Of a stretch of 64,000 nt of DNA, positions 1 through 64,000 are shown piece after piece (positions within the stretch are counted from its first letter, which is position 1; each line of letters begins with the position of its first letter). The position numbers were made by a program, and so were the translations under genes. The notes under the pieces were generated by a model. That model was not told where the DNA came from, ran no database searches, and worked only from the letters and a program-made list of their open reading frames with translations. The DNA lies in NCBI RefSeq assembly GCF_056746865.1, contig NZ_CM163382.1. One strand, 5' to 3'.

Positions 1-59
1 GCTATCCAAATAGTGTCATATCATCATATTAATTGTTCTTTTTTCAGGTGAAGGTTCCC

Positions 60-1601
60 ATGCGTCTGGAAGTCTTTTGTGAAGACCGACTCGGTCTGAC
101 CCGCGAATTACTCGATCTACTCGTGCTAAGAGGCATTGATTTACGCGGTATTGAGATTGACCCCATTGGGCGAATCTACCTCAATTTTGCTGAACTGGAG
201 TTTGAGAGTTTCAGCAGTCTGATGGCTGAAATACGCCGTATTGCAGGTGTTACCGATGTCCGTACTGTCCCGTGGATGCCTTCTGAACGTGAGCATCTGG
301 CGTTGAGCGCGTTACTGGAAGCGTTGCCTGAACCTGTGCTCTCTGTCGATATGAAAAGCAAAGTGGATATGGCGAACCCGGCGAGCTGTCAGCTTTTTGG
401 GCAAAAATTGGATCGCCTGCGCAACCATACCGCCGCGCAATTGATTAACGGCTTTAATTTTTTACGCTGGCTGGAAAGCGAACCGCAGGATTCCCATAAC
501 GAGCATGTCGTTATTAATGGACAGAATTTCCTGATGGAGATTACGCCTGTTTATCTTCAGGATGAAAATGATCAACACGTCCTGACCGGTGCGGTGGTGA
601 TGTTGCGATCAACGATTCGTATGGGCCGTCAGTTGCAAAATGTCGCCGCCCAGGATGTCAGCGCCTTTAGTCAAATTGTCGCCGTCAGCCCGAAAATGAA
701 GCATGTTGTCGAACAGGCGCAGAAACTGGCGATGCTAAGCGCGCCATTGCTGATAACCGGTGATACCGGCACCGGAAAAGATCTCTTTGCGTATGCCTGT
801 CATCAGGCAAGCCCACGCGCGGGCAAACCCTATCTGGCGCTGAACTGTGCTTCTATCCCGGAAGATGCGGTCGAGAGTGAACTGTTTGGTCATGCTCCGG
901 AAGGGAAGAAAGGGTTCTTTGAGCAGGCGAACGGTGGTTCGGTACTGCTGGATGAAATAGGTGAGATGTCACCACGGATGCAGGCGAAATTACTGCGTTT
1001 CCTTAATGATGGCACTTTCCGTCGGGTTGGCGAAGACCATGAGGTGCATGTCGATGTGCGGGTGATTTGCGCGACGCAGAAGAATCTTGTCGAACTGGTG
1101 CAAAAAGGCGTGTTCCGTGAAGATCTCTATTATCGTCTGAACGTGTTGACGCTCAATCTGCCGCCGCTACGTGACTGTCCGCAGGACATCATGCCGTTAA
1201 CCGAGCTGTTCGTCGCCCGCTTTGCCGACGAGCAGGGCGTGCCGCGTCCGAAACTGGCCGCTGACCTGAATACTGTACTTACGCGTTATGCGTGGCCGGG
1301 AAATGTGCGGCAGTTAAAGAACGCTATTTATCGCGCACTGACACAACTGGACGGTTATGAGCTGCGTCCACAGGATATTTTGTTACCGGATTATGACGCC
1401 ACAACGGTAGCCGTGGGCGAAGATGCGATGGAAGGTTCGCTGGACGAAATCACCAGCCGTTTTGAACGCTCGGTATTAACCCAGCTTTATCGCAATTATC
1501 CCAGCACGCGCAAACTGGCAAAACGCCTGGGCGTTTCGCATACCGCGATTGCCAATAAGTTGCGGGAATATGGTCTGAGTCAGAAGAAGAACGAAGAGTA
1601 A
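60..1601 (+). CDS. tyrR: Transcriptional regulator TyrR (sigma54-type AAA+ domain plus C-terminal HTH), 513 aa
   Basis: ORF 33..1601; product recognised from MRLEVFCEDRLGLTRELLDLL and GDTGTGKD Walker A; start set to the internal Met that gives the 513 aa expected for TyrR. Confidence 0.93.
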   Translation: MRLEVFCEDRLGLTRELLDLLVLRGIDLRGIEIDPIGRIYLNFAELEFESFSSLMAEIRRIAGVTDVRTVPWMPSEREHLALSALLEALPEPVLSVDMKSKVDMANPASCQLFGQKLDRLRNHTAAQLINGFNFLRWLESEPQDSHNEHVVINGQNFLMEITPVYLQDENDQHVLTGAVVMLRSTIRMGRQLQNVAAQDVSAFSQIVAVSPKMKHVVEQAQKLAMLSAPLLITGDTGTGKDLFAYACHQASPRAGKPYLALNCASIPEDAVESELFGHAPEGKKGFFEQANGGSVLLDEIGEMSPRMQAKLLRFLNDGTFRRVGEDHEVHVDVRVICATQKNLVELVQKGVFREDLYYRLNVLTLNLPPLRDCPQDIMPLTELFVARFADEQGVPRPKLAADLNTVLTRYAWPGNVRQLKNAIYRALTQLDGYELRPQDILLPDYDATTVAVGEDAMEGSLDEITSRFERSVLTQLYRNYPSTRKLAKRLGVSHTAIANKLREYGLSQKKNEE

Positions 1602-1606
1602 GCGCG

Positions 1607-1640
1607 AATATGCCTGATGGTGCAACACCATCAGGCATAT
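1607..1640. terminator. Palindromic hairpin between convergent tyrR and tpx (putative bidirectional terminator)
   Basis: atatgcctgatggtg / caccatcaggcatat inverted repeat seen directly in sequence between the two stop codons. Confidence 0.55.
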
Positions 1641-1644
1641 TAAC

Positions 1645-2151
1645 TTATGCTTTCAGTACAGCCAGAGCTGCTTCGTAATCCGGCTCGGTGGTGATTTCAT
1701 CCACCAGCTGGCTGAAAATCACATTGTCATTTTCATCAATAACCACAACGGCACGCGCTGCCAGACCTTTCAGTGGGCCATCAGCAATTGCCACACCGTA
1801 GGCTTGCAGGAATTCAGCGTTACGGAAAGTGGAGAGGGTGATAACGTTGTTCAGACCTTCTGCGCCGCAGAAACGAGACTGGGCGAACGGCAGATCGGCA
1901 GAGATACACAGCACCCCGGTGTTGTCGATCTCGGTTGCCAGTTGGTTAAACTTACGTACTGATGCGGCGCAAACACCGGTATCAATACTCGGGAAAATGT
2001 TCAGCACTTTGCGTTTACCCGCAAACTGACCGAGGGTGACGTCAGACAGATCTTTTGCCACGAGAGTAAAAGTCTGCGCTTTGCTACCCGCCTGCGGGAT
2101 GGAATTGGCGACTGTAACCGGGTTGCCCTGGAAATGAACGGTTTGTGACAT
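1645..2151 (-). CDS. tpx: Thiol peroxidase (atypical 2-Cys peroxiredoxin), 168 aa
   Basis: ORF translation [22 protein letters not shown]...; length and sequence match Tpx. Confidence 0.93.
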
Positions 2152-2259
2152 GATTATCTTTCCTGTTTACATATAGTTAACGTCACACCTAGTTTATGCT
2201 AACTGTCAATAACACAGCAAACGCTATTTGCGCTTAATCCGCAGACCACCGCGACAACA

Positions 2260-3209
<950 letters not shown>

Positions 3210-3235
<26 letters not shown>

Positions 3236-3938
3236 GATGCCAGCGCAGCAAGTTTGCCATCGCAAAGAGATATTTTTCGCTGGCTTCGTCGGAGGAGATG
3301 GGTGGAAACTCTGCGGTGATGCAATGCAGGTTGAGATCCGCACACCAACTGCCGAAAGAGCCAGGCGTTTCATAACCGACGCTGGTTACCAGAGGCAATT
3401 CAAACGCCTGGGCCAGCCATTCACCTAATTCGCTGTGTCTGGGATCTTCAATACAGGCCAGCGGATCGTGGAATGAGACCACCCAGGCGGGTTGAATGCG
3501 GTGTATAAGCTGGCACAGCGCCTGGGTTTCAGGTTCAGAGCCAGGTTTGTCACCTGTCAGCAATACGACATCACGTTCTTCAGCGGCGCTGTTCCAGCGA
3601 TAAACGGTTTCACCTTCCTTCCAATTCGCCGCCGGAAAGTTTCTGTTTAAATCCACACCATTAGCATTGGCCCGTAACCCCAACTGGCAGCCGTCAGGAT
3701 TCACACACAGCACCACATGATGACGGCGCAAAGAAGGTGTCAACGTCCGCAGAGCACAGGAGAGCGTGACGACCGAAGAGTTTTCATCACCGTGAGTGCC
3801 AGCCAGAATCAAACCACTTTCGCGGCTGGCTGCAGGGGCAGGAAACCAGATTAACGGCGCGCCCAATAATGAACGTCCGTAATGTTCTGTTCCGGGCGGA
3901 AATGCGCCGCGTTCGGCGCGTGGGCGGGTTACGGTCAT
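3210..3938 (-). CDS. mpaA: Murein tripeptide amidase A (zinc carboxypeptidase-like), 242 aa
   Basis: ORF 3210..3998; start set to internal Met (MTVTRPRAERGAF...) giving 242 aa; 3' end overlaps ycjG 3' end on opposite strand. Confidence 0.88.
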
Positions 3939-4033
3939 GATCGTCTCTGGTTCAGGAAGTATTACAGGCAGTGTTGTGCAAATTTTGCGGATTATCAAAT
4001 CCTTTTCTTCAACGCTATGTCATCGATCTTGTA

Positions 4034-4064
4034 TCACTTTTTTGCCGGAAGTTGTTTGCATTTT
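4034..4064. promoter_or_regulatory. Conserved ~30-bp motif upstream of mpaA (near-identical copy upstream of mppA)
   Basis: tcacttttttgccggaagttgtttgcatttt here versus tcacttttttgatggaagttgtttgcatttc at 7145..7175; 28/31 identical. Confidence 0.45.
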
Positions 4065-4228
4065 CATTGATGTGCAGATATTAGAATTGTCGTAATGTTA
4101 TATACATGGCGTATTTTATTCTTACTGGTTCTACACATGTTAATCGCATCTGATTGATCAGTTCACCTTAATAAGTTTAATAAATCGTACTGCACATAGT
4201 ACAGTACGAAGGTAGCTATATAATTGAT

Positions 4229-4867
4229 TTACATGAAGAATGGCTTATCGCCATCAGTCCCGGGCTGATTGATGCCTATATTCTCACCAATGTGTTTCTC
4301 AGGTTTATCGATGATATCTGTAATTAATGCTGCGACACTCTTACGTGATACGATCGTACCTTTGAATGGTTCATTGCGTGAGGTAAGCTCATAATCAATA
4401 ATATCTTCATCGGTCAGCCAGGCAGGGCGAAGAATTGTATATTCCAGTCCAGAAGCCTCAATTGCATCCGCAGCCCTGCGGAATGGTTTTAGGGGCTCAC
4501 CAATAACTGCATTATTCCATTCGCCAAATTTTCCTGGAACTTCATCATAAATACCGAGGGAAAGAACAAAGATCAGACGTTTAACATCACAGGCTTTCAT
4601 CGCAGCGATCACTGAATTTGCCTGAATATCTAAATCTTCCCCCGTAAGGTTGGCATACACAACATCCTGTCCCTGCATGGCCTGCTTCAGTGCCGCATGA
4701 TTCAGTACATCCCCCATAATAATCTTGCTATTAGTTGGATAGGGTTTGTGGATTTTTGCTGGCTGACGGGCAAATAAAGTTTGTTTAATGGTTTGTTTAT
4801 CTGCCAGTTGATTAATCACATGGCGGGCTATCTGACCGCCAGCACCAAGAATCAGTACATTTTTCAT
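4229..4867 (-). CDS. ymjC: NAD(P)-binding NmrA/SDR-like oxidoreductase, 212 aa, uninterrupted
   Basis: N-terminal Rossmann motif ILGAGGQIARHV; position between mpaA and ycjY; symbol assigned by synteny and is less certain than the product class. Confidence 0.7.
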   Translation of the reverse strand: MKNVLILGAGGQIARHVINQLADKQTIKQTLFARQPAKIHKPYPTNSKIIMGDVLNHAALKQAMQGQDVVYANLTGEDLDIQANSVIAAMKACDVKRLIFVLSLGIYDEVPGKFGEWNNAVIGEPLKPFRRAADAIEASGLEYTILRPAWLTDEDIIDYELTSRNEPFKGTIVSRKSVAALITDIIDKPEKHIGENIGINQPGTDGDKPFFM

Positions 4868-4937
4868 GAAACTTTTCCCAGATTATTGGCAGCAATATGC
4901 CAGGCCATATCACTATTACGGATTTGAATATGTTTCA

Positions 4938-5858
4938 TTACAGAGTTTCCTCAAAGAACGGCGCTAATACTGAAATTGCTTCAGCCACATAGACTTTGCC
5001 GTCATAAAGATCCATATGGTTTGCGCCTTCAACAATGTGATAGCGTTTATCCTGGCTTGATGCTCGATCGTACAGGTCGTCACTCATCCATTTGCTCCCT
5101 GCCTGGCTGCCCGCCACAATCTGTATCGGCTGAGTCAGGTACACTTCCGCCATATGGTAAGCATCATAGGTAATAATCTGGTTAAGGCTGCGCAAAGTAG
5201 TGTAACCCGGTGCTGTTGGATACTGCGCGCGAGGGGTGTGGTAATACTCCCAGGCCTGACGCAGTTCTTCGTTCGGCGCATCGGACTCCTTCATTGGTGC
5301 CAGTGGCATGGTGGCGTATTCTCCGCTGCTAATATCGCTGGTTCGGGCGTTTGAACCCGCGTCAACGTATGGTAGGGCATCAATAGATTTCACATTGTTT
5401 TCCCAACCATTACGGAACATCGAACCAATATTGACCGCACTAACAGTACCGATGGCCTTGATGCGGCGATCCTGAATTGCAGCATTGGCTGTATATCCTG
5501 CACCGGCACAAATTCCCATCGCACCAATTCGGCTATTGTCGACATAAGAAAGCGTTGTCAGATAATCAATCACGGCACTGACGTCTTCAGTACGAATGTA
5601 TGGGTTTTCTAACTGACGCGGCTCGCCGCCGCTTTCACCTTGATAAGATGCGTCATAAGCAATAGTGACAAATCCCTTTTCCGCCAGTTTTTCGGCATAG
5701 GTTCCAGCCGTTTGCTCTTTAACGCCCCCACCTGGGTGAGATACCACAATTGCCGGATACTGACGGGTTTCATCAAATTTTGGAGGGAAATAGATCACTG
5801 CAGACAAAGAGATGGTTGGATTATTGCTGTTAGTGAAGCTGACTTTATTATTCATCAT
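4938..5858 (-). CDS. ycjY: Alpha/beta hydrolase (dienelactone hydrolase-like), 306 aa
   Basis: ORF 4938..5870; start set to internal Met for 306 aa; GxSxG-like segment GAMGICAGAGY. Confidence 0.8.
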   Translation of the reverse strand: MMNNKVSFTNSNNPTISLSAVIYFPPKFDETRQYPAIVVSHPGGGVKEQTAGTYAEKLAEKGFVTIAYDASYQGESGGEPRQLENPYIRTEDVSAVIDYLTTLSYVDNSRIGAMGICAGAGYTANAAIQDRRIKAIGTVSAVNIGSMFRNGWENNVKSIDALPYVDAGSNARTSDISSGEYATMPLAPMKESDAPNEELRQAWEYYHTPRAQYPTAPGYTTLRSLNQIITYDAYHMAEVYLTQPIQIVAGSQAGSKWMSDDLYDRASSQDKRYHIVEGANHMDLYDGKVYVAEAISVLAPFFEETL

Positions 5859-5928
5859 TCCGTTCCTCATGGAGTTGTCGGTTCGTTTTAACGGTTGGTG
5901 ATATCACTATAGATATTGATCATTAAGT

Positions 5929-5971
5929 TGATTAGACCCAAAATCATGATTAGACCTATCATTTAAATGAT
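5929..5971. promoter_or_regulatory. Putative LysR-type operator in the ycjY-pgrR divergent region
   Basis: direct repeat tgattagacc x2 (5929..5938, 5947..5956) followed by perfect palindrome atcatttaaatgat (5958..5971), 25 bp upstream of the pgrR ATG. Confidence 0.4.
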
Positions 5972-5995
5972 TAATAGATTGTATGGAGATACTGA

Positions 5996-6895
5996 ATGAA
6001 GCGTGAAGAAATCGCTGATCTGATGGCGTTTGTCGTCGTTGCAGAGGAGCGTAGCTTCACTCGCGCAGCAGCCCGCCTGAGCATGGCGCAGTCAGCTTTA
6101 AGCCAGATAGTGCGCCGTATAGAAGAACGATTGGGATTGCGGCTTCTGACACGAACCACGCGCAGCGTTGTACCCACTGAAGCGGGCGAGCATCTTTTGT
6201 CTGTTCTTGGCCCTATGTTGCATGACATAGATTCTGCCCTGACATCCCTGAGCGATCTGCAGAACCGCCCATCCGGGACAATACGTATTACTACTGTAGA
6301 ACATGCAGCAAAAACGATATTGTTACCAGCTATGCGCACATTCCTGAAATCGCATCCTGAAATTGATATCCAGCTTACCATTGATTATGGTTTGACCGAT
6401 GTCGTTTCTGAACGTTTTGATGCAGGCGTCCGTCTGGGTGGGGAGATGGATAAAGATATGATCGCCATTCGAATCGGGCCAGATATACCAATGGCTATTG
6501 TTGGCTCACCGGATTATTTTTCTCGTCGAAGTGCTCCAACGTCAGTGTCACAATTAATAGATCATCAGGCAATTAATTTGTATCTTCCCACATCGGGTAC
6601 AGCAAATCGCTGGAGATTAATACGCGGTGGACGTGAAGTTCGTGTTCGCATGGAAGGTCAGCTTTTACTGAATACGATAGACCTGATCATTGATGCTGCA
6701 ATTGATGGGCATGGATTGGCGTATCTACCTTATGATCAGGTTGAGCGGGCTATTAAAGAAAAAAAACTGATACGTGTTTTGGATAAATTCACACCAGATT
6801 TACCCGGTTATCACCTGTACTATCCACACCGTCGACATGCTGGCTCGGCATTCTCATTATTTATAGATAGGCTGAAGTATAAAGGTGCTGTTTAG
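5996..6895 (+). CDS. pgrR: LysR-family transcriptional regulator PgrR (YcjZ), 299 aa
   Basis: N-terminal HTH MKREEIADLMAFVVVAEERSFTRAAARLSMAQSALSQ; LysR substrate-binding domain; synteny. Confidence 0.85.
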   Translation: MKREEIADLMAFVVVAEERSFTRAAARLSMAQSALSQIVRRIEERLGLRLLTRTTRSVVPTEAGEHLLSVLGPMLHDIDSALTSLSDLQNRPSGTIRITTVEHAAKTILLPAMRTFLKSHPEIDIQLTIDYGLTDVVSERFDAGVRLGGEMDKDMIAIRIGPDIPMAIVGSPDYFSRRSAPTSVSQLIDHQAINLYLPTSGTANRWRLIRGGREVRVRMEGQLLLNTIDLIIDAAIDGHGLAYLPYDQVERAIKEKKLIRVLDKFTPDLPGYHLYYPHRRHAGSAFSLFIDRLKYKGAV

Positions 6896-7144
6896 CACTA
6901 CTTGCTGATACATTAATTTAATTCTTCTCTTAACGTATTCTCAGTTCCTTTCAACGTTTTGGTCATTTTTTATTCTTCGTACAATGGCGACAGATGCTGA
7001 TTATGATACCGAAAACGGGTTTGAACGTGCGAAGCCCGAACGTAGTGTTCGGAGTTCTATGTGCTTTACCGCATTTTGGAGACTATTATTTACACTAAAT
7101 CTGATTTGATATATTGATACTTAAAACATTTGATGCTTCCTTTG

Positions 7145-7175
7145 TCACTTTTTTGATGGAAGTTGTTTGCATTTC
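7145..7175. promoter_or_regulatory. Conserved ~30-bp motif upstream of mppA (copy of the mpaA-upstream motif)
   Basis: 28/31 identity to 4034..4064; lies 57-87 bp upstream of the mppA start. Confidence 0.45.
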
Positions 7176-7231
7176 TTTAAGGCGAAACAAATAATTACGC
7201 ATCAATTTTAATGTCGGTTAGAGGGAAACTT

Positions 7232-8845
7232 ATGAAGCACTCTGTTTCAGTCACGTGTTGTGCGCTGTTGGTCAGCAGCATTTCTCTTTCGTATGCTGCA
7301 GAAGTTCCGAGCGGCACAGTACTGGCAGAGAAGCAGGAGCTGGTGCGCCACATTAAAGATGAGCCTGCGTCGCTGGATCCCGCTAAAGCCGTGGGCCTGC
7401 CAGAGATTCAGGTCATTCGCGATCTGTTTGAAGGACTGGTGAATCAGAACGAGAAAGGGGAGATTGTCCCCGGCGTTGCGACTCAGTGGAAAAGTAATGA
7501 CAACCGTATCTGGACTTTTACCCTGCGCGATAACGCAAAATGGGCGGATGGCACACTGGTAACGGCGCAAGATTTTGTCTACAGCTGGCAACGTCTGGTG
7601 GACCCTAAAACGCTATCGCCATTTGCATGGTTTGCCGCGCTGGCGGGAATCAACAACGCACAGGCGATTATTGATGGTAAAGCTACGCCTGACCAGCTTG
7701 GCGTCACCGCAGTTGATGCCCATACTTTGAAAATCCAGCTTGATAAACCGTTGCCGTGGTTTGTGAATTTAACCGCTAACTTTGCCTTCTTCCCGGTGCA
7801 AAAAGCCAACGTAGAAAGCAGTAAAGAGTGGACGAAACCCGGAAAACTGATCGGTAATGGCGCTTATGTTCTTAAAGAGCGCGTAGTCAATGAAAAACTG
7901 GTCGTGGTACCGAATACCCATTATTGGGATAACGCCAAAACGGTGCTGCAAAAAGTGACTTTCCTGCCAATTAATCAGGAATCCGCAGCCACTAAGCGTT
8001 ACCTCGCGGGGGATATTGATATCACCGAATCCTTCCCGAAAAATATGTATCAGAAGCTGTTGAAGGATATTCCGGGGCAGGTTTATACGCCGCCGCAGCT
8101 CGGGACCTATTATTATGCGTTTAACACGCAAAAAGGGCCGACGGCAGATCAGCGCGTTCGCCTGGCATTAAGTATGACGATAGATCGCCGCCTGATGACC
8201 GAAAAAGTGTTGGGGACGGGCGAAAAGCCAGCGTGGCATTTTACACCAGATGTTACCGCGGGATTTACGCCGGAACCTTCGCCGTTTGAACAAATGAGTC
8301 AGGAAGAACTGAATGCGCAGGCAAAAACTTTGTTGAGCGCCGCTGGTTATGGTCCGCAAAAACCGCTGAAGCTGACGCTTTTGTATAACACTTCAGAAAA
8401 CCATCAAAAAATTGCGATTGCTGTAGCATCAATGTGGAAAAAGAACCTTGGCGTAGATGTTAAATTGCAAAATCAGGAATGGAAAACCTATATCGATAGC
8501 CGTAACACCGGCAATTTTGATGTTATCCGAGCCTCGTGGGTAGGGGATTATAATGAACCCTCCACTTTCCTGACATTATTAACGTCAACGCATTCAGGAA
8601 ATATTTCACGCTTTAACAATCCGGCATACGACAAAGTACTGGCCCAGGCATCAACGGAAAATACCGTTAAAGCGCGTAATGCCGATTACAACGCGGCAGA
8701 AAAAATCCTCATGGAGCAAGCACCGATTGCACCAATTTATCAATATACCAATGGACGATTAATCAAGCCGTGGCTGAGAGGTTATCCCATTAATAACCCG
8801 GAAGATGTGGCGTACAGTCGGACTATGTATATTGTGAAGCATTGA
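7232..8845 (+). CDS. mppA: Periplasmic murein tripeptide-binding protein (OppA paralogue), 537 aa
   Basis: ORF 7211..8845; start set to internal Met for 537 aa; signal peptide MKHSVSVTCCALLVSSISLSYA; family 5 substrate-binding protein. Confidence 0.88.
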   Translation: MKHSVSVTCCALLVSSISLSYAAEVPSGTVLAEKQELVRHIKDEPASLDPAKAVGLPEIQVIRDLFEGLVNQNEKGEIVPGVATQWKSNDNRIWTFTLRDNAKWADGTLVTAQDFVYSWQRLVDPKTLSPFAWFAALAGINNAQAIIDGKATPDQLGVTAVDAHTLKIQLDKPLPWFVNLTANFAFFPVQKANVESSKEWTKPGKLIGNGAYVLKERVVNEKLVVVPNTHYWDNAKTVLQKVTFLPINQESAATKRYLAGDIDITESFPKNMYQKLLKDIPGQVYTPPQLGTYYYAFNTQKGPTADQRVRLALSMTIDRRLMTEKVLGTGEKPAWHFTPDVTAGFTPEPSPFEQMSQEELNAQAKTLLSAAGYGPQKPLKLTLLYNTSENHQKIAIAVASMWKKNLGVDVKLQNQEWKTYIDSRNTGNFDVIRASWVGDYNEPSTFLTLLTSTHSGNISRFNNPAYDKVLAQASTENTVKARNADYNAAEKILMEQAPIAPIYQYTNGRLIKPWLRGYPINNPEDVAYSRTMYIVKH

Positions 8846-8895
8846 TGTGATGGGAATTGGCGTTACCCTTGTGGATAACGCCAGTGATGTCTGAT

Positions 8896-9927
8896 TTAGC
8901 GACCCTGGTCCGGCGGTGTAATGTTATCCATATACAGCGTCTGGCTGGGGAAGGCAAAGTCCGCGCCGTGTGACTGTACAATATCGATAATCTTCAAATA
9001 AACGTCTTGCTGTGCAGCAAGCCATTCAGCCCATACCGTGGTTTTGGTAAAGCAATAAACCATAATATTCAATGAGGAGTCAGCAAACTGGTTGAAATAA
9101 ACCAGTAAGGTTTGTCGCTGGTCAATGGCCGGGTGATTTTTCAGCATCTCACGTACGGCTTCGACAATAACGCCCACTTTTGCCGCATCCTCATAACGTA
9201 AACCAATGGTCGTGGTAATGCGCCGGTTGGTCATTCGTCCTGGGTTTTCTACGCTGATTGACGAAAACAGCGAGTTCGGTACGTACAACGGACGATTATC
9301 AAAAGTCGTAATCTTGGTAATTCGCCAGCCAATTTCCGATACTGTACCTTCGATATTTCTGTCCGGTGAACGGATCCAGTCGCCAATACTAAAAGGACGG
9401 TCGAAATAGAGCATAATCCCGGAAAAGAAGTTACTCAGAATATCTTTACCGGCCATACCGACAGCCAGACCACCAATACCACCAAAGGTCAACAAGCCAG
9501 AAAGGCTCATGCCGAAATGTTCGCCATAAAGCAGAACAAGCACCACAATAATGGTGATTTTGATGATACGCGACATAATCCGCGCACTGGTGATATCGCG
9601 ACCTTTTTTAATCTGCTGTTTTTCAAACTGATTAATCAGCAGAAATAGCTTAATCGTCAGAATAACCGCAATCAGGGACGTACAGATAAAATCGATAACG
9701 CCTGGGGTGATAAATTTGAGTTTATAGTTTTCTATAACATAATTAATGATGCTACCAACAGCACTGATAATTATGGTGTAGATTAAAAATTGCACCGCAT
9801 GGAATAAAAAACCTTTTCTTTTACGATTTCCGCGGCGAAACCAAAAGCTCATCAGAATCAATGCTGCGCAGCTACCGAAAATAATGACCAGATTAAGCGC
9901 ATTATTTGTAAACAGTTCAGCGATCAT
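8896..9927 (-). CDS. ynaI: MscS-family mechanosensitive channel, 343 aa
   Basis: multi-TM N-terminus and MscS-like beta domain; synteny. Confidence 0.85.
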
Positions 9928-10170
9928 TGTTTTATCAGGCTCCTCCAGATAATTGTCGTCATGCCGGAAACCCCTGGCGGGGCTATTTTACCGCGACAAT
10001 TCATTGAGATCATCAATAGTCAGGGAAGGAAGTAGCAACATTAGCTAACTAATCAATGCGTTGATTGTAAATCCAGCTAAGAGGTGAGGTTTTCAGAGCA
10101 GACAACGGTGAAATGTCATGGTATTGTTACGTTTAGGTAACAAGAAATTTGTCTGCACAAGGATTACATC

Positions 10171-10428
10171 ATGATTATGGCGAAACTGAAGTCAGCGAAA
10201 GGGAAGAAATTTCTCTTTGGTTTGTTGGCGGTTTTCATTATTGCGGCGTCGGTTGTGACTCGCGCGACCATCGGCGGCGTGATAGAACAGTACAATATTC
10301 CGCTGTCTGAGTGGACGACATCAATGTATGTGATTCAGTCATCAATGATTTTTGTTTATAGCCTGGTCTTTACTGTGTTGCTGGCAATCCCGTTGGGAAT
10401 TTATTTCCTTGGCGGCGAAGAGCAGTAA
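10171..10428 (+). CDS. ynaJ: Small inner-membrane protein (DUF2534), 85 aa
   Basis: two predicted TM helices; position between ynaI and uspE. Confidence 0.75.
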   Translation: MIMAKLKSAKGKKFLFGLLAVFIIAASVVTRATIGGVIEQYNIPLSEWTTSMYVIQSSMIFVYSLVFTVLLAIPLGIYFLGGEEQ

Positions 10429-10437
10429 GTAAAAAAT

Positions 10438-10457
10438 AGGCCCGATAACTCGGGCCT
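10438..10457. terminator. Hairpin between convergent ynaJ and uspE
   Basis: aggcccg-ataact-cgggcct inverted repeat. Confidence 0.5.
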
Positions 10458-10477
10458 TGTCAGTTATTGAAGAGTCG

Positions 10478-11428
10478 TTAATCGTCTTCTTCGTCATCCA
10501 GTTCAACGGGTGTCTGATACTGGTCAGGTTTAATGACCAGCAGGTCGCAGCGAAGATGATCAATCACCTGTTCTGCCGTGTTGCCGAGGAATGCTGCTGA
10601 AATACCGGTGCGTCCTACCGTGCCCAGAACCACAATCCCCGCCTGTAAGTGCTCCGCCAAATCAGGAATCACCTCTTCTGGCAGACCTTTTTCTACGTGC
10701 GTCATGTTTTCATTAATGCCGAATTTCTGCCGCAGGGCTTTCATTGCCAGCAAATGTTGCCCACGAATGGCATCGTTATAAACGCTCGGATCAAATTCCG
10801 GCAGTTCAATCGCGATATTAATTGGCGTTACGGGATAAGCGCCAACCAGATGAACTTCGGTATGGTTGACTTGTTCCGCCAGTTCGATCGTCTCTTTGAC
10901 CAGTTTTTCATTGAGCGCATTATGGTACGGCTCTTCACTGGCGAGATTCACCGCCACCAGCGCCTTACCCCCTTCCGGCCACGGCTGGTCTTTCACCATC
11001 CACACCGGGCTTGGGCATTTGCGTAACAGATGCCAGTCCGTTGGCGTAAAAATCACCGCTTCCAGACGGTCATGTTGGTGCGCCATTTTTAGCACCAAAT
11101 CGTGCCCGCCGCTGATCACTTCCTGAATGATGGCTTCGAAAGGACGGTTATGCCAGACCACTTTAATTTCAATGGGAACGCCAGCATTGAGATAATATTT
11201 TGCCTGCTCGTGGATCCAGTCTGTACGCTGGCTGATGACGCCCTGACGCATAGCGGTACGTTCGTCCGGAGAGAGCAGGGTGGTCATTTCGTATGAGAAG
11301 TCATAGATCGGCAAAAAGGCTTTAATTTTGCCACCAATCCGTTGATGTAAATAAACAGCTCGCCGCAATGCTGGTTGGTCGTCCTGGTTAGGATCGATAA
11401 CAACGAGCATGTTCTGATACATAGCCAT
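10478..11428 (-). CDS. uspE: Universal stress protein E (tandem Usp domains), 316 aa
   Basis: ORF 10478..11455; start set to internal Met ([15 protein letters not shown]...) for 316 aa. Confidence 0.9.
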
Positions 11429-11579
11429 ACAGGGTCTCCTTACAACAACTGTCAACGCAGTTTGTAATTAAAAGATTAACCCATATCTGGTGAATGAAAC
11501 AGTGATGAACCTTCTGCCAGATCAATAAATCAGAAAAATTTAATGATATGACAGAAGGATAGTGAGTTATGCGGAAAAA

Positions 11580-12332
11580 TCAGGCAACGTTACGCGTATG
11601 ACCAGCAAGCTGGGCCAGCGCATCGTTATTTTCGATGGTGATGTATTTACCTTTGACTGCCAGCATACCGCTTTTCTGGAAGCGACCCAGCAGACGGCTG
11701 ATGGTTTCTACCGTCAGGCCCAGATAGTTACCGATATCGCCACGAGTCATCGTCAGGCGGAATTCACGAGGGGAGAAGCCGCGTTGGGCAAAACGACGGG
11801 ACAGGTTGTAGATGAATGCAGCCAGACGTTCCTCGGCATTTTTCTTCGACAACAGCAGGATCATGTCCTGATCGCCTTTGATTTCACCGCTCATCAGACG
11901 CATCATCTGCTGACGCAGATTCGGCATTTTACCAGACAAATCGTCCAGCGTTTCGAACGGGATTTCACATACCATCGAGGTTTCCAGCGCCTGCGCGAAG
12001 CTCGGGTGATGACCGCTGCCGATAGCGTCAAATCCCACCAGATCGCCCGCTAAATGGAAACCAGTGATTTGCTCGTCGCCTTGCTCAGTGATGGTATAAC
12101 TTTTAATCGTACCGGAGCGGATGGCATAAAGCGATTTAAGTTCATCTCCAGCCTTAAACAGCGTCTGGCCTTTCTGAATAGGCTTCTTCCGCTCAATGAT
12201 ATTATCAAGCTGATCAAGCTCATGTTCGTTGAGTGTGAACGGGATGCAAAGCTGGCTGATGCTGCAATCCTGGCAATGGATAGCACAACCGCCAGACTGA
12301 ATGCGCCGTATAATTCGCTTTTCCGGGATCAT
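11580..12332 (-). CDS. fnr: Anaerobic global regulator FNR (CRP/FNR family, [4Fe-4S]), 250 aa
   Basis: ORF 11580..12389; start set to internal Met ([29 protein letters not shown]...) for 250 aa; N-terminal Cys cluster and C-terminal HTH. Confidence 0.95.
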
Positions 12333-12526
12333 AGGTCTGCTCAAGCCGTAATTGATATTTGTCAATTTTAACATCTTTTTAGAGAGCAAGTAAGTCTAAG
12401 CAAACCTTAACAGCAGAGAATTCCGATATTAGATGTAAATATATGTCTATCTATTTGAAAACCCTTAAGTTGTTAAGGGTAACTTTACATAAAAGTGTGA
12501 ACAAGCTGGCACAAATTGTTTAATGT

Positions 12527-13042
12527 TTACAGCAAAAGATAACCTTCGTGGCGTAATAACCACTCTTTTCGCTGAACTCCGCCTGCATATCCGGTCATGG
12601 TACCGTTTCTGCCAATGACCCGATGACAAGGCACAACAATGCTGATGGGATTCGATCCGTTTGCCGCACCAACGGCACGCGCCGCACCAGGGCGGCCCAA
12701 TTGTTCAGCCAGTTGGCCGTAATGCATTACCTGCCCGCAGGGGATTGTGCGTAATGTTTTCCAGACTTCGCGCTGAAATGGCGTCCCCCCCGTGGCAGTG
12801 GGAAGCGTATCAATAATGCTAAGATTACCGGCAAAATATTCACGAAGCTTGTCGCTTAAACCACCTGGGTTGGTGGCAGAAATGCGTTCATAGCCTTCTT
12901 TGCGGTAATGGATGTCCAGCAGCTGCACCATGCGTTCGCTGTACTCTTCCCATTCAACCGCCCGCAGGCGAAATTGCTCATCGCAAATCACCCACAGTGG
13001 ACCCAGTGGCGTGACAATTTTTTCTTCAAGTAATCTCAGCAT
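12527..13042 (-). CDS. ogt: O6-methylguanine-DNA methyltransferase, 171 aa
   Basis: active-site motif PCHRVIG present; synteny downstream of fnr. Confidence 0.92.
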
Positions 13043-13052
13043 CCGTTCTCTC

Positions 13053-14579
13053 TTAAGACAAACGTGGGTAAATCCCCGGACCTATCGGCAGACCGACAAG
13101 ATACCACGCCAGCAACATCAGCAGCCATACCACCAAAAAGATAAGTGGATAGGGCAAAACTAACGAATAGTAAGTACCCAGTTTCGCGTCTGGTTTGTAA
13201 CGTTGCAGGAATCCAAGAAACAGTGGAACAAAAGGAGATACCGGCGCTAAAGGCAATACGGATGAGTCGGCAATACGAAAGAGGATTTGCGCAAATGCCG
13301 GGTGAAAGCCAAGTAGCATAAACATCGGTACGAAAATGGGGGCCAGAATCGACCAGATTGCGGAACCGCTGGCGATAAACATGCATAAGAAAGAGGAAAG
13401 CAACGCCAGACCGACAAACGCCGGGATGCCGCTAAGCCCTGAACTTTCCAGTATATCGGTCAGCCCCACGGCGATGAATTTCCCCATGTTGCTCCAGTTA
13501 AACATGGCGACAAACTGGGCGAGGGGAAAAACCATCACGATAAATCCCGCCATCTCTTTCATCGGTTCAATCATTAAATGCGGTAAATCCGCCTGACGTC
13601 GAATTGTGCGGGTAGCGATGCCATAAGCCAGCGAGACCACAAAGAAAAAAAGAATGATCAGTGGCACGATACCTTTAATAAAGGGGGATGGCATCACGGT
13701 GTGATTAATCGGATCGCGCAATATCCCGTTTTCCGGGATCACCATCAGCGCAATCGCAGCAATAAAAAGTAGCGATACGACACCTGCTATGCGTAAACCA
13801 AAACGCTGACTTTCGGTTAATGTCTGCAGTTTCTCATCGCTGTTTCCCTGCCATTGACCTAAACGTGGCTCAATGATTTTGTCGGTTATCAGGCCGCCAA
13901 CAATCGTCAGTACGACTACGGAGCTGGCCATAAAATACCAGTTATCAATTACACTGACGTGCATTTGCGGATTGAACGCAGCCGCAGCCTCCGTGCTGAT
14001 CCCCGACAGCAACACGTCGGTTGTGACAATCAGTAAATTAGCCGTAAAGCCGCAACCTACGCCTGCAATGGCGGCCAGTAAACCTGCAACTGGATGCCTG
14101 CCCACCGCCAGAAAAATCAGCGCACCCATCGGTGGCATGATCACTAACGCCGCATCGGAAGAAATGTGGCTAAAAAAAGCAATAAACAGCACCATATAAC
14201 TGGCGTAGCGGGCATTCACATGCGATGCCATTTTAACCATCAACGCTGGCAGTAAGCCGACGCGCTCCGCCAGACCGGCACCTAAAACCAGCGCCAGGAT
14301 CGCTCCAAGTGGAGCAAAACCGCTAAAGTTTTTAATAACATTGGGTAAAAACCAGTGTAATACTTCCACACTGAGCAGGTTTTTCACGACCACCGGCGTA
14401 CCATCGGTCGGGTTTTTCGCACTGACGCCAAAGGCCGACAAAATTGCTGTCGTCACCATGAGTACGATAATCAAATAGATAAAGAGCAAAAAAGGATGGG
14501 GCACCTTGTTACCAATTCTTTCGACCCAGCCATAGAGCTTCCCGGATTGGGAGGACGACGGTATGGATGACATACTCAT
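13053..14579 (-). CDS. abgT: p-Aminobenzoyl-glutamate transporter (AbgT family), 508 aa
   Basis: ORF 13053..14585; start set to internal Met for 508 aa; polytopic membrane protein. Confidence 0.88.
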
Positions 14580-14615
14580 GGGCATTCCTCGTTTGTTGTG
14601 TTTGCGTTGTTGTTG

Positions 14616-16061
14616 TTATTTTAAAGGTGACGGTGTCACGTTTTTCGGGATAGGGCAGTGATACGGTTGCGTGTCCGTAACTTGCTGATGCTCTTGTTGG
14701 CATTCTTGCAATAGCCCTGAATCAATGAAGAGATTAAGTGTGGTTGCTGCTATAGTTTTCGCCGCCAGCAGCATTCCTTTATGAGCAATAGATGTTCGCC
14801 CCTGGCTAACCAGTTGCCATGTATGTAGCGGGGTACCGACGGCAAAACAGGGACTGAAACACTGGGCAACAGGCAGTTTCCAACTGACGTCGCCGACATC
14901 AGTTGATGCCGCAAGCACGTTATCGGTGGCGGCATATGGAGCGACTTCATTCGCCAGTACCGTTTCACGATGACGTAGTGCAAAAGCCTTGCCGTTTTCG
15001 CCACCGGTTGCAGCGATATTATTCAGACTGTTTTGACGATCGTTGAGGGTGAGCGTAGCCTGAATTTGTTTCGCAAAAGCCAGTTCTTCGCAGTTCCATT
15101 CCGGAGTACCAAAATGGGATAGGGCTCGGTACATGGCATTTTCTAAGGTGCGATTCGGGAGATAACTGGAACAGGCTTTGTCGAAGCGGCATTCAACCGT
15201 GGTTTCGGTCATCAATGCCGCACCTTCGGCGATTTTGGCGACCCGATCATAAATATGCTGCACATCGGTCATTTCGGGGGCGCGGATAAGATAAAGCACT
15301 TCTGCCTGCGCCTGGACCACGTTGGGCGAGATCCCGCCGCTATCTGTGATGGCATAGTGTACGCGCGCTTTTTCAATAATATGTTCGTTGAGGAAGTTGG
15401 TGCCAGTGGTCATCAACGTTACGGCATCAAGGGCGCTGCGTCCCAAATGAGGGGAATTCGCGGCATGTGCTGCGATCCCTTTAAAGCGCCATGATGCCTG
15501 AATGTTTGCCAGCGTGCGGGTATTGAACATACCGGCAAAGGCTTCCGGGTGCCAGGTGAGTGCCGCATCCACATCATCAAATACCCCCTCGCGGACCATG
15601 AACGTTTTACCCGAGCCGCCTTCTTCGCCAGGACAACCATAAAAGCGCACCGTGCCGCCTTGCCCATATTGTTCCAGCCATTTCTTGACGGCTATTGCTG
15701 CGGCAAAGGCGGCGGTTCCCAGCAAATTGTGTCCGCAACCGTGACCATTTTCACCGGGCGTCGCGGATGTAGGTTGCGCGCAACCTGCTTGCTGACTTAA
15801 ACCTGCCAGGGCGTCATATTCCCCCAGCAGGGCGATAACCGGTTTGCCTTGACCAAACGAAGCAATAAAGGCATTTGGGATATTGCCTACGTTGCGGGTA
15901 ACGGTGAAGCCTGCAGACTCCAGCGCCGAAGCCAGATGCTCCGCTGACCAGAACTCTTCAAAACGTGTTTCTGGATGATCCCAGATTTGATCGGCAATAT
16001 CGGTATAACGTTGGCGATCGGCTTCAATCGCATCGTCGATAAAACGATAGATTTCCTGCAT
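14616..16061 (-). CDS. abgB: p-Aminobenzoyl-glutamate hydrolase subunit B (M20 peptidase), 481 aa
   Basis: M20 family features; start overlaps abgA stop by 1 nt. Confidence 0.88.
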   Translation of the reverse strand: MQEIYRFIDDAIEADRQRYTDIADQIWDHPETRFEEFWSAEHLASALESAGFTVTRNVGNIPNAFIASFGQGKPVIALLGEYDALAGLSQQAGCAQPTSATPGENGHGCGHNLLGTAAFAAAIAVKKWLEQYGQGGTVRFYGCPGEEGGSGKTFMVREGVFDDVDAALTWHPEAFAGMFNTRTLANIQASWRFKGIAAHAANSPHLGRSALDAVTLMTTGTNFLNEHIIEKARVHYAITDSGGISPNVVQAQAEVLYLIRAPEMTDVQHIYDRVAKIAEGAALMTETTVECRFDKACSSYLPNRTLENAMYRALSHFGTPEWNCEELAFAKQIQATLTLNDRQNSLNNIAATGGENGKAFALRHRETVLANEVAPYAATDNVLAASTDVGDVSWKLPVAQCFSPCFAVGTPLHTWQLVSQGRTSIAHKGMLLAAKTIAATTLNLFIDSGLLQECQQEHQQVTDTQPYHCPIPKNVTPSPLK

Positions 16062-17371
16062 CAGATACCTCGCGTCCAGGGAAAATTGAGCGCGGTGCGC
16101 GCCAGCGTTTCGACGGCAATAGCGAGAACCTGCTCGTCAAAATCGAATTTTTCGTTGTGATGACCTGCCGCCAGCTGTGTGCCAAACACCATATAGGAGG
16201 CTTGCCCTTTATGTTGCTGCACGCGGGCCATCATTAATGTGGCATCTTCGGAACCCGCAGGCGCTTCAACACGTTCAATGGCTTGATTGACCCCCGGGAC
16301 CTGAGCTGCCTGACTTTGCAACCATGCGACCCATTGCGGCGAAGGAGAACTGGCGGTAGCTGCACCCATCAGACGAGTTTCAACGCCGACACCATACATG
16401 GTTGCTGCGCCCTGAATCGCTTGTTGTGCACGTTCAAAAACATATTGATTAATGACGTCGCTGGCCCCGCGTGTTTCCACTTTCAGCAACGCTGAGGCGG
16501 GAACAACATTACGACCGCTTCCTGCCTGCATAACGCCCACGTTTACTCTGGAAGCGCCTTCGCTGTGCGGGGCGATTGCATGCAGTGCAAGAGTTGCTTG
16601 TGCTGCCGCCAACAAGGCATTGTGACCGTCTTCTGGTTTTGCGCCTGCGTGAGCGGCGGTCCCGGTGAAGTGCGCGTCAAATTTGGTGGTTGCCATAAAA
16701 TTATCACTGCCGCACACCACGGTGCCCGCAGGTACGCCAGTGCCAATGTGCACGGCAGTAAAATAATCAACATCATCCACTACACCTGCATCGACCATCG
16801 CCCGCGCGCCACGCGTACCTTCTTCTGCAGGTTGAAAAATCAGTTTGATGACGCCATGTAGTCCGGACTCGAACTGTTTAAGGGTATGCGCCAGCCCAAG
16901 TCCAATGGCGGTATGTCCATCATGACCACAGGCATGCATCATTCCGGCGTTACATGACGCAAAACCGTCGCGGTAGGGGCGATGGCTGACATCCCGTTCT
17001 TCACTGAGATCCAGCGCGTCCATATCGACACGGAAAGCCATCACCGGACCGGGGCGACCGGTATCCAGGGTAGCGACGATGCCAGTGAAACCGCCTTCAA
17101 AAGCCGCAATCCATTGTTCTAGCGCACCCTGTTGACGAGCGCGCTCGAATTCGCGTTGTAGAGTGAATTCATCAGGTAATCCCATCCGGCTACTTTCATT
17201 AACTACTTCGCGGCCCAGCGCCAGTGAATAACCGAGCTGGTGCAATTCTTCCGCAACAAGGGTGGCAGTGCGGAATTCCACCCAGCCAGACTCTGCATAG
17301 TGGTGAAAATCACGTCGCCAGTGCGATAATTTTGGGGCAAGCGAATTAATAAATTGATTCAAAGACTCCAT
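16061..17371 (-). CDS. abgA: p-Aminobenzoyl-glutamate hydrolase subunit A (M20 peptidase), 436 aa
   Basis: ORF 16061..17386; start set to internal Met for 436 aa. Confidence 0.88.
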   Translation of the reverse strand: MESLNQFINSLAPKLSHWRRDFHHYAESGWVEFRTATLVAEELHQLGYSLALGREVVNESSRMGLPDEFTLQREFERARQQGALEQWIAAFEGGFTGIVATLDTGRPGPVMAFRVDMDALDLSEERDVSHRPYRDGFASCNAGMMHACGHDGHTAIGLGLAHTLKQFESGLHGVIKLIFQPAEEGTRGARAMVDAGVVDDVDYFTAVHIGTGVPAGTVVCGSDNFMATTKFDAHFTGTAAHAGAKPEDGHNALLAAAQATLALHAIAPHSEGASRVNVGVMQAGSGRNVVPASALLKVETRGASDVINQYVFERAQQAIQGAATMYGVGVETRLMGAATASSPSPQWVAWLQSQAAQVPGVNQAIERVEAPAGSEDATLMMARVQQHKGQASYMVFGTQLAAGHHNEKFDFDEQVLAIAVETLARTALNFPWTRGI

Positions 17372-17546
17372 AACCTTTCCCGTCATCAGTAAAAAGTGTG
17401 ACCCGGTTCACGTAGCGATAGTTTTTACTTATCACTAACTGATTTTTCACAGTTTTAACCGTTCATAAATTACCCTGACACAATCATCTGCATTAAAGTA
17501 GATGCCAGTTTCTTTGGTCTGATAAATAACGGTTATCGGTGGCGTC

Positions 17547-18455
17547 ATGGCTTTTCAGGTAAAAATTCATCAAATTCGGGCTTTTGTTGAAGTGGCTCGT
17601 CAGGGCAGCATTCGCGGAGCGAGCCGAATGTTGAATCTGTCGCAACCGGCACTGAGTAAATCTATTCAGGAGCTGGAAGAAGGGTTGGCGGCACAACTCT
17701 TTTTTCGCCGTAGTAAAGGCGTGACGTTAACTGATGCCGGTGAAAGTTTTTATCAGCACGCCAGTCTTATTCTTGAAGAGCTGCGCGCAGCGCAAGAGGA
17801 TATTCGCCAACGACAAGGGCAACTGGCAGGGCAAATTAATATCGGCATGGGGGCCAGTATTTCCCGCAGTCTGATGCCAGCTGTCATATCTCGTTTTCAT
17901 CAGCAGCATCCGCAGGTAAAAGTACGCATTATGGAAGGGCAACTGGTATCGATGATTAATGAATTGCGCCAGGGGGAACTGGATTTCACCATCAATACCT
18001 ATTATCAGGGACCCTACGACCACGAATTTACTTTTGAGAAATTACTGGAAAAGCAATTCGCGATCTTTTGCCGCCCGGGACATCCCGCCATTGGTGCCCG
18101 TTCGATCAAACAGTTACTGGACTACAGCTGGACAATGCCGACGCCACACGGCAGCTACTACAAACACTTGAGTGAATTGCTTGACGATCAGGCGCAAACG
18201 CCACAGGTCGGCGTAGTCTGCGAGACGTTCTCAGCCTGTATCAGTCTGGTGGCAAAAAGCGATTTTCTCAGCATACTACCTGAAGAAATGGGCTGCGATC
18301 CCTTGCACGGACAGGGGCTGGTGATGTTGCCGGTTAGCGAAATTTTACCGAAAGCGACCTATTATTTGATTCAGCGGCGTGATAGTCGCCAGACACCACT
18401 GACCGCGTCATTAATCACGCAATTTCGGCGAGAATGCGGCTATCTGCAAAGTTAA
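17547..18455 (+). CDS. abgR: LysR-family regulator of the abg operon, 302 aa
   Basis: divergent from abgA; N-terminal HTH IHQIRAFVEVARQGSIRGASRMLNLSQPALSKSIQELE. Confidence 0.88.
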   Translation: MAFQVKIHQIRAFVEVARQGSIRGASRMLNLSQPALSKSIQELEEGLAAQLFFRRSKGVTLTDAGESFYQHASLILEELRAAQEDIRQRQGQLAGQINIGMGASISRSLMPAVISRFHQQHPQVKVRIMEGQLVSMINELRQGELDFTINTYYQGPYDHEFTFEKLLEKQFAIFCRPGHPAIGARSIKQLLDYSWTMPTPHGSYYKHLSELLDDQAQTPQVGVVCETFSACISLVAKSDFLSILPEEMGCDPLHGQGLVMLPVSEILPKATYYLIQRRDSRQTPLTASLITQFRRECGYLQS

Positions 18456-18784
18456 AACTGCATAAAAAAATAGAGTCTGTCGACATCCGCCAGACTCTAC
18501 AGTACACACAGCAGTGCATCCGCGTCTTAAATCCGGCATGGTCTCCTCTGCGCCGGTGACTGTGTTATAACGGTTTTAACCTTTAGTTGCCAATTTTCTT
18601 CAGTGACAGATTTCACGAAAATATAAGTTACATTATTAATATCGTGAATGAATAATCATGCATAAGCATTTTGCTTAAAATATCGGCAATATTTGGAACT
18701 TATTACTGGAAATTTGGGTAATACGTTGTTGGACCGACCCGGTCTGGTTATCATATCGCGCTCTTAATTGCGGGAGGATGTAAC

Positions 18785-19348
18785 ATGAACCTTGACGACA
18801 AATCGCTGTTTCTTGACGCCATGGAAGATGTCCAGCCGCTGAAACGTGCTACAGATGTCCACTGGCATCCAACGCGTAACCAACGTGCGCCGCAGCGTAT
18901 CGACACGCTGCAACTTGATAATTTCCTCACCACTGGATTTCTCGACATCATCCCGCTAAGTCAGCCGCTGGAGTTTCGGCGGGAAGGGTTGCAACATGGG
19001 GTGCTGGATAAGCTGCGCAGTGGTAAATATCCGCAACAGGCGAGCCTGAATCTTTTGCGCCAGCCGGTGGAAGAGTGCCGCAAAATGATGTTCAGTTTCA
19101 TTCAACAAGCCATGGCGGATGGTTTGCGTAATGTGCTGATTATTCATGGTAAAGGGCGGGAAGATAAATCGCATGCCAATATTGTCCGCAGCTATGTGGC
19201 GCGCTGGCTGACCGAATTTGATGATGTTCAGGCATATTGCACCGCGCTACCGCATCATGGCGGCAGCGGGGCGTGTTACGTCGCACTACGTAAAACGGCG
19301 CAGGCGAAGCAAGAAAACTGGGAGCGCCACGCTAAGCGCAGTCGTTGA
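18785..19348 (+). CDS. smrA: Smr-domain DNA endonuclease, 187 aa
   Basis: C-terminal Smr domain (IIHGKGRED...); synteny (formerly ydaL). Confidence 0.82.
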   Translation: MNLDDKSLFLDAMEDVQPLKRATDVHWHPTRNQRAPQRIDTLQLDNFLTTGFLDIIPLSQPLEFRREGLQHGVLDKLRSGKYPQQASLNLLRQPVEECRKMMFSFIQQAMADGLRNVLIIHGKGREDKSHANIVRSYVARWLTEFDDVQAYCTALPHHGGSGACYVALRKTAQAKQENWERHAKRSR

Positions 19349-19368
19349 TCTCGAGACGCATCCGCGGC

Positions 19369-20601
19369 TTATGCCGCCAGCACGCGGTTGCGTCCATCAT
19401 TTTTCGCCCGATACAAAGCATCATCAACGCGTTTAAACAGTTCATCGATGCTTTCATTTCCTTCGTGATGCGCCACACCAATGCTGACGGTAAAGCGTGG
19501 TAAGCCCGAAATACTCACTTTTGCCACGCTTACGCGGATAGTTTCAGCCAGCGAAAGCGCGGTATCCAGTGGGGTTCTTGGTAGCAATAAGACAAACTCT
19601 TCGCCTCCCCAACGAAACACCAAATCGCCTTTGCGAGCGCAACTTTCGAGGGTGCGGGCGAGGGCGCATAACACCTCATCACCTTTAGAATGCCCATAGA
19701 GATCGTTAATGTGTTTAAAACGATCGGTGTCGATGAGCAATAAGCTGTAATCCTGAGCGATGGCGAGGTGCTGCATTTGGCCTGGCTCGGTAATGTGGTA
19801 AAACTGTCGCCGATTCAGTAATCCGGTCATCGCGTCATGGTGGGCAGCATGTTCCAGCTGCTCCTCCAGCCGTTTTTGCTCAGTAATATCATGCACAATA
19901 CATAACATGAGCTTGTCGCCATAAATTTCAATCGGCCCAGCATAGGTCTGCACATGACGAGTCGAACCATCCGCCAGTTTATGAACAAAATTCAAAGGCT
20001 TATGGCCACCGGGTAAATGCGAAATTTCATGCATGATAGGCATGACGCGTCGCCCGAGCATATTTATTTCCCAGGTATGTTTCTGGCACATCGTTTCATG
20101 GTTATAGCCATAGAAATTGAGCGCGGCGAGGTTAGCATCGACGATTTGGCCATCTCGTGAGGGGTCAATCAACAACATTGGTGCAGAGTTAGTCAGAAAA
20201 AAGCGCGCATAAAAACCTTGTTTTTTGCGCTGATAATTTGCCGAGCGACTGGCTTTTAAACCCAGCGTTGCCGGTGCTTCGATACCTTCGAAAATAATCA
20301 CCGGTTCTGCTTCTGTCAGCTTTCGCAAAACAAGCCGACAGCTTAATGCTGTTTCCTCTTCTTTACGTTGAACGGTGAGGATTTCGATAATATCGTGTTG
20401 GTTTTGCAGATCGGAGAGGTATTTTGGCAGTTCTTTTTGTGAGGAGACGGAATAGGGACCGGTTCGTAGCTGACTAAACGTGAGGTCTTGCATCAACAGT
20501 CGCGCCGCGCTATTGGCATAAATTAACTGTTCCTCAAAGGGCGAAACGATCCAGACAGGACTGGTGAGTAAGTCCAGGGTATTGAAGTTGTGCGTAATCA
20601 T
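19369..20601 (-). CDS. dgcM: Diguanylate cyclase (tandem PAS + GGDEF), 410 aa
   Basis: ORF 19369..20661; start set to internal Met for 410 aa; GGEEF motif (RWGGEEFVLLL). Confidence 0.88.
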   Translation of the reverse strand: MITHNFNTLDLLTSPVWIVSPFEEQLIYANSAARLLMQDLTFSQLRTGPYSVSSQKELPKYLSDLQNQHDIIEILTVQRKEEETALSCRLVLRKLTEAEPVIIFEGIEAPATLGLKASRSANYQRKKQGFYARFFLTNSAPMLLIDPSRDGQIVDANLAALNFYGYNHETMCQKHTWEINMLGRRVMPIMHEISHLPGGHKPLNFVHKLADGSTRHVQTYAGPIEIYGDKLMLCIVHDITEQKRLEEQLEHAAHHDAMTGLLNRRQFYHITEPGQMQHLAIAQDYSLLLIDTDRFKHINDLYGHSKGDEVLCALARTLESCARKGDLVFRWGGEEFVLLLPRTPLDTALSLAETIRVSVAKVSISGLPRFTVSIGVAHHEGNESIDELFKRVDDALYRAKNDGRNRVLAA

Positions 20602-20834
20602 TGAGATCCCGTTATTTTTATCAATTTTTGTTGCTATCCGATCGCAAAAAAGCCACGTCATATGATCAGATAATTCTGATAATGATAGACGCTATTTAAC
20701 ACTTCACACGGTTTGTATACGGAAAAGCATTTTGCTTTTTGTATTCAATTTAGACAGAATTTTATTAATCATTTCAGGGTAATGGGGTGATGAGATGTTG
20801 CGTAACAGGGCCAGAAGGCTAGACTACAAAATAA

Positions 20835-21839
<1,005 letters not shown>

Positions 21840-21885
21840 CAAAAGAAATTTTCCCAGCTGTCTGTATACAAAAACGCCGCAAAGT

Positions 21886-21899
21886 TTGAGCGAAGTCAA
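21886..21899. promoter_or_regulatory. FNR binding site of the fnrS promoter
   Basis: TTGAG-cgaa-GTCAA dyad centred about 42 bp upstream of the fnrS 5' end (class II position). Confidence 0.7.
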
Positions 21900-21934
21900 T
21901 AAACTCTCTACCCATTCAGGGCAATATCTCTCTT

Positions 21935-22056
21935 GCAGGTGAATGCAACGTCAAGCGATGGGCGTTGCGCTCCATATTGTCTTACTTCCTTTTTTGAATT
22001 ACTGCATAGCACAATTGATTCGTACGACGCCGACTTTGATGAGTCGGCTTTTTTTT
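21935..22056 (+). ncRNA. fnrS: FnrS small regulatory RNA
   Basis: sequence gcaggtgaatgcaacgtcaagcgatgggcg...cgccgactttgatgagtcggcttttttttt matches FnrS as I recall it, with an intrinsic terminator at the 3' end. Confidence 0.88.
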
Positions 22057-22114
22057 TGCCTGTTATTTATCAGCGTCTACCCTTTAAGAGTCCACCCAAT
22101 GACCGGAGGGAAAT

Positions 22115-22288
22115 ATGACGACACTTATTTATTTGCAAATTCCTGTCCCTGAACCGATTCCTGGCGATCCTGTTCCAGTGCCCGATCCGATCCCTCGCCC
22201 GCAACCCATGCCTGACCCACCACCCGATGAAGAACCGATTAAATTGTCGCATCGTGAGCGTAGATCTGCGAGGATACGCGCCTGCTGA
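22115..22288 (+). CDS. Proline-rich small ORF (57 aa) immediately upstream of dbpA; hypothetical
   Basis: ATG preceded by GGAGGG at 5-nt spacing; translation MTTLIYLQIPVPEPIPGDPVPVPDPIPRPQPMPDPPPDEEPIKLSHRERRSARIRAC; below the 60-aa cut-off of the ORF track. Confidence 0.4.
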   Translation: MTTLIYLQIPVPEPIPGDPVPVPDPIPRPQPMPDPPPDEEPIKLSHRERRSARIRAC

Positions 22289-22317
22289 CTTTGCGTCGAT
22301 GACCACGAGAATAGATT

Positions 22318-23691
22318 GTGACCGCTTTTTCTACCCTGAATGTTTTGCCTCCCGCCCAACTCACGAACCTTGATGAGTTGGGTTATTTAACCATGACGCC
22401 GGTGCAGGCCGCCGCGCTTCCGGCGATCCTTGCCGGAAAAGATGTTCGCGTGCAGGCGAAAACCGGCAGCGGCAAAACGGCGGCTTTTGGCCTCGGCTTG
22501 TTACAGCAAATTGATGCGTCGCTATTTCAAACCCAGGCTTTAGTGCTGTGTCCTACGCGTGAACTGGCGGATCAGGTGGCAGGTGAATTGCGTCGGCTGG
22601 CGCGTTTTCTGCCAAATACCAAAATTTTGACGTTGTGCGGTGGTCAACCGTTCGGTATGCAGCGTGATTCGTTGCAACATGCGCCGCATATTATCGTGGC
22701 AACGCCGGGCCGTTTGTTGGATCATCTGCAAAAAGGCACGGTATCACTGGATGCGTTGAATACGCTGGTGATGGATGAGGCCGATCGCATGCTGGATATG
22801 GGATTTAGCGATGCCATTGATGATGTCATCCGTTTTGCGCCTGCATCTCGACAGACGCTTCTGTTTTCGGCAACCTGGCCGGAAGCCATCGCCGCAATCA
22901 GCGGACGAGTGCAACGCGATCCTTTAGCGATTGAAATTGACTCAACAGATGCTCTGCCACCTATTGAACAACAATTTTATGAGACATCCAGCAAAGGCAA
23001 AATTCCGTTGTTGCAAAGGTTATTAAGTTTGCATCAGCCATCCTCTTGCGTGGTGTTTTGCAATACCAAAAAAGATTGCCAGGCTGTCTGCGACGCGCTG
23101 AATGAAGTAGGGCAAAGTGCATTGTCGTTACACGGCGATCTGGAGCAACGTGATCGCGATCAGACCCTGGTACGTTTTGCTAACGGTAGCGCCCGTGTAC
23201 TGGTTGCGACTGATGTTGCTGCTCGAGGTCTGGATATTAAATCGCTTGAGCTGGTGGTGAACTTTGAGCTGGCGTGGGATCCTGAAGTTCATGTACATCG
23301 CATCGGTCGTACAGCGCGTGCAGGAAATAGCGGTCTGGCGATCAGTTTCTGTGCCCCGGAAGAAGCACAGCGGGCCAATATCATTTCTGACATGTTGCAG
23401 ATAAAACTTAACTGGCAAACGCCGCCAGTTAATAGTTCCATTGTGCCGCTGGAAGCCGAAATGGCAACGTTATGTATCGATGGCGGGAAAAAAGCCAAAA
23501 TGCGCCCGGGTGATGTATTAGGTGCGCTGACAGGAGATATCGGGCTTGATGGCGCAGATATTGGCAAAATCGCCGTGCATCCGGCGCATGTCTATGTCGC
23601 GGTGCGTCAGGCTGTTGCTCATAAAGCATGGAAACAGTTACAGGGCGGGAAGATTAAAGGAAAAACGTGCCGGGTGCGGTTATTAAAATAA
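22318..23691 (+). CDS. dbpA: ATP-dependent DEAD-box RNA helicase DbpA (23S rRNA-specific), 457 aa
   Basis: GTG start; Walker A AKTGSGKT, DEAD box (VMDEAD), SAT motif. Confidence 0.92.
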   Translation: MTAFSTLNVLPPAQLTNLDELGYLTMTPVQAAALPAILAGKDVRVQAKTGSGKTAAFGLGLLQQIDASLFQTQALVLCPTRELADQVAGELRRLARFLPNTKILTLCGGQPFGMQRDSLQHAPHIIVATPGRLLDHLQKGTVSLDALNTLVMDEADRMLDMGFSDAIDDVIRFAPASRQTLLFSATWPEAIAAISGRVQRDPLAIEIDSTDALPPIEQQFYETSSKGKIPLLQRLLSLHQPSSCVVFCNTKKDCQAVCDALNEVGQSALSLHGDLEQRDRDQTLVRFANGSARVLVATDVAARGLDIKSLELVVNFELAWDPEVHVHRIGRTARAGNSGLAISFCAPEEAQRANIISDMLQIKLNWQTPPVNSSIVPLEAEMATLCIDGGKKAKMRPGDVLGALTGDIGLDGADIGKIAVHPAHVYVAVRQAVAHKAWKQLQGGKIKGKTCRVRLLK

Positions 23692-23738
23692 TGAAATGTT
23701 GAATCGCAGGGTGCAAGAGTCAACATCTTCTTCGGGAT

Positions 23739-23818
23739 TGCCGGATGCGACGCTGGCCGCGTCTTCTCCGGCCTCCATAAGAGTAGCCCGATAAGCTTGC
23801 GCATCGGGCGCTATCCGG
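23739..23818. repeat. Pair of REP-like palindromic elements (BIME-like) between convergent dbpA and ttcA
   Basis: gccggatgcgacgctggccgcgtcttctccggcc and gcccgataagcttgcgcatcgggcgctatccgg resemble the E. coli REP consensus in opposite orientations. Confidence 0.55.
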
Positions 23819-23819
23819 G

Positions 23820-24755
23820 TTATTTCACTTCAACCACATTCAGTCGTAACTCATCCAACTGATTTTCATCTTCTTCAGGCTGCCAACCCGCCGGTTGTAG
23901 AGGGATCTCTTCGCGATCAAACGCCAGATCACCCCCGTTAACCACTTCAGAACCGTGGGTAATGCCTTTGAAATCGAACAGGTTGGTATCGCACAGATGC
24001 GACGGCACCACATTCTGCATCGCGCTGAACATCGTCTCGATACGCCCCGGATAACGTTTATCCCAGTCACGCAACATGTCAGCAATCACCTGACGTTGCA
24101 GGTTAGGCTGTGAACCGCACAGGTTGCACGGAATAATCGGGAACGCTTTTGCATCGGCAAAGCGCTGAATATCTTTCTCGCGGCAGTAGGCCAGAGGGCG
24201 AATCACGATATGTTTGCCATCATCGCTCATCAGTTTCGGAGGCATACCTTTCATCTTGCCGCCGTAGAACATATTTAAGAACAACGTTTGCAGGATATCG
24301 TCACGATGGTGACCCAGCGCGATCTTCGTCGCTCCCAGTTCCGTTGCGGTACGATAAAGGATACCGCGACGAAGACGAGAACACAGTGAGCAAGTGGTTT
24401 TGCCCTCCGGAATCTTCTCTTTCACGATACCGTAAGTGTTCTCTTCAACAATCTTGTACTCAACGCCCAGCTTTTCAAGATACTCGGGCAGAACGTGTTC
24501 CGGGAAGCCCGGTTGCTTTTGATCGAGGTTAACAGCCACCAGCGAAAAATTGATTGGCGCGCTTTGCTGCAAATTGCGCAGAATTTCCAGCATGGTATAG
24601 CTGTCTTTACCCCCGGAGAGGCAAACCATGATGCGATCGCCTTCTTCAATCATATTGAAGTCAGCAATGGCTTCGCCCACGTTACGACGCAGACGTTTTT
24701 GTAATTTGTTCAGGTTGTATTGTTCTTTCTTACTAATTTCTTGATTTTGCGACAT
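23820..24755 (-). CDS. ttcA: tRNA 2-thiocytidine(32) synthetase TtcA, 311 aa
   Basis: PP-loop SGGKDS and CxxC motifs; synteny. Confidence 0.92.
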
Positions 24756-24930
24756 TTAAAAGCGACTCAATTCGTTATATGGCATCAGAAGAGTATGCGT
24801 CATGCCGGAACGCCCAGCATAAGAAATCTGATATAAAAACTGTGGCGTGTATGGTACGGATTAGAGGGGAAAATGTCAGCACATTTGCGAAATGAATCAA
24901 AAAGCCCGCAGCAATGTGCGGGCGTTAGTG

Positions 24931-25446
<516 letters not shown>

Positions 25447-25505
25447 TTAGATCAAAGGAGGAAGAATAAGCAGAAAAAGCCCGCCATAACAGCGGGCAGG
25501 AGGAT

Positions 25506-26639
25506 TTAGAACTGATAAACCAGACCTAAAGCGACAATATCATCGGTAGAGATGCCATTGGCAGCGTAGAAGCTGTCATCTTCATCCAACAGGTTGATTT
25601 TATAGTCAACGTAGGTGGACATATTTTTGTTGAAATAGTAAGTCGCGCCAACATCGGCGTATTTAACCAGATCTTTATCATCAACACCTGCCGGGTTGTC
25701 TGCACCACCGGCAGCGTGCAGGTCACGGCCTTTAGACATCAGGAAAGAGACTGCCGGACGCAGACCAAAATCAAACTGGTACTGTGCAGTAACTTCAAAG
25801 TTCTGGGTTTTGTTAGCAACAGCATAATCGCTGTCGCCAAACGGGGTCATATTACGCGTTTCTGAATACATGGTTGCCAGGTAAATATTGTTAGCATCGT
25901 ATTTTAGCCCAGCAGTCCACGCGTCTGCTTTATCACCACCCGCCGCAGTATGGTTAACCTGGTCATTGGTGCGGTCAGAAGAGGTGTATGCCGCACCAGC
26001 GCTAAAGCCCATGCCTAAATCATATGTTGTGGAAAGACCCCAGCCGTCACCGTTTTCATGGCGAACATCACGTCCGTTGTTGGTGCCTTCCTGACCATTA
26101 CTGGCACCTTCGTTGTTACCTTGATACTGCACCGCGAAGTTCAGACCATTTACCAGACCGAAGAAATCAGTATTACGATAAGTCGCGACGCCATTGGCAC
26201 GACCAGTCATAAAGTTGTCTGCATTGGTATAAGAGTCACCGCCAAATTCAGGCAGCATATCGGTCCAGCCTTCGATGTCGTACATTACGCCATAATTACG
26301 TCCGTAATCGAAAGAACCGTAATCTGCAAATTTCAATCCGGCAAATGCCAGACGGGTCCATGACTGGTTTTTTGAAGATTCAGTGTTGTTTGCCTGAATA
26401 TTGTATTCCCATTGACCGTAGCCAGTAAGTTGATCGTTAATTTGGGTTTCGCCTTTAAAACCCAGACGCGCATAGCTCTGGTCGCCATCTTTCGCTGAAT
26501 TATCAGAAAAATAATGTAGTCCATCAACTTTGCCATACAGATCTAATTTGTTGCCGTCTTTATTATAAACTTCGGCTGCATGTGCAGCACCTGCGGCGAG
26601 CAGGGTAGGAATTAAAAATGCCAGTACTTTGCTTTTCAT
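25506..26639 (-). CDS. ompN: Outer membrane porin OmpN (OmpC/OmpF family), 377 aa
   Basis: signal peptide [21 protein letters not shown], general-porin signature, C-terminal ...LGLVYQF. Confidence 0.9.
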
Positions 26640-26867
26640 TGAATAAATCCTTTAGTTATTTTATTTGCCTTTTCATCCCCATTTTGGGGAGTGAAAACAT
26701 CCTAAAGGAGAAGTTCCGTTAGCCGATAAATATCATTTGTTACGCCTTAAGTAAAACCTTAATCAAATAATTCTACGGAAATGATGATAAGTTTGGTGAA
26801 TATATTATTGGCGACATATACAAAATAAAAATTATACATTTAAATAGTGATGCGTTATTCTTCGCGG

Positions 26868-26972
26868 GTTATATGCCTTTATTGTCACAAAGATTATTTT
26901 CTGTTGGACCCTTGTTACTGTTTATCCAACAAATAATGAGACAAGCCCGAACAGTCGTCCGGGCTTTTTTTT
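26868..26972 (+). ncRNA. micC: MicC small RNA (ompC-targeting, Hfq-dependent)
   Basis: 5' end gttatatgcctttattgtcaca and 3' terminator aagcccgaacagtcgtccgggctttttttt; divergent from ompN as expected. Confidence 0.8.
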
Positions 26973-27000
26973 AGAATTGGATAATCCTTATCCAGTGCAT

Positions 27001-30000
27001 TTAATCGGTGTTGCTTTTTTCCGCTTTTCCGGCCATTTGTGCCAGGAAGTCATAGCGTTTTTGCAAATCAGCTGCAGCATCTTTCCATAACTGTTCTGCC
27101 ACTTCTGGCTGCTGCGAATTCAGACGACGGAAACGTTGCTCATGAAGTAACGTTTCTTCCAGTGCTTCTGACGGCGGGCGTGAATCCAGCGCCAGCGGCA
27201 GTTTGCCTTCATCGGCACGACGAGGATCGAAGCGATATAGCGGCCAGAAGCCGGTAGCAGTGAGTTGGCGCATCTGGTCGTGGCTGAGAGCCAGATCGTA
27301 ACCATGCTCTTCACACGGGCTATAAGCGATGATCAGCGATGGTCCCGGATACGCTTCCGCTTCCTGAATTGCTTTCACCGTCTGGTTCAGCTGCGCGCCG
27401 AGAGAAATCTGCGCCACATAAACATGGCCGTACATCATCATACTGACGCCAAGATCTTTACGCGCTTTACGTTTGCCGTGCTCGCCAAACTTAGTTACTG
27501 CACCCAGCGGTGTCGCTTTTGACGCCTGACCACCGGTATTGGAATAGCATTGCGTATCCAGCACCAGAATGTTGACGTTTTCCGTCAAACTCAATACATG
27601 ATCCAGACCGCCAAAGCCGATATCGTAAGCCCAGCCGTCGCCACCAATCAGCCAGATTGATTTTTCTACCAGTGCATCTGCGTCACGTAGCAGTTCATGT
27701 GCTTCGGCAACATCGTTGAGTTGCTGGCGTAAAGCTGCAACCTGTTCACGACGAACCTCTGGCGTGGCGTCTGATTTCAACGCAGTCAGTAATTCCGCCG
27801 GGATTTTATCGGCAAATTGATCCAGCAGACGCAGTATGCGGACACGGTGTTGATCGACCGTCAGGCGGAAACCAAGGCCAAATTCGGCGTTATCTTCAAA
27901 CAGCGAGTTCGCCCATGCCGGTCCACGACCGTTGGCATCGGTAGTATACGGTGTAGAGGGCAGGTTACCGCCATAAATTGAAGAACAGCCGGTGGCGTTA
28001 GCGATCAACATCCGGTCGCCATAGAGCTGAGTCAGCAATTTAATATACGGCGTCTCGCCACAACCGGAGCAAGCACCTGAATATTCAAACAGAGGTGTAA
28101 TCAGCTGCGATGTACGAATATCAATACGTTCCAGTTTGCTACGGTCGATTTCTGGGAGGTTGAGGAAGAAATCGTAATTGATTTTCTCTTCTTCGACATG
28201 TTCCAGGCGCGACATCATATTGATGGCTTTAATCTCTGGATTCTGACGGTCTTTCGCCGGGCAAACTTCGACGCACAGGTTACAGCCGGTGCAATCTTCC
28301 GGTGCCACCTGCAAGACATATTTCTGCCCGCGCATATCACGCGATTTTACATCCAGCGAATGCAGGCTGGCAGGGGCGTTTTCCATCGCTTCAGGCGGTA
28401 CCACTTTTGCGCGAATAGCTGAGTGTGGGCAAGCAGCGACGCAGTGGTTACATTGGGTACAGAGTTCCTCTTTCCAGATGGGGATCTCTTCGGCGATATT
28501 GCGTTTTTCCCAGCGCGTGGTGCCCATCGGCCAGGTGCCGTCTGGCGGCAGCGCCGAAACGGGGAGGGCATCACCAAGCCCGGCGAGCATCGCCGCGGTT
28601 ACGGTTTTCACGAAATCAGGGGCGGCATCGGAAACCACTGGCGGTCGATTGGCGCTGTGCGGATTAACCGGCTGCAGCGGAACTTCTTCTACGGATTCAC
28701 GTGCCAGCGCCAGAGCCTGCCAGTTGCGTTCCACCAGATCCTGACCTTTGCTACTGTAACTTTTGGCAATCGCACCCTGCAATTCTGCGAGGGCGCTATC
28801 GCCAGGCAGAATTTGCGTAAGATGGAAAAAAGCCATCTGCATGACGGTATTAATACGGGCCGCCAGACCACATTCGCGGGCGATTTTCGCCGCGTTAATC
28901 ACATAGAAGCGCGCTTTTTTCTGGTTTAACACGGCCTGAACTTCCTGCGGCAAGCGCGACCATACTTCATCTGCGCTGTACGGCGTGTTGAGCAGGAAAA
29001 TGCCGCCAGGTTTTAAACGTTCAGCCATCTGATATTTATCGATAAACTGCAACTGGTGGCAGCCAACAAAATCAGCCTGGGAAATGAGATAAGCGGAACG
29101 AATCGGCTGCTCGCTCACGCGAAGGTGAGAAACCGTCAGGCCGCCCGCCTTTTTGGAGTCGTAAACAAAATAGCCCTGTGCGTACCACGGCGTGGAATTA
29201 CCGATAATCTTGATATTGTTTTTGGTCGCGGAAACGCTGCCATCACTACCAAGGCCATAAAACAAGGCTTCAAGTTTCGCCGAGTTTGGCAGGGTGTTTT
29301 CCGGCAACGGCAGTGACAGATTGGTCACATCATCGTAAATACCAACCGTAAAGCGCGCTTTCGGTTTAGCCGCGTTGAGCTCGGCAAATACCGCCAGTAC
29401 ACAGTCCGGGCCAAATTCTTTGGATGAAAGACCATAGCGCCCACCAATGACACGGGGCAGGGTTTCGCGCTCGCCATTATTAAAGGCTTCTGCCAGTGCG
29501 GTCATCACATCCAGATAGAGCGGTTCTGCCTGGGCACCGGGTTCTTTGGTTCTGTCCAGTACCGCCACGCTGCGTACGGATCCCGGCAGAGCTTGTAGCA
29601 AGTGTTTGGCGGAGAAGGGACGGTACAGGCGAACTTTCAGCACGCCGACTTTTTCGCCACGGGTTAGCAATTCATCAACCACTTCTTCACAGGTGCCAAT
29701 GGCAGAGCCCATCAGGATAATCACCCGTTCCGCTTGCGGATGCCCGTAATACTCAAACGGCTGATACTGACGACCTGTCGCGGCAGCGAAATCATTCATC
29801 GCCTGTTCAACATGGTCATAGACCGCGTTGTACCATGGGTTGGTGGCTTCGCGAGACTGGAAATAAGTGTCAGGATTGGCGGACGTACCGCGGATCACCG
29901 GATGTTCCGGGTTGAGCGCCCGGGCGCGATGAGCATCAATTTCGGCCTGCGGCATCAGTTCAAGAATAGTGTCATCGGCCAGCGGGACAATTTTATTGAT

Positions 30001-30525
30001 CTCGTGGGACGTGCGGAAACCATCAAAGAAATGAATAAATGGCACGCGACTCTTCAGCGTCGCGATGTGCGAAATAAGAGCAAAGTCTTGCGCTTCCTGG
30101 ACGTTTGCTGCACACAACATCGCGCAACCCGTCTGGCGCACCGCCATAACGTCGGAATGATCGCCAAAAATAGAGAGTGCATGTGTGGCAACGGTACGTG
30201 CCGCTACATGCAGGACAAATGGCGTCAGTTCGCCTGCCAGTTTGTACAGCGTCGGGATCATCAGCAGCAAACCCTGCGATGACGTAAACGATGTTGAAAG
30301 GGCACCCGTCTGCAAAGCGCCATGCACGGTAGCGATAGCACCCGCTTCCGACTGCATTTCAACCACGCGTGGTGTGTCTCCCCAGACGTTTTTCAAGCCG
30401 TTTCCGGCCCATGCATCAGCCTGTTCTGCCATCGTGGAACTGGGGGTAATAGGGTAGATGGCGATAACTTCACTGGTGCGAAACGCCACCGAAGCAACCG
30501 CGCCATTACCGTCAATAGTAATCAT
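27001..30525 (-). CDS. ydbK: Pyruvate:flavodoxin/ferredoxin oxidoreductase, 1174 aa
   Basis: PFOR domain order with 4Fe-4S ferredoxin cysteine clusters (CTQCNHCVAACP, CTGCNLCVEVCP) and TPP-binding domain. Confidence 0.93.
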   Translation of the reverse strand: MITIDGNGAVASVAFRTSEVIAIYPITPSSTMAEQADAWAGNGLKNVWGDTPRVVEMQSEAGAIATVHGALQTGALSTSFTSSQGLLLMIPTLYKLAGELTPFVLHVAARTVATHALSIFGDHSDVMAVRQTGCAMLCAANVQEAQDFALISHIATLKSRVPFIHFFDGFRTSHEINKIVPLADDTILELMPQAEIDAHRARALNPEHPVIRGTSANPDTYFQSREATNPWYNAVYDHVEQAMNDFAAATGRQYQPFEYYGHPQAERVIILMGSAIGTCEEVVDELLTRGEKVGVLKVRLYRPFSAKHLLQALPGSVRSVAVLDRTKEPGAQAEPLYLDVMTALAEAFNNGERETLPRVIGGRYGLSSKEFGPDCVLAVFAELNAAKPKARFTVGIYDDVTNLSLPLPENTLPNSAKLEALFYGLGSDGSVSATKNNIKIIGNSTPWYAQGYFVYDSKKAGGLTVSHLRVSEQPIRSAYLISQADFVGCHQLQFIDKYQMAERLKPGGIFLLNTPYSADEVWSRLPQEVQAVLNQKKARFYVINAAKIARECGLAARINTVMQMAFFHLTQILPGDSALAELQGAIAKSYSSKGQDLVERNWQALALARESVEEVPLQPVNPHSANRPPVVSDAAPDFVKTVTAAMLAGLGDALPVSALPPDGTWPMGTTRWEKRNIAEEIPIWKEELCTQCNHCVAACPHSAIRAKVVPPEAMENAPASLHSLDVKSRDMRGQKYVLQVAPEDCTGCNLCVEVCPAKDRQNPEIKAINMMSRLEHVEEEKINYDFFLNLPEIDRSKLERIDIRTSQLITPLFEYSGACSGCGETPYIKLLTQLYGDRMLIANATGCSSIYGGNLPSTPYTTDANGRGPAWANSLFEDNAEFGLGFRLTVDQHRVRILRLLDQFADKIPAELLTALKSDATPEVRREQVAALRQQLNDVAEAHELLRDADALVEKSIWLIGGDGWAYDIGFGGLDHVLSLTENVNILVLDTQCYSNTGGQASKATPLGAVTKFGEHGKRKARKDLGVSMMMYGHVYVAQISLGAQLNQTVKAIQEAEAYPGPSLIIAYSPCEEHGYDLALSHDQMRQLTATGFWPLYRFDPRRADEGKLPLALDSRPPSEALEETLLHEQRFRRLNSQQPEVAEQLWKDAAADLQKRYDFLAQMAGKAEKSNTD

Positions 30526-30798
30526 ATGACACCCTTACATTGCGCAAATGAGGGGCGCACGAAATTGCTGCGCGCCCAGTAGTTATCTTTCAATTTTAGC
30601 AAATGGCTTTCTTCTGCATTTTCGCTTTTGTGTCCCCCACATCAGCGTAATGAATGTTTTGATCAAACAGAGGGCAAAAAAATAGCCATAAAAAAGTAAA
30701 AATGCGGGGCAACGCGCAGGACAGCTCTCGACGCCGCCCTCTGTGCTGCCTATTATTTATGGCGGTGTCGTTTGGCTTGAAGATCAGAGGAAGAAAAG

Positions 30799-31065
30799 AT
30801 GCGAGCAGCGTTTTGGGTAGGGTGTGCCGCTTTATTATTGTCGGCGTGTAGTAGTGAACCTGTTCAGCAGGCGACTGCGGCGCACGTAGCGCCAGGTTTA
30901 AAAGCGTCGATGTCCAGTAGTGGAGAAGCAAATTGTGCAATGATCGGCGGTTCGCTTTCTGTTGCCCGTCAACTGGATGGTACGGCGATTGGGATGTGTG
31001 CATTACCCAACGGCAAACGCTGTAGCGAACAGTCACTTGCCGCCGGGAGCTGTGGCAGCTATTAA
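30799..31065 (+). CDS. ydbJ: Small lipoprotein (DUF333), 88 aa
   Basis: lipobox LLLSAC; synteny. Confidence 0.75.
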   Translation: MRAAFWVGCAALLLSACSSEPVQQATAAHVAPGLKASMSSSGEANCAMIGGSLSVARQLDGTAIGMCALPNGKRCSEQSLAAGSCGSY

Positions 31066-31484
31066 TTCATTAAATCCGCCAGCTTATAAGTTAATGTCTG
31101 TTTCGCGGTCGCCAGCGTTAACTGGTTCGCGGTCAGATCCACTTGTGCACCTTCTTTCAGCATTTCGCTAATGGTGTTATCGAGTTCATTAAGCTGCGGG
31201 TTAGCGCACATCATACGGGTCATTGCCAGCCCTTTGGCTGTCAGTTCACCATTAGACAGTTTGCCTTCACCGCTAAAGCGGTTACACATGCTGCCGGAAA
31301 TCATCATCTTTTCACCAAAGCTGATTTCTGGCGGATTTTTATCGCTGGTCACGGGCTTACCGTTTACGCTTTCCAGCACAAAGCGATGATGCTGTAGCTG
31401 TTCTGGGGTTACAGCAATTTTGTCATTACTTACACATCCCGCCATCAGCAGGCTTAGCGCAACGAGCGCGGCTACTTTCTTCAT
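31062..31484 (-). CDS. hslJ: Heat-shock lipoprotein HslJ (META domain), 140 aa
   Basis: ORF 31062..31496; start set to internal Met for 140 aa; lipobox LMAGC. Confidence 0.85.
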   Translation of the reverse strand: MKKVAALVALSLLMAGCVSNDKIAVTPEQLQHHRFVLESVNGKPVTSDKNPPEISFGEKMMISGSMCNRFSGEGKLSNGELTAKGLAMTRMMCANPQLNELDNTISEMLKEGAQVDLTANQLTLATAKQTLTYKLADLMN

Positions 31485-31594
31485 TGTGGTTCTCAATTAC
31501 AGTTTCTGACTCAGGACTATTTTAAGAATAGAGGATGAAAGGTCTTTGGGGATTATCTGAATAAGCTCCCCTGGAATGCAGGGGAGCGGCAAGA

Positions 31595-32584
31595 TTAAAC
31601 CAGTTCGTTCGGGCAGGTTTCGCCTTTTTCCAGATTGCTTAAGTTTTGCAGCGTAGTCTGAGAAATACTGGTCAGTGCTTCTGCTGTCAGGAATGCCTGG
31701 TGCCCGGTAAACAGCACGTTGTGGCAGGCAGACAGACGACGGAATACGTCATCCTGGATCACGTCGTTGGATTTGTCTTCAAAGAACAGATCGCGTTCGT
31801 TCTCATACACGTCCATACCCAACGAACCAATTTTCTGATTTTTCAGCGCTTCAATTGCCGCCTGAGAATCAATCAATGCACCGCGACTGGTATTGACGAT
31901 CATCACGCCATTTTTCATCTGATCGAAGGCGGCTTCGTTCAACAGATGGTAGTTTTCCGGTGTCAGCGGGCAGTGCAGAGAGATAACGTCTGATTCAGAG
32001 AACAGGGTTGGCAGATCGACATACTCCACACCGAGTTCCAGTGCCGCCGCACTTGGATACGGATCGAATGCCAGCAGACGCATACCAAAACCTTTCAGAA
32101 TGCGCAGCATCGCCACACCGATTTTACCGGTACCGATAACGCCTGCCGTTTTGCCATACATAGTAAAGCCGGTCAGACCTTCCAGAGAGAAGTTGGCGTC
32201 ACGAGTACGCTGATACGCGCGATGAATACGGCGGTTCAGCGTCATCATCATACCGATGGCGTGTTCAGCAACGGCTTCTGGATCATAGGCTGGAACACGG
32301 ACTACTTTCAGCCCCAGTTCTTTTGCCGCGTCAAGGTCGACGTTATTAAAACCGGCACAGCGCAGGGCGATATATTTAACGCCGTGCTTTTTCAGCTCTT
32401 CCAGCACCGGGCGGCTGCCGTCATCGTTTACGAAAATACATACCGCTTCGCAGCCATTGGCAGTTTTAGCGGTTTTTTCCGTCAGCAGAAAGTCAAAAAA
32501 TTCCAGCTCAAAGCCAAAGGACTCGTTCACCTGTTGCAGGTACTTCTTGTCGTACTGTTTTGTGCTATAAACGGCGAGTTTCAT
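31595..32584 (-). CDS. ldhA: Fermentative D-lactate dehydrogenase (NAD-dependent), 329 aa
   Basis: D-isomer 2-hydroxyacid dehydrogenase motifs (GVIGTGKIG); synteny. Confidence 0.93.
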   Translation of the reverse strand: MKLAVYSTKQYDKKYLQQVNESFGFELEFFDFLLTEKTAKTANGCEAVCIFVNDDGSRPVLEELKKHGVKYIALRCAGFNNVDLDAAKELGLKVVRVPAYDPEAVAEHAIGMMMTLNRRIHRAYQRTRDANFSLEGLTGFTMYGKTAGVIGTGKIGVAMLRILKGFGMRLLAFDPYPSAAALELGVEYVDLPTLFSESDVISLHCPLTPENYHLLNEAAFDQMKNGVMIVNTSRGALIDSQAAIEALKNQKIGSLGMDVYENERDLFFEDKSNDVIQDDVFRRLSACHNVLFTGHQAFLTAEALTSISQTTLQNLSNLEKGETCPNELV

Positions 32585-32791
32585 AAGACTTTCTCCAGTG
32601 ATGTTGAATCACATTTAAGCTACTAAAAATATTTTACAAAATTTCAAATATAATTGAAAGCCATGGCGATATTGAAAAATTCATCAACAACTATGCTTAG
32701 TGTAGGCGCAACCTTCAACTGAACGGTTAAACATGCCACAATACCCGTATTGAATGCTTAATTTTTCGCTAAATCAGGATATTAACTACCC

Positions 32792-35431
32792 ATGCTGGGT
32801 AAATATAAAGCCGTTCTCGCGCTGTTATTACTGATTATTCTTGTGCCGTTGACGCTGCTGATGACGCTCGGCTTGTGGGTTCCCACGCTGGCGGGCATCT
32901 GGCTACCGCTCGGGACACGTATTGCATTAGATGAAAGCCCACGCATTACGCGTAAAGGTTTAATCATCCCCGATCTCCGTTATCTGGTGGGAGATTGTCA
33001 GCTTGCGCATATCACCAACGCCAGCCTTTCACATCCCAGCCGCTGGTTATTGAACGTCGGTACGGTAGAACTTGATTCTGCTTGTCTGGCGAAATTGCCG
33101 CAGACGGAGCAATCGCCAGCTGCTCCAAAAACCCTCGCGCAGTGGCAGGCCATGTTGCCTAACACCTGGATCAATATCGATAAACTGATTTTTTCTCCCT
33201 GGCAGGAATGGCAGGGAAAACTCTCTCTCGCATTAACCTCCGATATCCAGCAACTGCGTTATCAGGGCGAAAAAGTTAAATTTCAAGGCCAGCTGAAAGG
33301 GCAACAACTTACAGTCAGCGAACTGGATGTCGTCGCGTTTGAAAATCAGCCGCCGGTTAAACTGGTGGGGGAATTTACTATGCCGCTAGTGCCGGATGGA
33401 CTTCCTGTAAGTGGTCATGCTACTGCGACGTTAAACTTGCCGCAGGAGCCTTCACTGGTGGATGCCGAGCTGGACTGGCAGGAAAATAGCGGGCAATTGA
33501 TTGTGCTGGCACGGGATAATGGCGATCCGTTGCTCGATCTGCCGTGGCAAATTACTCGCCAACAATTGACTGTAAGCGATGGTCGCTGGAGCTGGCCGTA
33601 TGCAGGTTTTCCTTTGAGTGGCAGACTGGGTGTCAAAGTCGACAACTGGCAGGCAGGGCTCGAGAACGCTCTGGTCAGCGGACGACTGAGTGTGCTGACC
33701 CAGGGGCAAGCGGGTAAGGGCAACGCGGTGCTTAATTTTGGCCCTGGAAAATTAAGCATGGATAACAGCCAGCTGCCTTTGCAGCTGACCGGTGAAGCGA
33801 AACAGGCGGATCTCATTTTATATGCCCGCTTACCTGCGCAGCTAAGCGGAAGTCTGACTGACCCAACGCTGGCCTTTGAGCCAGGCGCGTTATTACGTTC
33901 GAAGGGAAGAGTCATCGATTCGCTGGACATCGATGAAATCCGCTGGCCTTTAGCGGGTGTAAAAGTCACCCAACGTGGTGTTGACGGACGTTTGCAGGCC
34001 ATTTTGCAGGCGCATGAAAATGAACTGGGCGATTTCGTGCTGCATATGGATGGGCTGGCGAATGATTTTCTCCCTGACGCTGGCCGCTGGCAGTGGCGCT
34101 ACTGGGGAAAAGGGAGTTTTACACCGATGAATGCCACCTGGGATGTTGCAGGAAAAGGTGAGTGGCATGACAGCACGATTACGCTGACCGATCTCTCCAC
34201 CGGTTTCGACCAGTTACAATACGGTACGATGACGGTAGAAAAGCCGCGATTAATTCTCGACAAGCCCGTCGTCTGGGTACGTGACGCACAGCATCCCTCC
34301 TTTAGCGGCGCGCTGTCACTGGACGCCGGGCAAACGCTGTTCACTGGCGGCAGTGTGTTACCGCCATCAACCTTAAAATTTAGCGTCGATGGACGCGATC
34401 CGACGTATTTCCTATATAAAGGCGATTTACATGCTGGTGAGATTGGCCCGGTTCGGGTAAATGGTCGCTGGGACGGTATTCGTCTGCGCGGTAACGCCTG
34501 GTGGCCTAAACAATCACTGACCGTATTCCAGCCGCTGGTGCCACCCGACTGGAAGATGAACTTACGCGATGGCGAACTGTATGCTCAGGTCGCATTTTCT
34601 GCTGCGCCTGAACAAGGATTCCGCGCGGGAGGGCACGGTGTGTTGAAAGGCGGTAGTGCCTGGATGCCAGATAATCAGGTTAACGGTGTCGATTTTGTCC
34701 TGCCTTTCCGTTTTGCCGATGGAGCCTGGCATCTGGGGACTCGCGGCCCCGTTACGTTGCGAATTGCCGAAGTGATTAATCTGGTGACAGCGAAAAATAT
34801 TACGGCTGATTTGCAAGGGCGCTATCCGTGGACAGAAGAAGAACCATTGTTGTTGACTGATGTTAGCGTCGATGTGTTAGGCGGTAACGTGCTGATGAAA
34901 CAATTACGTATGCCGCAACATGACCCGGCGCTGTTGCGGCTGAATAATCTCTCATCCAGCGAACTGGTTAGCGCCGTCAATCCGAAACAATTCGCCATGT
35001 CCGGGGCATTTAGTGGTGCATTGCCGTTATGGCTAAACAACGAAAAATGGATAGTGAAAGATGGCTGGCTGGCAAATAGCGGGCCAATGACCTTGCGGCT
35101 GGATAAAGACACCGCAGATGCGGTGGTGAAAGGCAATATGACTGCGGGTTCAGCAATTAACTGGTTGCGCTATATGGAAATTAGCCGTTCATCGACAAAT
35201 ATTAATTTAGATAATCTCGGTTTATTAACCATGCAGGCCAACATTACAGGTACCAGTCGCGTTGATGGTAAAAGCGGTACGGTAAACCTTAATTACCATC
35301 ATGAAGAGAATATTTTTACGCTGTGGCGCAGTTTACGCTTTGGCGATAATCTCCAGGCATGGTTGGAGCAGAACGCACGTCTGCCGGGAAATGACTGTCC
35401 GCAAGGAAAAGAGTGTGAGGAAAAACAATGA
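32792..35431 (+). CDS. ydbH: AsmA-like (TamB/YhdP paralogue) envelope protein YdbH, 879 aa
   Basis: N-terminal TM anchor followed by long beta-rich repeat region; stop overlaps ynbE start (ATGA). Confidence 0.88.
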   Translation: MLGKYKAVLALLLLIILVPLTLLMTLGLWVPTLAGIWLPLGTRIALDESPRITRKGLIIPDLRYLVGDCQLAHITNASLSHPSRWLLNVGTVELDSACLAKLPQTEQSPAAPKTLAQWQAMLPNTWINIDKLIFSPWQEWQGKLSLALTSDIQQLRYQGEKVKFQGQLKGQQLTVSELDVVAFENQPPVKLVGEFTMPLVPDGLPVSGHATATLNLPQEPSLVDAELDWQENSGQLIVLARDNGDPLLDLPWQITRQQLTVSDGRWSWPYAGFPLSGRLGVKVDNWQAGLENALVSGRLSVLTQGQAGKGNAVLNFGPGKLSMDNSQLPLQLTGEAKQADLILYARLPAQLSGSLTDPTLAFEPGALLRSKGRVIDSLDIDEIRWPLAGVKVTQRGVDGRLQAILQAHENELGDFVLHMDGLANDFLPDAGRWQWRYWGKGSFTPMNATWDVAGKGEWHDSTITLTDLSTGFDQLQYGTMTVEKPRLILDKPVVWVRDAQHPSFSGALSLDAGQTLFTGGSVLPPSTLKFSVDGRDPTYFLYKGDLHAGEIGPVRVNGRWDGIRLRGNAWWPKQSLTVFQPLVPPDWKMNLRDGELYAQVAFSAAPEQGFRAGGHGVLKGGSAWMPDNQVNGVDFVLPFRFADGAWHLGTRGPVTLRIAEVINLVTAKNITADLQGRYPWTEEEPLLLTDVSVDVLGGNVLMKQLRMPQHDPALLRLNNLSSSELVSAVNPKQFAMSGAFSGALPLWLNNEKWIVKDGWLANSGPMTLRLDKDTADAVVKGNMTAGSAINWLRYMEISRSSTNINLDNLGLLTMQANITGTSRVDGKSGTVNLNYHHEENIFTLWRSLRFGDNLQAWLEQNARLPGNDCPQGKECEEKQ

Positions 35432-35613
35432 AAATTTTACTGGCTGCGTTGACGTCATCTTTTATGCTGGTTGGCTGTACGCCTCGCATTGAAGTCGCTG
35501 CACCTAAGGAACCGATCACTATCAATATGAACGTTAAAATTGAGCATGAGATCATCATCAAGGCAGACAAAGATGTCGAAGAGCTGCTTGAGACTCGTAG
35601 CGATCTTTTCTGA
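35428..35613 (+). CDS. ynbE: Small lipoprotein YnbE, 61 aa
   Basis: lipobox MLVGC; translationally coupled to ydbH. Confidence 0.8.
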   Translation: MKILLAALTSSFMLVGCTPRIEVAAPKEPITINMNVKIEHEIIIKADKDVEELLETRSDLF

Positions 35614-35617
35614 GGCG

Positions 35618-35944
35618 ATGATGAAGAAAACATTACTTCTTTGTGCGTTTCTTGTTGGGCTGGTAAGCAGCAATGTAATGGCATTGACTCTGGATGAAGC
35701 CAGAACTCAGGGGCGGGTAGGTGAAACATTTTATGGTTATCTGGTTGCGCTGAAAACAGATGCTGAAACGCTGGAATTAGTAAAAGATATTAATGAAGCT
35801 CGTAATCTGAGTTACCAACAATTGGCAAAGCAAAATAATGTATCCACTGATGAGATAGCAAAATTGGCAGGGCAAAAAATGGTTGCTCGCGCGAAGCCGG
35901 GAGAATATGTGCAGGGGATTAATGGAAAATGGCTGCAAAAATAA
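35618..35944 (+). CDS. ydbL: Periplasmic protein YdbL (DUF1318), 108 aa
   Basis: ORF 35540..35944; start set to internal Met (MMKKTLLLCAFLVGLVSSNVMA signal peptide) for 108 aa. Confidence 0.8.
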   Translation: MMKKTLLLCAFLVGLVSSNVMALTLDEARTQGRVGETFYGYLVALKTDAETLELVKDINEARNLSYQQLAKQNNVSTDEIAKLAGQKMVARAKPGEYVQGINGKWLQK

Positions 35945-36369
35945 TTTCATATCCATATCCATATTCATTATGTTGCGCCATTTTGTGAATATTTAAGGGA
36001 AAATAAGTTCTGGACTAAGGCGATTTTTATTTGCATCTATTGAATTGTTATAAGTCCGATATAGGGGAGTGTCTATTTTATTTTTGATGGTTTTTTATGT
36101 GTAATTATAATTGTAAGAAATGTTATATTATTTAGTATTTACTGGGTGTATTGTTTTTTAATGCCTTAACCTCTTATTAAATATCATTTAAGTTGAATTG
36201 ACTTCAACGGATAGTATAAATTATTAGAACATCACATATTTTTGATTGGTTCTTTATTTATATTTCTTTCGTGAATATAAACACCAATCATGGTCTTGCG
36301 TTCCGTCAAAAAGGCCCGCTTTTATTTTTGTCGACTGGCGTGCAACGCTCTATTTCTAAGGAAATATAA

Positions 36370-39300
36370 ATGCAAAGGAAAAAATTGTTGTCTGTGTGTG
36401 TGGCGATGGCATTGAGCGGTCAGACATGGGCAACTGATACATCGATCCTGGATATAACTGATGACACCCGGAAATCCAGCAAGATCACATGTCCGGCGAA
36501 TATTCATTCTATTAGCAAAGAGCAGTTAGCTAAATTACCATCAGAATGTCGGGATTCTGATGACAGCGCCGTAATGAGCTGGACTGCAGCTGGCCTGGTT
36601 GCAGTCGTTACAGGAGCCGCGGTGATGGCGCTTAATGATGGTGATCATCATGACAGTTCAGAACCAGATGACGGTGGTGATACACCTGTTCCACCAGATG
36701 ACGGTGGTGATACACCTGTTCCACCAGATGACGGTGGTGATACACCTGTTCCTCCAGATGACGGTGGCGATACACCAGTTCCACCAGACGATGGTGGCGA
36801 TACACCAGTTCCACCAGACGACGGTGGTGATACACCTGTTCCTCCAGATGACGGTGGCGACGTCACTCCACCAAAAGAGCCCAAAATCTTCAATAACAGT
36901 GTCACATTCGACGAAGACAAAGGCACGCTGCAAATTCGCAATGCCACCTTTACCTACAGCAAAAACAGTGATGGAAGTTACACCCTGACGGCTGAAGATG
37001 GCCGAACCTCTATTGTGCAGGGCTGGGATGTCGACACCGATGCCAATACGGTAGAAATTACCGGCGTGAATAACCTTGGCGGTATGACGTGGTGTTACGG
37101 TAAAGACGGCATTATCTATATCACCAAAACCGTCGGCGCAACGGTGGATGACCCCGCGAACAGCAACGTATTTAACCTCAGCGATGCGGTGCTCACCGAC
37201 CAGGGCGGTAATGCCGCGCTGAATGGCGCGACGGTGATTGAAATAAACGGCAGCAGGATCGCCCTTAATAACGACGGTGATATTTCTGCTACGGGAAAAG
37301 ATTCTGTGGTTGTGGCGATAACCGGAAACGATATTACCGTTAACAATAACGGCCATATGGTTGTCGATGGCGGCACAGCGGGCGTGGTTAACGGCGATCG
37401 TGCAATCCTGAATAACCGCGGTGATGCAGTGATCACTAACGGCGGCACGGGTGTCATTGTGACGGGTGACAACGCGGTTATCAACAACATGGGGCAAAGC
37501 GATATTGATGGCGACAACTCGGTATCGGTAAAAGTTGCAGGAAACGCAACCAGAATCAGAATGGAAGGCGGGATCAATGTCAGCGGTGGCGCGCATGGCA
37601 TTGATGCCACCGGTGATAATAACGAAGTCAGCAACAAGGGCAACATTTCGGTGGTGGATGCGCATTCCACGGGCGTGCTGCTGAACGGCGATCGCGCGTC
37701 ATTCATTAATATGGGTGATATTAACGTTAGCGGAGGTGCAGCGGACGATCACTCTAATGGTGTGCAGATCAACGGCGATAACAGTACCTTTATCAACGTT
37801 GGAGATTTAAATGCCGACGACAGGGCGACCGGGGTGAAAATTAACGGTGACGCCAGCGACATTGCCCTGGCCGGGGCGATGCATGTCGGGGATTTTTCCA
37901 CCGGGCTGGAGGTGATGGGTAAAAACAATGATCTGTCGTTGTCCACCAATATGATGGATGTCACCGGGAAACAGTCCACCGGGGTGACCATTACAGGTGA
38001 TGATAATACCATTGATATCACCGGTGATATGGTCGTTGATCAAAACTCTGTCGGGGCGAAAATTGTCGGCGATCGCGTTTCGTTGCAACAGAAAGGTGAT
38101 ATTACCGTTAACGGTGCGGGGCACGGCGTTGAAGTCAGCGGTAGTAAGACGACAATCAATAATCAGGGCAAACTGACCGTAAAAGATCAAGACTCAATCG
38201 GTATCGTTATCACCGGAGATGACGCGCAATTTACTACCGTGGGTGAGATTGATGTCTCGCTGAACGGTACGGGTGTTGCGATCAGCGGCGATCGTGAACA
38301 AGTGAATTTGAGCGGTGATATAAATGTCATTCAGGAGCGTGACGGCAGCGGTACTTTCCAGGGCGGAACGGGCATCAGCATAATGAGCAACGACAGCAGT
38401 ATGCTGTTGACGGGAAACATTAATGTGACGTCCAGTATGGGGGACCAACCGTCCACCTCACCCCAGTCGTTAACCGGCGTTACCATCGAGGGGGAAAACA
38501 ATACTGTCGATCTGGAAGGCGACATCAATATTACTGTCGATTCGGATTACCTGGGGGATGAAAACAGTCTTTACGGCGTGGTTGTTTTGGGTACAAACAA
38601 CACCATCAATCTCGATGGTGGTATCAATATCTCTGGTGATAGTGGTGGACATACTATCAAAGGTGTGCAGGTAACAGGAAATAATACCGTCAATATAAGT
38701 GGTCATTCCGTAATGAATACCCGACAGATATTGGGATCCTTCTCTCTGATTTCGGTGGCTGATGGCGGGAATGTCATATTTGATGAAAACGCGATAACCG
38801 AGATTCAGAGTTCAGTGAGAGATAGTGACTATCTTTTTTTCGATGCATCGTTAATTGTTGCTACGGGAAACCAGTCTGTTATTCAGAACAACGGCATTAT
38901 TAATACAACCGATGCTCAAGAATTAATGATGGCGAATTCGGGGGCGCAAGTTGTCAATGCCGGGGTGATTAATATCAGGCCAGATGCTGAATCACACACT
39001 TTCTTTGCTGGAATGATGGCAAGAAGCGATGACTCGCAGGCAAAAAATGCCTCCGGAGGAACAATCAATCTGACATCCATTACCCGGCCTTTTAGCAGCG
39101 GAGGATTTAACGAGCGCCCGATCAAATGGTATCACAACACGGGTTATGCCTTGTTGGCCAGTAATTACGGATCGGTAATCAATGAAACAGGAGCAACCAT
39201 TAATTTGCATGGTGCAGGAACCTATGGTGTTTCCGCTTCAAAAGGAACGGCGACCAATGCGGGCGAGATAAATGTCGACGGCTTTGTTCCAATAGTAGAT

Positions 39301-42189
39301 GAAAACGGTAATATTATTGATGAAACTTACTGGCAGACCAATTCCGTATATCTGATGGGGGGCGGGATGTTGGCAGGTTCAACGGATACCGGCGACGGTG
39401 ATGCTAAAGCGGTGAATACCGGTATCATCAACGTTAAGAATGAAGGCTTCGGCATGCTGGCGATGAACGGTGGGACCGTTGTAAACCAAGGGACAATCAA
39501 TCTCACCGCCGATGAGGGCGTGACGAAGCAGCAAGATAACCAACTGTTCGCGATGGGAGCCATTCAGGGTGGTCTGGCGATTAATGACCAGGATGGGGTT
39601 ATTAATATTAACACTGATATTGGCCAGGCGTTTTATAAAGATGGCACCGGCACCATTCTCAACTATGGAAAAATTAATCTTTTCGGTAATCCAATGGATG
39701 AAAGTGATTCCCACATTGGCGTTACGCCGGATGACAAAGATATTCTCAGTGAGCTGTCTGGCAGCGGCGAGAGCATCAGTAAAACTACAACTAGCGACGG
39801 TTTTATCGCAGTTAATAACCTGGCAAACTATGGCGACGAAACGCTTAACGGCGACGTTATAGCAAATGGCTGGATATTCAACCAACCTGATGCCAGCCTA
39901 ACAATCAACGGCGAACTGAGCGTAAACCAGGGGTTGGAAAACAGTGGTCACCTGGATGTTGACAGCATTAACAGCAAAACCACGATATATAACCGTGAAA
40001 CAGGGAGCATAACAACCGATCTGCTGACGTTGAATGGCGCGGTTTCCTTCTTTAATGAAGGCGAATTTAATGGTTCAATTACCGGAGACAGCTACCAACA
40101 GAATGTGGTGAATACCGATGAAATGACGGTGACCGAAGATGGCCACTCACTCGTCAACGGAAGTTTCCTGTTCTTCAATGAGGCTGGCGCGACCCTGACA
40201 AATAGCGGTAATGCGGTAACGGGCGGGGAAAACGCGATTATTCATGTAACCAGAACCAGTGATTCTGTTTCGCAGGTTAACCGTGGCACCATCACGGCCA
40301 CAAATGGCTATAGCGCAATCAAAACTGAAAATACTGGCTCGAACAGTAACGGGAAATGGATTTGGAATACGGAAACAGGAGTGATAAATGGTATTAATCC
40401 TGCTGCACCGTTGGTTGATTTAGGACGAGGTTATAACTTTGCTAACGCTGGCGTTATTAATGTTCAGGGCGATAATGCAGTGGGCATCAGTGGCGGCACA
40501 ACCAGCTATGTTGTCCAGTTGGTGAACAGTGGCATCATTAATGTGGGTACTGAGCAGGGGCAACTGGATGGAACCAACGGCGAAGGTTTAATTGGTATTA
40601 AGGGCAATGGTCGGGAAACGACAATTAATAACACGCAAACGGGTGTGATTAATGTCTATGCCGATAACTCCTGGGCGTTTGGTGGGCAAACGAAAGCCAT
40701 CATTAACAACGGTGAAATTAATCTGCTGTGTGACACCGGATGCGATATTTATGCTCCAGGAACGACGGGGGCGCAAAACGATCACAACGGTACTGCGGAT
40801 ATTACCGTACCAGAGGCATCAACCACGCCGCCACAAGGTAATGTTCCAACGCCACCTGTCGATTCAAATGCACCGCAACTGCTGAGCAACTATACCATTG
40901 GTACCAACAGCGACGGGAGTTCGGGTACGCTCAGCGCGAATAACCTGGTTATTGGCGACAACGTGAGTGTTAACGCCGGGTTTAGTGCAGGAACTGCGGA
41001 CACCACCGTTGTCGTTAACGATGTATTCAAAGGCGAAAACATCAGCGGTGTGGATAACATCGTTTCCTCTACTGTTGTCTGGAACGCTAAAGGCAGCACC
41101 GATGCCAGCGGCAACGTTGACGTCACTATGAGCAAAAACGCTTATACCGATGTGGCGACCGATGCTTCGGTGAATGACGTCGCGAAAGCACTGGATGCGG
41201 GTTACACCAACAACGAGCTGTATACCAGCCTGAACGTCGGCACGACTGCCGAACTGAACAGTGCCCTGAAACAGGTCAGCGGTAGCCAGGCGACCACGGT
41301 ATTCCGCGAAGCGCGCGTGCTAAGCAACCGCTTTAGCATGCTGGCGGATGCCGCACCGAAAGTGGGTAACGGTCTGGCGTTCAACGTTGTTGCGAAAGGC
41401 GATCCGCGCGCGGAGCTGGGGAACAATACCGAGTACGACATGCTGGCATTGCGTAAAACCATCGACCTGAGCGAAAGCCAGACGATGAGTCTGGAGTACG
41501 GTATCGCGCGCCTCGATGGCGACGGTGCGCAGAAAGCGGGTGATAATGGCGTTACAGGCGGTTATAGCCAGTTCTTTGGCCTGAAACATCAGATGTCCTT
41601 CGACAACGGCATGAACTGGAATAACGCATTGCGTTATGACGTTCACAACCTTGACAGCAGCCGTTCGATTGCATTTAGCAACACAAACAAAACGGCTGAT
41701 ACCGACGTGAAGCAGCAGTACCTGGAGTTCCGCAGCGAAGGGGCGAAGACTTTCGAACCGAGCGAAGGACTGAAGGTTACGCCATATGCGGGTGTTAAAC
41801 TGCGTCACACACTGGAAGGTGGCTATCAAGAGCGCAATGCCGGAGACTTTAACCTGAATATGAACAGTGGCAGCGAAACGGCGGTGGACAGCATCGTCGG
41901 GTTGAAACTGGATTACGCAGGTAAAGACGGCTGGAGCGCTAGCGCTACGCTGGAAGGCGGGCCGAACCTGAGCTACGCGAAGAGCCAGCGTACGGCAAGC
42001 CTGGCAGGCGCAGGCAGTCAGCACTTTAATGTCGATGACGGTCAGAAGGGCGGCGGCATCAACAGCCTGGCAAGCGTCGGCGTGAAGTACAGCAGCAAAG
42101 AAAGTTCGCTGAATCTGGATGCTTACCACTGGAAAGAGGACGGCATCAGCGATAAAGGCGTGATGCTGAACTTCAAGAAAACGTTCTAA
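36370..42189 (+). CDS. ydbA: Large autotransporter (type Va) adhesin-like protein, 1939 aa, uninterrupted
   Basis: signal peptide, six full DDGGDTPVPP decapeptide repeats, long Gly/Asn/Thr-rich beta-helix-like passenger, C-terminal approx 280-aa beta-barrel ending ...VMLNFKKTF. Confidence 0.85.
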   Translation: MQRKKLLSVCVAMALSGQTWATDTSILDITDDTRKSSKITCPANIHSISKEQLAKLPSECRDSDDSAVMSWTAAGLVAVVTGAAVMALNDGDHHDSSEPDDGGDTPVPPDDGGDTPVPPDDGGDTPVPPDDGGDTPVPPDDGGDTPVPPDDGGDTPVPPDDGGDVTPPKEPKIFNNSVTFDEDKGTLQIRNATFTYSKNSDGSYTLTAEDGRTSIVQGWDVDTDANTVEITGVNNLGGMTWCYGKDGIIYITKTVGATVDDPANSNVFNLSDAVLTDQGGNAALNGATVIEINGSRIALNNDGDISATGKDSVVVAITGNDITVNNNGHMVVDGGTAGVVNGDRAILNNRGDAVITNGGTGVIVTGDNAVINNMGQSDIDGDNSVSVKVAGNATRIRMEGGINVSGGAHGIDATGDNNEVSNKGNISVVDAHSTGVLLNGDRASFINMGDINVSGGAADDHSNGVQINGDNSTFINVGDLNADDRATGVKINGDASDIALAGAMHVGDFSTGLEVMGKNNDLSLSTNMMDVTGKQSTGVTITGDDNTIDITGDMVVDQNSVGAKIVGDRVSLQQKGDITVNGAGHGVEVSGSKTTINNQGKLTVKDQDSIGIVITGDDAQFTTVGEIDVSLNGTGVAISGDREQVNLSGDINVIQERDGSGTFQGGTGISIMSNDSSMLLTGNINVTSSMGDQPSTSPQSLTGVTIEGENNTVDLEGDINITVDSDYLGDENSLYGVVVLGTNNTINLDGGINISGDSGGHTIKGVQVTGNNTVNISGHSVMNTRQILGSFSLISVADGGNVIFDENAITEIQSSVRDSDYLFFDASLIVATGNQSVIQNNGIINTTDAQELMMANSGAQVVNAGVINIRPDAESHTFFAGMMARSDDSQAKNASGGTINLTSITRPFSSGGFNERPIKWYHNTGYALLASNYGSVINETGATINLHGAGTYGVSASKGTATNAGEINVDGFVPIVDENGNIIDETYWQTNSVYLMGGGMLAGSTDTGDGDAKAVNTGIINVKNEGFGMLAMNGGTVVNQGTINLTADEGVTKQQDNQLFAMGAIQGGLAINDQDGVININTDIGQAFYKDGTGTILNYGKINLFGNPMDESDSHIGVTPDDKDILSELSGSGESISKTTTSDGFIAVNNLANYGDETLNGDVIANGWIFNQPDASLTINGELSVNQGLENSGHLDVDSINSKTTIYNRETGSITTDLLTLNGAVSFFNEGEFNGSITGDSYQQNVVNTDEMTVTEDGHSLVNGSFLFFNEAGATLTNSGNAVTGGENAIIHVTRTSDSVSQVNRGTITATNGYSAIKTENTGSNSNGKWIWNTETGVINGINPAAPLVDLGRGYNFANAGVINVQGDNAVGISGGTTSYVVQLVNSGIINVGTEQGQLDGTNGEGLIGIKGNGRETTINNTQTGVINVYADNSWAFGGQTKAIINNGEINLLCDTGCDIYAPGTTGAQNDHNGTADITVPEASTTPPQGNVPTPPVDSNAPQLLSNYTIGTNSDGSSGTLSANNLVIGDNVSVNAGFSAGTADTTVVVNDVFKGENISGVDNIVSSTVVWNAKGSTDASGNVDVTMSKNAYTDVATDASVNDVAKALDAGYTNNELYTSLNVGTTAELNSALKQVSGSQATTVFREARVLSNRFSMLADAAPKVGNGLAFNVVAKGDPRAELGNNTEYDMLALRKTIDLSESQTMSLEYGIARLDGDGAQKAGDNGVTGGYSQFFGLKHQMSFDNGMNWNNALRYDVHNLDSSRSIAFSNTNKTADTDVKQQYLEFRSEGAKTFEPSEGLKVTPYAGVKLRHTLEGGYQERNAGDFNLNMNSGSETAVDSIVGLKLDYAGKDGWSASATLEGGPNLSYAKSQRTASLAGAGSQHFNVDDGQKGGGINSLASVGVKYSSKESSLNLDAYHWKEDGISDKGVMLNFKKTF
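36667..36870 (+). repeat. In-frame 30-bp tandem repeat array inside ydbA (six full units plus a degenerate seventh)
   Basis: gatgacggtggtgatacacctgttccacca repeated with synonymous variation; encodes DDGGDTPVPP. Confidence 0.9.
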
Positions 42190-42208
42190 TTTTTAGCATG
42201 TGATACAC

Positions 42209-42242
42209 AAACCGCAATGCTGATACAGGTTGCGGTTTTTTA
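42209..42242 (+). terminator. Rho-independent terminator downstream of ydbA
   Basis: aaccgcaa-tgctgatacagg-ttgcggtt hairpin followed by TTTTTT. Confidence 0.7.
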
Positions 42243-42396
42243 TTGCCGGATGCGATGCTTTAGGCGTTTTGTTTTGGTGTCTTCAAGGATAACAGAGCAA
42301 CTCATCCAGTAATCTTGTTTACGCCTTCGCATTATTTATCTCTTTTCGTTTCTATACTGATTTTTCTTAATCCGTTTTATTACAGGGCAGGGTGCG

Positions 42397-43257
42397 ATGA
42401 GCAGCAATACATTTACTCTCGGTACAAAATCCGTTAACCGTCTTGGTTATGGCGCGATGCAACTGGCAGGTCCTGGGGTTTTTGGCCCCCCAAGAGATCG
42501 CCACGTCGCTATAACCGTGCTGCGTGAGGCGCTGGCATTGGGCGTCAATCACATTGATACCAGCGACTTTTATGGTCCGCACGTCACCAATCAGATTATC
42601 CGCGAAGCGCTTTATCCTTACTCTGACGACCTGACAATTGTCACTAAAATTGGTGCGCGGCGTGGAGAGGACGCATCCTGGTTGCCCGCATTTTCTCCGG
42701 CAGAGCTGCAAAAAGCGGTGCACGATAATCTACGTAATCTCGGGCTGGACGTACTGGATGTGGTTAACTTGCGCATTATGATGGGGGATGGTCATGGCCC
42801 AGCGGAAGGATCGATAGAAGCCAGCCTGACCGTGCTGGCAGAGATGCAACAACAAGGCCTGGTAAAACATATTGGCCTAAGCAACGTCACACCGACGCAG
42901 GTTGCAGAGGCGCGCAAGATTGTCGAAATCGTCTGTGTGCAGAACGAATACAACATTGCTCATCGTGCTGATGACGCAATGATTGAAGCTTTGGCTCGTG
43001 ACGGCATTGCCTACGTGCCGTTCTTTCCGCTCGGGGGCTTTACGCCGCTGCAATCTTCCACGCTTTCCGATGTTGCTGCGAGCCTGGGTGCAACACCAAT
43101 GCAGGTGGCGCTGGCGTGGCTGTTACAACGTTCACCGAATATTTTGCTGATCCCAGGGACGTCTTCTGTTGCGCATTTACGGGAGAATATGGCTGCTGAA
43201 AAATTGCATCTTTCTGAGGAAGTGTTGTCTACGTTGGATGGTATTTCGCGAGAATAA
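42397..43257 (+). CDS. ydbC: Aldo-keto reductase family oxidoreductase, 286 aa
   Basis: AKR fold motifs; synteny. Confidence 0.85.
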   Translation: MSSNTFTLGTKSVNRLGYGAMQLAGPGVFGPPRDRHVAITVLREALALGVNHIDTSDFYGPHVTNQIIREALYPYSDDLTIVTKIGARRGEDASWLPAFSPAELQKAVHDNLRNLGLDVLDVVNLRIMMGDGHGPAEGSIEASLTVLAEMQQQGLVKHIGLSNVTPTQVAEARKIVEIVCVQNEYNIAHRADDAMIEALARDGIAYVPFFPLGGFTPLQSSTLSDVAASLGATPMQVALAWLLQRSPNILLIPGTSSVAHLRENMAAEKLHLSEEVLSTLDGISRE

Positions 43258-43320
43258 CGAATATACAAAAGGGAAAGATGCATTTCCCTTTTGTTTCTTT
43301 TTTAATGGCATGGAGTGCAT

Positions 43321-45627
43321 ATGTTTAAGCCCAGGATTTGCAGCTGGATAGGTTTACTTCCCCTGTTTATGCTGAGTCTTCCAGTACAGGCGGAACTTCG
43401 ATGTGTTGCAAATGCAGTTGATATTGAACCATTTTTTTCTGCGGCTACCGCTGAAGATAAACAACAAGTTGAACAAGCTATCAACAGTAGCGTGAATCTT
43501 GTCCCCTTCGGTTTATCTGCATCGGACTGGAAAGTGCATCGTGGCGATTTAGTGGTAGAAGGTAATATAGAGAGTAATCAAAAATTGATTGTTCTTGGCA
43601 ATTTGACAGTCAAAGGTAATATTTCCACTTTCTCTCTTTCTAATCCATGGGTTATTCTCGGTAACGTGACGGCAACGAATATAGTTACGGATTCACCACT
43701 GTTAATTACCGGTTCGATAAATGCAAGTGGACTGGTATTTATCGACTCATATTACGATAATCCGTCTACGATTAAGGGGAGTATTAATGCGCGTGGGATA
43801 TTTATCAATGACATAATTGCACCTGTTGTTGCGTCTTCGACAAATAGTGAATTCATGGTCCGTGCGAGTGACAAAAATGACACTGAAAATGTCAAAAAAG
43901 CGCTGATGATAATAAATCCTGATGCATATTATTGGGGCCTAATAAATGATGAAGATGCTCTGAAAGAAATTTTTAAGCGAAGCAATATTCGCATGGCAGG
44001 GAATGTCTGTAATCTGATGAAAAAAGAAGCGCTGTTTCGCCCTAAGCCTTCTCCTGAGTTAGTGCAGGAATTACAAATGCTGGATGAAGGCAACGTTGCT
44101 GCATTTGAAGGACGAGACATTGCGACATTTGATCTTGCCATAATGCGAACTCTCCCAAGGCTTAAAGGAATTTCAGCTAACCTACGCAAACAACTTATTA
44201 ATAGCAATGATGAACAAACGATTGAAAGTATGGCGAGATATATGCCTGACAATGAGATTCTGGAGTTGACCGATCAGCAATTGGGTTACCAGCCTGTTGT
44301 TCTGGGGTTGCTCGACCGTGAACCGCTCTCTGTCGAAATAATGACGCGAATGAGTCATCTACCTGATGGTGTCGGTCCGTTGAATCTTGCGCTACGTGAA
44401 AATCTCCCTCTGGATATCGTCATGACTCTGGCGAAAAGAGATTGGGATATGATCATTCAGGAGCTTTATAAAGATGCGTGGTTATTGCCCGAATCCATTA
44501 TTGATGGCTATATCCGCAGTGATGATTCCTCTATTCGTCAGGTCGGTGCTGGAGGACAACTCAGCTACAATCAGGCAATGCAGTTGGCGAACGATTCATC
44601 AAACGATGTTGTCACAAGCTTAGCGTCAAAGCTGGCAGAGATGAAACACCATGGTCAATTGTTGCGGATGACGCCACAAGAGAGTGACAAAATAGCAGTA
44701 TATTTACACCAAAAATTCGAGAATGACGATGATCTAATACGTGTGTTATTTTTAGCATTGCCAGATAACTTACAGTTTAATTTTGTTAAAAAGATGGAGA
44801 AAAAATTTCCTGCCTATTTTTGCTGTGGGGATATGCAGGTAATTCACTCTGACGCTGCTTTACAACGGTTATTGACACGTTTCAACGATCCTGCGGGGTG
44901 GAGTAATCTGGCGAAAAATCAGTATCTGAGTACGGCGATGAAACAAAAAATTTGGCATCGCGCTTTATCGCATCGAAAAAATAATCCGAAAGCAGATTCT
45001 GCAGCATATGAAACCAGCGCTGATATGATTTTGTCTGAGCTGATTAGCCACGGTGAAGTTGATGACCAGATGCTATTAAATGCCACCTCTCTGATACGTT
45101 CGGAAGGCTGGGACTTTTTAGAGAGTGCATTAGTTAGTTGGGATAATTTACCCGCTGTTGTCCTCAAGGAATTACAGCAAAATATGCCACGCAATGATAT
45201 TTGGGCGAAGTTTTTTCTGAAGCAGGAAAACAGCTCTCGTGCGCAGGTTAACGAAGCGTTACGTGTTTATTATGCACTAGACCCCGATGCGTTAGCACAA
45301 CTGGATGTACTGGCAAAACAACCGGATCGTATATGGTGGAGTACGCTGGCGAAAAGCAATCTTACATTTTTCAAGTTCGGCGCACTTAACAATCGCCATA
45401 CACCGTCTGCGGCACTGGCGGCAGAAATTGATCCCGAGTGGTGGATTATGGCGATGAATAATCCCCGTTTTCCAGTTGATGTATTGAAGGCGAGGCTGAA
45501 ACGTGATCCTTTGCTGGCGTTAGAGCTTGTTAACCCTGAACTGGATTTAGTTCGGCAGCTGGCGCTTAACGGTAAGACGCGCGCAATACGGGAACAAGCG
45601 ATGAGAAAACTTGATGAGTTGCATTGA
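43321..45627 (+). CDS. ydbD: Uncharacterised secreted protein YdbD, 768 aa
   Basis: ORF 43315..45627; start set to internal Met for 768 aa; signal peptide ...LSLPVQA. Confidence 0.8.
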   Translation: MFKPRICSWIGLLPLFMLSLPVQAELRCVANAVDIEPFFSAATAEDKQQVEQAINSSVNLVPFGLSASDWKVHRGDLVVEGNIESNQKLIVLGNLTVKGNISTFSLSNPWVILGNVTATNIVTDSPLLITGSINASGLVFIDSYYDNPSTIKGSINARGIFINDIIAPVVASSTNSEFMVRASDKNDTENVKKALMIINPDAYYWGLINDEDALKEIFKRSNIRMAGNVCNLMKKEALFRPKPSPELVQELQMLDEGNVAAFEGRDIATFDLAIMRTLPRLKGISANLRKQLINSNDEQTIESMARYMPDNEILELTDQQLGYQPVVLGLLDREPLSVEIMTRMSHLPDGVGPLNLALRENLPLDIVMTLAKRDWDMIIQELYKDAWLLPESIIDGYIRSDDSSIRQVGAGGQLSYNQAMQLANDSSNDVVTSLASKLAEMKHHGQLLRMTPQESDKIAVYLHQKFENDDDLIRVLFLALPDNLQFNFVKKMEKKFPAYFCCGDMQVIHSDAALQRLLTRFNDPAGWSNLAKNQYLSTAMKQKIWHRALSHRKNNPKADSAAYETSADMILSELISHGEVDDQMLLNATSLIRSEGWDFLESALVSWDNLPAVVLKELQQNMPRNDIWAKFFLKQENSSRAQVNEALRVYYALDPDALAQLDVLAKQPDRIWWSTLAKSNLTFFKFGALNNRHTPSAALAAEIDPEWWIMAMNNPRFPVDVLKARLKRDPLLALELVNPELDLVRQLALNGKTRAIREQAMRKLDELH

Positions 45628-45795
45628 ATAACAGCGTTATATTTTTAACTATTTGATTAATTGGGGATAATCATTCCTGACAGTGAGCCCCAGTACCTTG
45701 ATATATTCTGATTTTTTAATGAAGCGGCGTGTTGCGATATCTCTGCCAGGGCAATTGATGCACCATAGCGCAAACCGTATTATCAAGGATTGATA

Positions 45796-46401
45796 ATGAC
45801 GCTCTACCAGATAAAACCGCTCTTTCAGTCGCTGTTAAGGCCGACGATGTTTTGGCTTCATAAGCTGCAAGTGTCTGCAAATCAGATCACACTTGCCGCT
45901 TTGGCACTTTCTCTTCTCACCGGTTTGTTGTTGGCGTTGGTGCCATATCCTGGCATGTTTCTGCTATTGCCCATCGTGCTTTTTGTCCGTATGGCACTCA
46001 ATGCGCTGGATGGCATGATGGCGCGTGAGTGCAATCAGCAAACACGTCTTGGGGCGATTTTGAATGAAACAGGCGATGTTATTTCCGATATTGCGCTTTA
46101 TTTACCGTTTTTATTTTTACCGGAAAGTAACGCATCACTCGTAATACTCATGTTATTTTGCACCATATTGACCGAGTTTTGCGGTTTACTCGCGCAGACG
46201 ATTAACGGTATTCGTAGTTATGTCGGTCCATTTGGCAAAAGCGATCGCGCGTTAATATTTGGTCTGTGGGGGCTGGCCATTGCCATTTATCCACAATGGA
46301 TGCAATGGAATAATTTTTTATGGAGCATTGCTTCAATTCTGCTTCTCTGGACTGCGATTAATCGTTGTCGGAGTGTGCTTTTTATGAGTGCTGAAAGATA
46401 A
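45796..46401 (+). CDS. ynbA: CDP-alcohol phosphatidyltransferase family membrane protein, 201 aa
   Basis: CDP-OH transferase-like motif (ALDGMMAR...GAILNETGDVISDIALY); first gene of a four-gene cluster. Confidence 0.8.
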   Translation: MTLYQIKPLFQSLLRPTMFWLHKLQVSANQITLAALALSLLTGLLLALVPYPGMFLLLPIVLFVRMALNALDGMMARECNQQTRLGAILNETGDVISDIALYLPFLFLPESNASLVILMLFCTILTEFCGLLAQTINGIRSYVGPFGKSDRALIFGLWGLAIAIYPQWMQWNNFLWSIASILLLWTAINRCRSVLFMSAER

Positions 46402-47297
46402 TGCTGGAAAAATCTCTGGCAACACTTTTCGCGTTGTTAATTTTAGCAACGCTGATAAACCGTTTTCTGGTATGGCGGTTACCGGAGAGAAAAGGGGGGG
46501 AGGTTACATTACGTATTCGTACCTGGTGGGGCATCGTCATTTGTTTTTCACTGGTGATTTCAGGTCCACGCTGGATGACGTTGACGTTTTTTGCGCTGAT
46601 AAGTTTTCTGGCATTGAAAGAATATTGTACGCTTATATCTGTACATTTTCCGCGTTGGTTATATTGGGGTATTCCTCTTAACTATTTGCTTATCGGTTTT
46701 AATTGTTTTGAGCTGTTTCTGTTATTTATACCTTTGGCTGGGTTTCTGATATTAGCCACCTGGCGAGTTTTTGTGGGTGACCCCTCCGGTTGTCTGCATA
46801 CCGTGAGCGCCATTTTTTGGGGCTGGATAATGACCGTTTTCGCCTTGAGTCATGCCGCCTGGTTGTTAATGTTGCCAACCATAAATATCCAGGGCGAGGC
46901 GTTACTGGTGTTATTTCTTTTGGCATTAACCGAGTCAAACGATATTGCACAGTATTTATGGGGGAAATCCTGCGGCAGAAGAAAAGTGGTCCCCAAAGTC
47001 AGCCCGGGAAAAACGCTGGAAGGTCTGGTGGGGGGCGTAATCACTACTATGATTGTGTCACTGATTATTGGACCGTTACTGACACCGCTAAATACATTAC
47101 AGGCATTATTAGCGGGTTTGTTAATTGGTATTAGTGGTTTTTGCGGCGATGTAGTGATGTCAGCCATCAAACGAGATGTTGGAGTTAAAGATAGTGGAAA
47201 ACTATTACCCGGACATGGCGGACTCCTTGACAGGATTGACTCATTAATTTTCACCGCTCCGGTATTTTTTTATTTTATTCGCTACTGCTGTTACTGA
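46401..47297 (+). CDS. ynbB: CDP-diglyceride synthetase (CdsA) paralogue, 298 aa
   Basis: CTP-transferase signature ...SAIKRDVGVKDSGKLLPGHGGLLDRIDSLIF at the C-terminus; TAATG overlap with ynbA. Confidence 0.82.
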   Translation: MLEKSLATLFALLILATLINRFLVWRLPERKGGEVTLRIRTWWGIVICFSLVISGPRWMTLTFFALISFLALKEYCTLISVHFPRWLYWGIPLNYLLIGFNCFELFLLFIPLAGFLILATWRVFVGDPSGCLHTVSAIFWGWIMTVFALSHAAWLLMLPTINIQGEALLVLFLLALTESNDIAQYLWGKSCGRRKVVPKVSPGKTLEGLVGGVITTMIVSLIIGPLLTPLNTLQALLAGLLIGISGFCGDVVMSAIKRDVGVKDSGKLLPGHGGLLDRIDSLIFTAPVFFYFIRYCCY

Positions 47298-47312
47298 AGG
47301 AAAATAGAGAAA

Positions 47313-50376
<3,064 letters not shown>

Positions 50377-50429
50377 GCGGATTGAGATGTGGACTGAATA
50401 TCTACAGTCCACATCAAGATCGTGTCCGG

Positions 50430-51044
<615 letters not shown>

Positions 51045-51235
51045 TTATAGATGTTTGAATGGGCGATGCCCCGTTGCTTGCTGACACTTTATTCACAATC
51101 CTGCCACAGAGATAGCGCAATAAATCGAAGCCTATGTTCGAATTTATTGAACAACGCATAGAAAGCCGCGATGTGGTACTCTATATCTATCATTTAAAAG
51201 AAAATTAATCAGGCAGCCTACTGCCCACTAACGTT

Positions 51236-54200
51236 ATGACAGAACAACAAAAATTGACCTTTACGGCCTTGCAGCAGCGGCTGGATTCGCTGATGCTGCG
51301 CGACAGACAGCGTTTTTCTCGCCGTCTGCACGGTGTTAAGAAGGTTAAAAATCCTGATGCACAACAGGCCATTTTCCAGGAGATGGCGAAAGAGATTGAC
51401 CAGGCGGCAGGGAAAGTCCTGCTGCGTGAAGCGGCACGACCGGAAATCACTTATCCCGACAATTTGCCGGTTAGTCAGAAAAAGCAGGACATTCTCGACG
51501 CGATTCGTGATCACCAGGTGGTGATCGTCGCCGGGGAAACCGGTTCCGGTAAAACGACTCAGCTACCGAAAATCTGTATGGAGCTGGGGCGCGGGATTAA
51601 AGGGCTGATCGGTCATACCCAACCGCGTCGCCTGGCGGCACGAACGGTGGCGAACCGTATTGCGGAAGAGCTGAAAACGGAGCCGGGCGGTTGCATCGGT
51701 TACAAAGTGCGTTTCAGCGATCACGTAAGTGATAACACGATGGTCAAGCTGATGACCGACGGTATCCTGCTGGCGGAGATCCAGCAAGACCGCCTGCTGA
51801 TGCAGTACGACACTATCATTATTGACGAAGCGCACGAACGTAGCCTGAATATCGATTTTCTGCTCGGCTATTTGAAAGAGTTGCTGCCGCGGCGTCCTGA
51901 CCTAAAAATCATTATCACTTCCGCGACTATCGACCCGGAACGCTTTTCGCGCCACTTTAATAATGCGCCGATTATCGAAGTCTCCGGTCGGACCTATCCG
52001 GTGGAAGTGCGCTATCGCCCGATTGTTGAAGAAGCCGATGACACCGAGCGCGATCAGTTGCAGGCGATTTTTGACGCCGTAGACGAACTGAGTCAGGAAA
52101 GCCCTGGCGACATTCTGATCTTTATGAGTGGTGAGCGGGAAATTCGCGATACCGCCGATGCGCTGAACAAGCTGAACTTACGCCATACCGAAATCTTGCC
52201 GCTTTATGCGCGGCTTTCGAACAGCGAACAGAACCGCGTGTTCCAGTCGCACAGCGGACGGCGTATTGTGCTGGCGACCAACGTCGCGGAAACGTCGCTG
52301 ACCGTTCCGGGGATTAAATACGTTATCGACCCAGGTACGGCGCGTATCAGCCGCTACAGCTATCGCACCAAAGTGCAGCGTTTGCCGATTGAGCCCATTT
52401 CGCAGGCGTCTGCCAACCAGCGTAAAGGCCGCTGTGGTCGTGTGTCCGAAGGGATCTGTATTCGTCTCTATTCCGAAGACGATTTCCTCTCGCGCCCGGA
52501 GTTTACCGATCCGGAGATTCTGCGTACCAACCTGGCCTCGGTTATTTTACAGATGACCGCGCTGGGGTTGGGCGATATCGCCGCGTTCCCATTTGTCGAA
52601 GCACCGGATAAACGTAATATCCAGGATGGCGTGCGTCTGCTCGAAGAGCTGGGCGCGATCACCACGGATGAACAGGCCAGCGCCTATAAACTGACACCGC
52701 TCGGTCGCCAGCTTTCGCAATTGCCTGTCGATCCTCGTCTGGCGCGTATGGTGCTGGAAGCGCAAAAACATGGCTGCGTGCGTGAGGCGATGATTATCAC
52801 GTCCGCGCTCTCCATTCAGGATCCGCGCGAGCGTCCGATGGATAAACAGCAGGCATCGGACGAAAAACATCGCCGCTTCCACGACAAAGAATCCGACTTC
52901 CTCGCGTTTGTAAATCTGTGGAATTATCTTGGCGAGCAGCAAAAGGCGCTTTCTTCCAACGCCTTCCGTCGCCTGTGTCGTACCGATTATCTCAACTATC
53001 TGCGCGTGCGCGAATGGCAGGATATCTACACCCAGTTGCGCCAGGTGGTGAAAGAACTTGGCATTCCGGTTAACAGCGAACCGGCGGAGTATCGTGAAAT
53101 TCACATTGCGTTGCTGACGGGTTTACTTTCCCATATCGGCATGAAAGATGCCGATAAACAAGAATATACCGGCGCACGTAACGCGCGTTTCTCCATTTTC
53201 CCCGGTTCCGGCTTATTTAAAAAGCCGCCGAAATGGGTAATGGTGGCGGAACTGGTAGAAACCAGCCGCCTGTGGGGGCGCATTGCGGCACGTATCGACC
53301 CTGAATGGGTAGAACCCGTTGCTCAGCATTTGATTAAACGCACCTACAGCGAACCGCACTGGGAACGGGCGCAGGGCGCGGTGATGGCAACGGAAAAAGT
53401 CACTGTTTATGGTTTGCCGATTGTTGCTGCGCGTAAGGTCAACTACAGCCAGATCGATCCGGCGTTATGTCGTGAACTCTTTATTCGCCACGCGCTGGTG
53501 GAAGGTGACTGGCAGACGCGTCACGCATTCTTCCGTGAAAACCTGAAACTGCGGGCCGAAGTGGAAGAGCTGGAACACAAATCACGTCGCCGCGATATTC
53601 TGGTTGATGACGAAACGCTGTTTGAGTTTTACGACCAGCGCATCAGCCACGATGTGATCTCAGCACGTCACTTCGACAGCTGGTGGAAAAAAGTCAGCCG
53701 CGAAACGCCTGATTTGCTCAACTTTGAAAAGAGCATGTTGATCAAAGAAGGGGCGGAAAAGATCAGCAAGCTGGATTATCCGAACTTCTGGCATCAGGGC
53801 AATCTCAAGCTGCGTTTGAGCTATCAGTTTGAGCCCGGCGCGGATGCTGACGGTGTGACTGTGCATATCCCGCTGCCGTTACTTAACCAGGTTGAGGAGA
53901 GTGGGTTTGAGTGGCAGATCCCCGGCCTGCGTCGTGAACTGATCATCGCACTGATTAAATCATTGCCGAAACCAGTACGCCGTAATTTTGTACCTGCGCC
54001 AAACTATGCCGAAGCGTTTTTAGGCCGCGTCACACCGCTGGAATTGCCGTTGCTCGACAGCCTTGAACGAGAGCTACGGCGGATGACTGGCGTCACCGTT
54101 GACCGCGAAGACTGGCACTGGGATCAGGTGCCCGATCACCTGAAAATCACATTCCGCGTGGTGGATGACAAAAACAAGAAGCTAAAAGAAGGGCGCTCAT

Positions 54201-55138
54201 TACAAGATCTGAAAGATGCTCTGAAAGGCAAAGTACAGGAAACGCTATCTGCCGTGGCGGATGACGGTATCGAGCAGAGTGGCTTACATATCTGGAGTTT
54301 TGGTCAGCTGCCGGAAAGCTACGAACAGAAGCGTGGCAACTACAAAGTGAAGGCGTGGCCAGCGTTGGTGGATGAGCGCGACAGTGTGGCGATCAAACTG
54401 TTTGATAACCCGCTGGAGCAAAAACAGGCAATGTGGAACGGTCTTCGCCGTCTACTGCTGCTGAATATTCCATCGCCGATCAAGTATTTGCATGAGAAGT
54501 TGCCAAACAAAGCCAAACTTGGGCTGTACTTTAACCCGTATGGCAAAGTGCTGGAGCTGATAGACGACTGTATCTCCTGCGGTGTGGATCAACTGATCGA
54601 CGCCAATGGTGGCCCGGTCTGGACGGAAGAAGGTTTTGCTGCGCTGCATGAAAAAGTCCGTGCTGAACTGAACGACACGGTGGTGGATATTGCGAAGCAG
54701 GTCGAGCAAATCCTTACTGCGGTGTTCAATATCAATAAACGTCTGAAAGGGCGGGTGGATATGACCATGGCGCTGGGGCTTTCTGACATTAAAGCGCAGA
54801 TGGGCGGGTTGGTATATCGCGGTTTCGTCACTGGTAACGGCTTCAAACGGTTGGGCGACACGCTGCGTTATTTGCAGGCGATTGAAAAACGGCTGGAAAA
54901 ACTGGCGGTTGACCCACATCGCGACCGAGCTCAGATGCTGAAAGTCGAAAATGTCCAGCAGGCGTGGCAGCAATGGATCAACAAACTGCCGCCCGCACGT
55001 CGTGAGGATGAAGACGTGAAAGAGATCCGCTGGATGATAGAAGAGCTGCGCGTTAGTTACTTCGCTCAACAACTTGGTACGCCTTATCCGATTTCAGATA
55101 AGCGTATTTTGCAGGCGATGGAGCAGATTAGCGGTTAA
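51236..55138 (+). CDS. hrpA: ATP-dependent DEAH-box RNA helicase HrpA, 1300 aa
   Basis: Walker A GETGSGKTTQ, DEAH (IIDEAHERS), HA2/OB domains. Confidence 0.93.
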   Translation: MTEQQKLTFTALQQRLDSLMLRDRQRFSRRLHGVKKVKNPDAQQAIFQEMAKEIDQAAGKVLLREAARPEITYPDNLPVSQKKQDILDAIRDHQVVIVAGETGSGKTTQLPKICMELGRGIKGLIGHTQPRRLAARTVANRIAEELKTEPGGCIGYKVRFSDHVSDNTMVKLMTDGILLAEIQQDRLLMQYDTIIIDEAHERSLNIDFLLGYLKELLPRRPDLKIIITSATIDPERFSRHFNNAPIIEVSGRTYPVEVRYRPIVEEADDTERDQLQAIFDAVDELSQESPGDILIFMSGEREIRDTADALNKLNLRHTEILPLYARLSNSEQNRVFQSHSGRRIVLATNVAETSLTVPGIKYVIDPGTARISRYSYRTKVQRLPIEPISQASANQRKGRCGRVSEGICIRLYSEDDFLSRPEFTDPEILRTNLASVILQMTALGLGDIAAFPFVEAPDKRNIQDGVRLLEELGAITTDEQASAYKLTPLGRQLSQLPVDPRLARMVLEAQKHGCVREAMIITSALSIQDPRERPMDKQQASDEKHRRFHDKESDFLAFVNLWNYLGEQQKALSSNAFRRLCRTDYLNYLRVREWQDIYTQLRQVVKELGIPVNSEPAEYREIHIALLTGLLSHIGMKDADKQEYTGARNARFSIFPGSGLFKKPPKWVMVAELVETSRLWGRIAARIDPEWVEPVAQHLIKRTYSEPHWERAQGAVMATEKVTVYGLPIVAARKVNYSQIDPALCRELFIRHALVEGDWQTRHAFFRENLKLRAEVEELEHKSRRRDILVDDETLFEFYDQRISHDVISARHFDSWWKKVSRETPDLLNFEKSMLIKEGAEKISKLDYPNFWHQGNLKLRLSYQFEPGADADGVTVHIPLPLLNQVEESGFEWQIPGLRRELIIALIKSLPKPVRRNFVPAPNYAEAFLGRVTPLELPLLDSLERELRRMTGVTVDREDWHWDQVPDHLKITFRVVDDKNKKLKEGRSLQDLKDALKGKVQETLSAVADDGIEQSGLHIWSFGQLPESYEQKRGNYKVKAWPALVDERDSVAIKLFDNPLEQKQAMWNGLRRLLLLNIPSPIKYLHEKLPNKAKLGLYFNPYGKVLELIDDCISCGVDQLIDANGGPVWTEEGFAALHEKVRAELNDTVVDIAKQVEQILTAVFNINKRLKGRVDMTMALGLSDIKAQMGGLVYRGFVTGNGFKRLGDTLRYLQAIEKRLEKLAVDPHRDRAQMLKVENVQQAWQQWINKLPPARREDEDVKEIRWMIEELRVSYFAQQLGTPYPISDKRILQAMEQISG

Positions 55139-55162
55139 CACTGCTATTTGCCTGATAAATCT

Positions 55163-55197
55163 AAAACCCGGTAAGCATTTAGCGCCGGGTTTTTTCT
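55163..55197 (+). terminator. Rho-independent terminator downstream of hrpA
   Basis: aaaacccggt-aagcatttagcg-ccgggtttttt hairpin plus T-tract. Confidence 0.7.
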
Positions 55198-55243
55198 TTA
55201 TGAATTCTGAAAAATAGCAAGGGAGATACTCCTTACGTGCTTA

Positions 55244-55543
55244 TTACAAATCTGCTTGATGAGGACGATATACTGGATACCAAATATTACTGCAACAAAG
55301 AACTTCACTGTTTTTGTCAGAAATAAAAATCGTAATTTCCATATCATCCCAACCTTTAACATCTCTGACTACCATCCATAATGGAATATCAAGGCCGTAT
55401 GATTTCATACCATCAGGAAGAAATTTAATAGCAGTGATTTTGTATGCCAGCGAGCCATTAAGATTATACTTTTTACAATATTTTTCTGCTATCGAATTCA
55501 CTTTGTTTTCAGTAAGAATAGGAGCGATTATTTTATTATTCAT
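55244..55543 (-). CDS. Hypothetical small protein (99 aa), AT-rich, translationally coupled to the upstream SUKH-like gene
   Basis: start ATG overlaps upstream stop (ATGA); GGAG 4 nt upstream; translation MNNKIIAPILTENKVNSIAEKYCKKYNLNGSLAYKITAIKFLPDGMKSYGLDIP...; no family recognised. Confidence 0.5.
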   Translation of the reverse strand: MNNKIIAPILTENKVNSIAEKYCKKYNLNGSLAYKITAIKFLPDGMKSYGLDIPLWMVVRDVKGWDDMEITIFISDKNSEVLCCSNIWYPVYRPHQADL

Positions 55544-56034
55544 GAGACTCCACATTGCTGTAAATAAAGAATAATTTCAACTTGCATTTCCACTAACTCA
55601 CCAAAATTTTCAAAGCATAACTCACAAGGGAAATCACCGACATCATCGGAAAATATACCAAAATCATGAATGAGAATATAAATTTTTAGGCTGTTGCGGT
55701 CAAGAAAAGCTACACTCCCATCGCCAAAACTGCCAACAGGAAAAGGATCAATGTTGTTCAATAATGGATATTCTTTTTTATAATCTTCCCATTGTTGCAA
55801 AAATAGAGGGTAATATCTGTCCAGATCCTTCAAAGTATAAATTTGAGGATCGACAAAATGACATGCGCCAAAATGAGACAATAACTGCCGATAGTCTTTT
55901 GGAATATGTGTTGCGTATTTATCCTCAAATAAAAGAAGGTTATCTTCAGTTTCCGGAGCGGTTACGCAACCTGTAAGTCCTGTTGTTTTTACGGCAGGCC
56001 AGGCGGTTTCTAAAATTTGAAACATTTTTTCCAT
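55540..56034 (-). CDS. SUKH/Smi1-Knr4-like putative immunity protein (164 aa)
   Basis: motifs resembling SUKH-1: ...HIPKDYRQLLSHFGACHF... and ...PFPVGSFGDGSVAFLDRNSLKIYILIHD...; AT-rich relative to flanks. Confidence 0.55.
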   Translation of the reverse strand: MEKMFQILETAWPAVKTTGLTGCVTAPETEDNLLLFEDKYATHIPKDYRQLLSHFGACHFVDPQIYTLKDLDRYYPLFLQQWEDYKKEYPLLNNIDPFPVGSFGDGSVAFLDRNSLKIYILIHDFGIFSDDVGDFPCELCFENFGELVEMQVEIILYLQQCGVS

Positions 56035-56423
56035 GTATGTTTCTCGACATATAGTATTATGTTGATGAATAAAAAGGACAATTTGTCTCCTTAGACGGAT
56101 AGTAGTTTATAGCTCAGGCCAGATATTATTCAATTTAAATTTAAGGATTTCCCATTAATGAGCGTGTTGCAAATGTTCCCATTGATTGAGAAATATAAGA
56201 ATGAATATTTCATAAATATCACACCAACTTATCTGTCACTTAAAAATGATAGAACATTATGTTATTGATGTTTTATCAACAGTTTCTCCGCAAATACAGT
56301 ATGACTAAAACCAGTGTCTGGTTCGCGATGGCGCGATAGAAAAAGGATCATCTTCCTTTCAGAGTGCTCCGCTTCTCACTATTATCTCACGCAGTATTCT
56401 TAAAGGAACGATAAGGAGGAACC

Positions 56424-57224
56424 ATGAACATTACCCCGTTTCCGACGCTTTCGCCGGCAACCATAGATGCTATAAATGTTATCGGACAGTGGCTGGCGCA
56501 GGATGATTTCTCCGGTGAGGTGCCGTATCAGGCCGATTGCGTGATCCTTGCAGGCAATGCGGTTATGCCGACTATCGACGCGGCATGTAAGATTGCTCGC
56601 GATCAGCAAATTCCTTTACTGATTAGTGGTGGTATCGGTCACTCGACAACTTTTTTGTATAGCGCCATCGCACAGCATCCGCACTACAACACTATCCGCA
56701 CCACTGGCAGAGCAGAAGCGACCATCCTGGCGGATATCGCTCATCAGTTCTGGCATATTCCGCATGAAAAAATCTGGATTGAAGACCAGTCAACAAACTG
56801 TGGTGAAAACGCACGCTTTAGCATCGCGCTATTGAATCAGGCCGTAGAACGAGTTCACACAGCTATCGTTGTTCAGGACCCCACCATGCAGCGGCGCACG
56901 ATGGCGACGTTCCGCCGTATGACCGGGGACAATCCCGATGCACCACGCTGGTTGAGTTATCCCGGATTCGTTCCTCAGTTAGGAAATAACGCAGACAGTG
57001 TAATCTTTATTAATCAGTTACAAGGATTATGGCCGGTTGAGCGTTATCTATCACTACTCACTGGCGAGCTGCCGCGTTTACACGATGATAGCGATGGCTA
57101 CGGTCCCCGCGGGCGAGATTTTATTGTTCACGTTGATTTTCCGGCAGAAGTCATCCAGGCATGGCAAACGCTGAAACACGATGCGGTGCTCATCGAGGCG
57201 ATGGAAAGTCGCTCGTTACGTTAA
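56424..57224 (+). CDS. ydcF: DUF218 (YdcF) family protein, 266 aa
   Basis: strong SD AAGGAGG upstream; synteny between hrpA and aldA. Confidence 0.85.
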
Positions 57225-57420
57225 AAATTGCCCGTTTGTGAACCACTTGTTTGCAAACGGGCATGACTCCTGACGTTTATTTCTGCCTTTTATTCCTTTT
57301 ACACTTGTTTTTATGAAGCCCTTCACAGAATTGTCCTTTCACGATGCCGTCTCTATGATGATTGATGTTAATTAACAATGCATTTACCAAAAACAAACAT
57401 ATAAATCACAGGAGTCGCCC

Positions 57421-58860
57421 ATGTCAGTACCCGTTCAACATCCTATGTATATCGATGGACAGTTTGTTACCTGGCGTGGAGACGCATGGATTGATGTGGT
57501 AAACCCTGCTACAGAGGCGGTCATTTCCCGCATACCCGATGGTCAGGCCGAGGATGCCCGTAAGGCAATCGATGCAGCAGAACGTGCACAACCAGAATGG
57601 GAAGCGTTGCCTGCCATTGAACGCGCCAGTTGGTTGCGCAAAATCTCCGCCGGGATCCGCGAACGCGCCGGTGAAATCAGTGCGCTGATTGTTGAAGAAG
57701 GGGGCAAGATCCAGCAGCTGGCTGAAGTTGAAGTGGCTTTTACTGCGGACTATATCGATTACATGGCGGAGTGGGCACGGCGTTATGAAGGTGAGATTAT
57801 TCAAAGCGATCGTCCAGGAGAAAATATTCTTCTGTTTAAACGTGCGCTTGGCGTGACTACCGGCATTCTGCCGTGGAACTTCCCGTTCTTCCTCATTGCC
57901 CGCAAAATGGCTCCCGCTCTTTTGACCGGTAATACCATCGTCATTAAACCCAGTGAATTTACACCAAACAATGCGATTGCTTTTGCCAAAATTGTCGATG
58001 AAATAGGCCTTCCACGCGGTGTGTTTAACCTTGTGCTGGGGCGTGGTGAAACCGTTGGGCAAGAACTGGCGGGTAACCCAAAGGTCGCAATGGTCAGTAT
58101 GACAGGCAGCGTCTCTGCAGGTGAAAAGATCATGGCGACTGCAGCAAAAAACATCACAAAAGTGTGTCTGGAATTGGGTGGTAAAGCACCAGCTATCGTA
58201 ATGGACGATGCCGATCTTGAACTGGCAGTCAAAGCCATCGTTGATTCACGCGTCATTAATAGTGGACAAGTGTGTAACTGTGCAGAACGTGTTTATGTAC
58301 AGAAAGGCATTTATGATCAGTTCGTCAATCGGCTGGGTGAAGCGATGCAGGCGGTGCAATTTGGTAACCCCGCTGAGCGCAACGACATTGCGATGGGGCC
58401 GTTGATTAACGCCGCGGCGCTGGAAAGGGTCGAGCAAAAAGTGGCGCGCGCAGTAGAAGAGGGGGCGAGAGTGGCGTTGGGGGGCAAGGCAGTAGAGGGG
58501 AAAGGATATTATTATCCGCCGACATTGCTGCTGGATGTTCGCCAGGAAATGTCGATTATGCACGAGGAAACCTTTGGCCCGGTGCTGCCAGTGGTCGCAT
58601 TTGACACGCTGGAAGAGGCTATCTCAATGGCTAATGACAGTGATTACGGCCTGACCTCATCACTCTATACCCAAAATCTGAACGTCGCGATGAAAGCCAT
58701 TAAAGGGCTGAAGTTTGGTGAAACTTACATCAACCGTGAAAACTTCGAAGCTATGCAAGGATTCCACGCCGGATGGCGTAAATCCGGTATTGGCGGCGCA
58801 GATGGCAAACATGGCCTGCATGAATACCTGCAGACCCAGGTGGTTTATTTACAGTCGTAA
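57421..58860 (+). CDS. aldA: Lactaldehyde dehydrogenase (NAD-dependent aldehyde dehydrogenase), 479 aa
   Basis: ALDH catalytic motifs (ELGGKAP, Cys in QVCNCAERVYV). Confidence 0.93.
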   Translation: MSVPVQHPMYIDGQFVTWRGDAWIDVVNPATEAVISRIPDGQAEDARKAIDAAERAQPEWEALPAIERASWLRKISAGIRERAGEISALIVEEGGKIQQLAEVEVAFTADYIDYMAEWARRYEGEIIQSDRPGENILLFKRALGVTTGILPWNFPFFLIARKMAPALLTGNTIVIKPSEFTPNNAIAFAKIVDEIGLPRGVFNLVLGRGETVGQELAGNPKVAMVSMTGSVSAGEKIMATAAKNITKVCLELGGKAPAIVMDDADLELAVKAIVDSRVINSGQVCNCAERVYVQKGIYDQFVNRLGEAMQAVQFGNPAERNDIAMGPLINAAALERVEQKVARAVEEGARVALGGKAVEGKGYYYPPTLLLDVRQEMSIMHEETFGPVLPVVAFDTLEEAISMANDSDYGLTSSLYTQNLNVAMKAIKGLKFGETYINRENFEAMQGFHAGWRKSGIGGADGKHGLHEYLQTQVVYLQS

Positions 58861-58901
58861 TGAGTGAAAGAGGCGGAGGTTTTTTCCTCCGCCTGTGTGC
58901 G

Positions 58902-59903
58902 TCAGAGTTTAGCGAATTTTTCGAGGGTGCGAATGAGCTGTGTGACGAAGCCATATTCGTTATCGTACCAGGCGACCGTTTTCACCAGTTGTAAATCGCC
59001 CACGGCGGTAATTTCGGTTTGCGTGGCATCAAACACCGACCCGAAATGGCTGCCTATGATATCAGAAGAGACTATTTCTTCATCGGTATAACCAAATGAC
59101 TCGTTATTGTTTGTCGCGTTTTTAAGCGCGTTGTTCACCTCTTCGGCAGTCACTTTTTTTCCAAGAATAGACACCAGTTCAGTCACCGAACCGGTTTTCA
59201 CGGGTACGCGTTGTGCATGACCTTTCAGTTTGCCGCTCAGTTCTGGGATCACCAGACCAATGGCTTTTGCCGCCCCCGTAGTGTGGGGAATGATATTTTC
59301 TGCCGCTGCACGTGAAGCGCGTAGATCTTTACCACGCGGGCCATCCACCAGTGACTGAGTGCCGGTATAGGCATGAATGGTCGTCATCGTGCCGACTTCT
59401 ATTCCGAAACTGTCGTGCAAGGCTTTGGCCATCGGTGCAAGACAATTAGTGGTGCATGACGCCACGGAAACAATGGTGTCGTTGCCATCCAGTGTGTCGT
59501 CATTGACGTTATAAACGATGGTTTTCATTTCACCGGCAGGGGCGGAAATCAACACCTTCTTCGCACCAGCATCAAGATGCGCCTGCGATTTCTCGGCGGA
59601 GGTATAAAAGCCAGTACATTCGACAATGATTTCTGCGCCTTTCGCTTTCCACGGAATATTTTTAGCCTCTTTTTCGGCGTAAACCGCGATACTTTTCCCA
59701 TCAACGATAAGTGAATCTTCCGTAAAATCAACGCGCCAGGGGAACGGTCCATAGTTTGAATCATGTTTCAGCAGGTAGGCGAGAATTTTTGGGGAAGTGA
59801 GATCATTAATAGCGACAACATCTATGTTGCTTTTGACTTCAAGTAATCGACGCAATACCAGTCGACCGATACGACCAAAACCGTTAATACCAACTTTACT
59901 CAT
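58902..59903 (-). CDS. gapC: Glyceraldehyde-3-phosphate dehydrogenase paralogue, 333 aa, uninterrupted
   Basis: N-terminal NAD-binding [10 protein letters not shown], catalytic SCTTNCLAP; one continuous frame. Confidence 0.88.
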
Positions 59904-60091
59904 GGTTTTCTCCTGTCAGGAACGTTCGGATGAAAATTGATCCTTTCCAGGCTTAGACCAGGATGGCGGGATGGGCAATCTACATTCTTGCCGTGAAACG
60001 TAACGTACTGAAAACGGGTGAACAATATTTAATGAAATTTTAAGAAAAGCTCGTTATGTTAACGGAAAATTGTTTTAAAGCAGGAAATGTT

Positions 60092-60622
60092 ATGGAAAAT
60101 AAATACTCAAGGTTACAAATCAGCATTCACTGGCTGGTCTTTTTGCTGGTTATCGCAGCGTATTGCGCAATGGAGTTTCGTGGTTTCTTCCCACGTAGCG
60201 ATCGACCACTCATCAACATGATTCATGTTTCCTGTGGCATATCAATTCTCGTGCTGATGGTGGTTCGTCTTTTGTTAAGGCTGAAATACCCAACCCCGCC
60301 GATTATACCTAAGCCAAAACCGATGATGACGGGACTGGCGCATTTGGGACATTTGGTGATCTATCTCCTGTTTATTGCGCTGCCAGTGATTGGTTTGGTG
60401 ATGATGTATAACCGGGGTAACCCATGGTTTGCGTTTGGTTTGACGATGCCTTACGCTTCAGAGGCCAATTTCGAACGGGTTGATAGCTTAAAGTCGTGGC
60501 ATGAAATGCTGGCGAATCTGGGATATTTTGTCATCGGGTTGCACGCTGCGGCTGCACTGGCACACCACTATTTCTGGAAGGACAACACACTTCTACGCAT
60601 GATGCCGCGTAAACGTTCCTGA
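60092..60622 (+). CDS. cybB: Cytochrome b561, 176 aa
   Basis: ORF 60056..60622; start set to internal Met (MENKYSRLQISIHWLVF...) for 176 aa; four TM helices with conserved His. Confidence 0.88.
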   Translation: MENKYSRLQISIHWLVFLLVIAAYCAMEFRGFFPRSDRPLINMIHVSCGISILVLMVVRLLLRLKYPTPPIIPKPKPMMTGLAHLGHLVIYLLFIALPVIGLVMMYNRGNPWFAFGLTMPYASEANFERVDSLKSWHEMLANLGYFVIGLHAAAALAHHYFWKDNTLLRMMPRKRS

Positions 60623-60866
60623 AGGATATTTAAAGAAAACGCCTGTACTAAAACCGACCCGTGGTACAGGCGAAGAATACGGGTCTACATCGGAAGCGCC
60701 TATTATATTTATTTGTATGACAAATAAAACCATAATCCTTATCCATACGTCCATCTGGCTTATTTTTAATCAATTCACCCGATCTTTGATCTCATCAACG
60801 GTATCAAAATAAACCAGCGTATAACGTTCAAATCGAACATAAGATTCGATAAACCATGGAGGTTAT

Positions 60867-61040
60867 ATGAAAAAATTGGCACTTATCTTGGTTATGGGAG
60901 CGCTTGTTTCCTTTTATGCCGATGCCGGGCGCAAACCCTGTTCTGGTTCGAAAGGGGGGATCTCACACTGTACGGCAGGCGGCAAATTTGTTTGTAATGA
61001 TGGTTCTATTAGTGCATCGAAAAAAACATGCACTAACTGA
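60867..61040 (+). CDS. ydcA: Small secreted/lipoprotein-like protein YdcA, 57 aa
   Basis: GGAGG SD 4 nt upstream of ATG; MKKLALILVMGALVSFYADAGRKPCSGSKGGISHCTAGGKFVCNDGSISASKKTCTN; below ORF-track cut-off. Confidence 0.75.
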   Translation: MKKLALILVMGALVSFYADAGRKPCSGSKGGISHCTAGGKFVCNDGSISASKKTCTN

Positions 61041-61111
61041 AGTGTAAAAGGGGTGCCATGAGAAAATGAATCTGCTAGTCAGATGCGCGGGGAAAATCCC
61101 CGCGCTTGCCC

Positions 61112-61319
<208 letters not shown>

Positions 61320-61650
61320 TCGTTGGCCTCGGTTGATAGAAATATCGGTCGGGGCCTTCGTCTTTCTGATTCCCGGTTAGCCTGAAAACAGAAAGTCTCA
61401 GGCACCCGCAGGCATCCTATGAGTTTTCCTTAGGGACGAAAATAATCACTTCACGAAATTGCGTGCTGTTTTCCAGAATTTTTTGTCATTCGGTTTAGCC
61501 ATTCGTTACTCTCTTCATTCCAATAGCATTAATTTTCTCTGCAATAATTGTTGTAAAAATGTGACGCAAAGAGGTTTTTGGTCATAAGTAATTACCGTCA
61601 AGTGCCGATGACTTTCTATCAGGAGTAAACCTGGACGAGAGACAACGGTA

Positions 61651-63291
61651 ATGAATACAACTCCCTCACAGCGATTAGGTTTTTTGCATCACATCAGGCT
61701 GGTTCCGTTATTTGCCTGCATTCTTGGCGGTATCTTAGTTCTATTCGCATTAAGTTCAGCTCTGGCTGGCTATTTCCTCTGGCAGGCCGATCGCGATCAG
61801 CGTGATGTTACTGCGGAGATTGAGATTCGGACCGGGTTAGCGAACAGTTCAGATTTTTTGCGTTCAGCCCGGATCAATATGATTCAGGCTGGTGCTGCGA
61901 GTCGTATTGCTGAAATGGAAGCAATGAAGCGAAATATTGCGCAAGCCGAATCGGAGATTAAACAGTCGCAGCAAGGTTATCGTGCTTATCAGAATCGGTC
62001 GGTGAAAACACCTGCTGATGAAGCCCTCGACACTGAATTAAATCAACGCTTCCAGGCTTATATCACGGGTATGCAACCGATGTTGAAATATGCCAAAAAT
62101 GGCATGTTTGAAGCGATTATCAATCATGAAAGTGAGCAGATCCGACCGCTGGATAATGCTTATACCGATATTTTGAGCAAAGCCGTTAAGATACGTAGCG
62201 CCAGAGCCAACCAACTGGCGGAACTGGCCCATCAGCGCACCCGCCTGGGTGGGATGTTCATGATTGGCGCGTTTGTGCTTGCCCTGGTCATGACGCTGAT
62301 AACATTTATAGTGCTACGTCGGATCGTCATTCGTCCACTGCAACATGCCGCACAACGGATTGAAAAAATCGCCAGTGGTGATCTGACGATGAATGATGAA
62401 CCGGCGGGTCGTAATGAAATCGGTCGCTTAAGTCGTCATTTACAGCAAATGCAGCATTCACTGGGGATGACAGTAGGGACTGTTCGACAGGGTGCGGAAG
62501 AGATTTATCGTGGCACCAGCGAAATTTCAGCTGGCAATGCGGACCTTTCATCTCGCACTGAAGAACAAGCGGCGGCAATTGAACAAACTGCCGCCAGCAT
62601 GGAGCAACTCACTGCGACGGTGAAACAGAATGCAGATAACGCGCATCATGCCAGCAAACTGGCGCAGGAGGCTTCTATTAAAGCCAGCGATGGCGGGCAG
62701 ACGGTTTCCGGTGTAGTAAAAACGATGGGCGCTATCTCCACGAGTTCGAAGAAAATTTCCGAGATCACCGCCGTCATCAACAGTATTGCTTTCCAGACGA
62801 ATATTCTGGCATTGAATGCTGCCGTTGAAGCCGCGCGAGCGGGTGAGCAAGGACGTGGATTTGCCGTTGTCGCCAGCGAAGTACGGACACTCGCAAGCCG
62901 CAGCGCTCAGGCGGCGAAAGAGATTGAAGGCTTGATCAGTGAATCAGTCAGGTTAATTGACCTGGGGTCGGATGAGGTGGCAACGGCAGGGAAAACCATG
63001 AGCACTATTGTTGATGCCGTCGCGAGTGTCACACATATCATGCAGGAAATTGCCGCCGCCTCGGATGAGCAAAGTAGGGGCATAACGCAGGTTAGCCAGG
63101 CGATTTCTGAAATGGATAAGGTGACGCAACAGAATGCTTCTCTGGTAGAAGAAGCCTCAGCAGCGGCGGTGTCCCTTGAAGAACAGGCTGCACGATTAAC
63201 TGAGGCGGTGGACGTATTCCGTCTGAACAAACATTCTGTGTCGGCAGAACCTCGCGGAGCGGGTGAACCAGTTAGTTTCGCTACGGTGTGA
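61651..63291 (+). CDS. trg: Methyl-accepting chemotaxis protein III (ribose/galactose sensor), 546 aa
   Basis: two TM segments, HAMP, conserved MCP signalling domain with methylation sites ([25 protein letters not shown]). Confidence 0.92.
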
Positions 63292-63303
63292 AAATGTTCA
63301 AGG

Positions 63304-63324
63304 AAGGGATCGACAGATCCCTTC
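63304..63324. terminator. Perfect 9-bp hairpin between convergent trg and ydcI
   Basis: gaagggatc-gaca-gatcccttc. Confidence 0.55.
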
Positions 63325-63329
63325 ACCTT

Positions 63330-64000
63330 TCAGAACGGCATTGATTTTCGAATAGCGTTAATCATCAACTGGCAACCAGAAGAGAACGTTGCATCTACGC
63401 GGGTCAGTATTCCAATCGGTTCGCCTGCACCATGTCCCGGAACAGGCAGGGCCACCAGCGTGGCATGACGCAGGTCGTCTTTTACAGCGCCAGAAGGGAC
63501 AAACCACACGTAGTCGTATTCAACCGTAAGTTGACGAGATAGCGAAGCAGACAGCGTTTCGATACAACCCGAAGGAATTTTACATCCCTGGCTCTGCACT
63601 AATGCATCTGAATGCTGGCGTGGCGCAGTGCCTTCTGGTGATACAATGACCGGCCATTCCAGCACCCGGCTTAGCGTTACGTTCTCCTGAAGTAGCGGAT
63701 GATTAGGGCGGACAACCAGCTTCAGCGATTCAAGAAACAGCAGTTCGTAATTAAGTCCGGTCATCAGTTCAGGATCTGACATCCGACCAATGCCGATATC
63801 GATTTCCCCGGTTTTTAAACCCGCCAGAATCATAGGGTTACTCATTGTCGCAACTTGCAAGGTCGTCTCTTTTTGTTGCTGATGAAACTGACCTATAACC
63901 GAAGGTAATATCCCCAGTGCCGCAGTCGGTAGTGCACCAACCCTGACGACATCATTATTAAGACCTTCTTTACGATGAAGCGACTGTCCGGCAGTGTTGA
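63330..64000 (-). CDS. ydcI: LysR-family transcriptional regulator, C-terminal part (5' end beyond window)
   Basis: LysR substrate-binding domain in ORF 63330..63860; reading frame continues to the window edge; synteny after trg. Confidence 0.7.
   Translation of the reverse strand, partial: NTAGQSLHRKEGLNNDVVRVGALPTAALGILPSVIGQFHQQQKETTLQVATMSNPMILAGLKTGEIDIGIGRMSDPELMTGLNYELLFLESLKLVVRPNHPLLQENVTLSRVLEWPVIVSPEGTAPRQHSDALVQSQGCKIPSGCIETLSASLSRQLTVEYDYVWFVPSGAVKDDLRHATLVALPVPGHGAGEPIGILTRVDATFSSGCQLMINAIRKSMPF

Follow-up and report, generated by a model that had tools for sequence, protein, structure and literature searches.

The stretch at positions 26868-26972 of the window, by which we mean the whole 64,000 nucleotides analysed from contig NZ_CM163382.1 (assembly GCF_056746865.1), is the known small RNA MicC of E. 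coli, present as a natural minority allele. We put the probability at about 0.88 that the window-type micC is a functional, natural allele of this Hfq-dependent, ompC-repressing sRNA and one of two old haplotypes that recombine with each other. The variation of micC is ordinary intraspecies allelic variation, with a pattern that resembles a switched intergenic region (IGR). Taking into account that the determinants of ompC pairing and of Hfq binding are both intact, the window-type MicC would most likely be fully functional and work as it does in K-12; its expression, its dependence on Hfq and its repression of OmpC are what the conserved sequence elements lead us to expect.

The assignment to the MicC family was examined with the Rfam covariance model RF00121, whose curated gathering score is 90 bits. 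The window gave a match at 26865-26980 (+) with 105.7 bits (E=1.7e-15), covering the full length of the model (positions 1-123), and the K-12 MicC scored 125.0 bits with the same model; the window allele is thus about 19 bits lower and both lie above the threshold. As K-12 reference we used micC of MG1655 (NC_000913.3, 1437121-1437231, equivalent to 3122-3232 of our locus L001), which is annotated as "small regulatory RNA MicC". The gene order ompN-micC-ydbK is common to the window and K-12, in the same orientation, and the names ompN and nifJ were taken from strain 118UI, where this region is identical to the window. Covariance score, seed complementarity, a terminator with oligo-U, the central stem and synteny all agree with membership in the family. 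The features of the locus are collected in Table 1. Other RNAs of the window that exceeded their Rfam gathering scores were FnrS (21935-22052, +, 134.8 bits), McaS (18462-18557, -, 117.0 bits), RydC (60633-60696, -, 92.5 bits), and the Sok antitoxin RNA (61256-61407, -, 111.5 bits), the last presumably corresponding to the hokB/sokB locus, which adjoins rydC.

Table 1: Features of the micC locus in the window and their divergence from K-12.
Feature	Position	Strand	Divergence from K-12	Basis and remarks
ompN, porin gene, left neighbour, divergent from micC	25506..26639	-	1.5%	377-aa ORF; ompN in the 118UI annotation; synteny with K-12
ompN-side IGR			4.3%	
micC promoter region, divergent haplotype block	26780..26867	+	21.6%	19 substitutions in 88 nt
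Putative -35 hexamer, TTATAC	26832..26837	+		Read relative to the annotated +1; conservation
Putative -10 hexamer, TATTCT	26856..26861	+		-12 to -7 from the 5' end annotated in K-12; 18-nt spacer to the putative -35
MicC sRNA gene, window-type allele, 105 nt	26868..26972	+		5' end by alignment to the annotated micC start of K-12; 3' end is the end of the U-run
Seed, ompC-pairing region (nt 1-22)	26868..26889	+	0%	No differences
Variable centre: U-rich linker, 7-bp stem, 16-nt loop	26890..26941	+	23.1% + indel	12 substitutions and a 5-nt deletion
Central stem, 5' arm (nt 35-41), UGUUGGA	26902..26908	+		RNAalifold consensus (18 taxa); in the centroid fold
Central stem, 3' arm (nt 58-64), UCCAACA	26925..26931	+		RNAalifold consensus (18 taxa); in the centroid fold
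Rho-independent terminator hairpin (nt 76-99) and U8	26943..26972	+	0%	Identical to K-12 bar one U; hairpin in MFE and centroid folds
ydbK/nifJ, pyruvate:flavodoxin oxidoreductase, right neighbour, convergent with micC	27001..30525	-	2.4-2.8%	1174-aa ORF; nifJ in 118UI, ydbK in K-12; 2.8% refers to the first 1,160 nt

The original prediction had described the first 22 nt or so and the terminator hairpin as matching MicC and the middle of the RNA as unlike the K-12 sequence. Pairwise alignment with K-12 micC, which did not give identity, bore out each of these points: nucleotides 1-22 and the terminator hairpin are the same in both, and the non-identity of the RNA body is located in the centre, plus one U of the tail. 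The central string quoted at that time is present at 26889-26941. In K-12 numbering the twelve substitutions are G23A, U25G, U26A, G41A, A49C, C53U, C54U, A59U, U62A, U70A, A75U, and A76G; they are accompanied by a deletion of 5 nt in the loop, and the tail is U8 in the window and U9 in K-12, so that the RNA measures 105 and 111 nt, respectively. The suggestion of strain or species divergence holds at the level of the strain, as the flanks are 97-98% identical to K-12 and two micC haplotypes exist in E. coli.

MicC has been described to pair with the 5' region of ompC, blocking translation initiation (bioRxiv 10.64898/2026.07.27.741068), and to be a class I sRNA that is bound by the proximal face of Hfq via its 3' oligo-U (PMC4911921). 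Nucleotides 1-20 were invariant in 18/18 aligned enterobacterial sequences. Considering that ompC is outside the window, complementarity was read against the K-12 ompC leader, where AAUAAAGGCAUAUAAC is the exact reverse complement of MicC nt 1-16 (GUUAUAUGCCUUUAUU). The 36-nt ompC site was identical in 5,364 of the 5,426 E. coli genomes, from which it follows that at least about 439 of the 501 carriers of the window-type allele (~88%) must have it. The 5' end of this allele would therewith bind the ompC leader immediately before the ribosome-binding site and repress the translation of OmpC, and the U-tail of the terminator would provide the binding to the proximal face of Hfq.

In every enterobacterial taxon that we recovered (Citrobacter, Salmonella, Klebsiella, and Escherichia), the centre of MicC is variable in both sequence and length, with the 7-bp stem being kept. 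In the RNAalifold consensus of the 18 taxa this stem presented compensatory changes at both ends, two-sided in three pairs, and the closing pair G41-U of K-12 is replaced by A41-U58 in the window allele. The pairs of the terminator were invariant across the 18 taxa, and the hairpin sequence GACAAGCCCGAACAGUCGUCCGGGC followed by the U-run is that of K-12. A simple scanner made no terminator call in 26640-27000, which is probably due to the A83/C92 mismatch of the stem, common to K-12.

The promoter hexamers were assigned visually, guided by conservation and by the 5' end annotated in K-12. The stretch AAAATTATAC at the putative -35 is invariant in all the Escherichia lineages and in Salmonella arizonae, and TATTCT is identical in the window, K-12, and all the outgroup Escherichia. 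The differences from K-12 are located in the spacer, in one discriminator base (26862, T instead of G), and upstream of about -50. A consensus promoter and terminator scan of 26640-27000 made no call; this null result is uninformative because the thresholds were strict and K-12 shares both the hexamers and the stem mismatch. A 184-nt fragment is known to drive a micC-lacZ fusion in K-12 and to respond to depletion of H-NS and of sigma-E (PMC5745476), and all the promoter differences of the window fall within that fragment. In another study, the micC promoter of six isolates showed no differences from the comparator strain XQ13 (PMC7177473). On the whole, the window allele keeps all that the mechanism requires: the putative -35 and -10, the +1, the 22-nt seed, a linker rich in U, the central stem, and a terminator ending in a U-tail. 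Its changes are confined to parts that vary freely across Enterobacteriaceae, namely, the spacer of the promoter and what lies upstream of it, the loop of the central hairpin, and the flanks of the stem.

A key aspect of the locus is how deep and how local its divergence is. Over a 6.8-kb alignment with K-12 there were about 2 mismatches per 100 bp, except at 26800-26993, with 29 mismatches and 6 gap columns. Promoter and centre together carried 31 substitutions in 140 nt (22%), and the flanking ompN and ydbK differed by 2.2% overall and by 5.9% at third codon positions, the block being 3.8 times the latter. The binomial probability of 31 differences in 140 was 3e-22 at the 2.2% rate and 1e-10 at the 5.9% rate, and that of finding no change in the 53 nt of seed plus terminator at the rate of the block was 2e-6. 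When K-12 was compared with E. whittamii, E1V33, and E69, promoter plus centre differed by 17-26% and ydbK by about 10-11%; at 21.6-23.1%, the two E. coli haplotypes are therefore as far apart here as Escherichia species are.

The direction of the changes was assigned using four outgroup Escherichia lineages. In the promoter, 9 changes were derived in K-12 and 6 in the window, with 4 ambiguous, and these counts point to a deep split. Most changes of the RNA centre arose on the window-type branch, namely, 9 of the 12 substitutions and the deletion, and three sites, U70 among them, changed on the K-12 branch. The divergence of the micC block is unusual and not unique in the window: across the 53 kb alignable to K-12 (2.6% divergent overall) it was among the three most divergent 150-nt windows. 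Two other local hotspots are comparable to it: one, at 45800-46049, was 86.8% identical over 250 nt and covers the ydbD-ynbA junction and the start of an ynbA-like ORF (45790-46401), and the other, at 35701-35942 (81.8% over 242 nt), is on the ydbL-side edge of the fea/paa indel.

The distribution of the allele in E. coli was bimodal. The search with the 105-nt RNA in 5,426 complete genomes returned 501 at ≥99% identity, 11 at 90-95%, and 4,900 at 80-90%, which gives about 501 of 5,412 complete genomes (~9%) with the window-type allele, about 4,900 with the K-12 type, and about 120 mosaics. The search with promoter and body together (171 nt) found 408 + 93 genomes at ≥95% and 124 at 80-90%. 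Across its roughly 500 complete genomes the window-type allele is nearly invariant. The 24 kb around micC are virtually the same as in a clone group to which 118UI, NMBU-W13E19, EC6868, and MS14387 belong; given that several chromosomes of this group are the closest matches of ST69 isolates (PMC7952442), the window, as judged from this similarity, probably comes from an ST69-like lineage.

The mosaics inform on the exchange between both haplotypes. WCHEC4533, an ST405 genome (PMC9037040), and PEC1020, both of this ST405 type and in the 80-90% class of the 171-nt search, combine the promoter and 5' centre of K-12 with the window-type 3' centre (CAAAUAAUGAG). Strain 64A:C, whose chromosome is mislabelled as a plasmid, has a K-12-type promoter and a window-type RNA body, the breakpoint being in the conserved seed region. 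These mosaics are reciprocal and their breakpoints lie in conserved islands, from which we conclude that the two micC haplotypes recombine within E. coli. It was also possible to see insertions of IS1 at the locus. In GF31 (NZ_CP172152.1; L004, ~668-1560) the body of MicC is interrupted by the element, with a target duplication of 9 bp (TGATTTTCC), and ompN carries a frameshift; in ETEC1748 (NZ_CP122719.1; L052, 1788-2500) and ETEC1701 it lies just upstream of the +1, where it takes the place of the promoter of a window-type micC, and ompN contains an internal stop.

Very divergent alleles of ompN also occur within E. coli. In the metagenome contig OJNQ01012117.1 (L071) the 3' half of ompN is 22% different from the window, with uspF, the IGR, micC, and ydbK within 0-1.6%, and in 2014C-3075 (L051) the gene at the ompN position has 1,119 nt and is called ompC by PGAP. 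The ompN-micC locus looks like a recombination hotspot.

We consider that the divergent block of about 160 bp would be one of two old micC haplotypes, reshuffled by homologous recombination. Switched IGRs, or horizontal regulatory switching, have already been described in E. coli (Piggy, PMC5890482, citing Oren et al. 2014). The block at 26780-26941 is ~78% identical to K-12 outside the seed, and a 401-nt query spanning the IGR gave ~90% to K-12-type genomes, which is borderline for the threshold of <90% used in PMC5890482. A literature search for a described micC dimorphism found no description, and in PMC3318445 micC appears only in a target table.

A donor outside E. coli was not found in the genome contig scan or in the plasmid, phage, and metagenome searches. 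The scan of species-representative contigs for the seed pattern yielded 45 loci, and none of the five non-K-12 Escherichia lineages recovered by it had the window-type centre; MOD1-EC7003, whose ydbK is ~5% from E. coli, has a K-12-type micC. The scan is incomplete and absence from it is not evidence of absence: K-12 contains the pattern, yet no standard E. coli was returned, nor was Salmonella enterica subsp. enterica, and E. albertii, E. fergusonii, and E. marmotae did not appear among the names of the records returned, some of which read only "E. coli" or "Escherichia sp.". A donor lineage may therefore lie outside the sample. About ten matches of the pattern fell in unrelated phyla (Bacteroidota, archaea, Spirochaetia, and others) and seem fortuitous for a pattern of 18 specified bases. 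As regards the RNA centre, its branch is long (25-31% to each of the Escherichia lineages sampled), and accelerated or adaptive change could account for this just as well as import.

An origin in mobile elements was rejected, as the plasmid and phage searches yielded no true mobile copy. The plasmid search returned only mislabelled chromosomes (4.8-4.9 Mb), chromosomal fragments, and weak matches to micC of Salmonella or Klebsiella, and the phage search a single record, with K-12-type sequence. This is the 35-kb record of Salmonella phage SPF_0923 (ON032529.1), which has the micC promoter and gene near its end (34025-34222), at 82.8% to the window, equal to the K-12-type matches of the plasmid search; we suspect packaged or contaminating host chromosomal DNA. 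In the metagenomes, a 22-mer specific for the centre was found in 13 contigs, all of them with E. coli flanks; the sole outlier, L071, differs in ompN only.

It could be argued that the window-type body, its promoter, or both change what MicC does and that the haplotypes are kept by selection, a reading that we consider unlikely. The change might be a freer seed, with faster and less Hfq-dependent annealing, altered stability or Hfq binding, altered transcriptional control, or a new target for the centre. The predicted cost of opening nt 1-12 suits the first of these forms, being 0.34 kcal/mol in the window and 2.7-3.0 in K-12, 2014C-3075, and MOD1-EC7003; in the MFE and centroid folds, the CAUAUAA of the K-12 type (nt 68-74) pairs with seed nt 2-8 (UUAUAUG), and the window has CAAAUAA. 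The observation of Wroblewska and Olejniczak that the own structure of Salmonella MicC is the main barrier to annealing in vitro (PMC4911921) makes this plausible. The site responsible, U70 versus A70, is derived on the K-12 branch. However, low opening costs are common to all but one of the other taxa (0.51 in the ST405-type mosaic and 0.1-0.9 in all others folded, except Superficieibacter, 2.3), so it is the K-12 type that is the outlier; besides, the folding ensembles are poorly defined (MFE frequency 1-2%, z about -2.3), and in vivo the structure of sRNAs is remodelled by Hfq. The 9 derived substitutions and the deletion within the 52-nt centre may also suggest a new function, but the centre is the least conserved part in every taxon and therefore gives no sign of a conserved second pairing site. 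The replacement of 21.6% of the promoter region, inside the fragment regulated through H-NS and sigma-E depletion, and the differences in micC expression between clinical lineages (PMC7177473) are compatible with altered control. Against the reading as a whole, two more hotspots of comparable divergence exist in the same 53 kb, so that such blocks are not peculiar to micC. The fullest version, an anciently diverged block of promoter and body that is kept and shuffled because the two forms regulate OmpC differently, seems to us quite improbable. If it were true, the K-12-type MicC, with its derived "anti-seed" CAUAUAA, would sequester its own seed and be more dependent on Hfq, and, in the ST69-like lineages and others of phylogroup D, the window-type MicC would leave its seed open and be driven by a rewired promoter; porin control would then be lineage-specific, with relevance to antibiotic permeability and serum resistance.

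Relaxed constraint or a pseudogene, with the central changes as early erosion of a decaying micC, is far less credible. The lower covariance score (105.7 against 125 bits), the 5-nt loop deletion, and a gene dispensable enough to have received IS1 in some strains (GF31, ETEC1748) fit with decay; nevertheless, the score is still above the curated threshold, the G-U closing pair has been improved to A-U, and the allele is almost invariant in about 500 genomes from many sources. Erosion would not spare the seed, terminator, central stem, -35, and -10, all of them intact (P=2e-6), and we rejected the pseudogene on account of these conserved elements and of the near-invariance of the allele. The original prediction had also allowed for a mistaken K-12 MicC sequence on its own side, a doubt that the alignment dispels by revealing a real difference. 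That there is nothing to explain, either because of such a mistake or because of a sequencing or assembly artefact in the window, is hardly conceivable, considering that the K-12 reference itself differs in the alignment and that hundreds of complete genomes of independent assembly, as well as metagenome contigs, contain the identical sequence; with the same RNA at ≥99% in the 501 complete E. coli genomes and its centre in the 13 metagenome contigs, the artefact was rejected. A functional natural allele, one of two old recombining haplotypes, is thus the reading that we adopt.

The window differs from K-12 in other respects as well. The gene ttcA is intact (23820-24755, -) and the cryptic prophage Rac, integrated at ttcA in K-12 (1411899-1434958), is absent, so that the order in the window goes from ttcA directly to uspF-ompN. 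The K-12 cluster feaR-feaB-tynA-paa is absent between ydbL and ydbA (window 35943-41073). The ORF at 36370-42189 (+) encodes an uninterrupted ydbA-like autotransporter of 1,939 aa, named BigA/YdbA autotransporter in the annotation of identical genomes, whose 5' 4.7 kb have almost no nucleotide match to the IS-disrupted ydbA pseudogene of K-12. Two further segments, 4065-4728 (~0.66 kb, near mpaA/ymjC) and 55213-56350 (~1.1 kb, between hrpA and ydcF), have no counterpart at the K-12 position, and the IS5F that K-12 has beside ynaI is absent from the window.

The porin regulator MicC is a textbook sRNA, and hundreds of public genomes already contain the allele described here. ST69 belongs to phylogroup D. 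Results obtained with MicC from K-12, UTI89, or ST131 may not hold quantitatively in ST69-like lineages. The body of K-12 MicC is the standard scaffold for synthetic sRNAs; the window allele would be a natural and shorter variant of this scaffold, with a predicted freer 5' end. The locus also illustrates how an sRNA gene evolves, with seed, terminator, and promoter hexamers as frozen islands in a block exchanged by recombination.

By comparison with MicC of K-12 (b4427; RF00121), the window allele has the same locus, orientation, nt 1-22, terminator hairpin, position of the central stem, and -35/-10 hexamers. They differ in that all 12 substitutions and the 5-nt deletion fall within nt 23-77, the central loop has 21 nt in K-12 and 16 in the window, the stem is closed by G-U in K-12 and by A-U in the window, the CAUAUAA complementary to seed nt 2-8 is present in K-12 and lost from the window allele, and 19 of the 88 promoter positions are different. 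With the MicC of other Enterobacteriaceae (Salmonella, Citrobacter, Klebsiella, and the Escherichia species and clades) it shares the invariant 20-nt 5' end, a variable centre with a stem of the GUUGG/CCAAC type, the invariant GACAAGCCCGAA...CGGGC-U(n) terminator, and the low predicted seed-opening energy seen in most taxa. What sets it apart is a centre close to none of them, at a distance of 25-31% from the Escherichia lineages sampled, and a terminator loop of the E. coli type (AGUC, with the A/C mismatch). Finally, like the switched IGRs (PMC5890482), the micC locus presents two divergent sequences at one position between the same conserved flanking genes, a divergence much greater than that of the flanks, and shuffling by recombination; in contrast to them, the micC switch covers part of the IGR, includes the body of an sRNA, and has conserved islands, namely, the seed, the terminator, and the promoter hexamers, embedded in it.

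Follow-up and report, generated by a model that had tools for sequence, protein, structure and literature searches.

The ydbH-ynbE-ydbL operon of Escherichia coli: gene junctions, published functions and a natural mosaic ydbL allele

Introduction

The route by which phospholipids reach the outer membrane of Gram-negative bacteria was long a gap, and the pair formed by YdbH and YnbE is among three bridges, redundant with one another, that have been put forward to fill it. In the stretch of DNA analysed here (contig NZ_CM163382.1 of assembly GCF_056746865.1, 64,000 nucleotides, called the window below), a preliminary description made from the sequence identified three closely packed genes as ydbH, ynbE and ydbL. 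The question raised by this locus is what such close packing means for the way in which the three proteins are made and work together. The locus is almost certainly the E. coli ydbH-ynbE-ydbL operon, which is already well studied. On the lipid route itself the window adds nothing, since genes, overlap, coupling and interactions have all been published, as has a structure of YdbL; the novelty at this locus is confined to an uncommon natural variant of ydbL.

Results

Gene identities and conservation

The features of the locus are given in Table 1. The gene names in the preliminary description proved correct according to Pfam, an NCBIfam equivalog and RefSeq annotation. YdbH matches PF11739 (YdbH-like) with E = 6e-291 and 968.8 bits, the cut-off being 26.3, where residues 14-862 align to profile positions 1-892 of 893, and it scores 1398.2 bits (cut-off 824) with the equivalog NF007971/PRK10695. 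PF11739 is the only Pfam family assigned to it, and none of the Pfam AsmA/TamB models scored even at E <= 10. A PDB sequence search with YdbH gave no solved relative; the published prediction for the protein is an elongated beta-groove with a hydrophobic interior that runs on without a break (PMC11126948). YnbE matches PF13617 (YnbE-like lipoprotein; E = 3e-16, 59.3 bits, cut-off 25.8) and YdbL matches PF07027 (DUF1318/YdbL; E = 1e-29, 103 bits, cut-off 27). The RefSeq annotation of the near-identical strain CFSAN061770 agrees with all three identities.

Table 1. Coordinates of the operon features in the window.
Feature	Position	Strand	Description
ldhA-ydbH divergent intergenic region	32585..32791		207 nt; presumed ydbH operon promoter region
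ydbH	32792..35431	+	ORF, 879 aa, ATG start; AsmA-like protein (repeating beta-groove) anchored in the inner membrane
GAGGA Shine-Dalgarno motif inside ydbH	35417..35421	+	6 nt before ynbE ATG; identical in K-12
ATGA stop/start overlap (termination-reinitiation site)	35428..35431	+	ydbH TGA 35429-35431, ynbE ATG 35428-35430
ynbE	35428..35613	+	ORF, 61-aa precursor of an outer-membrane lipoprotein; 45 aa when mature, beginning at Cys17
GAGG Shine-Dalgarno motif for ydbL	35612..35615	+	Overlaps ynbE stop codon
ydbL	35621..35944	+	ORF; periplasmic DUF1318 protein, 107 aa from RefSeq/K-12 start
Divergent 3' part of ydbL (mosaic allele)	35770..35944	+	Left edge of strain-variable segment, to ~41073

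The targeting signals can be read directly from the proteins. The sole strongly hydrophobic segment of YdbH is N-terminal (about residues 6-40), and Kyte-Doolittle windows of 19 residues above 1.6 start only at residues 1-22 of its 879 residues; this hydropathy profile predicts a single N-terminal transmembrane anchor with the remainder periplasmic. Residues 14-17 of YnbE form the lipobox LVGC, and Thr occupies position +2; the signal peptide of YdbL ends in VMA.

The same operon lies in K-12 (b1381-b1383) at the same place, between ldhA and the variable fea/paa/ydbA region, and its gene order, its junction of Shine-Dalgarno motif and ATGA, and its TGAGGYGATGATG junction all match those of the window. 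It was found in 5,417 of the 5,426 complete E. coli genomes. Beyond the species, the order of YdbH-like, Lipoprotein_19 and DUF1318 genes is retained around relatives of YdbL that are only 34-48% identical. The window's YdbH is 99.2% identical to that of K-12 (7 substitutions) and YnbE is 100% identical across all 61 residues; the published experiments were done with these K-12 proteins, which the window matches at 99-100%. Residues W791 and W857 of YdbH, at which YnbE was cross-linked, are both retained; the amphipathic beta-strand (I30-I38) and the C-terminal helix (K48-T56) that PMC11126948 describes for YnbE are both present and the numbering agrees.

An Rfam scan of positions 31000-37500 at E <= 1 gave zero matches, so the operon and its immediate surroundings hold no known RNA element. 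Two antisense ORFs within ydbH/ydbL (195 aa at 33415-34002 and 137 aa at 35316-35729) were taken as chance.

Gene junctions and expression

The overlap of the ydbH stop with the ynbE start, reported in the preliminary description, was confirmed from the ORF list and the raw sequence. An overlap of -4 is the commonest co-directional spacing in E. coli, where 24% of gene pairs lie within -8 to +6 nt (PMC10666635), so the overlap, though real, is nothing out of the ordinary. What gives it significance is the conservation of the junction, together with published experiments on the same gene pair. The junction, including the GAGGA motif, is identical in six divergent E. coli alleles. This exact ATGA overlap is not kept in distant relatives, where the corresponding junctions measure -14, +26 and +2 nt. 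In K-12 the overlap has been shown to cause strict translational coupling by termination-reinitiation (PMC6728339, PMC10666635), for which the Shine-Dalgarno motif was reported to be strictly essential (PMC6728339). The window contains both elements of such a site, namely the ATGA overlap and the motif just upstream within the first gene, and it differs from the tested K-12 fragment (-99 to +30) by one base, at 35363. A predicted local RNA structure at this junction was also reported by Huber et al. (PMC6728339). Our fold of positions 35329-35458 has a minimum free energy of -27.4 kcal/mol and is not more stable than the shuffled sequences (z = +1.26), so it does not support their occluding structure.

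At the second junction, 4 nt (GGCG) separate the ynbE stop from the first of two ATGs in frame with each other, located at 35618 and 35621. The spacing of 4 bp and the length of 108 aa first given for ydbL hold for the first ATG, while the RefSeq/K-12 start is the second, which gives a gap of 7 nt and 107 aa. The second ATG is used by RefSeq in CFSAN061770 and by the homologous start in K-12, whose YdbL reaches 108 aa owing to an extra C-terminal Phe and not to the first ATG. It is also favoured because the GAGG motif is located 5 nt from it and 2 nt from the first. Both starts lead to one and the same mature YdbL, since cleavage takes off the signal peptide. Six E. coli alleles share the TGAGGYGATGATG junction.

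Upstream, ldhA occupies positions 31595-32584 on the minus strand. A consensus scan of the ldhA-ydbH intergenic region gave no sigma-70-like site at the threshold used, and a weak AGGA lies 11 nt upstream of the ydbH ATG. Promoter-like matches were at chance level (6 found, 6.5 expected from shuffles), and no internal promoter or terminator signal rose above chance within the operon. Directly after ydbL, the terminator scan found none, and the fold of positions 35930-36080 contains no terminator-like hairpin (z = +0.99). The spacings of -4 and +4/+7 nt, together with the coupling experiments, suggest that the three genes are co-transcribed.

The opposite view would be that the genes are adjacent yet independently expressed and functionally unrelated. 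Two weak promoter-like matches inside the operon on the plus strand (34920-34948 and 35812-35839) could be taken in its favor, but they belong to the chance-level count above, and gaps of -4 and +4/+7 nt are too small for a terminator plus a promoter. Moreover, translation of ynbE requires that of ydbH (PMC6728339), the proteins interact physically and genetically, and the order of the genes persists at YdbL identities as low as 34%. We give this view practically no chance, and it is refuted by the published coupling, cross-linking and genetics.

Function and stoichiometry of the three proteins

YdbH is redundant with YhdP and TamB (PMC8593681). In vivo cross-links at W791 and W857 of YdbH demonstrate an inner-to-outer-membrane bridge of YdbH and YnbE; a ynbE deletion is synthetically lethal with a tamB deletion combined with YhdP depletion; YdbH needs YnbE in order to function, and replacing residues of the YnbE strand by proline abolishes function (PMC11126948). 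The function of Pseudomonas aeruginosa YdbH likewise needs YnbE (PMC12447247). The proposal of an intermembrane lipid-transport assembly in the preliminary description agrees with this literature. The two checks named there, structure prediction of the complex and synthetic-lethality tests with yhdP and tamB, have already been done: AlphaFold-Multimer and MultiFold2 models of the complex are published and experimentally validated (PMC11126948; bioRxiv 10.64898/2026.03.16.712125). The 1:1 model of YdbH and YnbE still falls short of the periplasm, at about 180 Å against about 250 Å (PMC11126948).

According to PMC11126948, biochemical proof of lipid transport is lacking, a point in favor of a different role, in which the pair tethers the envelope or acts as an assembly factor for further components of the outer membrane, with an indirect effect on lipid homeostasis. 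The paralogue TamB partners TamA, and this TAM complex has been linked to autotransporter transport and outer-membrane protein insertion; in the window, an autotransporter gene lies directly downstream of the operon with no terminator found between. However, the redundancy with YhdP and TamB is specific to lipid homeostasis, a continuous hydrophobic groove is predicted, prolines in the YnbE strand abolish function, and distant loci have no autotransporter beside the operon. An indirect role of this kind is improbable, and we keep to the proposed lipid-transport bridge.

The role of YdbL is a different one. It attaches to the C-terminal helix of YnbE and keeps multimerisation of YnbE in check; it is dispensable for YdbH/YnbE function, its excess is lethal in a strain deleted for yhdP and tamB, and it is a DegP substrate unless bound to YnbE (bioRxiv 10.64898/2026.03.16.712125). 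The window's YdbL also matches PDB 28oj ('Probable chaperone-like protein YdbL', E = 3.4e-44), in an alignment that begins at the mature N-terminus LTLDEA and has 12 substitutions over 86 aligned residues. YdbL is a chaperone-like, dose-sensitive modulator whose ratio matters, rather than a demonstrated structural subunit.

The preliminary description read the gene layout as stoichiometric co-expression. The coupling of ydbH and ynbE (PMC6728339) bears this out as far as proportional synthesis is concerned; equimolar amounts do not necessarily follow, and YnbE multimerises. In its strictest form, the three proteins would make up a fixed 1:1:1 structural complex whose stoichiometry is enforced by the overlap. 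Such a complex is unlikely. The AlphaFold-Multimer 1:1:1 models do place YnbE and YdbL both on the YdbH C-terminus, but YnbE multimerises, excess YdbL kills cells that depend on YdbH/YnbE, and unbound YdbL is degraded through DegP. The efficiency of reinitiation is also specific to the gene pair (PMC10666635), so coupling sets a ratio, which is not necessarily 1:1.

We describe the modulated bridge as follows, taking the YdbH-YnbE interaction, the genetic redundancy, the YdbL-YnbE binding and the ydbH-ynbE coupling from the literature, and the identities of the genes, their junctions, the targeting signals and the conservation from the present analysis. All three genes would be expressed from one transcript. 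Ribosomes ending ydbH at the ATGA reinitiate at ynbE, aided by the internal GAGGA, and ydbL, 4-7 nt downstream with its own GAGG, may be either coupled to ynbE or locally initiated. YdbH would be anchored in the inner membrane via one N-terminal helix, and the YnbE strand I30-I38 would augment the last YdbH strand to complete the bridge to the outer membrane; YnbE possibly stacks as a short oligomer, with a copy number that we infer rather than observe. Phospholipids are thought to slide along this bridge, redundantly with YhdP and TamB, so that transfer through the groove, in one or the other direction, is the presumed function. [quoted passage not shown]

The mosaic ydbL allele

Within ydbL, identity to K-12 in stretches of 100 nt falls from some 99% to 78-86% and is lost past the stop codon; it returns at 41074, where the sequence encodes the C-terminal portion of the autotransporter. 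At the DNA level, the 3' half of ydbL shares about 77% identity with K-12. In K-12 the fea-tynA-paa cluster follows ydbL, whereas in the window this cluster is absent and an intact autotransporter gene of 1,939 aa is present instead. The mosaic allele occurs at at least 99% identity in 143 of 5,411 genomes, and so represents a minority. In K-12 numbering, the window's YdbL has 12 substitutions (E51L, K52E, A55K, A59E, E60A, K62N, A63L, V76T, D78E, L87M, V105L and R106Q), and the C-terminal F108 is missing.

The residues reported to be needed for YdbL function are L24, R28, E35, Y40, N58, R61, Y65, L68, N72, I79, K86, L87, R90, W104 and K107 (bioRxiv 10.64898/2026.03.16.712125). All of them are retained in the window's allele except L87, which is replaced conservatively by Met. 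L87 was tested only as L87A, with partial loss, and E60A, which gives the Ala found at position 60 in the window, was reported functional (bioRxiv 10.64898/2026.03.16.712125). The mosaic 3' half stems from a separate lineage and brings A59E/E60A, K62N/A63L, L87M and an altered C-terminus beside W104/K107. It is a long shot that the mosaic allele alters the strength or duration of the YdbL hold on YnbE, such that the lineages carrying it set the YdbH-YnbE bridge differently. These lineages also lack fea-tynA-paa and carry an intact autotransporter gene immediately downstream, with no terminator found between; read-through may further couple expression of the bridge and the autotransporter. The E. 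coli ydbL alleles form a series of three deep classes with the mapped functional residues retained, which could serve as a ready set of tolerated substitutions.

Apparent natural fusions of YnbE and YdbL (155-173 aa, both Pfam domains) were met in public assemblies; their junctions are frameshifted or deleted and we rejected them as artefacts or rare mutants.

Comparison with related systems

YdbH shares with TamB (of the TamB-TamA pair) and YhdP an N-terminal inner-membrane anchor and an elongated periplasmic beta-groove, and the three are collectively essential and redundant in outer-membrane lipid homeostasis. YdbH is much shorter than the other two, and they differ in how the outer membrane is reached: the partner of YdbH is a lipoprotein of 45 residues that attaches through beta-strand augmentation, that of TamB is the Omp85 barrel TamA, and YhdP uses a built-in C-terminal region. 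For YdbL curbing YnbE multimerisation, the published analogy is CsgC-CsgA, with no claim of a sequence relationship. Unlike in that analogy, YdbL engages YnbE at its C-terminal helix and not at the polymerising strand.

Identity and layout of the genes

The ydbH-ynbE-ydbL genes form an operon that is already known and thoroughly characterised, and it was correctly recognised in the preliminary description. The three reading frames were confirmed by six-frame ORF listing and in the raw sequence. Their identities are borne out by Pfam (YdbH-like, PF11739, E = 6e-291; YnbE-like lipoprotein, PF13617, E = 3e-16; DUF1318, PF07027, E = 1e-29, respectively), by NCBIfam, where YdbH is an equivalog (1398 bits vs a cut-off of 824), and by annotation, as the 3.8-kb stretch is matched in 5,417 of 5,426 complete E. 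coli genomes and annotated there as ydbH, ynbE and ydbL. E. coli CFSAN061770 (NZ_CP023142.1) equals the window up to 47348 except for three SNPs, and an indel at 47348 shifts the comparison. Five of the matches to the locus among the E. coli genomes lie on plasmid-labelled records, and ydbL-like sequence occurs at two places in some genomes.

Coordinates of the operon and of downstream features in the window
Feature	Position	Strand	Remarks
ydbH	32792-35431	+	879 aa; TGA stop
ATGA	35428-35431		ydbH TGA overlapping ynbE ATG
ynbE	35428-35613	+	61 aa
ydbL in-frame ATGs	35618 and 35621	+	ORF end 35944
ydbL 3' half, mosaic part	35770-35944		
Promoter-like site	36084-36111		10/12 matches
Autotransporter ORF, ydbA-like	36370-42189	+	intact, 1,939 aa
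Tandem repeat	36663-36857		30 nt x 6.5, in autotransporter ORF; encodes PPDDGGDTPV repeats
ynbC	47313-49070	+	intact 585-aa ORF

The overlap of the ydbH stop with the ynbE start as ATGA is present as had been claimed, and GAGGA lies within ydbH, 6 nt 5' of the ynbE ATG. For ydbL, a start 4 bp later and a 108-aa product had been given; these fit the first of two in-frame ATGs that follow the ynbE stop and GGCG, but the second is better supported because GAGG (35612-35615) is 5 nt from it and just 2 nt from the first. The second ATG, which is the annotated start in K-12 and in RefSeq for the near-identical strain, leaves a 7-nt gap and a YdbL of 107 aa, and K-12 YdbL reaches 108 aa through one additional C-terminal Phe alone. 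The signal peptide is cleaved whichever ATG starts translation. This layout is real but ordinary: the -4 overlap is the commonest spacing among co-directional genes, and spacings of -8 to +6 nt occur in 24% of E. coli unidirectional pairs (PMC10666635).

By direct inspection, YdbH has one hydrophobic segment, at its N-terminus, residues 14-17 of YnbE form a lipobox, LVGC, with Thr at position +2, and the YdbL signal peptide ends in VMA; the alignment to the solved YdbL chain (PDB 28oj) begins just after it, at LTLDEA. YdbH is given as 869 amino acids in the introduction of PMC11126948, which is probably a typo, because both the window ORF and the K-12 RefSeq protein have 879 aa and the NCBIfam YdbH model aligned from residue 1.

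Expression of the operon

The ydbH/ynbE overlap was itself tested by Huber et al. (PMC6728339), who found that ynbE translation requires ribosomes arriving at the overlap and that the Shine-Dalgarno motif inside ydbH is strictly essential for it. Between their fragment, -99 to +30, and the window there is one base difference, and folding of the junction RNA in the window gave no structure above shuffles (z = +1.26). Reinitiation decreases with greater distance (PMC10666635); coupling between ynbE and ydbL is presumptive, in the window as in the literature.

Promoter and terminator matches in the consensus scan were at chance level, and among them was neither a promoter within the 207-nt ldhA-ydbH spacer nor a terminator following ydbL. 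The 3' flank of ydbL did not fold better than shuffles and the Rfam scan gave no matches; therefore, the operon ends are not defined by sequence.

Published mechanism

The mechanism is already published, and our analysis checked the presence of the relevant sequence features in the window. Outer-membrane lipid homeostasis needs the AsmA-like proteins YhdP, TamB and YdbH, which form a redundant set (PMC8593681). According to Kumar, Davis and Ruiz (PMC11126948), delta-ynbE is lethal like delta-ydbH without TamB and YhdP, YnbE is located in the outer membrane and forms multimers, cross-linking at YdbH W791 and W857 is YnbE-dependent, and function is abolished when prolines are placed in strand I30-I38 of YnbE. 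Both tryptophans are found in the window YdbH, and the window strand is identical to the published one. In P. aeruginosa, YdbH (PA5307) likewise requires YnbE (PA5306) (PMC12447247). The proposal of an intermembrane lipid-transport assembly is supported in substance by the literature (PMC8593681, PMC11126948), where both checks suggested for it, complex prediction and yhdP/tamB synthetic lethality, can already be found. From the window, as from the literature, we still only infer the actual passage of lipid, its direction and how many copies of YnbE the bridge contains.

YdbL is dispensable, yet it influences YdbH levels and YnbE multimers, and its excess is lethal (PMC11126948). A 2026 preprint (10.64898/2026.03.16.712125) describes the YdbL structure at 2.12 A and, by NMR, its interface with the C-terminal helix of YnbE; the preprint also gives loss-of-function substitutions and reports that YnbE shields YdbL from DegP. 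The behaviour of YdbL is that of a chaperone-like modulator sensitive to dose, as opposed to a demonstrated structural subunit. The earlier wording of stoichiometric co-expression calls for qualification: what coupling fixes is a ratio, YnbE multimerises, and YdbL acts in this dose-sensitive way.

Conservation of gene order

The exhaustive profile-free search with YdbL gave 971 representative clusters at E <= 0.001. Genomic context was looked up for five relatives of 33-48% identity and was usable in four, representing six loci (L006-L011); the fifth, P0261, lies on a 666-nt contig (L012) without annotated neighbours. A Lipoprotein_19 gene is directly 5' of the DUF1318 gene in all six loci, with a YdbH-like gene 5' of it wherever the contig extends that far. 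The ydbH/ynbE and ynbE/ydbL junctions measure -14 and +47 nt in L006, +26 and +17 nt in L007, and +2 and +9 nt in L010. These distant loci conserve the order and tight packing of the genes, though not the exact ATGA. Within E. coli, the SD-ATGA junction and the ynbE/ydbL junction TGAGGYGATGATG are retained across six divergent alleles.

Five predicted "YnbE-YdbL fusion" proteins of 155-173 aa from metagenome and Logan assemblies (P0009, P0010, P0012, P0014, P0018) were rejected as genuine fusions, their junctions being frameshifted or deleted. In the distant relative P0232 (219 aa) the query matched in two stretches; it is possibly a tandem DUF1318 protein.

Comparison with K-12

YnbE is 100% and YdbH 99.2% identical to the K-12 proteins. 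Nucleotide identity per 100 nt is 95-100% over ldhA, ydbH, ynbE and the first ~135 nt of ydbL, except for three windows of 92-93% in ydbH; it then drops to 78-86%, and there is none after the stop. The ydbL gene is a mosaic, whose first ~135 nt are 99-100% K-12-like and whose last ~186 nt are closer to the O157:H7-type allele (85% identity) than to K-12 (77%). Three deep ydbL classes exist in E. coli, against an identity of 96-100% for ynbE and ydbH: K-12-like (~4,890 genomes), O157:H7-like, in which all of ydbL and part of ynbE are divergent (375 genomes), and the mosaic class of the window, found at >=99% identity in 143 of 5,411 complete genomes. The window YdbL differs from that of K-12 by 12 substitutions and the missing F108. 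It would be expected to function normally, given that all residues reported as needed are retained but L87M and that its Ala at E60 corresponds to E60A, which is reported functional (10.64898/2026.03.16.712125).

A 425-nt AT-rich spacer after ydbL is present in just 141 genomes, and the stretch from ydbL to the autotransporter ORF yielded no terminator. About 10 kb 3' of the operon lies the ynbA-ynbD cluster, for which RefSeq gives phospholipid-type enzymes (CDP-alcohol phosphatidyltransferase, phosphatidate cytidylyltransferase, PAP2 phosphatase); in CFSAN061770, otherwise near-identical, the ynbC of this cluster carries a frameshift in the annotation, and register with the window is lost at 47348. 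In E. coli R9 and 317, the giant ydbA-like gene 3' of ydbL (loci L013 5408-8325 and L014 4706-8325) carries the RefSeq label "EntS/YbdA MFS transporter", probably from a ydbA/ybdA name mix-up in annotation.

K-12 has feaR-feaB-tynA-paaZ...paaY between ydbL and ydbA, whereas this cluster is absent from the window, where 35945-41073 holds instead the spacer and a strain-specific autotransporter passenger region. Homology to K-12 ydbA resumes only at 41074, within the segment for the C-terminal part of the autotransporter, whose gene is intact here, in contrast to the IS2/IS30-disrupted ydbA pseudogene of K-12.

Follow-up and report, generated by a model that had tools for sequence, protein, structure and literature searches.

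The phenylethylamine and phenylacetate catabolic genes of Escherichia coli (fea, tynA and paa) lie in a region already known to vary. In K-12 MG1655 the gene order is ydbL, feaR, feaB, tynA, paaZ, paaA-K, paaX, paaY, ynbG and ydbA, and the distance from ydbL to ydbA is 19,185 bp; the initial annotation of the DNA studied here gave this order, and rightly so. The paa locus has been described as a region of genomic heterogeneity located between ydbH/ynbE/ydbL and ynbC/ynbD/azoR, where the carriage of paa and of ydbA varies, ydbA is not always intact and internal deletions recur (Goldstone et al. 2016, PMC4951805). None of the O157:H7 isolates tested had tynA, which was also missing from most UPEC and neonatal-meningitis isolates, and CFT073 lacks 33 kb of DNA around this gene (Elovaara et al. 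2015, PMC4640556). The polymorphism described below is real but already published, and represents ordinary variation of the known accessory genome. The detail added here, namely a segment replacement, an ST69-specific spacer and a mosaic ydbL, is a modest refinement and not a new kind of feature.

Outside E. coli, the deepest arrangement is ldhA-ydbH-ynbE-ydbL-azoR, as found in Photorhabdus, Xenorhabdus, Hafnia and Mangrovibacter, which identifies the ydbL-azoR interval as an old insertion hotspot. In Enterobacter, Lelliottia, Trabulsiella, Pseudocitrobacter, Yokenella, Cedecea and some Citrobacter, feaR-feaB-tynA-paaZ-paaA directly follow ydbL, and the presence of the cluster next to ydbL across these genera implies that the ydbL-feaR linkage predates Escherichia. 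The non-coli Escherichia sampled are all without the cluster. In E. albertii and E. whittamii, ydbL is followed by pdxI and in Escherichia sp. E1V33 by an autotransporter gene. E. whittamii also retains, between ydbL and pdxI, a 91-bp autotransporter remnant (L071, 12098-12188; 81% identity) covering the ribosome-binding site and signal-peptide region, and this remnant implies that the autotransporter gene was deleted in this species. Another occupant of the hotspot is seen in Escherichia sp. MOD1-EC7003 (L011, 5365-7390), where ydbL is followed by what appear on inspection to be transposase-like fragments; the same interval includes an uncharacterised ORF of 313 aa with a signal-like N-terminus.

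The interval between ydbL and pdxI

The window, that is the whole 64-kb stretch of DNA analysed here, shows about 4 mismatches over 64 kb (99.99% identity) with its closest match, E. coli 118UI (NZ_CP032515.1, 1597904-1661903), a member of ST69, phylogroup D (PMC8900328). RefSeq gives the 118UI gene order as ydbH-ynbE-ydbL, autotransporter, pdxI-ydbD-ynbABCD-azoR-hrpA. The site is the same as in K-12, with the core flanks ldhA-ydbH-ynbE-ydbL to the left and pdxI-ydbD-ynbABCD-azoR-hrpA to the right in K-12 order. On the left, and all on the plus strand, are ydbH (32792-35431), whose nucleotide identity to K-12 is 96-100% in 200-nt windows, the core lipoprotein gene ynbE (35428-35613) and a mosaic allele of ydbL (35621-35944; Pfam DUF1318, E=1e-29), recognised by allele comparison; the first core gene on the right is pdxI (ydbC; 42397-43257, plus strand). 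The ORFs of ydbH, ynbE and pdxI agree with the RefSeq annotation of 118UI. Two further features of the window lie away from this locus. At 23820-25365 ttcA is directly followed by uspF, and the Rac prophage, which adjoins ttcA in K-12, is missing here. An accessory insert of 1.1 kb between hrpA and ydcF (55214-56350), missing from E2348/69, carries a gene of the SMI1/KNR4 family (immunity-protein-like) together with a small hypothetical gene.

Between the end of the ydbL stop codon at 35944 and the start of the next ORF at 36370 lie 425 bp (35945-36369) of non-coding DNA with 28.9% GC, exactly as the initial annotation had it when it reported some 425 bp of AT-rich DNA between ydbL and the gene in the ydbA position. 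No Rfam family was found in this spacer (a chance match with E=0.6 fell inside ydbL), its predicted folding shows no excess of RNA structure (z=-0.11) and none of its small ORFs is credible; by these three measures it is neither a structured non-coding RNA nor a small-protein gene. Nor does the junction have the attributes of a mobile element: it includes no IS or integrase genes, no tRNA site and no meaningful flanking direct repeats. One good sigma-70-like match, TTGATG-16-TATAAT, is located at 36084-36111, but a promoter and terminator scan of the spacer gave match counts no higher than in shuffled sequence. The spacer is presumed to be the promoter/regulatory region of the adjacent gene: judged from its sequence, it would be an ordinary AT-rich upstream region driving expression of the autotransporter.

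The autotransporter gene itself (36370-42189, plus strand) is an intact ORF of 5820 bp encoding 1939 aa, with pdxI and ydbD downstream. RefSeq labels the 118UI product an 'autotransporter outer membrane beta-barrel domain-containing protein'. As in the BigA (Salmonella)/YdbA family, the product scores above threshold for both Pfam BigA_N (E=1e-25; 90.1 bits against a cut-off of 24.5) and BigA_beta (E=5e-25; 87.5 bits against 24.3), shares a homologous N-terminal signal peptide with K-12 YdbA and ends in a conserved C-terminal translocator. It differs from BigA proper in reaching only 2060.9 bits with the NCBIfam auto_BigA model (NF033178), below the 3400-bit cut-off, so that equivalence to BigA is not supported, and in its passenger, a distinct allele with a PPDDGGDTPV array. 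This array is encoded by a 30-bp tandem repeat present in 6.5 copies (36663-36857, plus strand; detected with TRF and confirmed by translation). Its copy number varies among otherwise identical ST69-type genomes, in which the length of the matched span lies between 3080 and 3200 nt and changes by 30 nt at a time, and the gene of strain M12, at 5910 bp instead of 5820 bp, has three extra repeat units.

The protein is about 42% identical in amino acids to a reconstructed K-12 YdbA and 86-87% identical to the phylogroup F alleles. The 3' part of the gene (41074-42189, plus strand), which encodes the end of BigA_beta and the C-terminal translocator, is 91-99% identical to K-12 ydbA; nucleotide identity at this level extends from 41094 to the stop codon and is followed by pdxI, as expected for an orthologous position. 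The gene is the positional counterpart of ydbA by sequence comparison, but only its last 1.1 kb is conserved, so the name 'ydbA' given in the initial annotation holds for the position and the C-terminal end and needs qualifying for a protein with so low an overall identity. In K-12, ydbA is a pseudogene split by IS2 and IS30, unlike the intact gene of the window. The corresponding autotransporters of UPEC132 (L006, 9375-17102) and ZH063 (L007, 10078-18681) are 2575 aa and 2867 aa in length; their RefSeq name, 'EntS/YbdA MFS transporter', looks like a confusion of ydbA with ybdA.

Distribution of the catabolic cluster and of the cluster-less haplotypes

The initial annotation had also stated that the catabolic cluster is absent from this locus. 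A tblastn search of the 64-kb window with the 18 K-12 cluster proteins returned no counterpart, the sole match being the paralogue aldA, and low-stringency blastn with the 19-kb K-12 cluster DNA found no remnant in the window. Compared with K-12, the window is thus without all 18 cluster genes and has an unrelated spacer and a mosaic ydbL. Since the missing cluster is a fact of gene order, the question of chance does not apply. We give practically no weight to an artefact of assembly or of the window by mis-join, and rejected it, because the identical junction recurs in 141 genomes that were each completed independently.

The annotation had further proposed a search for homologues beyond the locus, and four gene fragments searched for in 60 listed genomes of this haplotype returned none. 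A chimeric query made of 2.8 kb of window-specific DNA and 2.1 kb of tynA, feaB, paaA and paaK fragments was used in megablast. The window haplotype was present at 100% identity in all 60 listed records, among them 'O15:H18 strain ST69', with one matching place each, and in none of these 60 genomes do the tynA, feaB, paaA and paaK fragments match a second chromosomal place. The single matching place per chromosome implies that the cluster is not elsewhere on these chromosomes at the sensitivity of megablast with four gene fragments, which a paa cluster of <85% identity would escape. The genome of 118UI lies outside the 60 listed records.

The population was represented by 5426 complete E. coli genomes, a collection that does not include UMN026 (NC_011751.1), another phylogroup D reference. 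At least 80% of the K-12 cluster is found in one place in 3097 of them (57%), about 1600 have partial matches only and 731 have no match to the K-12 cluster region. The window (ST69) type of spacer occurs in 141 genomes, the O157/E type, in which the autotransporter is split, in 375, and the phylogroup F type in 47; together these three types account for 563 of the 731 genomes without a match, and about 170 remain unclassified. With the cluster in 3097/5426 genomes, the present junction in 141 and ST69/phylogroup D as the closest match, the lineage-linked presence/absence polymorphism put forward in the initial annotation is borne out.

The window spacer is present in exactly 141/5426 complete genomes, in one copy each and always with at least 99% identity. 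No weaker or more distant relative was detected in the collection beyond these 141 genomes, and there is no real match in plasmids or phages. The spacer is a clean single-copy marker for the haplotype. One candidate plasmid match, the only one in PLSDB, was rejected: NZ_CP141089.1 is a 4.9-Mb record that is also in the chromosome collection. This E. coli sequence, from strain KE47, is listed as a 'plasmid' in PLSDB. When compared with the corresponding spacers of K-12, UPEC132, ZH063, O157, E1V33, E. whittamii, E. albertii, IAI39 and SMS-3-5, the window spacer gave no alignment (word size 7, E<=0.01). Four mutually unalignable spacer families are distinguished: those of the window, of phylogroup F, of O157/E1V33/E. 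whittamii and of K-12/UPEC132/ZH063.

There are at least five cluster-less forms other than that of the window: the O157/E type, the F type, two B2 deletion scars and a clean junction. The phylogroup F strains IAI39 and SMS-3-5 and O157:H7/E resemble the window in that ydbL is followed by 413-457 bp and a BigA/YdbA-type autotransporter gene, without fea, tynA or paa. Both differ from it by an unalignable spacer, the F allele also by the first ~470 nt of the gene and the O157 gene by being split in two and sharing 55-68% amino acid identity. The B2-type scars of E2348/69, ZH063 and UPEC132 lack the same cluster at the same locus, as does CFT073 with its reported 33-kb gap, and likewise occur in ExPEC lineages. 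Unlike the window, these scars have definable breakpoints and retain feaR/paaX/paaY stubs or K-12-like flanking spacers: the B2 scar of E2348/69 reads feaR'-'paaX-paaY and the deletion scar of ZH063 reads feaR'-'paaY, while the clean junction of UPEC132 keeps the first 64 bp downstream of ydbL, fused to DNA that begins 13 bp past the paaY stop codon. A further combination is seen in SCPM-O-B-8794 (labelled E. coli), in which a non-K-12 ydbL allele occurs together with the cluster.

Breakpoints and origin of the window haplotype

The difference from K-12 begins within ydbL. The first 150 nt of the gene (35621-35770) are 98% identical to K-12, whereas the last 174 nt (35771-35944) show 76% identity to K-12 and 84-89% to the alleles of O157, Escherichia sp. 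E1V33, E. albertii and E. whittamii. Within E. coli, ydbL alleles diverge by up to ~25% in nucleotide sequence, far above the neighbouring core genes. BLAST alignments of the window to K-12, O157:H7 and E2348/69 all stop at the ydbL stop codon (35942-35947), and those to K-12 and O157 restart only at 41074, about 4.7 kb inside the downstream gene. The right boundary is abrupt, identity to K-12 rising from ~50% to 91-99% at 41074-41094. BLAST breakpoints and sliding-window identity therefore delimit a divergent haplotype block of 5.3 kb (35771-41073, plus strand), which takes the place of ~26.9 kb of K-12 that include the 3' part of ydbL, the fea/tynA/paa cluster, ynbG, the ydbA passenger and two IS elements. 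The block is itself composite. From ~36842 the passenger is 93-94% identical in nucleotides to phylogroup F (IAI39, SMS-3-5); this level of identity does not extend to the spacer or to the first ~470 nt of the autotransporter gene, and the 3' end of the gene is nearer to K-12 than to F.

Comparison of the locus with K-12 and other phylogroups, along the lines that the initial annotation recommended, thus upholds the missing cluster but not a simple gain or loss: relative to K-12 a segment is replaced, with one end in mid-ydbL and the other within the autotransporter gene, which is neither a simple indel nor a clean 19-kb deletion. The locus is a recombination mosaic with an alternative cluster-less haplotype.

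A rival explanation is that an illegitimate or repeat-mediated deletion removed the 19-kb cluster, and nothing else, from a K-12-like ancestor of ST69 and left the spacer behind. Such events do occur, since independent cluster deletions are known in E2348/69, ZH063 and UPEC132 and partial ones in mastitis strains (PMC4951805). These true deletions, once verified, all keep K-12-like flanking spacer DNA or gene stubs, while the window, F and O157 types keep none; in the window, moreover, the departure from K-12 extends to the 3' part of ydbL and to 4.7 kb of the downstream gene, which a deletion does not account for. A search of the junction for feaR, paaX and paaY remnants and for IS sequences found none and, with no K-12-like spacer there either, a simple deletion derivative of the K-12-type locus is essentially excluded. 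We judge an in-situ deletion of this kind to be very improbable.

The initial annotation had suggested that the junction sequence may reveal how the cluster was gained or lost, with short direct repeats as one thing to look for. This is not supported. The direct and inverted repeats present are AT-rich matches of 10-18 nt, such as occur by chance, and the junction has no remnant, no IS and no similarity to the K-12 spacer. It is without a scar, so that loss, replacement or a cluster never gained cannot be read from the junction itself.

Both boundaries are located in conserved sequence, a signature of allelic exchange by homologous recombination. In such an exchange, neither a transposition nor a simple deletion, 5.3 kb of sequence, unrelated or very divergent, would have taken the place of ~27 kb of K-12 type, with crossover points in mid-ydbL and where the conserved C-terminal part of the autotransporter gene begins. 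We regard it as probable that the 425 bp are an ordinary regulatory region upstream of the autotransporter gene and that they belong to a cluster-less form of the ydbL-ydbA locus, a variable site, in the ST69/phylogroup D lineage.

Whether the ancestors of ST69 ever had the cluster is a separate question. It is conceivable that the ydbL-autotransporter arrangement is original in Escherichia and was kept by ST69, F and E, the cluster having been inserted later in the ancestor of A/B1/C (and B2). The non-coli Escherichia sampled (E. albertii, E. whittamii and E1V33) are without the cluster and the 3' half of the window ydbL groups with their alleles, as an ancestral empty site would predict. This is difficult to reconcile with a ydbL-feaR linkage that is found in other genera and is older than Escherichia, with B2 deletion scars that place the cluster in early-branching E. 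coli, and with the non-K-12 ydbL allele that is joined to the cluster in SCPM-O-B-8794; we consider an empty site retained since then to be a possible but rather doubtful explanation. We lean towards replacement because the deletion scars in B2 and the linkage seen in other genera point to an early presence of the cluster in E. coli. On balance, and with only slight preference, the cluster-less state of ST69 may have arisen by recombination with an old, partly unsampled Escherichia haplotype. The best relatives of the ydbL 3' half are only 84-89% identical and the donor of this half and of the spacer is unsampled, so recombination is deduced from mosaic patterns and not from an identified source.

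Exchange of this kind probably reaches across species borders. The ydbL gene and spacer of O157:H7 (L003, 12218-12954) are 97.6-99% identical to those of E1V33 (L013, 11390-12119), which belongs to a different GTDB species, and this identity points to a likely inter-species recombination of the haplotype. Boundaries in conserved sequence, internal mosaicism and a haplotype common to several species together argue for homologous recombination that swaps whole haplotypes. A broader reading, which we offer tentatively and think unlikely as a whole, is that the interval from mid-ydbL to the translocator is a long-lived trans-species polymorphism of Escherichia. Homologous recombination would have shuffled several passenger alleles with promoter spacers of at least four unrelated kinds, the cluster being present in some combinations and missing in others; the ST69 spacer and the 5' end of the gene would come from an Escherichia lineage not yet sampled, and diversifying selection acting on the surface adhesin of a pandemic ExPEC clone would perhaps maintain the polymorphism.

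Significance for ST69-type strains

These results leave current understanding unchanged, the locus being a known variable region. E. coli pathotypes differ in their use of 2-phenylethylamine and phenylacetate, a trait that has been discussed in connection with gut, udder and meat niches. From its gene content, the ST69-type lineage would have no TynA/FeaB/Paa route and would be unable to use either compound through it. In place of the cluster, ST69-type strains carry an intact, lineage-specific surface autotransporter of the BigA/YdbA type with a variable repeat array.

Follow-up and report, generated by a model that had tools for sequence, protein, structure and literature searches.

An intact BigA/YdbA-family autotransporter gene with an in-frame, length-variable 30-bp repeat array at the E. 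coli ydbA locus

In E. coli K-12, ydbA (b4492) is annotated as a pseudogene of three fragments separated by IS2D and IS30C, in agreement with the IS2/IS30 split stated in an earlier sequence-only reading. In the window analysed here, i.e., a stretch of 64,000 nucleotides from contig NZ_CM163382.1 (assembly GCF_056746865.1), the ORF listing gives a single 1939-codon frame with an ATG start (36370..42189, + strand, stop codon included), and re-translation revealed no internal stop, as that reading had claimed. The 1939-aa product is identical to the RefSeq CDS product WP_001189075.1, belongs to a 781-member cluster, and occurs unchanged on at least 1000 public contigs, a count that is a lower bound. 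Over aa 462-1939 it aligns with the NCBIfam auto_BigA profile (NF033178) at 2061 (2060.9) bits, short of the curated cut-off of 3400 bits; under that rule the protein would be classed as a BigA homologue, with 59% identity to Salmonella BigA, and not as BigA. The name BigA is nevertheless used in some database records for such proteins. A phmmer search of the whole protein against PDB sequences returned no match. On the strength of the intact frame, the RefSeq identity, the family profile and the evidence given below, we consider it highly likely that the gene is intact and monocistronic and encodes a type Va (classical) autotransporter of the BigA/YdbA family, which is restricted to Enterobacterales. 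It is located at the ydbA locus between ydbL and pdxI, and its product would be displayed at the cell surface and presumably serve as an adhesin.

The protein opens with a Sec-type signal peptide (aa 1-21, MQRKKLLSVCVAMALSGQTWA, then TD; 36370..36432, + strand), identified by inspection from a basic n-region MQRKK, a hydrophobic core and a T-W-A↓T site, and the same layout is common to 20 family members, supporting the signal peptide proposed earlier. It is followed by a conserved Cys-loop (aa 41-60; 36490..36549, + strand), which the homologue alignment describes as C-P-x(5-7)-L-[ST]-x-[EQ]-x3-K-L-P-x2-C; C41, P42, L56 and C60 are invariant across the 20 homologues, down to ~30% identity, and AF2 places short helices here with a pLDDT of ~59. 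Next comes a Gly/Ala-rich hydrophobic segment (aa 70-88, SWTAAGLVAVVTGAAVMAL; 36577..36633, + strand), defined by hydrophobicity and conservation, which is the most hydrophobic 19-mer within the first 200 aa, retains W71 and G75, and carries chains of at least three small-xxx-small steps in 17 of the 20 homologues. Its summed hydrophobicity is marginal on the Hessa scale (+0.4 to +4 kcal/mol), and AF2 confidence drops to ~30 over the segment, the N-terminal 170 residues not being resolved by the model. Two other readings of this region were rejected: the hydrophobic segment as the true signal peptide, given the acidic region that precedes it and the lack of a conserved cleavage site, and a lipoprotein suggested by a lipobox-like L-S-A-C at residues 7-10 of the K-12 protein, since this Cys lacks conservation among family members and the stretch ahead of it is not long enough. 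A stop-transfer role for the hydrophobic segment would be at odds with export.

Downstream, the folded part begins with the small beta domain BigA_N (aa 174-252; 36889..37125, + strand; Pfam PF25784, E 5.8e-26), for which AF2 predicts strands over aa 172-255 at a pLDDT of ~90. The passenger (aa ~256-1471; 37135..40782, + strand) is predicted by AF2 and Foldseek to be a right-handed parallel beta-helix; aa 266-480 and 1329-1471 were modelled, as regular three-strand coils with pLDDT >90 and 70-87, respectively, and the middle is extrapolated from these two parts. A beta-helix in both modelled parts thus favours the long beta-helix-like passenger claimed from sequence. Every one of the best Foldseek matches of the N-terminal model is a beta-helix protein, TibA and Ag43 among them, but the matches are weak (E >= 0.013), so that the fold class of the passenger is drawn from the model as such and from the kind of protein matched. 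A second proline-rich linker (aa 1485-1502, ...EASTTPPQGNVPTPPVDSNAPQ...; 40822..40875, + strand), apparent from sequence and with an AF2 pLDDT below 50, connects the beta-helix with the BigA_beta sandwich domain (aa ~1507-1591; 40888..41142, + strand; Pfam PF25783, E 1.7e-24; AF2 strands aa 1503-1589). AF2 helices at aa 1602-1660, where the linker in the barrel lumen would sit, are of low confidence (mean pLDDT about 30-50).

Pfam, AF2 and Foldseek identify the C-terminus (aa ~1670-1938, last residues ...KKTF; 41377..42183, + strand) as the translocator, a beta-barrel of ~12 strands in the outer membrane. The PF03797 profile check, run on the earlier claim of a C-terminal barrel, bore it out: the Pfam Autotransporter domain matches aa ~1713-1910 with an E value of 2.6e-18. 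AF2 builds ~12 long strands in a C-terminal model of moderate confidence (pLDDT 63), and Foldseek matches this barrel with the beta-domains of EspP (E 7.6e-7), EstA, AaaA, NalP (E 9.3e-6, TM 0.57) and BrkA, over a range of 7.6e-7 to 1e-4. The terminal sequence ...MLNFKKTF closes with an aromatic residue, Phe, as is typical of a beta-signal; most homologues also end in Phe, with a single extra Arg in three of the sampled ones.

Ahead of BigA_N lies a 30-bp tandem array, read in frame as an acidic, proline-rich spacer of variable length (36667..36873, + strand). TRF detects a period of 30 with 6.5 copies at 36663..36857 (93% matches, score 327), and the in-frame reading gives six full DDGGDTPVPP units (36667..36846) and a degenerate seventh, DDGGDVTPP (36847..36873); the six full plus one degenerate unit reported before, at 36667..36870, were therefore correct within 3 nt. 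Five nucleotide variants are found among the six full units, in the order a a b c d e, and all encode one and the same decapeptide, so that the repeats do differ only at synonymous positions, as had been claimed. Across strains, genes otherwise at least 99% identical carry 5, 6, 7, 8, 9 or 10 copies, and in the seven genomes read at the nucleotide level (6-10 copies) the array follows the pattern a(n)bcde with n = 2-6. Because all of this variation sits in the run of identical 5' 'a' units, it bears the signature of slippage that the sequence-only reading had suggested. Moreover, an alignment in one place over the array was obtained for only 52 of the 185 genomes that matched, a figure that points to widespread length polymorphism. 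The array thus lies in frame and differs in copy number between near-identical strains, as a coding VNTR does; a literature search for a VNTR in E. coli ydbA found nothing relevant.

Tandem repeats that lie close to the start of a gene for a surface protein and vary in copy number between strains could also be taken for a contingency switch, by which expression of the autotransporter would alternate between on and off. However, the 30-bp unit is a multiple of three, so changes in the array alter spacer length and cannot shift the frame, which rules out a frame-shifting switch. The length variants observed (5-10 copies) differ by exactly 10 aa and are all in frame, the 21-bp units of a sister allele are likewise in frame, and the array, which lies inside the CDS, shows none of the shifts in reading frame or promoter spacing of a simple-sequence contingency locus. 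We therefore regard a switch as scarcely credible; the array confers length variation rather than on/off phase variation.

Repeats of this kind are known from relatives of the gene. Salmonella enterica BigA shares the architecture end to end, i.e., signal peptide, Cys-loop, hydrophobic segment, D/H-rich patch, PPDDGGD-type repeats, BigA_N, beta-helix, BigA_beta and barrel, and is 59% identical overall to the window protein (barrel 85%, passenger 39-67%). Salmonella bigA contains the VNTR/MLVA locus STTR3, with 27/33-bp units between signal peptide and passenger (PMC5183578). STTR3 resembles the window array as a polymorphic in-frame repeat at the homologous position, but it is a composite of 27 and 33 bp whereas the window unit is a uniform 30 bp (10 aa); in the Salmonella protein the repeats read PPDDGGDVTP(TP). 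Sister alleles in E. coli and E. albertii (e.g., P0070 and P0027; strain CUVET19-1396) occupy the same locus in the same order, ydbL, autotransporter gene and pdxI, and are 87-88% identical overall and 84-95% in the passenger, yet their N-terminal 98 aa are only 44% identical and their upstream region is non-homologous. Their repeat is a 7-aa PDDGGNT (21-bp) unit, of which the sampled E. coli proteins have 3 to 15 copies, with more than 15 in L011 and in one E. albertii protein. Bordetella pertactin, too, has proline-rich in-frame passenger repeats whose copy number varies between strains, but these lie within or adjoining the beta-helix, whereas the window repeats form a spacer ahead of the first folded domain; to our knowledge, the two sets of repeats have no sequence relationship. 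The BigA/YdbA family is already catalogued and the copy-number behaviour matches that of the Salmonella bigA repeat, which makes the finding real but ordinary.

The relation to K-12 ydbA differs along the gene. When the K-12 fragments are rejoined they form an open 2020-aa frame that is 41.9% identical overall to the window protein; by segment, amino acid identity is 99% in the barrel, 74% over aa 1501-1660, 30-37% in the passenger and 44% in the N-terminal region. At the nucleotide level, the window gene is 94.7% identical to the rejoined K-12 gene starting at gene nt 4705 (window 41074), and 5' of that point blastn against the K-12 gene found nothing except one 98-nt piece at 76.5% identity. 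From there, a 3' module of 1.3 kb defined by nucleotide identity and comprising the BigA_beta end, linker, barrel, intergenic region and pdxI start (41074..42400, + strand) is common to K-12 and most E. coli; indeed, for the majority of 5137 genomes the match starts only at query position ~5175, equivalent to window ~41074. The passenger is closer to Salmonella BigA than to K-12 YdbA, and along the gene the identity profile has a mosaic character, as does dS (0.09-0.70). Window position 41074 marks the recombination boundary, and the locus is a recombination mosaic that combines a conserved translocator with one out of a set of highly divergent passenger/N-terminal/promoter cassettes.

The description of the gene as an uninterrupted ydbA consequently stands in part. 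Its frame is intact, and it shares with K-12 the locus, the last ~1.1 kb including the barrel, the 3' neighbour pdxI and the overall domain order; the collinear passenger homology expected of an orthologue is absent. In K-12, moreover, a ~19-kb fea/tynA/paa cluster lies between ydbL and ydbA, whereas in the window ydbL is directly upstream; the K-12 spacer is proline-rich but has no clean tandem array, the upstream regions are unrelated, and the K-12 copy is IS-interrupted while the window copy is intact. The ydbD frame of the window is open as well, in contrast to strain 2017C-4173W12, which carries IS5 in ydbD.

The intergenic region from the ydbL stop to the autotransporter start (35945..36369, + strand), presumed to hold the promoter and regulatory sites, spans 425 bp with a G+C of 0.289 (200-bp minimum 0.24) against 0.501 in the gene, which agrees with the AT-rich region of approx 400 bp noted before. 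Of 5426 complete E. coli genomes, 141 contain it at >=99% identity, in each case flanked by ydbL and the autotransporter gene, and blastn detected no homology between it and the upstream regions of K-12 or the sister allele, which are likewise AT-rich (G+C 0.252 and 0.339, respectively). Within it, a candidate sigma-70-like promoter (TTGATG-16-TATAAT; 36084..36111, + strand) matches the consensus at 10/12 positions by pattern, and is weak evidence because the region holds fewer such matches than shuffled sequence. A Shine-Dalgarno-like AAGGA can be read 7 nt before the ATG (36358..36362, + strand), and 20 nt past the stop codon the sequence reads as an intrinsic-terminator-like hairpin (AAACCGCAA...UUGCGGUUU) followed by a U-run (42209..42244, + strand), with an RNA fold of -16.7 kcal/mol (z -2.96). 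A consensus terminator scan missed this hairpin, probably for misfit to its stem and loop rule, and an Rfam scan of 35500..42600 gave no match. Together, the AAGGA, the promoter-like site and the hairpin would frame a single-gene unit.

Such an upstream region raises the possibility that the gene is a cryptic relic, open by chance and permanently silenced or non-functional like the K-12 copy, with its repeat variation no more than neutral drift. H-NS has been reported to repress autotransporter genes in UPEC (PMC3966885), and, judged from the G+C of 0.29, silencing of the H-NS type is a reasonable inference here, the region being of the kind that H-NS binds; laboratory silencing, however, does not equal non-function. 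[quoted passage not shown] Against this, dN/dS relative to the sister allele is 0.15 overall, which argues for a functional gene, with 0.20-0.28 in the passenger and 0.03-0.04 over aa 1501-1939 (BigA_beta-linker and barrel). The barrel keeps its 99% amino acid identity to K-12 despite 94.7% nucleotide identity, every observed length variant is in frame, and the identical protein recurs on those 1000 or more contigs. We hence consider a relic unlikely; the gene is under purifying selection.

For an active gene, the domain order suggests how the product would work. The leader would direct the protein through Sec, the C-terminal 12-strand barrel would insert into the outer membrane, and the ~1450-residue passenger, i.e., the N-terminal module, the proline-rich spacer, BigA_N, the long beta-helix and the BigA_beta sandwich, would be exported and displayed. 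Slipped-strand mispairing between the identical 5' units, or unequal recombination between them, would alter the length of the spacer. The analogy to AIDA-I-type passengers suggests that the displayed part is probably an adhesin or aggregation factor: AIDA-I, Ag43 and TibA likewise carry a long right-handed beta-helix on a 12-strand barrel, and TibA and Ag43 are among the top structural matches, although these matches are the weak ones given above. BigA_N, BigA_beta and the N-terminal module of Cys-loop and hydrophobic segment, on the other hand, are specific to the BigA/YdbA family as compared with AIDA-I-type proteins. In the literature searched, the adhesin status of BigA goes no further than candidate or annotation (PMC13228587, PMC8011750).

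The passenger might instead be an enzyme, a toxin, or a membrane-active tip acting through its N-terminal hydrophobic segment. The adhesin role is a putative one, a conserved Gly/Ala-rich small-xxx-small segment does sit at the distal end of the passenger, and the autotransporter VacA inserts into membranes by means of a hydrophobic N-terminal region with GxxxG spacing. However, the Pfam scan of all 1939 aa found no enzyme or toxin domain, the beta-helix matches include the self-associating adhesins TibA and Ag43, and the hydrophobicity of the segment is only marginal. In addition, Celik et al. describe the passenger of BigA as AIDA-I-like and group its barrel with NalP-type barrels (PMC3419190). 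A non-adhesin passenger thus seems quite improbable, and an adhesin or aggregation factor remains the preferred reading. A related and somewhat speculative idea, which we would give a small but real chance, is that the N-terminal module, with its disulfide-loop motif, small-xxx-small segment, D/H-rich patch and variable proline-rich tether, constitutes a previously undescribed autotransporter element, either a membrane-inserting or self-associating anchor at the tip of the beta-helix or a Sec-pausing device that delays release, whose reach the VNTR would tune. This hydrophobic module is the only part of the gene that could hold a surprise.

The practical value of these findings is modest. In E. 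coli, "ydbA" is best taken as the name of a locus, at which a conserved translocator is combined with several very different passenger cassettes, and this diversity means that presence/absence surveys and K-12-based annotation mislead. The E. coli repeat behaves like Salmonella STTR3 and could mark strains within the lineages that carry this allele, and the intact, selectively maintained alleles would be a sensible starting point for work on adhesion and biofilm formation.

The gene at 36370..42189 (+) constitutes one open reading frame that starts with ATG and translates without internal stop into 1939 aa, the single frame claimed by the sequence-only reading, whose coordinates and content are correct; its observation is confirmed and its interpretation largely right. 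E. coli 2017C-4173W12 matches the region at 100% identity across 6.5 kb, and its corresponding coordinates carry WP_001189075.1, an [quoted passage not shown] with ydbL and pdxI as neighbours. The exact protein is found on at least 1000 public contigs and falls in a 90% cluster of 781 members, with names including “autotransporter adhesin BigA” and “BigA/YdbA N-terminal beta-barrel domain-containing protein”. Pfam profiles match the protein at aa 174-252 for BigA_N (E 5.8e-26), at aa ~1507-1591 for BigA_beta (E 1.7e-24) and at aa ~1713-1910 for the Autotransporter beta-domain (E 2.6e-18). The product is a member of an already catalogued family, yet its NCBIfam NF033178 (auto_BigA) score of 2061 bits lies under the curated cut-off of 3400 bits, and therefore it is not BigA by the curated rule. 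A sequence search of the PDB with the 1939-aa protein returned no relative. In RefSeq, some 2698-aa K-12-type YdbA autotransporters beside pdxI are named “EntS/YbdA MFS transporter” (genome matches H3, H15 and H18; proteins P0117 and P0118), apparently because annotation confused YbdA with YdbA, and the BigA/YdbA-type family carries at least five further product names. Several long ORFs run antisense to the gene, e.g., 36658-37665 (-), the longest of 335 aa; they have no support as genes, and none is annotated in the RefSeq record examined.

AlphaFold2 modelling of aa 1-480, using a 20-sequence family alignment (mean pLDDT 75), gave low confidence for aa 1-170, a small beta domain at aa 172-255 and a regular beta-helix with three strands per turn at aa 266-480 (pLDDT >90). 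Foldseek finds weak matches to this model (best E 0.013), every one a right-handed beta-helix protein; the autotransporter passengers TibA and Ag43 are among them. The model of aa 1320-1939 (pLDDT 63) shows, in order, the beta-helix end, a proline-rich linker, a beta-sandwich (aa 1503-1589), low-confidence helices and a ~12-strand barrel. This second proline-rich linker (40822-40875, aa 1485-1502), non-repeating (TTPPQGNVPTPPVDSNAPQ) and predicted to be disordered, sits between the beta-helix and the BigA_beta sandwich. The modelled barrel matches the EspP, EstA, AaaA, NalP and BrkA translocators (E 7.6e-7 to 1e-4), and the last residue of the protein is Phe. Thus, the models, which for the passenger beta-helix cover aa 266-480 and the helix end from aa 1320, support the proposed beta-helix-like passenger and C-terminal beta-barrel. 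For BigA, Celik et al. describe an AIDA-I-like passenger and a NalP-type barrel (PMC3419190).

Two IS elements, IS2D and IS30C, divide K-12 ydbA (b4492) into three annotated fragments, in agreement with the IS2/IS30-split gene of the sequence-only reading. The rejoined fragments form an open 2020-aa frame that is just 41.9% identical to the window protein, with identities of 44% over the N-terminal 98 aa, 30-37% in the passenger, 74% at aa 1501-1660 and 99% in the barrel. Nucleotide homology to K-12 sets in from gene nt 4705 (window 41074) and continues at 94.7% through the barrel into pdxI. Upstream of the gene, the window allele, a sister allele of 87-88% identity and the K-12 allele share no mutual homology; all three upstream regions are AT-rich (G+C 0.289, 0.339 and 0.252, respectively). 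Moreover, in K-12 a ~19-kb feaR-feaB-tynA-paaZ...paaY cluster separates ydbL from ydbA. It is absent here, and directly past the ydbL stop at 35944 come the AT-rich region and then the autotransporter gene (junction region 35621-36369); ydbL likewise adjoins the autotransporter gene in the sister allele of CUVET19-1396. Given the segment identities, the start of homology at 41074 and the differing upstream regions, the description “uninterrupted ydbA” is correct for the locus and translocator, and wrong if read as the K-12 gene in intact form.

Among 5426 complete E. coli genomes, just 184 cover at least 80% of the gene with its flanks; the majority of genomes match no more than its last ~1.3 kb. 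The sister-allele protein P0070 is 44% identical to the window protein at the N-terminus and 84-95% in the passenger, whereas the homologous protein P0106 is 95-100% identical over the N-terminus and repeat and only 30% at aa 1101-1500. Synonymous divergence between the window and sister alleles ranges from 0.09 to 0.70 by segment. Other alleles combine the pieces differently through recombination. In K-12-type passengers, as seen in P0116 (2698 aa) and in the rebuilt K-12 YdbA, long units of ~100 aa recur nearly unchanged (GNTTVDGQGSTGTEIAGNNAVVNQDGELDVSGGGHGIDITGDSATVDNKG...), and lengths vary between 2020 and 2698 aa; the locus has here a second repeat polymorphism, on a larger scale. On the 3' side of pdxI, ydbD is open in the window (43315-45627, 770 aa) and interrupted by IS5 in 2017C-4173W12, despite the 100% identical autotransporter region; the window thus represents another strain that shares this allele.

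Tandem Repeats Finder reports a 30-bp unit in 6.5 copies at 36663..36857 (93% matches, score 327). Counted in frame on the + strand, the array comprises six full DDGGDTPVPP units (36667..36846) and a degenerate DDGGDVTPP (36847..36873), as first described. The full units show five nucleotide variants in the order a a b c d e. Each encodes the identical decapeptide, so that they differ, as claimed, at synonymous sites alone. Within the 90% cluster, protein lengths of 1929, 1939, 1949 and 1969 aa correspond to 5, 6, 7 and 9 full decapeptides. Six further complete genomes, with pre-array N-terminal sequence identical to that of the window (searched 5' stretch about 99-100% identical), carry 7 (PRO_A-1401 and GN06156), 8 (TUM20902), 9 (550 and FDAARGOS_1289) or 10 (98232) full copies. 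The pattern in the genomes read is a(n)bcde throughout (n = 2-6), indicating that change is confined to the run of identical 5' units, as slipped-strand mispairing or unequal recombination predicts; the 5-10 copies across strains bear out the copy-number variation proposed earlier. Of the 185 genomes matching the 5' kilobase, only 52 give a single alignment that spans the array, and hence length polymorphism is common. On/off phase variation by the array is ruled out, since every copy-number variant keeps the reading frame; the array represents spacer-length variation.

At the matching site, the sister allele carries a different 21-bp unit, PDDGGNT, in 3 to 15 copies, with a full ladder of proteins from 1910 to 1994 aa in 7-aa steps, and in more than 15 copies in the CUVET19-1396 locus (L011, 838-6792) and the E. 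albertii protein P0108, so that different unit types have arisen at one position in different alleles. In more distant members of the family the corresponding place is taken by repeats of DPIPDPTP, DPVDPV or NGGDNGD, and in Salmonella by PPDDGGDVTP(TP); the E. coli polymorphism thus has a well-known Salmonella counterpart (STTR3; PMC5183578). In the literature library searched, no paper deals with the E. coli array.

The intergenic region (35945..36369) spans 425 bp with a G+C of 0.289 versus 0.501 in the gene, matching the approx 400-bp AT-rich region noted before. On the + strand lie an SD-like AAGGA 7 nt 5' of the ATG, a TTGATG-16-TATAAT pattern match (36084..36111) and a terminator-like hairpin with a U-run (42209..42244; -16.7 kcal/mol, z -2.96). 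A Nei-Gojobori comparison with the sister allele gives a dN/dS of 0.15 for aa 169-1939 as a whole, with 0.20-0.28 within the passenger and 0.03-0.04 at aa 1501-1939; the barrel is 99% identical to K-12 in protein and 94.7% in DNA. Collectively, these signals and divergence values fit a maintained, monocistronic gene. We infer that it is expressed and that its product is displayed at the surface and acts as an adhesin; the papers found go no further than listing BigA as a candidate or annotated adhesin (PMC13228587, PMC8011750). Silencing of the AT-rich region is plausible by analogy with UPEC, where autotransporter genes are reported as repressed by H-NS (PMC3966885).

Between the signal peptide and the repeat, a Cys-loop motif and hydrophobic segment (36490-36633, aa 41-88) are kept in 20 of 20 aligned members, with C41, P42, L56 and C60 of the Cys-loop invariant. 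The Gly/Ala-rich segment of ~19 residues, with conserved W71 and G75, is the most hydrophobic 19-mer within the first 200 residues, has small-xxx-small chains of at least three in 17 of the 20 members, and falls in the low-confidence part of the AlphaFold2 model (aa 1-170). A strong stop-transfer sequence is incompatible with autotransporter export; on the Hessa scale, the segment's free energy sums to only a marginal +0.4 to +4 kcal/mol, in keeping with translocation through Sec rather than a stop-transfer role. Searching this N-terminal module against 1.84 billion representative proteins retrieved just 64 clusters, the named ones all from Enterobacterales (Escherichia, Salmonella, Citrobacter, Enterobacter, [Enterobacter] lignolyticus, Budvicia and Rahnella). 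Of the whole locus, only this module holds some promise of novelty.

Follow-up and report, generated by a model that had tools for sequence, protein, structure and literature searches.

A lineage-restricted two-gene cassette encoding a SUKH-1 protein and a PepSY-like protein between hrpA and ydcF in Escherichia coli: a candidate orphan immunity-type gene pair

Analysis of a 64,000-nucleotide stretch of the Escherichia coli chromosome extending from tyrR to ydcI (the window) placed a two-gene, AT-rich cassette on the minus strand between hrpA and ydcF. It encodes a SUKH-1 (Smi1/Knr4) protein of 164 amino acids (aa) and a PepSY/cystatin-like protein of 99 aa that belongs to a rare, uncharacterized family. 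The interpretation we favor, with a probability of roughly 0.55, is that the cassette is an orphan immunity-type gene pair that was acquired horizontally and persists as a lineage-restricted islet. The SMI1/KNR4 annotation of the 164-aa protein is already public; the present analysis adds the assignment of the 99-aa protein as PepSY-like, the recognition of three alleles at the locus, and the finding that the pairing of the two families is not conserved. A literature search on the locus and on the protein accessions returned nothing.

The SUKH gene occupies positions 55540..56034 and the 99-aa gene positions 55244..55543 (both on the minus strand, stop codons included), flanked by hrpA (51236-55138) and ydcF (56424-57224) on the plus strand. 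The downstream open reading frame (ORF) spans 55244..55555 (-) and has 103 codons for amino acids, from which the internal ATG at 55543 yields the 99-aa product. Bases 55540..55543 read TCAT on the plus strand and ATGA on the minus strand, such that the TGA stop of the 164-aa gene overlaps the ATG of the 99-aa gene. This is a signature of translational coupling, and the RefSeq coding sequences show the same 4-nt overlap; a GGAG motif is located 4 nt upstream of the ATG. The first-pass annotation had described this arrangement, and both the coordinates and our direct reading of the sequence agree with it. The hrpA terminator hairpin (55155..55201, plus strand; inverted repeat I6) falls within the conserved left flank that is common to the K-12-type allele of the locus. 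A terminator-like hairpin with a T-run is found just 3′ of the 99-aa gene (55217..55236, minus strand), although this is weak evidence, as the consensus scan found 1 such structure against 1.0 expected by chance. Upstream of the SUKH gene, no minus-strand promoter reached the threshold of the consensus scan, and looser matches were unremarkable. A candidate 23-codon upstream ORF (about 56016-56095, minus strand), with a strong AAGGAG Shine-Dalgarno sequence and a TTG start and overlapping the SUKH start codon out of frame, was rejected as probably fortuitous because both the Shine-Dalgarno sequence and the TTG are absent from a divergent allele of the cassette with 94% identity (L006).

The base composition of the cassette is foreign to its surroundings, as the first-pass annotation had noticed by eye. 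The GC content in 300-bp windows is 0.30 to 0.38 over 55100-56450, compared with about 0.50 to 0.58 in hrpA and ydcF; expressed by gene, the flanking genes are at 51 to 53% GC against 34% around the two cassette genes. Third codon positions show the same difference (GC3 of 0.28 for the 164-aa gene and 0.25 for the 99-aa gene, versus 0.61 for hrpA and 0.52 for ydcF). When the 1,155-bp AT-rich segment was shuffled 2,000 times, the longest ATG-initiated ORF averaged 52 aa with a maximum of 130 aa; an ORF of 164 aa was never obtained (0/2,000), and ORFs of at least 99 aa arose in 1.7% of the shuffles.

Comparison of the window with the L006 allele counted 8.5 synonymous and 13.5 nonsynonymous changes in the SUKH gene (dN/dS, 0.39) and 8 synonymous and 10 nonsynonymous changes in the 99-aa gene (dN/dS, 0.28), values that rest on about 18 to 22 substitutions each between two alleles differing by 5 to 6%. 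Both genes are under purifying selection between these two E. coli alleles. These ratios, the ORF lengths relative to the shuffled sequences, and the existence of distant homologs for both products lead us to regard both ORFs as real genes. Nearly all carriers sampled have kept both frames open, and disruptions occur in individual strains. In the L006 allele, codon 13 of the 99-aa gene has lost 1 bp (equivalent to window position 55505), and the SUKH gene is intact. One strain has IS1 inserted in the SUKH gene with the 99-aa gene intact (L002, positions 2305-3002; NZ_CP030768.1), and another has it in the 99-aa gene (protein P0008, E. coli KTE122). The two IS1-disrupted predicted proteins end in the same IS1-derived peptide, and the insertions are independent. 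On the basis of these insertions and the frameshift, the pair is dispensable.

The 164-aa product had been proposed to be SUKH-like from its sequence motifs, and the profile and structure searches bear this out. Pfam profiles matched residues 27-129 with modest E values (SUKH_6, 2.8e-6; SMI1_KNR4, 1.8e-5; SUKH_5, 3.3e-5), the precomputed Pfam assignment of its cluster representative is PF09346, and the RefSeq name is SMI1/KNR4 family protein (WP_000413852.1). An exhaustive HMMER search recovered about 25 representatives at 34 to 54% identity, and a profile of this subfamily matched YobK of B. subtilis among PDB sequences (2prv; E value, 0.0023). The AF2 model of the monomer (pLDDT, 85.7) was matched by Foldseek against PDB to the Knr4 core (1.7e-5), BF1740 (3.3e-4), YobK (2.5e-3), and 2icg (3e-3), with further matches to the SUKH domain of FBXO3 and to Syd (TM-scores of about 0.5 to 0.65). 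By its Pfam matches, the YobK profile match, and the predicted fold, the protein is a bona fide SUKH-1 (Smi1/Knr4) member. It is acidic, with a pI of 4.4, and its homologs range from 4.0 to 4.5. The first-pass annotation had named two outcomes that would speak against its reading, namely the absence of any SUKH or immunity-family match or a universal cassette with ordinary codon usage and a housekeeping annotation; the searches returned SUKH matches, and the cassette is AT-rich, strain restricted, and free of any housekeeping annotation.

Relatives of the SUKH protein are found in two kinds of genomic context. Poly-immunity arrays surround them in two unrelated bacteria: P0014 (40% identity; locus L012) is encoded among four SMI1_KNR4 genes and genes for Imm68, DUF1963, and DUF4303, and a homolog with 38.8% identity on a Subdoligranulum variabile replicon (L024) is encoded among genes for SUKH-3, DUF1963, DUF4241, Imm51, and DUF4259. 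Elsewhere, relatives occur singly in housekeeping surroundings. P0013, which is the closest full-length relative, shares a 4-nt overlap with a beta-eliminating lyase gene in a metabolic neighborhood, and a donor-like homolog, P0016, is encoded on a contig of 662 bp that offers no context. As a separate observation, the genome encoding P0013 carries a gene of the colicin/pyocin-immunity family with three small unannotated neighbors some 4 kb off (L010, 5150-6689; L011, 168-1707).

The 99-aa protein had been said to match no recognizable family. This stands for sequence databases, since no match was obtained in Pfam (even at E ≤ 10), NCBIfam, PADLOC, or PDB sequences and the only PHROG match was nonsignificant (E value, 0.38), but the protein does have a recognizable fold. 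The monomer was modeled with confidence as a PepSY/cystatin-like domain, in which a helix packs on a four-stranded antiparallel sheet as in the PepSY fold, and the model matched PepSY, cystatin, and inhibitor domains with no toxin fold among the matches. A PepSY Pfam match (5e-4) was obtained for 1 of 10 family members, while the E. coli protein itself has none. The family is sparsely sampled: word-based protein searches returned E. coli sequences only, a profile added a few metagenomic ones, and an exhaustive search collected about ten distant, metagenomic representatives at 36 to 43% identity. A fold search added a homolog of 219 aa from Sebaldella termitidis (AFDB D1AJU5), and scans of species-representative genomes, viruses, and metagenomes for the family found nothing. 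The distant homologs share the motif W.V.YDV.GWDD...ISD.E..V.CCS...PH.

PepSY domains are typically extracytoplasmic and occur as peptidase propeptide, YpeB, or FoxB-type domains. The E. coli protein resembles the PepSY domain (PF03413) in its predicted fold and differs from it in lacking a Pfam match, in lacking a signal peptide or membrane anchor by inspection, and in having its own GWDD/ISD/CC motif. Its N terminus, MNNKIIAPILTENKVNSIAEKY, contains no hydrophobic signal or anchor segment on inspection of the sequence, and we therefore consider the protein to be a cytoplasmic PepSY-like domain. Among the homologs P0020, P0028, P0032, P0034, and P0048, several share a conserved basic tail (KKLTPxEKRLKR), and two others have an extra C-terminal domain, in one case DUF3781, for which PDB and the literature give no function. 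The E. coli protein has neither the tail nor an extra C-terminal domain.

In nine other loci, all of them on short contigs, the 99-aa homologs stand alone beside unrelated genes, with no adjacent SUKH gene and no conserved partner. Their neighbors include AraC/GyrI-like regulators, hpf and ribosomal genes, a two-component system, and a MazE-family gene; on one contig a SUKH gene is found 8 kb away. The first-pass annotation had left the choice between an orphan immunity pair and a small two-component module. An orphan pair is favored here, with no toxin gene linked, and an obligate module is disfavored by the separation of the two families in the other loci examined.

The presence of the cassette in K-12 had been left open, and it is now settled that K-12 MG1655 lacks it, with a spacer of 271 bp between hrpA and ydcF. 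Across 5,426 complete E. coli genomes, 185 (3.4%) carry the cassette, always as a single chromosomal copy. Copies at least 99% identical to that of the window account for 174 of the 185, and the remaining 11 are at about 94 to 95%; owing to this near identity, the spread of the cassette appears to be mostly clonal. Records of SUKH proteins nearly identical to this one exist for Escherichia fergusonii as well.

At least three alleles of the hrpA-ydcF spacer exist in E. coli, namely, the K-12-type allele, the SUKH cassette, and a four-gene array. The K-12-type allele is short and includes about 130 bp of its own sequence. The four-gene allele is present in 587 of the complete genomes, O157:H7 included, and is recorded in Shigella dysenteriae and E. 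fergusonii too. It encodes plus-strand hypothetical proteins of 141, 112, 143, and 125 aa (L004, positions 3312-5095; L005), none of which matched Pfam, NCBIfam, or PADLOC, with only the last one weakly matching a PHROG of unknown function; hhalign found no relation between these proteins and either cassette protein. Pairwise BLAST of the window against the other alleles (L001, L004, and L005) delimits 916 bp of cassette-specific DNA with 34.3% GC (55231..56146), which is absent from both. On the left, similarity to the K-12-type genome ends at about 55195-55213 and similarity to the four-gene allele at 55230; on the right, the shared flank begins at 56351 and at 56256, respectively.

Between the cassette-specific DNA and the common right flank lie degenerate remnants of the four-gene allele (56147..56350, plus strand), recognized as colinear BLAST matches to L004 and L005. 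Positions 56147-56182 match the 3′ end of its gene 3, positions 56201-56244 match the 5′ end of gene 4, and from 56256 onward the match covers the terminal (3′) part of gene 4 and then the shared spacer. A pseudogene fragment with a "missing N-terminus" is annotated by RefSeq in this stretch, which also lies upstream of the SUKH gene and forms its promoter region. The colinear order of the gene 3 and gene 4 remnants indicates that the cassette replaced most of a pre-existing four-gene array and did not insert into an empty site. The horizontal origin suggested in the first-pass annotation is thus supported by the foreign composition and strain-specific occurrence of the cassette, while a simple insertion is not. 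Judged from these sequence comparisons, the hrpA-ydcF spacer is a probable recombination-prone spot at which alleles replace one another.

The cassette carries none of the hallmarks of mobile elements. It differs from insertion sequences, transposons, and integrative islets in having no terminal inverted or direct repeats of note at its ends and no transposase or integrase; no tRNA-type or Rfam feature was found in it, and its genes are the two described only. The single Rfam signal was a subthreshold Leu_leader match on the hrpA terminator. Searches on plasmids and phages did not find the cassette genes, and no similar cassette copy was detected elsewhere in E. coli genomes at the DNA level. 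The absence of an adjacent toxin gene, pointed out previously, holds for the neighbors hrpA and ydcF and for the 64-kb window as a whole, which contains no toxin gene and no Rhs, contact-dependent inhibition (CDI), or type VI secretion system (T6SS) gene. Upstream of the SUKH gene there is no remnant of a toxin C-terminal (toxin-CT) region, as positions 56035-56350 are made up of 112 bp of cassette-specific DNA and the remnants of the other allele.

SUKH-1 proteins neutralize polymorphic toxins delivered by CDI, Rhs/T6SS, and T7SS systems by binding to their C-terminal toxin domains, most of which are nucleases, and blocking them. YobK of B. subtilis confers immunity to the LXG toxin YobL, and SUKH-type CdiI and RhsI proteins are of the same class. 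The 164-aa protein resembles the SUKH-1 (PF09346) immunity proteins in its profile and fold, as a small acidic cytoplasmic protein, and in having relatives in poly-immunity arrays. It differs from them in that the cassette lacks both a directly upstream toxin gene and a toxin-CT remnant and is without a similar DNA copy elsewhere in E. coli, and its neutralizing activity is putative. Since an adjacent toxin, as expected for a cognate immunity gene, is lacking, we file the SUKH gene as an orphan. Acquired interbacterial defense islands, which are toxin-less arrays of immunity genes, were reportedly described in Bacteroidales by Ross et al. in 2019. Like these islands and other orphan immunity genes, the cassette has no cognate toxin, was horizontally acquired, varies between strains, and occupies a replaceable locus; unlike the islands, it comprises two genes only and no recombinase or integrase, and protection by it is putative.

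The acidic SUKH protein would be expected to bind and block an incoming polymorphic-toxin domain, and the cotranslated PepSY-like protein may act as a second inhibitor- or immunity-type protein produced from the same transcript. The pair, if acting at all, might offer stand-alone protection against a toxin from other bacteria, a role that we propose because no toxin gene is linked to it and no similar copy of the cassette occurs elsewhere in E. coli. Alternatively, the cassette could be what is left of a toxin locus of an AT-rich donor, with its immunity end preserved. It reached the hrpA-ydcF spot by replacing most of the four-gene array, with no transposon or integrase signatures. The SUKH superfamily was defined in a paper that proposes immunity to non-self toxins as the role of SUKH genes found singly or in tandem and puts forward small stand-alone families in the same positions as alternative immunity proteins (PMC3113570).

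Collectively, several observations argue for an immunity-type role: the SUKH assignment, the low pI, the relatives in poly-immunity arrays, and the further relatives that are lone genes. The constant occurrence of the 99-aa family as a stand-alone small domain, the purifying selection, the foreign composition, the presence in 3.4% of genomes, and the occurrence in E. fergusonii point in the same direction. Against this, the window has no linked toxin and no toxin-CT remnant, the Pfam E values are modest, and the SUKH fold is also found in the nonimmunity proteins Syd, Knr4, and FBXO3. The 99-aa homologs adjoin housekeeping genes, not toxin genes, and the pair is dispensable. In addition, a motif as strongly conserved as the acidic and aromatic one of the 99-aa family (GWDD, ISD, and CC) would not usually be expected in fast-evolving immunity proteins; it may point to a partner that is itself conserved or to some other role. 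A bolder extension of the immunity reading, which we regard as improbable at present, is that the 99-aa protein founds a new family of cytoplasmic PepSY-like inhibitor or immunity proteins (motif W.V.YDV.GWDD...ISD...CC) that is coupled to the SUKH protein either as a two-layer orphan immunity unit or as a SUKH/PepSY-like complex with a new activity, and that the hrpA-ydcF spot is a hotspot of alternating small defense or immunity cassettes.

Other explanations were weighed against the orphan immunity pair. Both genes might be functionless hitchhikers, relics of a foreign locus drifting to loss with no present role in E. coli. The rarity and mostly clonal spread of the cassette fit this scenario, as do the IS1 insertions and frameshifts in individual strains, the missing partner toxin, and the recombination-prone locus with its alternating alleles. 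It is nevertheless an unlikely account, as both genes have a dN/dS well under 1 in the comparison of alleles differing by 5 to 6%, nearly all of the carriers sampled have both frames intact, and the gene has also been kept in E. fergusonii. A role unrelated to immunity, in which the SUKH protein would regulate a host process or serve as an adaptor in it and the PepSY-like protein would be its cofactor, draws on the existence of SUKH-fold proteins with other duties. Syd acts on SecY, and Knr4 acts in yeast. The best Foldseek matches of the SUKH model are to yeast Knr4, and P0013 overlaps a beta-eliminating lyase gene among metabolic genes. The foreign composition and patchy distribution, however, are ill-suited to a host housekeeping role, other relatives are located in immunity arrays, and the two families are unlinked elsewhere; we consider such a role very improbable.

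Equally doubtful is a self-contained toxin-antitoxin-like module, in which the 99-aa protein would be the toxin and the coupled upstream SUKH protein the antidote. The cassette shares with type II toxin-antitoxin operons its two small, overlapping, codirectional genes in an accessory AT-rich islet, and both the gene order, with the neutralizer first, and the ATGA overlap are reminiscent of such operons. The motif conserved in the 99-aa family contains Asp, Cys, and His and might form an active site, and the divergent allele with a frameshifted 99-aa gene and an intact SUKH gene displays the order of decay expected if a toxin were lost first. These likenesses are offset by the nine other loci in which 99-aa homologs reside beside housekeeping genes with no adjacent SUKH gene, an arrangement that a toxin could not tolerate, and by a fold that matches PepSY, cystatin, and inhibitor domains and not a toxin fold. 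Neither gene belongs to a recognizable toxin or antitoxin family in Pfam, NCBIfam, or PADLOC (with no toxin match in the latter two), and the pairing is not conserved outside E. coli. The strain with IS1 in the SUKH gene and an intact 99-aa gene also speaks against the module, although polarity could silence the downstream gene.

Should the orphan pair protect against a toxin from other bacteria, it would be a compact case of acquired orphan immunity in E. coli and would open a first route to the function of a rare PepSY-like family for which no annotation exists, and the hrpA-ydcF spacer, with its at least three alleles, would be worth tracking in interbacterial competition. If it does not protect, the cassette would be one more small accessory islet. 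Current understanding is not challenged by any of these findings. Two further genes of the window are of note in their own right. An intact autotransporter gene of about 1,940 to 1,960 codons is located at 36310-42189 on the plus strand, and a gapC-type glyceraldehyde-3-phosphate dehydrogenase gene at 58902-59903 on the minus strand is intact here and annotated as a pseudogene in K-12 MG1655.

Follow-up and report, generated by a model that had tools for sequence, protein, structure and literature searches.

The gapC locus raises the question of whether an intact reading frame between aldA and cybB encodes a genuine glyceraldehyde-3-phosphate dehydrogenase (GAPDH) in this strain, when the K-12 reference carries a disrupted copy at the same place. 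We examined it in a stretch of 64,000 nucleotides from an Escherichia coli genome (contig NZ_CM163382.1), here called the window. A first-pass annotation, made from the letters alone, had described gapC as an uninterrupted 333-codon GAPDH frame with intact NAD-binding and catalytic Cys motifs and had given the K-12 gene as a pseudogene. It proposed that the strain may express a third GAPDH-family enzyme besides gapA and epd, two genes located outside the window. The observation and its interpretation are both correct; the finding is already known and ordinary. Taken as a whole, the evidence makes it very probable that the window carries the intact ancestral gapC of E. coli, encoding an NAD-dependent type I GAPDH that is probably an RpoS-dependent environmental isoenzyme.

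The gapC frame and the K-12 lesions

The frame lies on the reverse strand and runs from an ATG to a TGA stop without interruption (Table 1), as had been claimed. Its product contains both GAPDH domains at essentially full profile length, namely Pfam Gp_dh_N (PF00044) at residues 3–102 (E=8e-36) and Gp_dh_C (PF02800) at residues 155–313 (E=4e-58). It also scores 446.5 bits against the NCBIfam equivalog for type I GAPDH (TIGR01534, EC 1.2.1.12), where the curated cutoff is 367.2, and covers profile positions 1–330 of 330. The motifs named in the first-pass annotation are indeed intact: the Rossmann GxGxxG appears as GFGRIGR at residue 8 (G8-F-G-R-I-G13), the acidic residue that selects NAD over NADP is present (N33-D34), and the SCTTNC motif holds the catalytic Cys150, with His177 in place as well. 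Strain 118UI has the same gapC DNA, under the annotation gap (WP_000048648.1). Because residues 1–333 align gap-free to a solved structure (PDB 7C5F_O), a hidden frameshift, which the first-pass annotation had itself considered, is excluded. The gapC ORF is real and complete, and a chance frame is excluded.

Table 1. Coordinates of gapC, its neighbours and signals in the window, with the disrupted locus and the orthologues used for comparison
Feature	Position	Strand	Remarks
gapC CDS	58902..59903	-	333 codons + TGA; type I NAD-dependent glyceraldehyde-3-phosphate dehydrogenase
Catalytic Cys150 codon (SCTTNC, S149-C150)	59454..59456	-	motif position; aligned to C150 of 7C5F
Catalytic His177 codon (I176-H177)	59373..59375	-	motif position; aligned to H177 of 7C5F
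Codon 39, AAA (Lys)	59787..59789	-	K-12 nonsense site (AAA->TAA)
A7 homopolymer, codons 248-250 (G-K-K)	59154..59160	-	K-12 1-bp deletion to A6, giving a -1 frameshift
Shine-Dalgarno AGGAG	59910..59914	-	read from sequence (caggagaaaaccATG); 6 nt upstream of gapC ATG; identical in K-12
gapC-cybB divergent intergenic region	59904..60091	.	presumed location of the gapC promoter; 95.2% identical to K-12
9-bp-stem G+C-rich hairpin between convergent gapC and aldA	58871..58894	.	RNA fold -18.1 kcal/mol, z = -5.3 vs 200 shuffles
aldA (aldehyde dehydrogenase A)	57421..58860	+	convergent neighbour; defines the conserved locus
cybB (cytochrome b561)	60092..60622	+	divergent neighbour
gapC remnant / IS1A / aldA, NZ_CP144926.1	2598..4775 of extracted locus		IS1A between remnant and aldA
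Full-length orthologue, E. albertii			96% amino-acid identity
Full-length orthologue, Citrobacter			90% amino-acid identity
Full-length orthologue, Trabulsiella			88% amino-acid identity
Full-length orthologue, Klebsiella oxytoca / grimontii			88% amino-acid identity

Between cybB and aldA, K-12 W3110 has an orthologous 'gap' CDS that its annotation flags as a pseudogene ('frameshifted; internal stop'). The disruption stated in the first-pass annotation was thus borne out, and the alignment places two lesions in the gene, not one: codon 39 has become a stop, and the A7 run has lost one A (Table 1). The K-12 gene is therefore neither identical to that of the window nor intact. The two sequences show 41 differences, mostly at third codon positions (95.9% nucleotide identity), and relative to the window K-12 has the substitutions R18G, R57S, N262Q and N265T. 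MG1655 records share the A6 frameshift allele. Lys39 and the residues at the frameshift site (K249, K250 and V251) are invariant in the outgroups E. albertii, Citrobacter and Klebsiella, from which it follows that the K-12 lesions are derived. The interrupted K-12 gene was reportedly first described by Hidalgo et al. (1996), and Espinosa-Urgel and Kolter are said to have found in 1998 that natural isolates, unlike K-12, have an intact gapC.

Homopolymers are classic sites of sequencing errors, and the frameshift of K-12 lies in one (A7 versus A6); it could be suspected that an error of run length in the present assembly masks a true frameshift. However, 118UI also has A7; this urinary isolate from Mexico, whose complete genome was assembled independently, shows 3 mismatches to the window in 50 kb. 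In addition, the frame measures 1002 nt in all sixteen independent intact allele classes that we distinguished (see below). Since the TAA codon of K-12 is absent, the window must also be on a different haplotype from K-12, which again counts against an artefact. We consider an assembly error of this kind extremely improbable and treat the frame as truly intact.

A second gene in the window is broken in K-12 and whole here. It is an uninterrupted 1939-aa ORF (36370..42189, + strand), which the 118UI annotation lists as 'autotransporter outer membrane beta-barrel domain-containing protein'. Its orthologue in K-12 W3110, ydbA, consists of two pseudogene fragments, split by IS2 and IS30. Directly upstream of ydbA, W3110 (1455000-1469631) has the phenylacetate cluster paaZ-paaABCDEFGHIJK-paaXY; in the window (35621..36370) and in 118UI, ydbL is followed by the autotransporter gene, and the paa cluster is absent at that position.

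Intact and broken alleles across E. coli

Of 5426 complete E. coli genomes, 5417 matched the gapC region and 9 did not; five of the matches were to plasmid-labelled records. To count alleles, we used short diagnostic queries built so that no 28-nt megablast seed could match without crossing the lesion. The TAA allele of codon 39 occurred in 1155 of the 5426 genomes (21%), against at least 3881 with AAA, and the A6 frameshift allele was found in 1050 (19%). Carriers of the K-12 alleles were isolated from people, pigs, poultry, cattle, beach water and sediment, and include laboratory strains too. Given this wide range of sources, the pseudogene is a trait of natural lineages, not something produced in the laboratory.

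We also sampled 40 genomes at even steps of the ranking and inspected at least one member of each distinct score class. Sixteen classes were annotated as intact with a 333-aa product, among them O157:H7 and O111:H8 strains and human, bovine, avian and baboon isolates. Both K-12 lesions were present in two classes, represented by W3110 and the bovine strain PF9285. One further record, NZ_CP144926.1 (strain SCPM-O-B-7615), retains a gapC remnant of about 66 codons beside IS1A, and the 3' end of aldA is missing there (Table 1); this loss is a route independent of the K-12 lesions. If records of equal score share the same state, 32 of the 40 sampled genomes are intact and 8 disrupted, and this estimate (~80% intact) agrees with the diagnostic allele counts. 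In E. coli, the intact gene is the usual and the ancestral form; the pseudogene of K-12, a derived and lineage-specific loss, is the exception and is found in about one sequenced genome in five. Since gapC is dispensable in ~20% of genomes, any contribution it makes to fitness must be conditional.

Several unusual forms turned up beside these alleles. GapC of E. coli LF82 has 314 aa owing to a 19-aa in-frame deletion (residues 129–147) that ends just before the catalytic Ser-Cys. Other database entries have in-frame deletions of 15 and 18 aa, the 15-aa one deleting SCTTNC, and a group of 383-aa proteins results from a C-terminal frameshift after which the frame continues antisense to aldA. Assembly errors may account for some of the deletion and 383-aa variants. 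In NZ_CP077538.1 (O111:H8 strain 1074-2), gapC is intact and the adjoining aldA is annotated as frameshifted.

The allele of the window is one of the rarer ones. Only 177 of the 5417 genomes reach 99% identity to it; strains 118UI and OZ392464 display 100% identity across the gapC region. Among the sampled alleles, R57 is confined to this lineage, and the outgroups carry Ser at this position.

The intact alleles differ mainly at silent positions. For 14 of them, mean dS was 0.108 and mean dN 0.0038 (dN/dS ~0.035), with 8, 3 and 72 segregating sites at codon positions 1, 2 and 3, respectively. These substitution patterns show strong purifying selection, as expected of a gene that has stayed useful while E. 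coli diversified.

The locus, its origin and its expression

The E. coli GapC protein cluster comprises 4797 member sequences, and full-length orthologues with 88–96% amino-acid identity exist in other genera and in E. albertii (Table 1). Gene order around gapC is conserved as well. Citrobacter has the complete order hrpA-ydcF-aldA-gapC-cybB, and Klebsiella retains ydcF-aldA-gapC. In E. albertii (contig DRR017213_13, 3281..5852 of the extracted locus), the order is cybB-gapC-ydcF, with an intact gapC and no aldA between gapC and ydcF; aldA has been lost or moved in this species and gapC kept. The G+C content of gapC (0.45–0.51) is near the genome average, and its identity to K-12 (95.9%) compares with 97–98% for the flanking genes. 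The gene has been termed 'laterally acquired' (PMC1796617). We considered a recent lateral acquisition at the level of Escherichia and found no support for it, given the normal G+C content, the conserved synteny and the closely related orthologues. Vertical descent appears the better account: gapC would be an enterobacterial paralogue of gapA, inherited at its place between aldA and cybB.

Elsewhere in the window, an islet of 36–38% G+C (55244..56034, - strand; flanks ~50%) lies between hrpA and ydcF. Its two genes specify a hypothetical protein of 99 aa and an SMI1/KNR4 family member of 164 aa, and it has the look of an orphan immunity-type cassette gained by horizontal transfer. In K-12, hrpA and ydcF are separated by an intergenic gap of just ~270 bp. 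At 23820..25365, ttcA neighbours uspF directly, and the ~175 bp separating the two hold no prophage; in K-12, the Rac prophage presumably adjoins ttcA.

The signals around gapC are those listed in Table 1; the good Shine-Dalgarno sequence and the terminator-like hairpin at the end of the gene speak indirectly for expression. When scanned for the sigma-70 consensus, the gapC-cybB intergenic region yielded no site; the sole hit of the scan lies inside cybB. The missing consensus site fits a weak promoter or one for an alternative sigma factor and is proof of neither. A 'TG TAGATT' element upstream of gapC was considered as a promoter and is not claimed as such. The mechanically called cybB ORF (60056..60622, + strand) starts 36 nt upstream of the annotated one at 60092 and would give 188 aa instead of 176 aa; with this alternative start, the intergenic region measures 152 nt, not 188 nt. 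On the other side of the gene, the hairpin shared by gapC and aldA is, from its predicted fold, probably a bidirectional terminator. A terminator scan did not list it because the trailing U-run is short.

Published data on K-12 give indirect evidence of transcription. A ChIP-seq peak of sigma-S RNA polymerase lies between gapC_1 and cybB (PMC4447067). Transcripts of gapC_1 and gapC_2 go up in slow-growing PTS- strains and down upon inactivation of rpoS (PMC2759082), and a study of RpoS and cAMP-CRP in carbon-limited K-12 lists gapC_1 among the regulated genes with a 5.6-fold change (PMC4512719). PMC1796617 cites Espinosa-Urgel and Kolter (Mol Microbiol 1998, 28:325) for gapC being adaptive in aquatic environments. 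The gapC promoter most likely lies in the intergenic region shared with cybB and would be weak, RpoS-dependent and off the consensus. With such a promoter, GapC would be an isoenzyme of stationary phase, starvation or the outside environment, and not the main glycolytic GAPDH. For this particular strain, we infer both the expression of gapC and its physiological role.

It is conceivable that the frame is intact and the gene silent, so that gapC is cryptic here and decaying as in K-12, with the lesion not yet acquired. The absence of a consensus promoter in the sigma-70 scan would fit, as would the loss of gapC in ~20% of genomes by several independent routes (the double lesion of K-12, the IS1 truncation, the 19-aa deletion of LF82 and the C-terminal frameshifts). 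However, neither the low dN/dS with its third-position polymorphism across divergent E. coli lineages nor the full-length orthologues at the same locus in other genera would be expected of an unexpressed gene. The locus is also transcribed in an RpoS-dependent manner even in K-12 (PMC4447067, PMC2759082, PMC4512719). Silence of gapC thus appears quite unlikely, and an expressed, conditionally useful gene remains our preferred reading.

What gapC is good for can be addressed more tentatively. GapC may be a condition-specific isoenzyme and no redundant spare (RpoS-dependent, for starvation, low temperature or life outside the host), its repeated independent losses may mark lineages with a narrowed niche, and the rarer R57/N262/N265 allele of the window could differ in its properties from the crystallised enzyme; we regard this extended proposal as possible but rather doubtful. 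The timing of expression, the contribution of the enzyme and the link between loss and niche make up a modest question of population genomics and physiology. In practical terms, K-12 is a poor reference for gapC, which matters little beyond annotation hygiene. Treating gapC as non-coding or as a neutral integration site, in metabolic models or in engineering, is valid for K-12-like strains only.

GapC and the characterised GAPDHs

The best PDB matches of the window protein are 7C5F and 15 related entries named 'EcGAPDH1', with 330 of 333 residues identical and no gaps. At residues 57, 262 and 265, Arg, Asn and Asn of the window stand against Ser, Gln and Thr in EcGAPDH1, whose PDB sequence is that of the common allele WP_000048667.1, present in four of the sampled genomes. 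A primary characterisation of EcGAPDH1 was reportedly given by Zhang et al. in Acta Cryst F in 2020. Entries 7C5F, 7C5G-7C5R and 7C7K belong to this work and its follow-up by Zhang et al. (Biomolecules 2021, PMC8615399), in which the enzyme, a tetramer, was purified and assayed through NADH formation. It has a KM of 0.73 mM for D-glyceraldehyde-3-phosphate (D-G3P) and a high turnover of G3P and NAD+. Replacement of the catalytic cysteine abolished activity (C150A) or lowered it ~38,000-fold (C150S), H177A lowered it ~8000-fold, and the structures capture the thioacyl intermediate as well as 1,3-bisphosphoglycerate. NAD+ is bound by Arg11, Ile12, Asp34, Arg78, Ser120 and Asn315, with Asp34 forming a hydrogen bond to it (all PMC8615399).

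By analogy with this protein, which differs at 3 of 333 residues, GapC of the window would carry out the phosphorylating, NAD-dependent oxidation of G3P, converting glyceraldehyde-3-phosphate, NAD+ and phosphate to 1,3-bisphosphoglycerate (EC 1.2.1.12). Catalysis would proceed through a thioacyl intermediate on Cys150 with His177 as the base. The enzyme assay that the first-pass annotation had proposed is in effect already published, on the 330/333-identical protein. Most natural and clinical isolates, this one included, would then probably have a second active phosphorylating GAPDH available. How gapA mutants behave, how redox is balanced in stationary phase and how well cells survive outside the host could all be influenced by such an enzyme.

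A GAPDH fold could also serve another substrate or role, and GapC might be an Epd-like enzyme, an arsenate-detoxifying partner of ArsJ, or an NADP-dependent or gluconeogenic isoenzyme. Glycolysis is already served by GapA in E. coli, GapC is only 46% identical to K-12 GapA, and in published expression data gapC falls among gluconeogenic genes that depend on RpoS (PMC2759082). Against such a role, GapC exceeds the cutoff of the general type I GAPDH model only. It falls far short of the Epd models TIGR01532 (278 versus a cutoff of 530.55) and PRK13535 (280.5 versus 539) and of the ArsJ-associated model NF033735 (306.9 bits, cutoff 450). No arsJ lies beside gapC, whose neighbours are aldA and cybB. 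The NAD-preferring Asp34 is present, and rapid turnover of G3P with NAD+ is documented for the 99%-identical enzyme (PMC8615399). A different substrate or role is very unlikely on these grounds, and we retain the NAD-dependent type I GAPDH. Use of the same reaction in the gluconeogenic direction is compatible with this explanation.

Among its relatives, GapC stands apart from the main glycolytic enzyme. It scores 300.3 bits with the GapA-type model PRK15425, below the cutoff of 662, and the solved structures that follow EcGAPDH1 are other bacterial GAPDHs at ~410–480 bits, with GapA outside the best 60. At 46% identity to GapA, GapC is a true paralogue; the two share the fold, both Pfam domains and the SCTTNC and His motifs. 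Epd (GapB, erythrose-4-phosphate dehydrogenase) belongs to the same superfamily and has the same domains, but GapC is far below the Epd equivalog cutoffs and the genomic context differs, K-12 epd being part of an epd-pgk-fbaA operon. Knock-outs reported for a 'gapC' of Klebsiella pneumoniae (PMC8243499), a possible orthologue, were left out of the functional evidence. The K-12 pseudogene (gapC_1/gapC_2, b1417/b1416) occupies the same position between aldA and cybB and is broken there, whereas the frame of the window is uninterrupted. The closest counterpart is EcGAPDH1, the same gene product: the window conserves Cys150, His177 and the named NAD ligands, and its differences at residues 57, 262 and 265 lie outside the catalytic and NAD-ligand residues named for that enzyme (PMC8615399).
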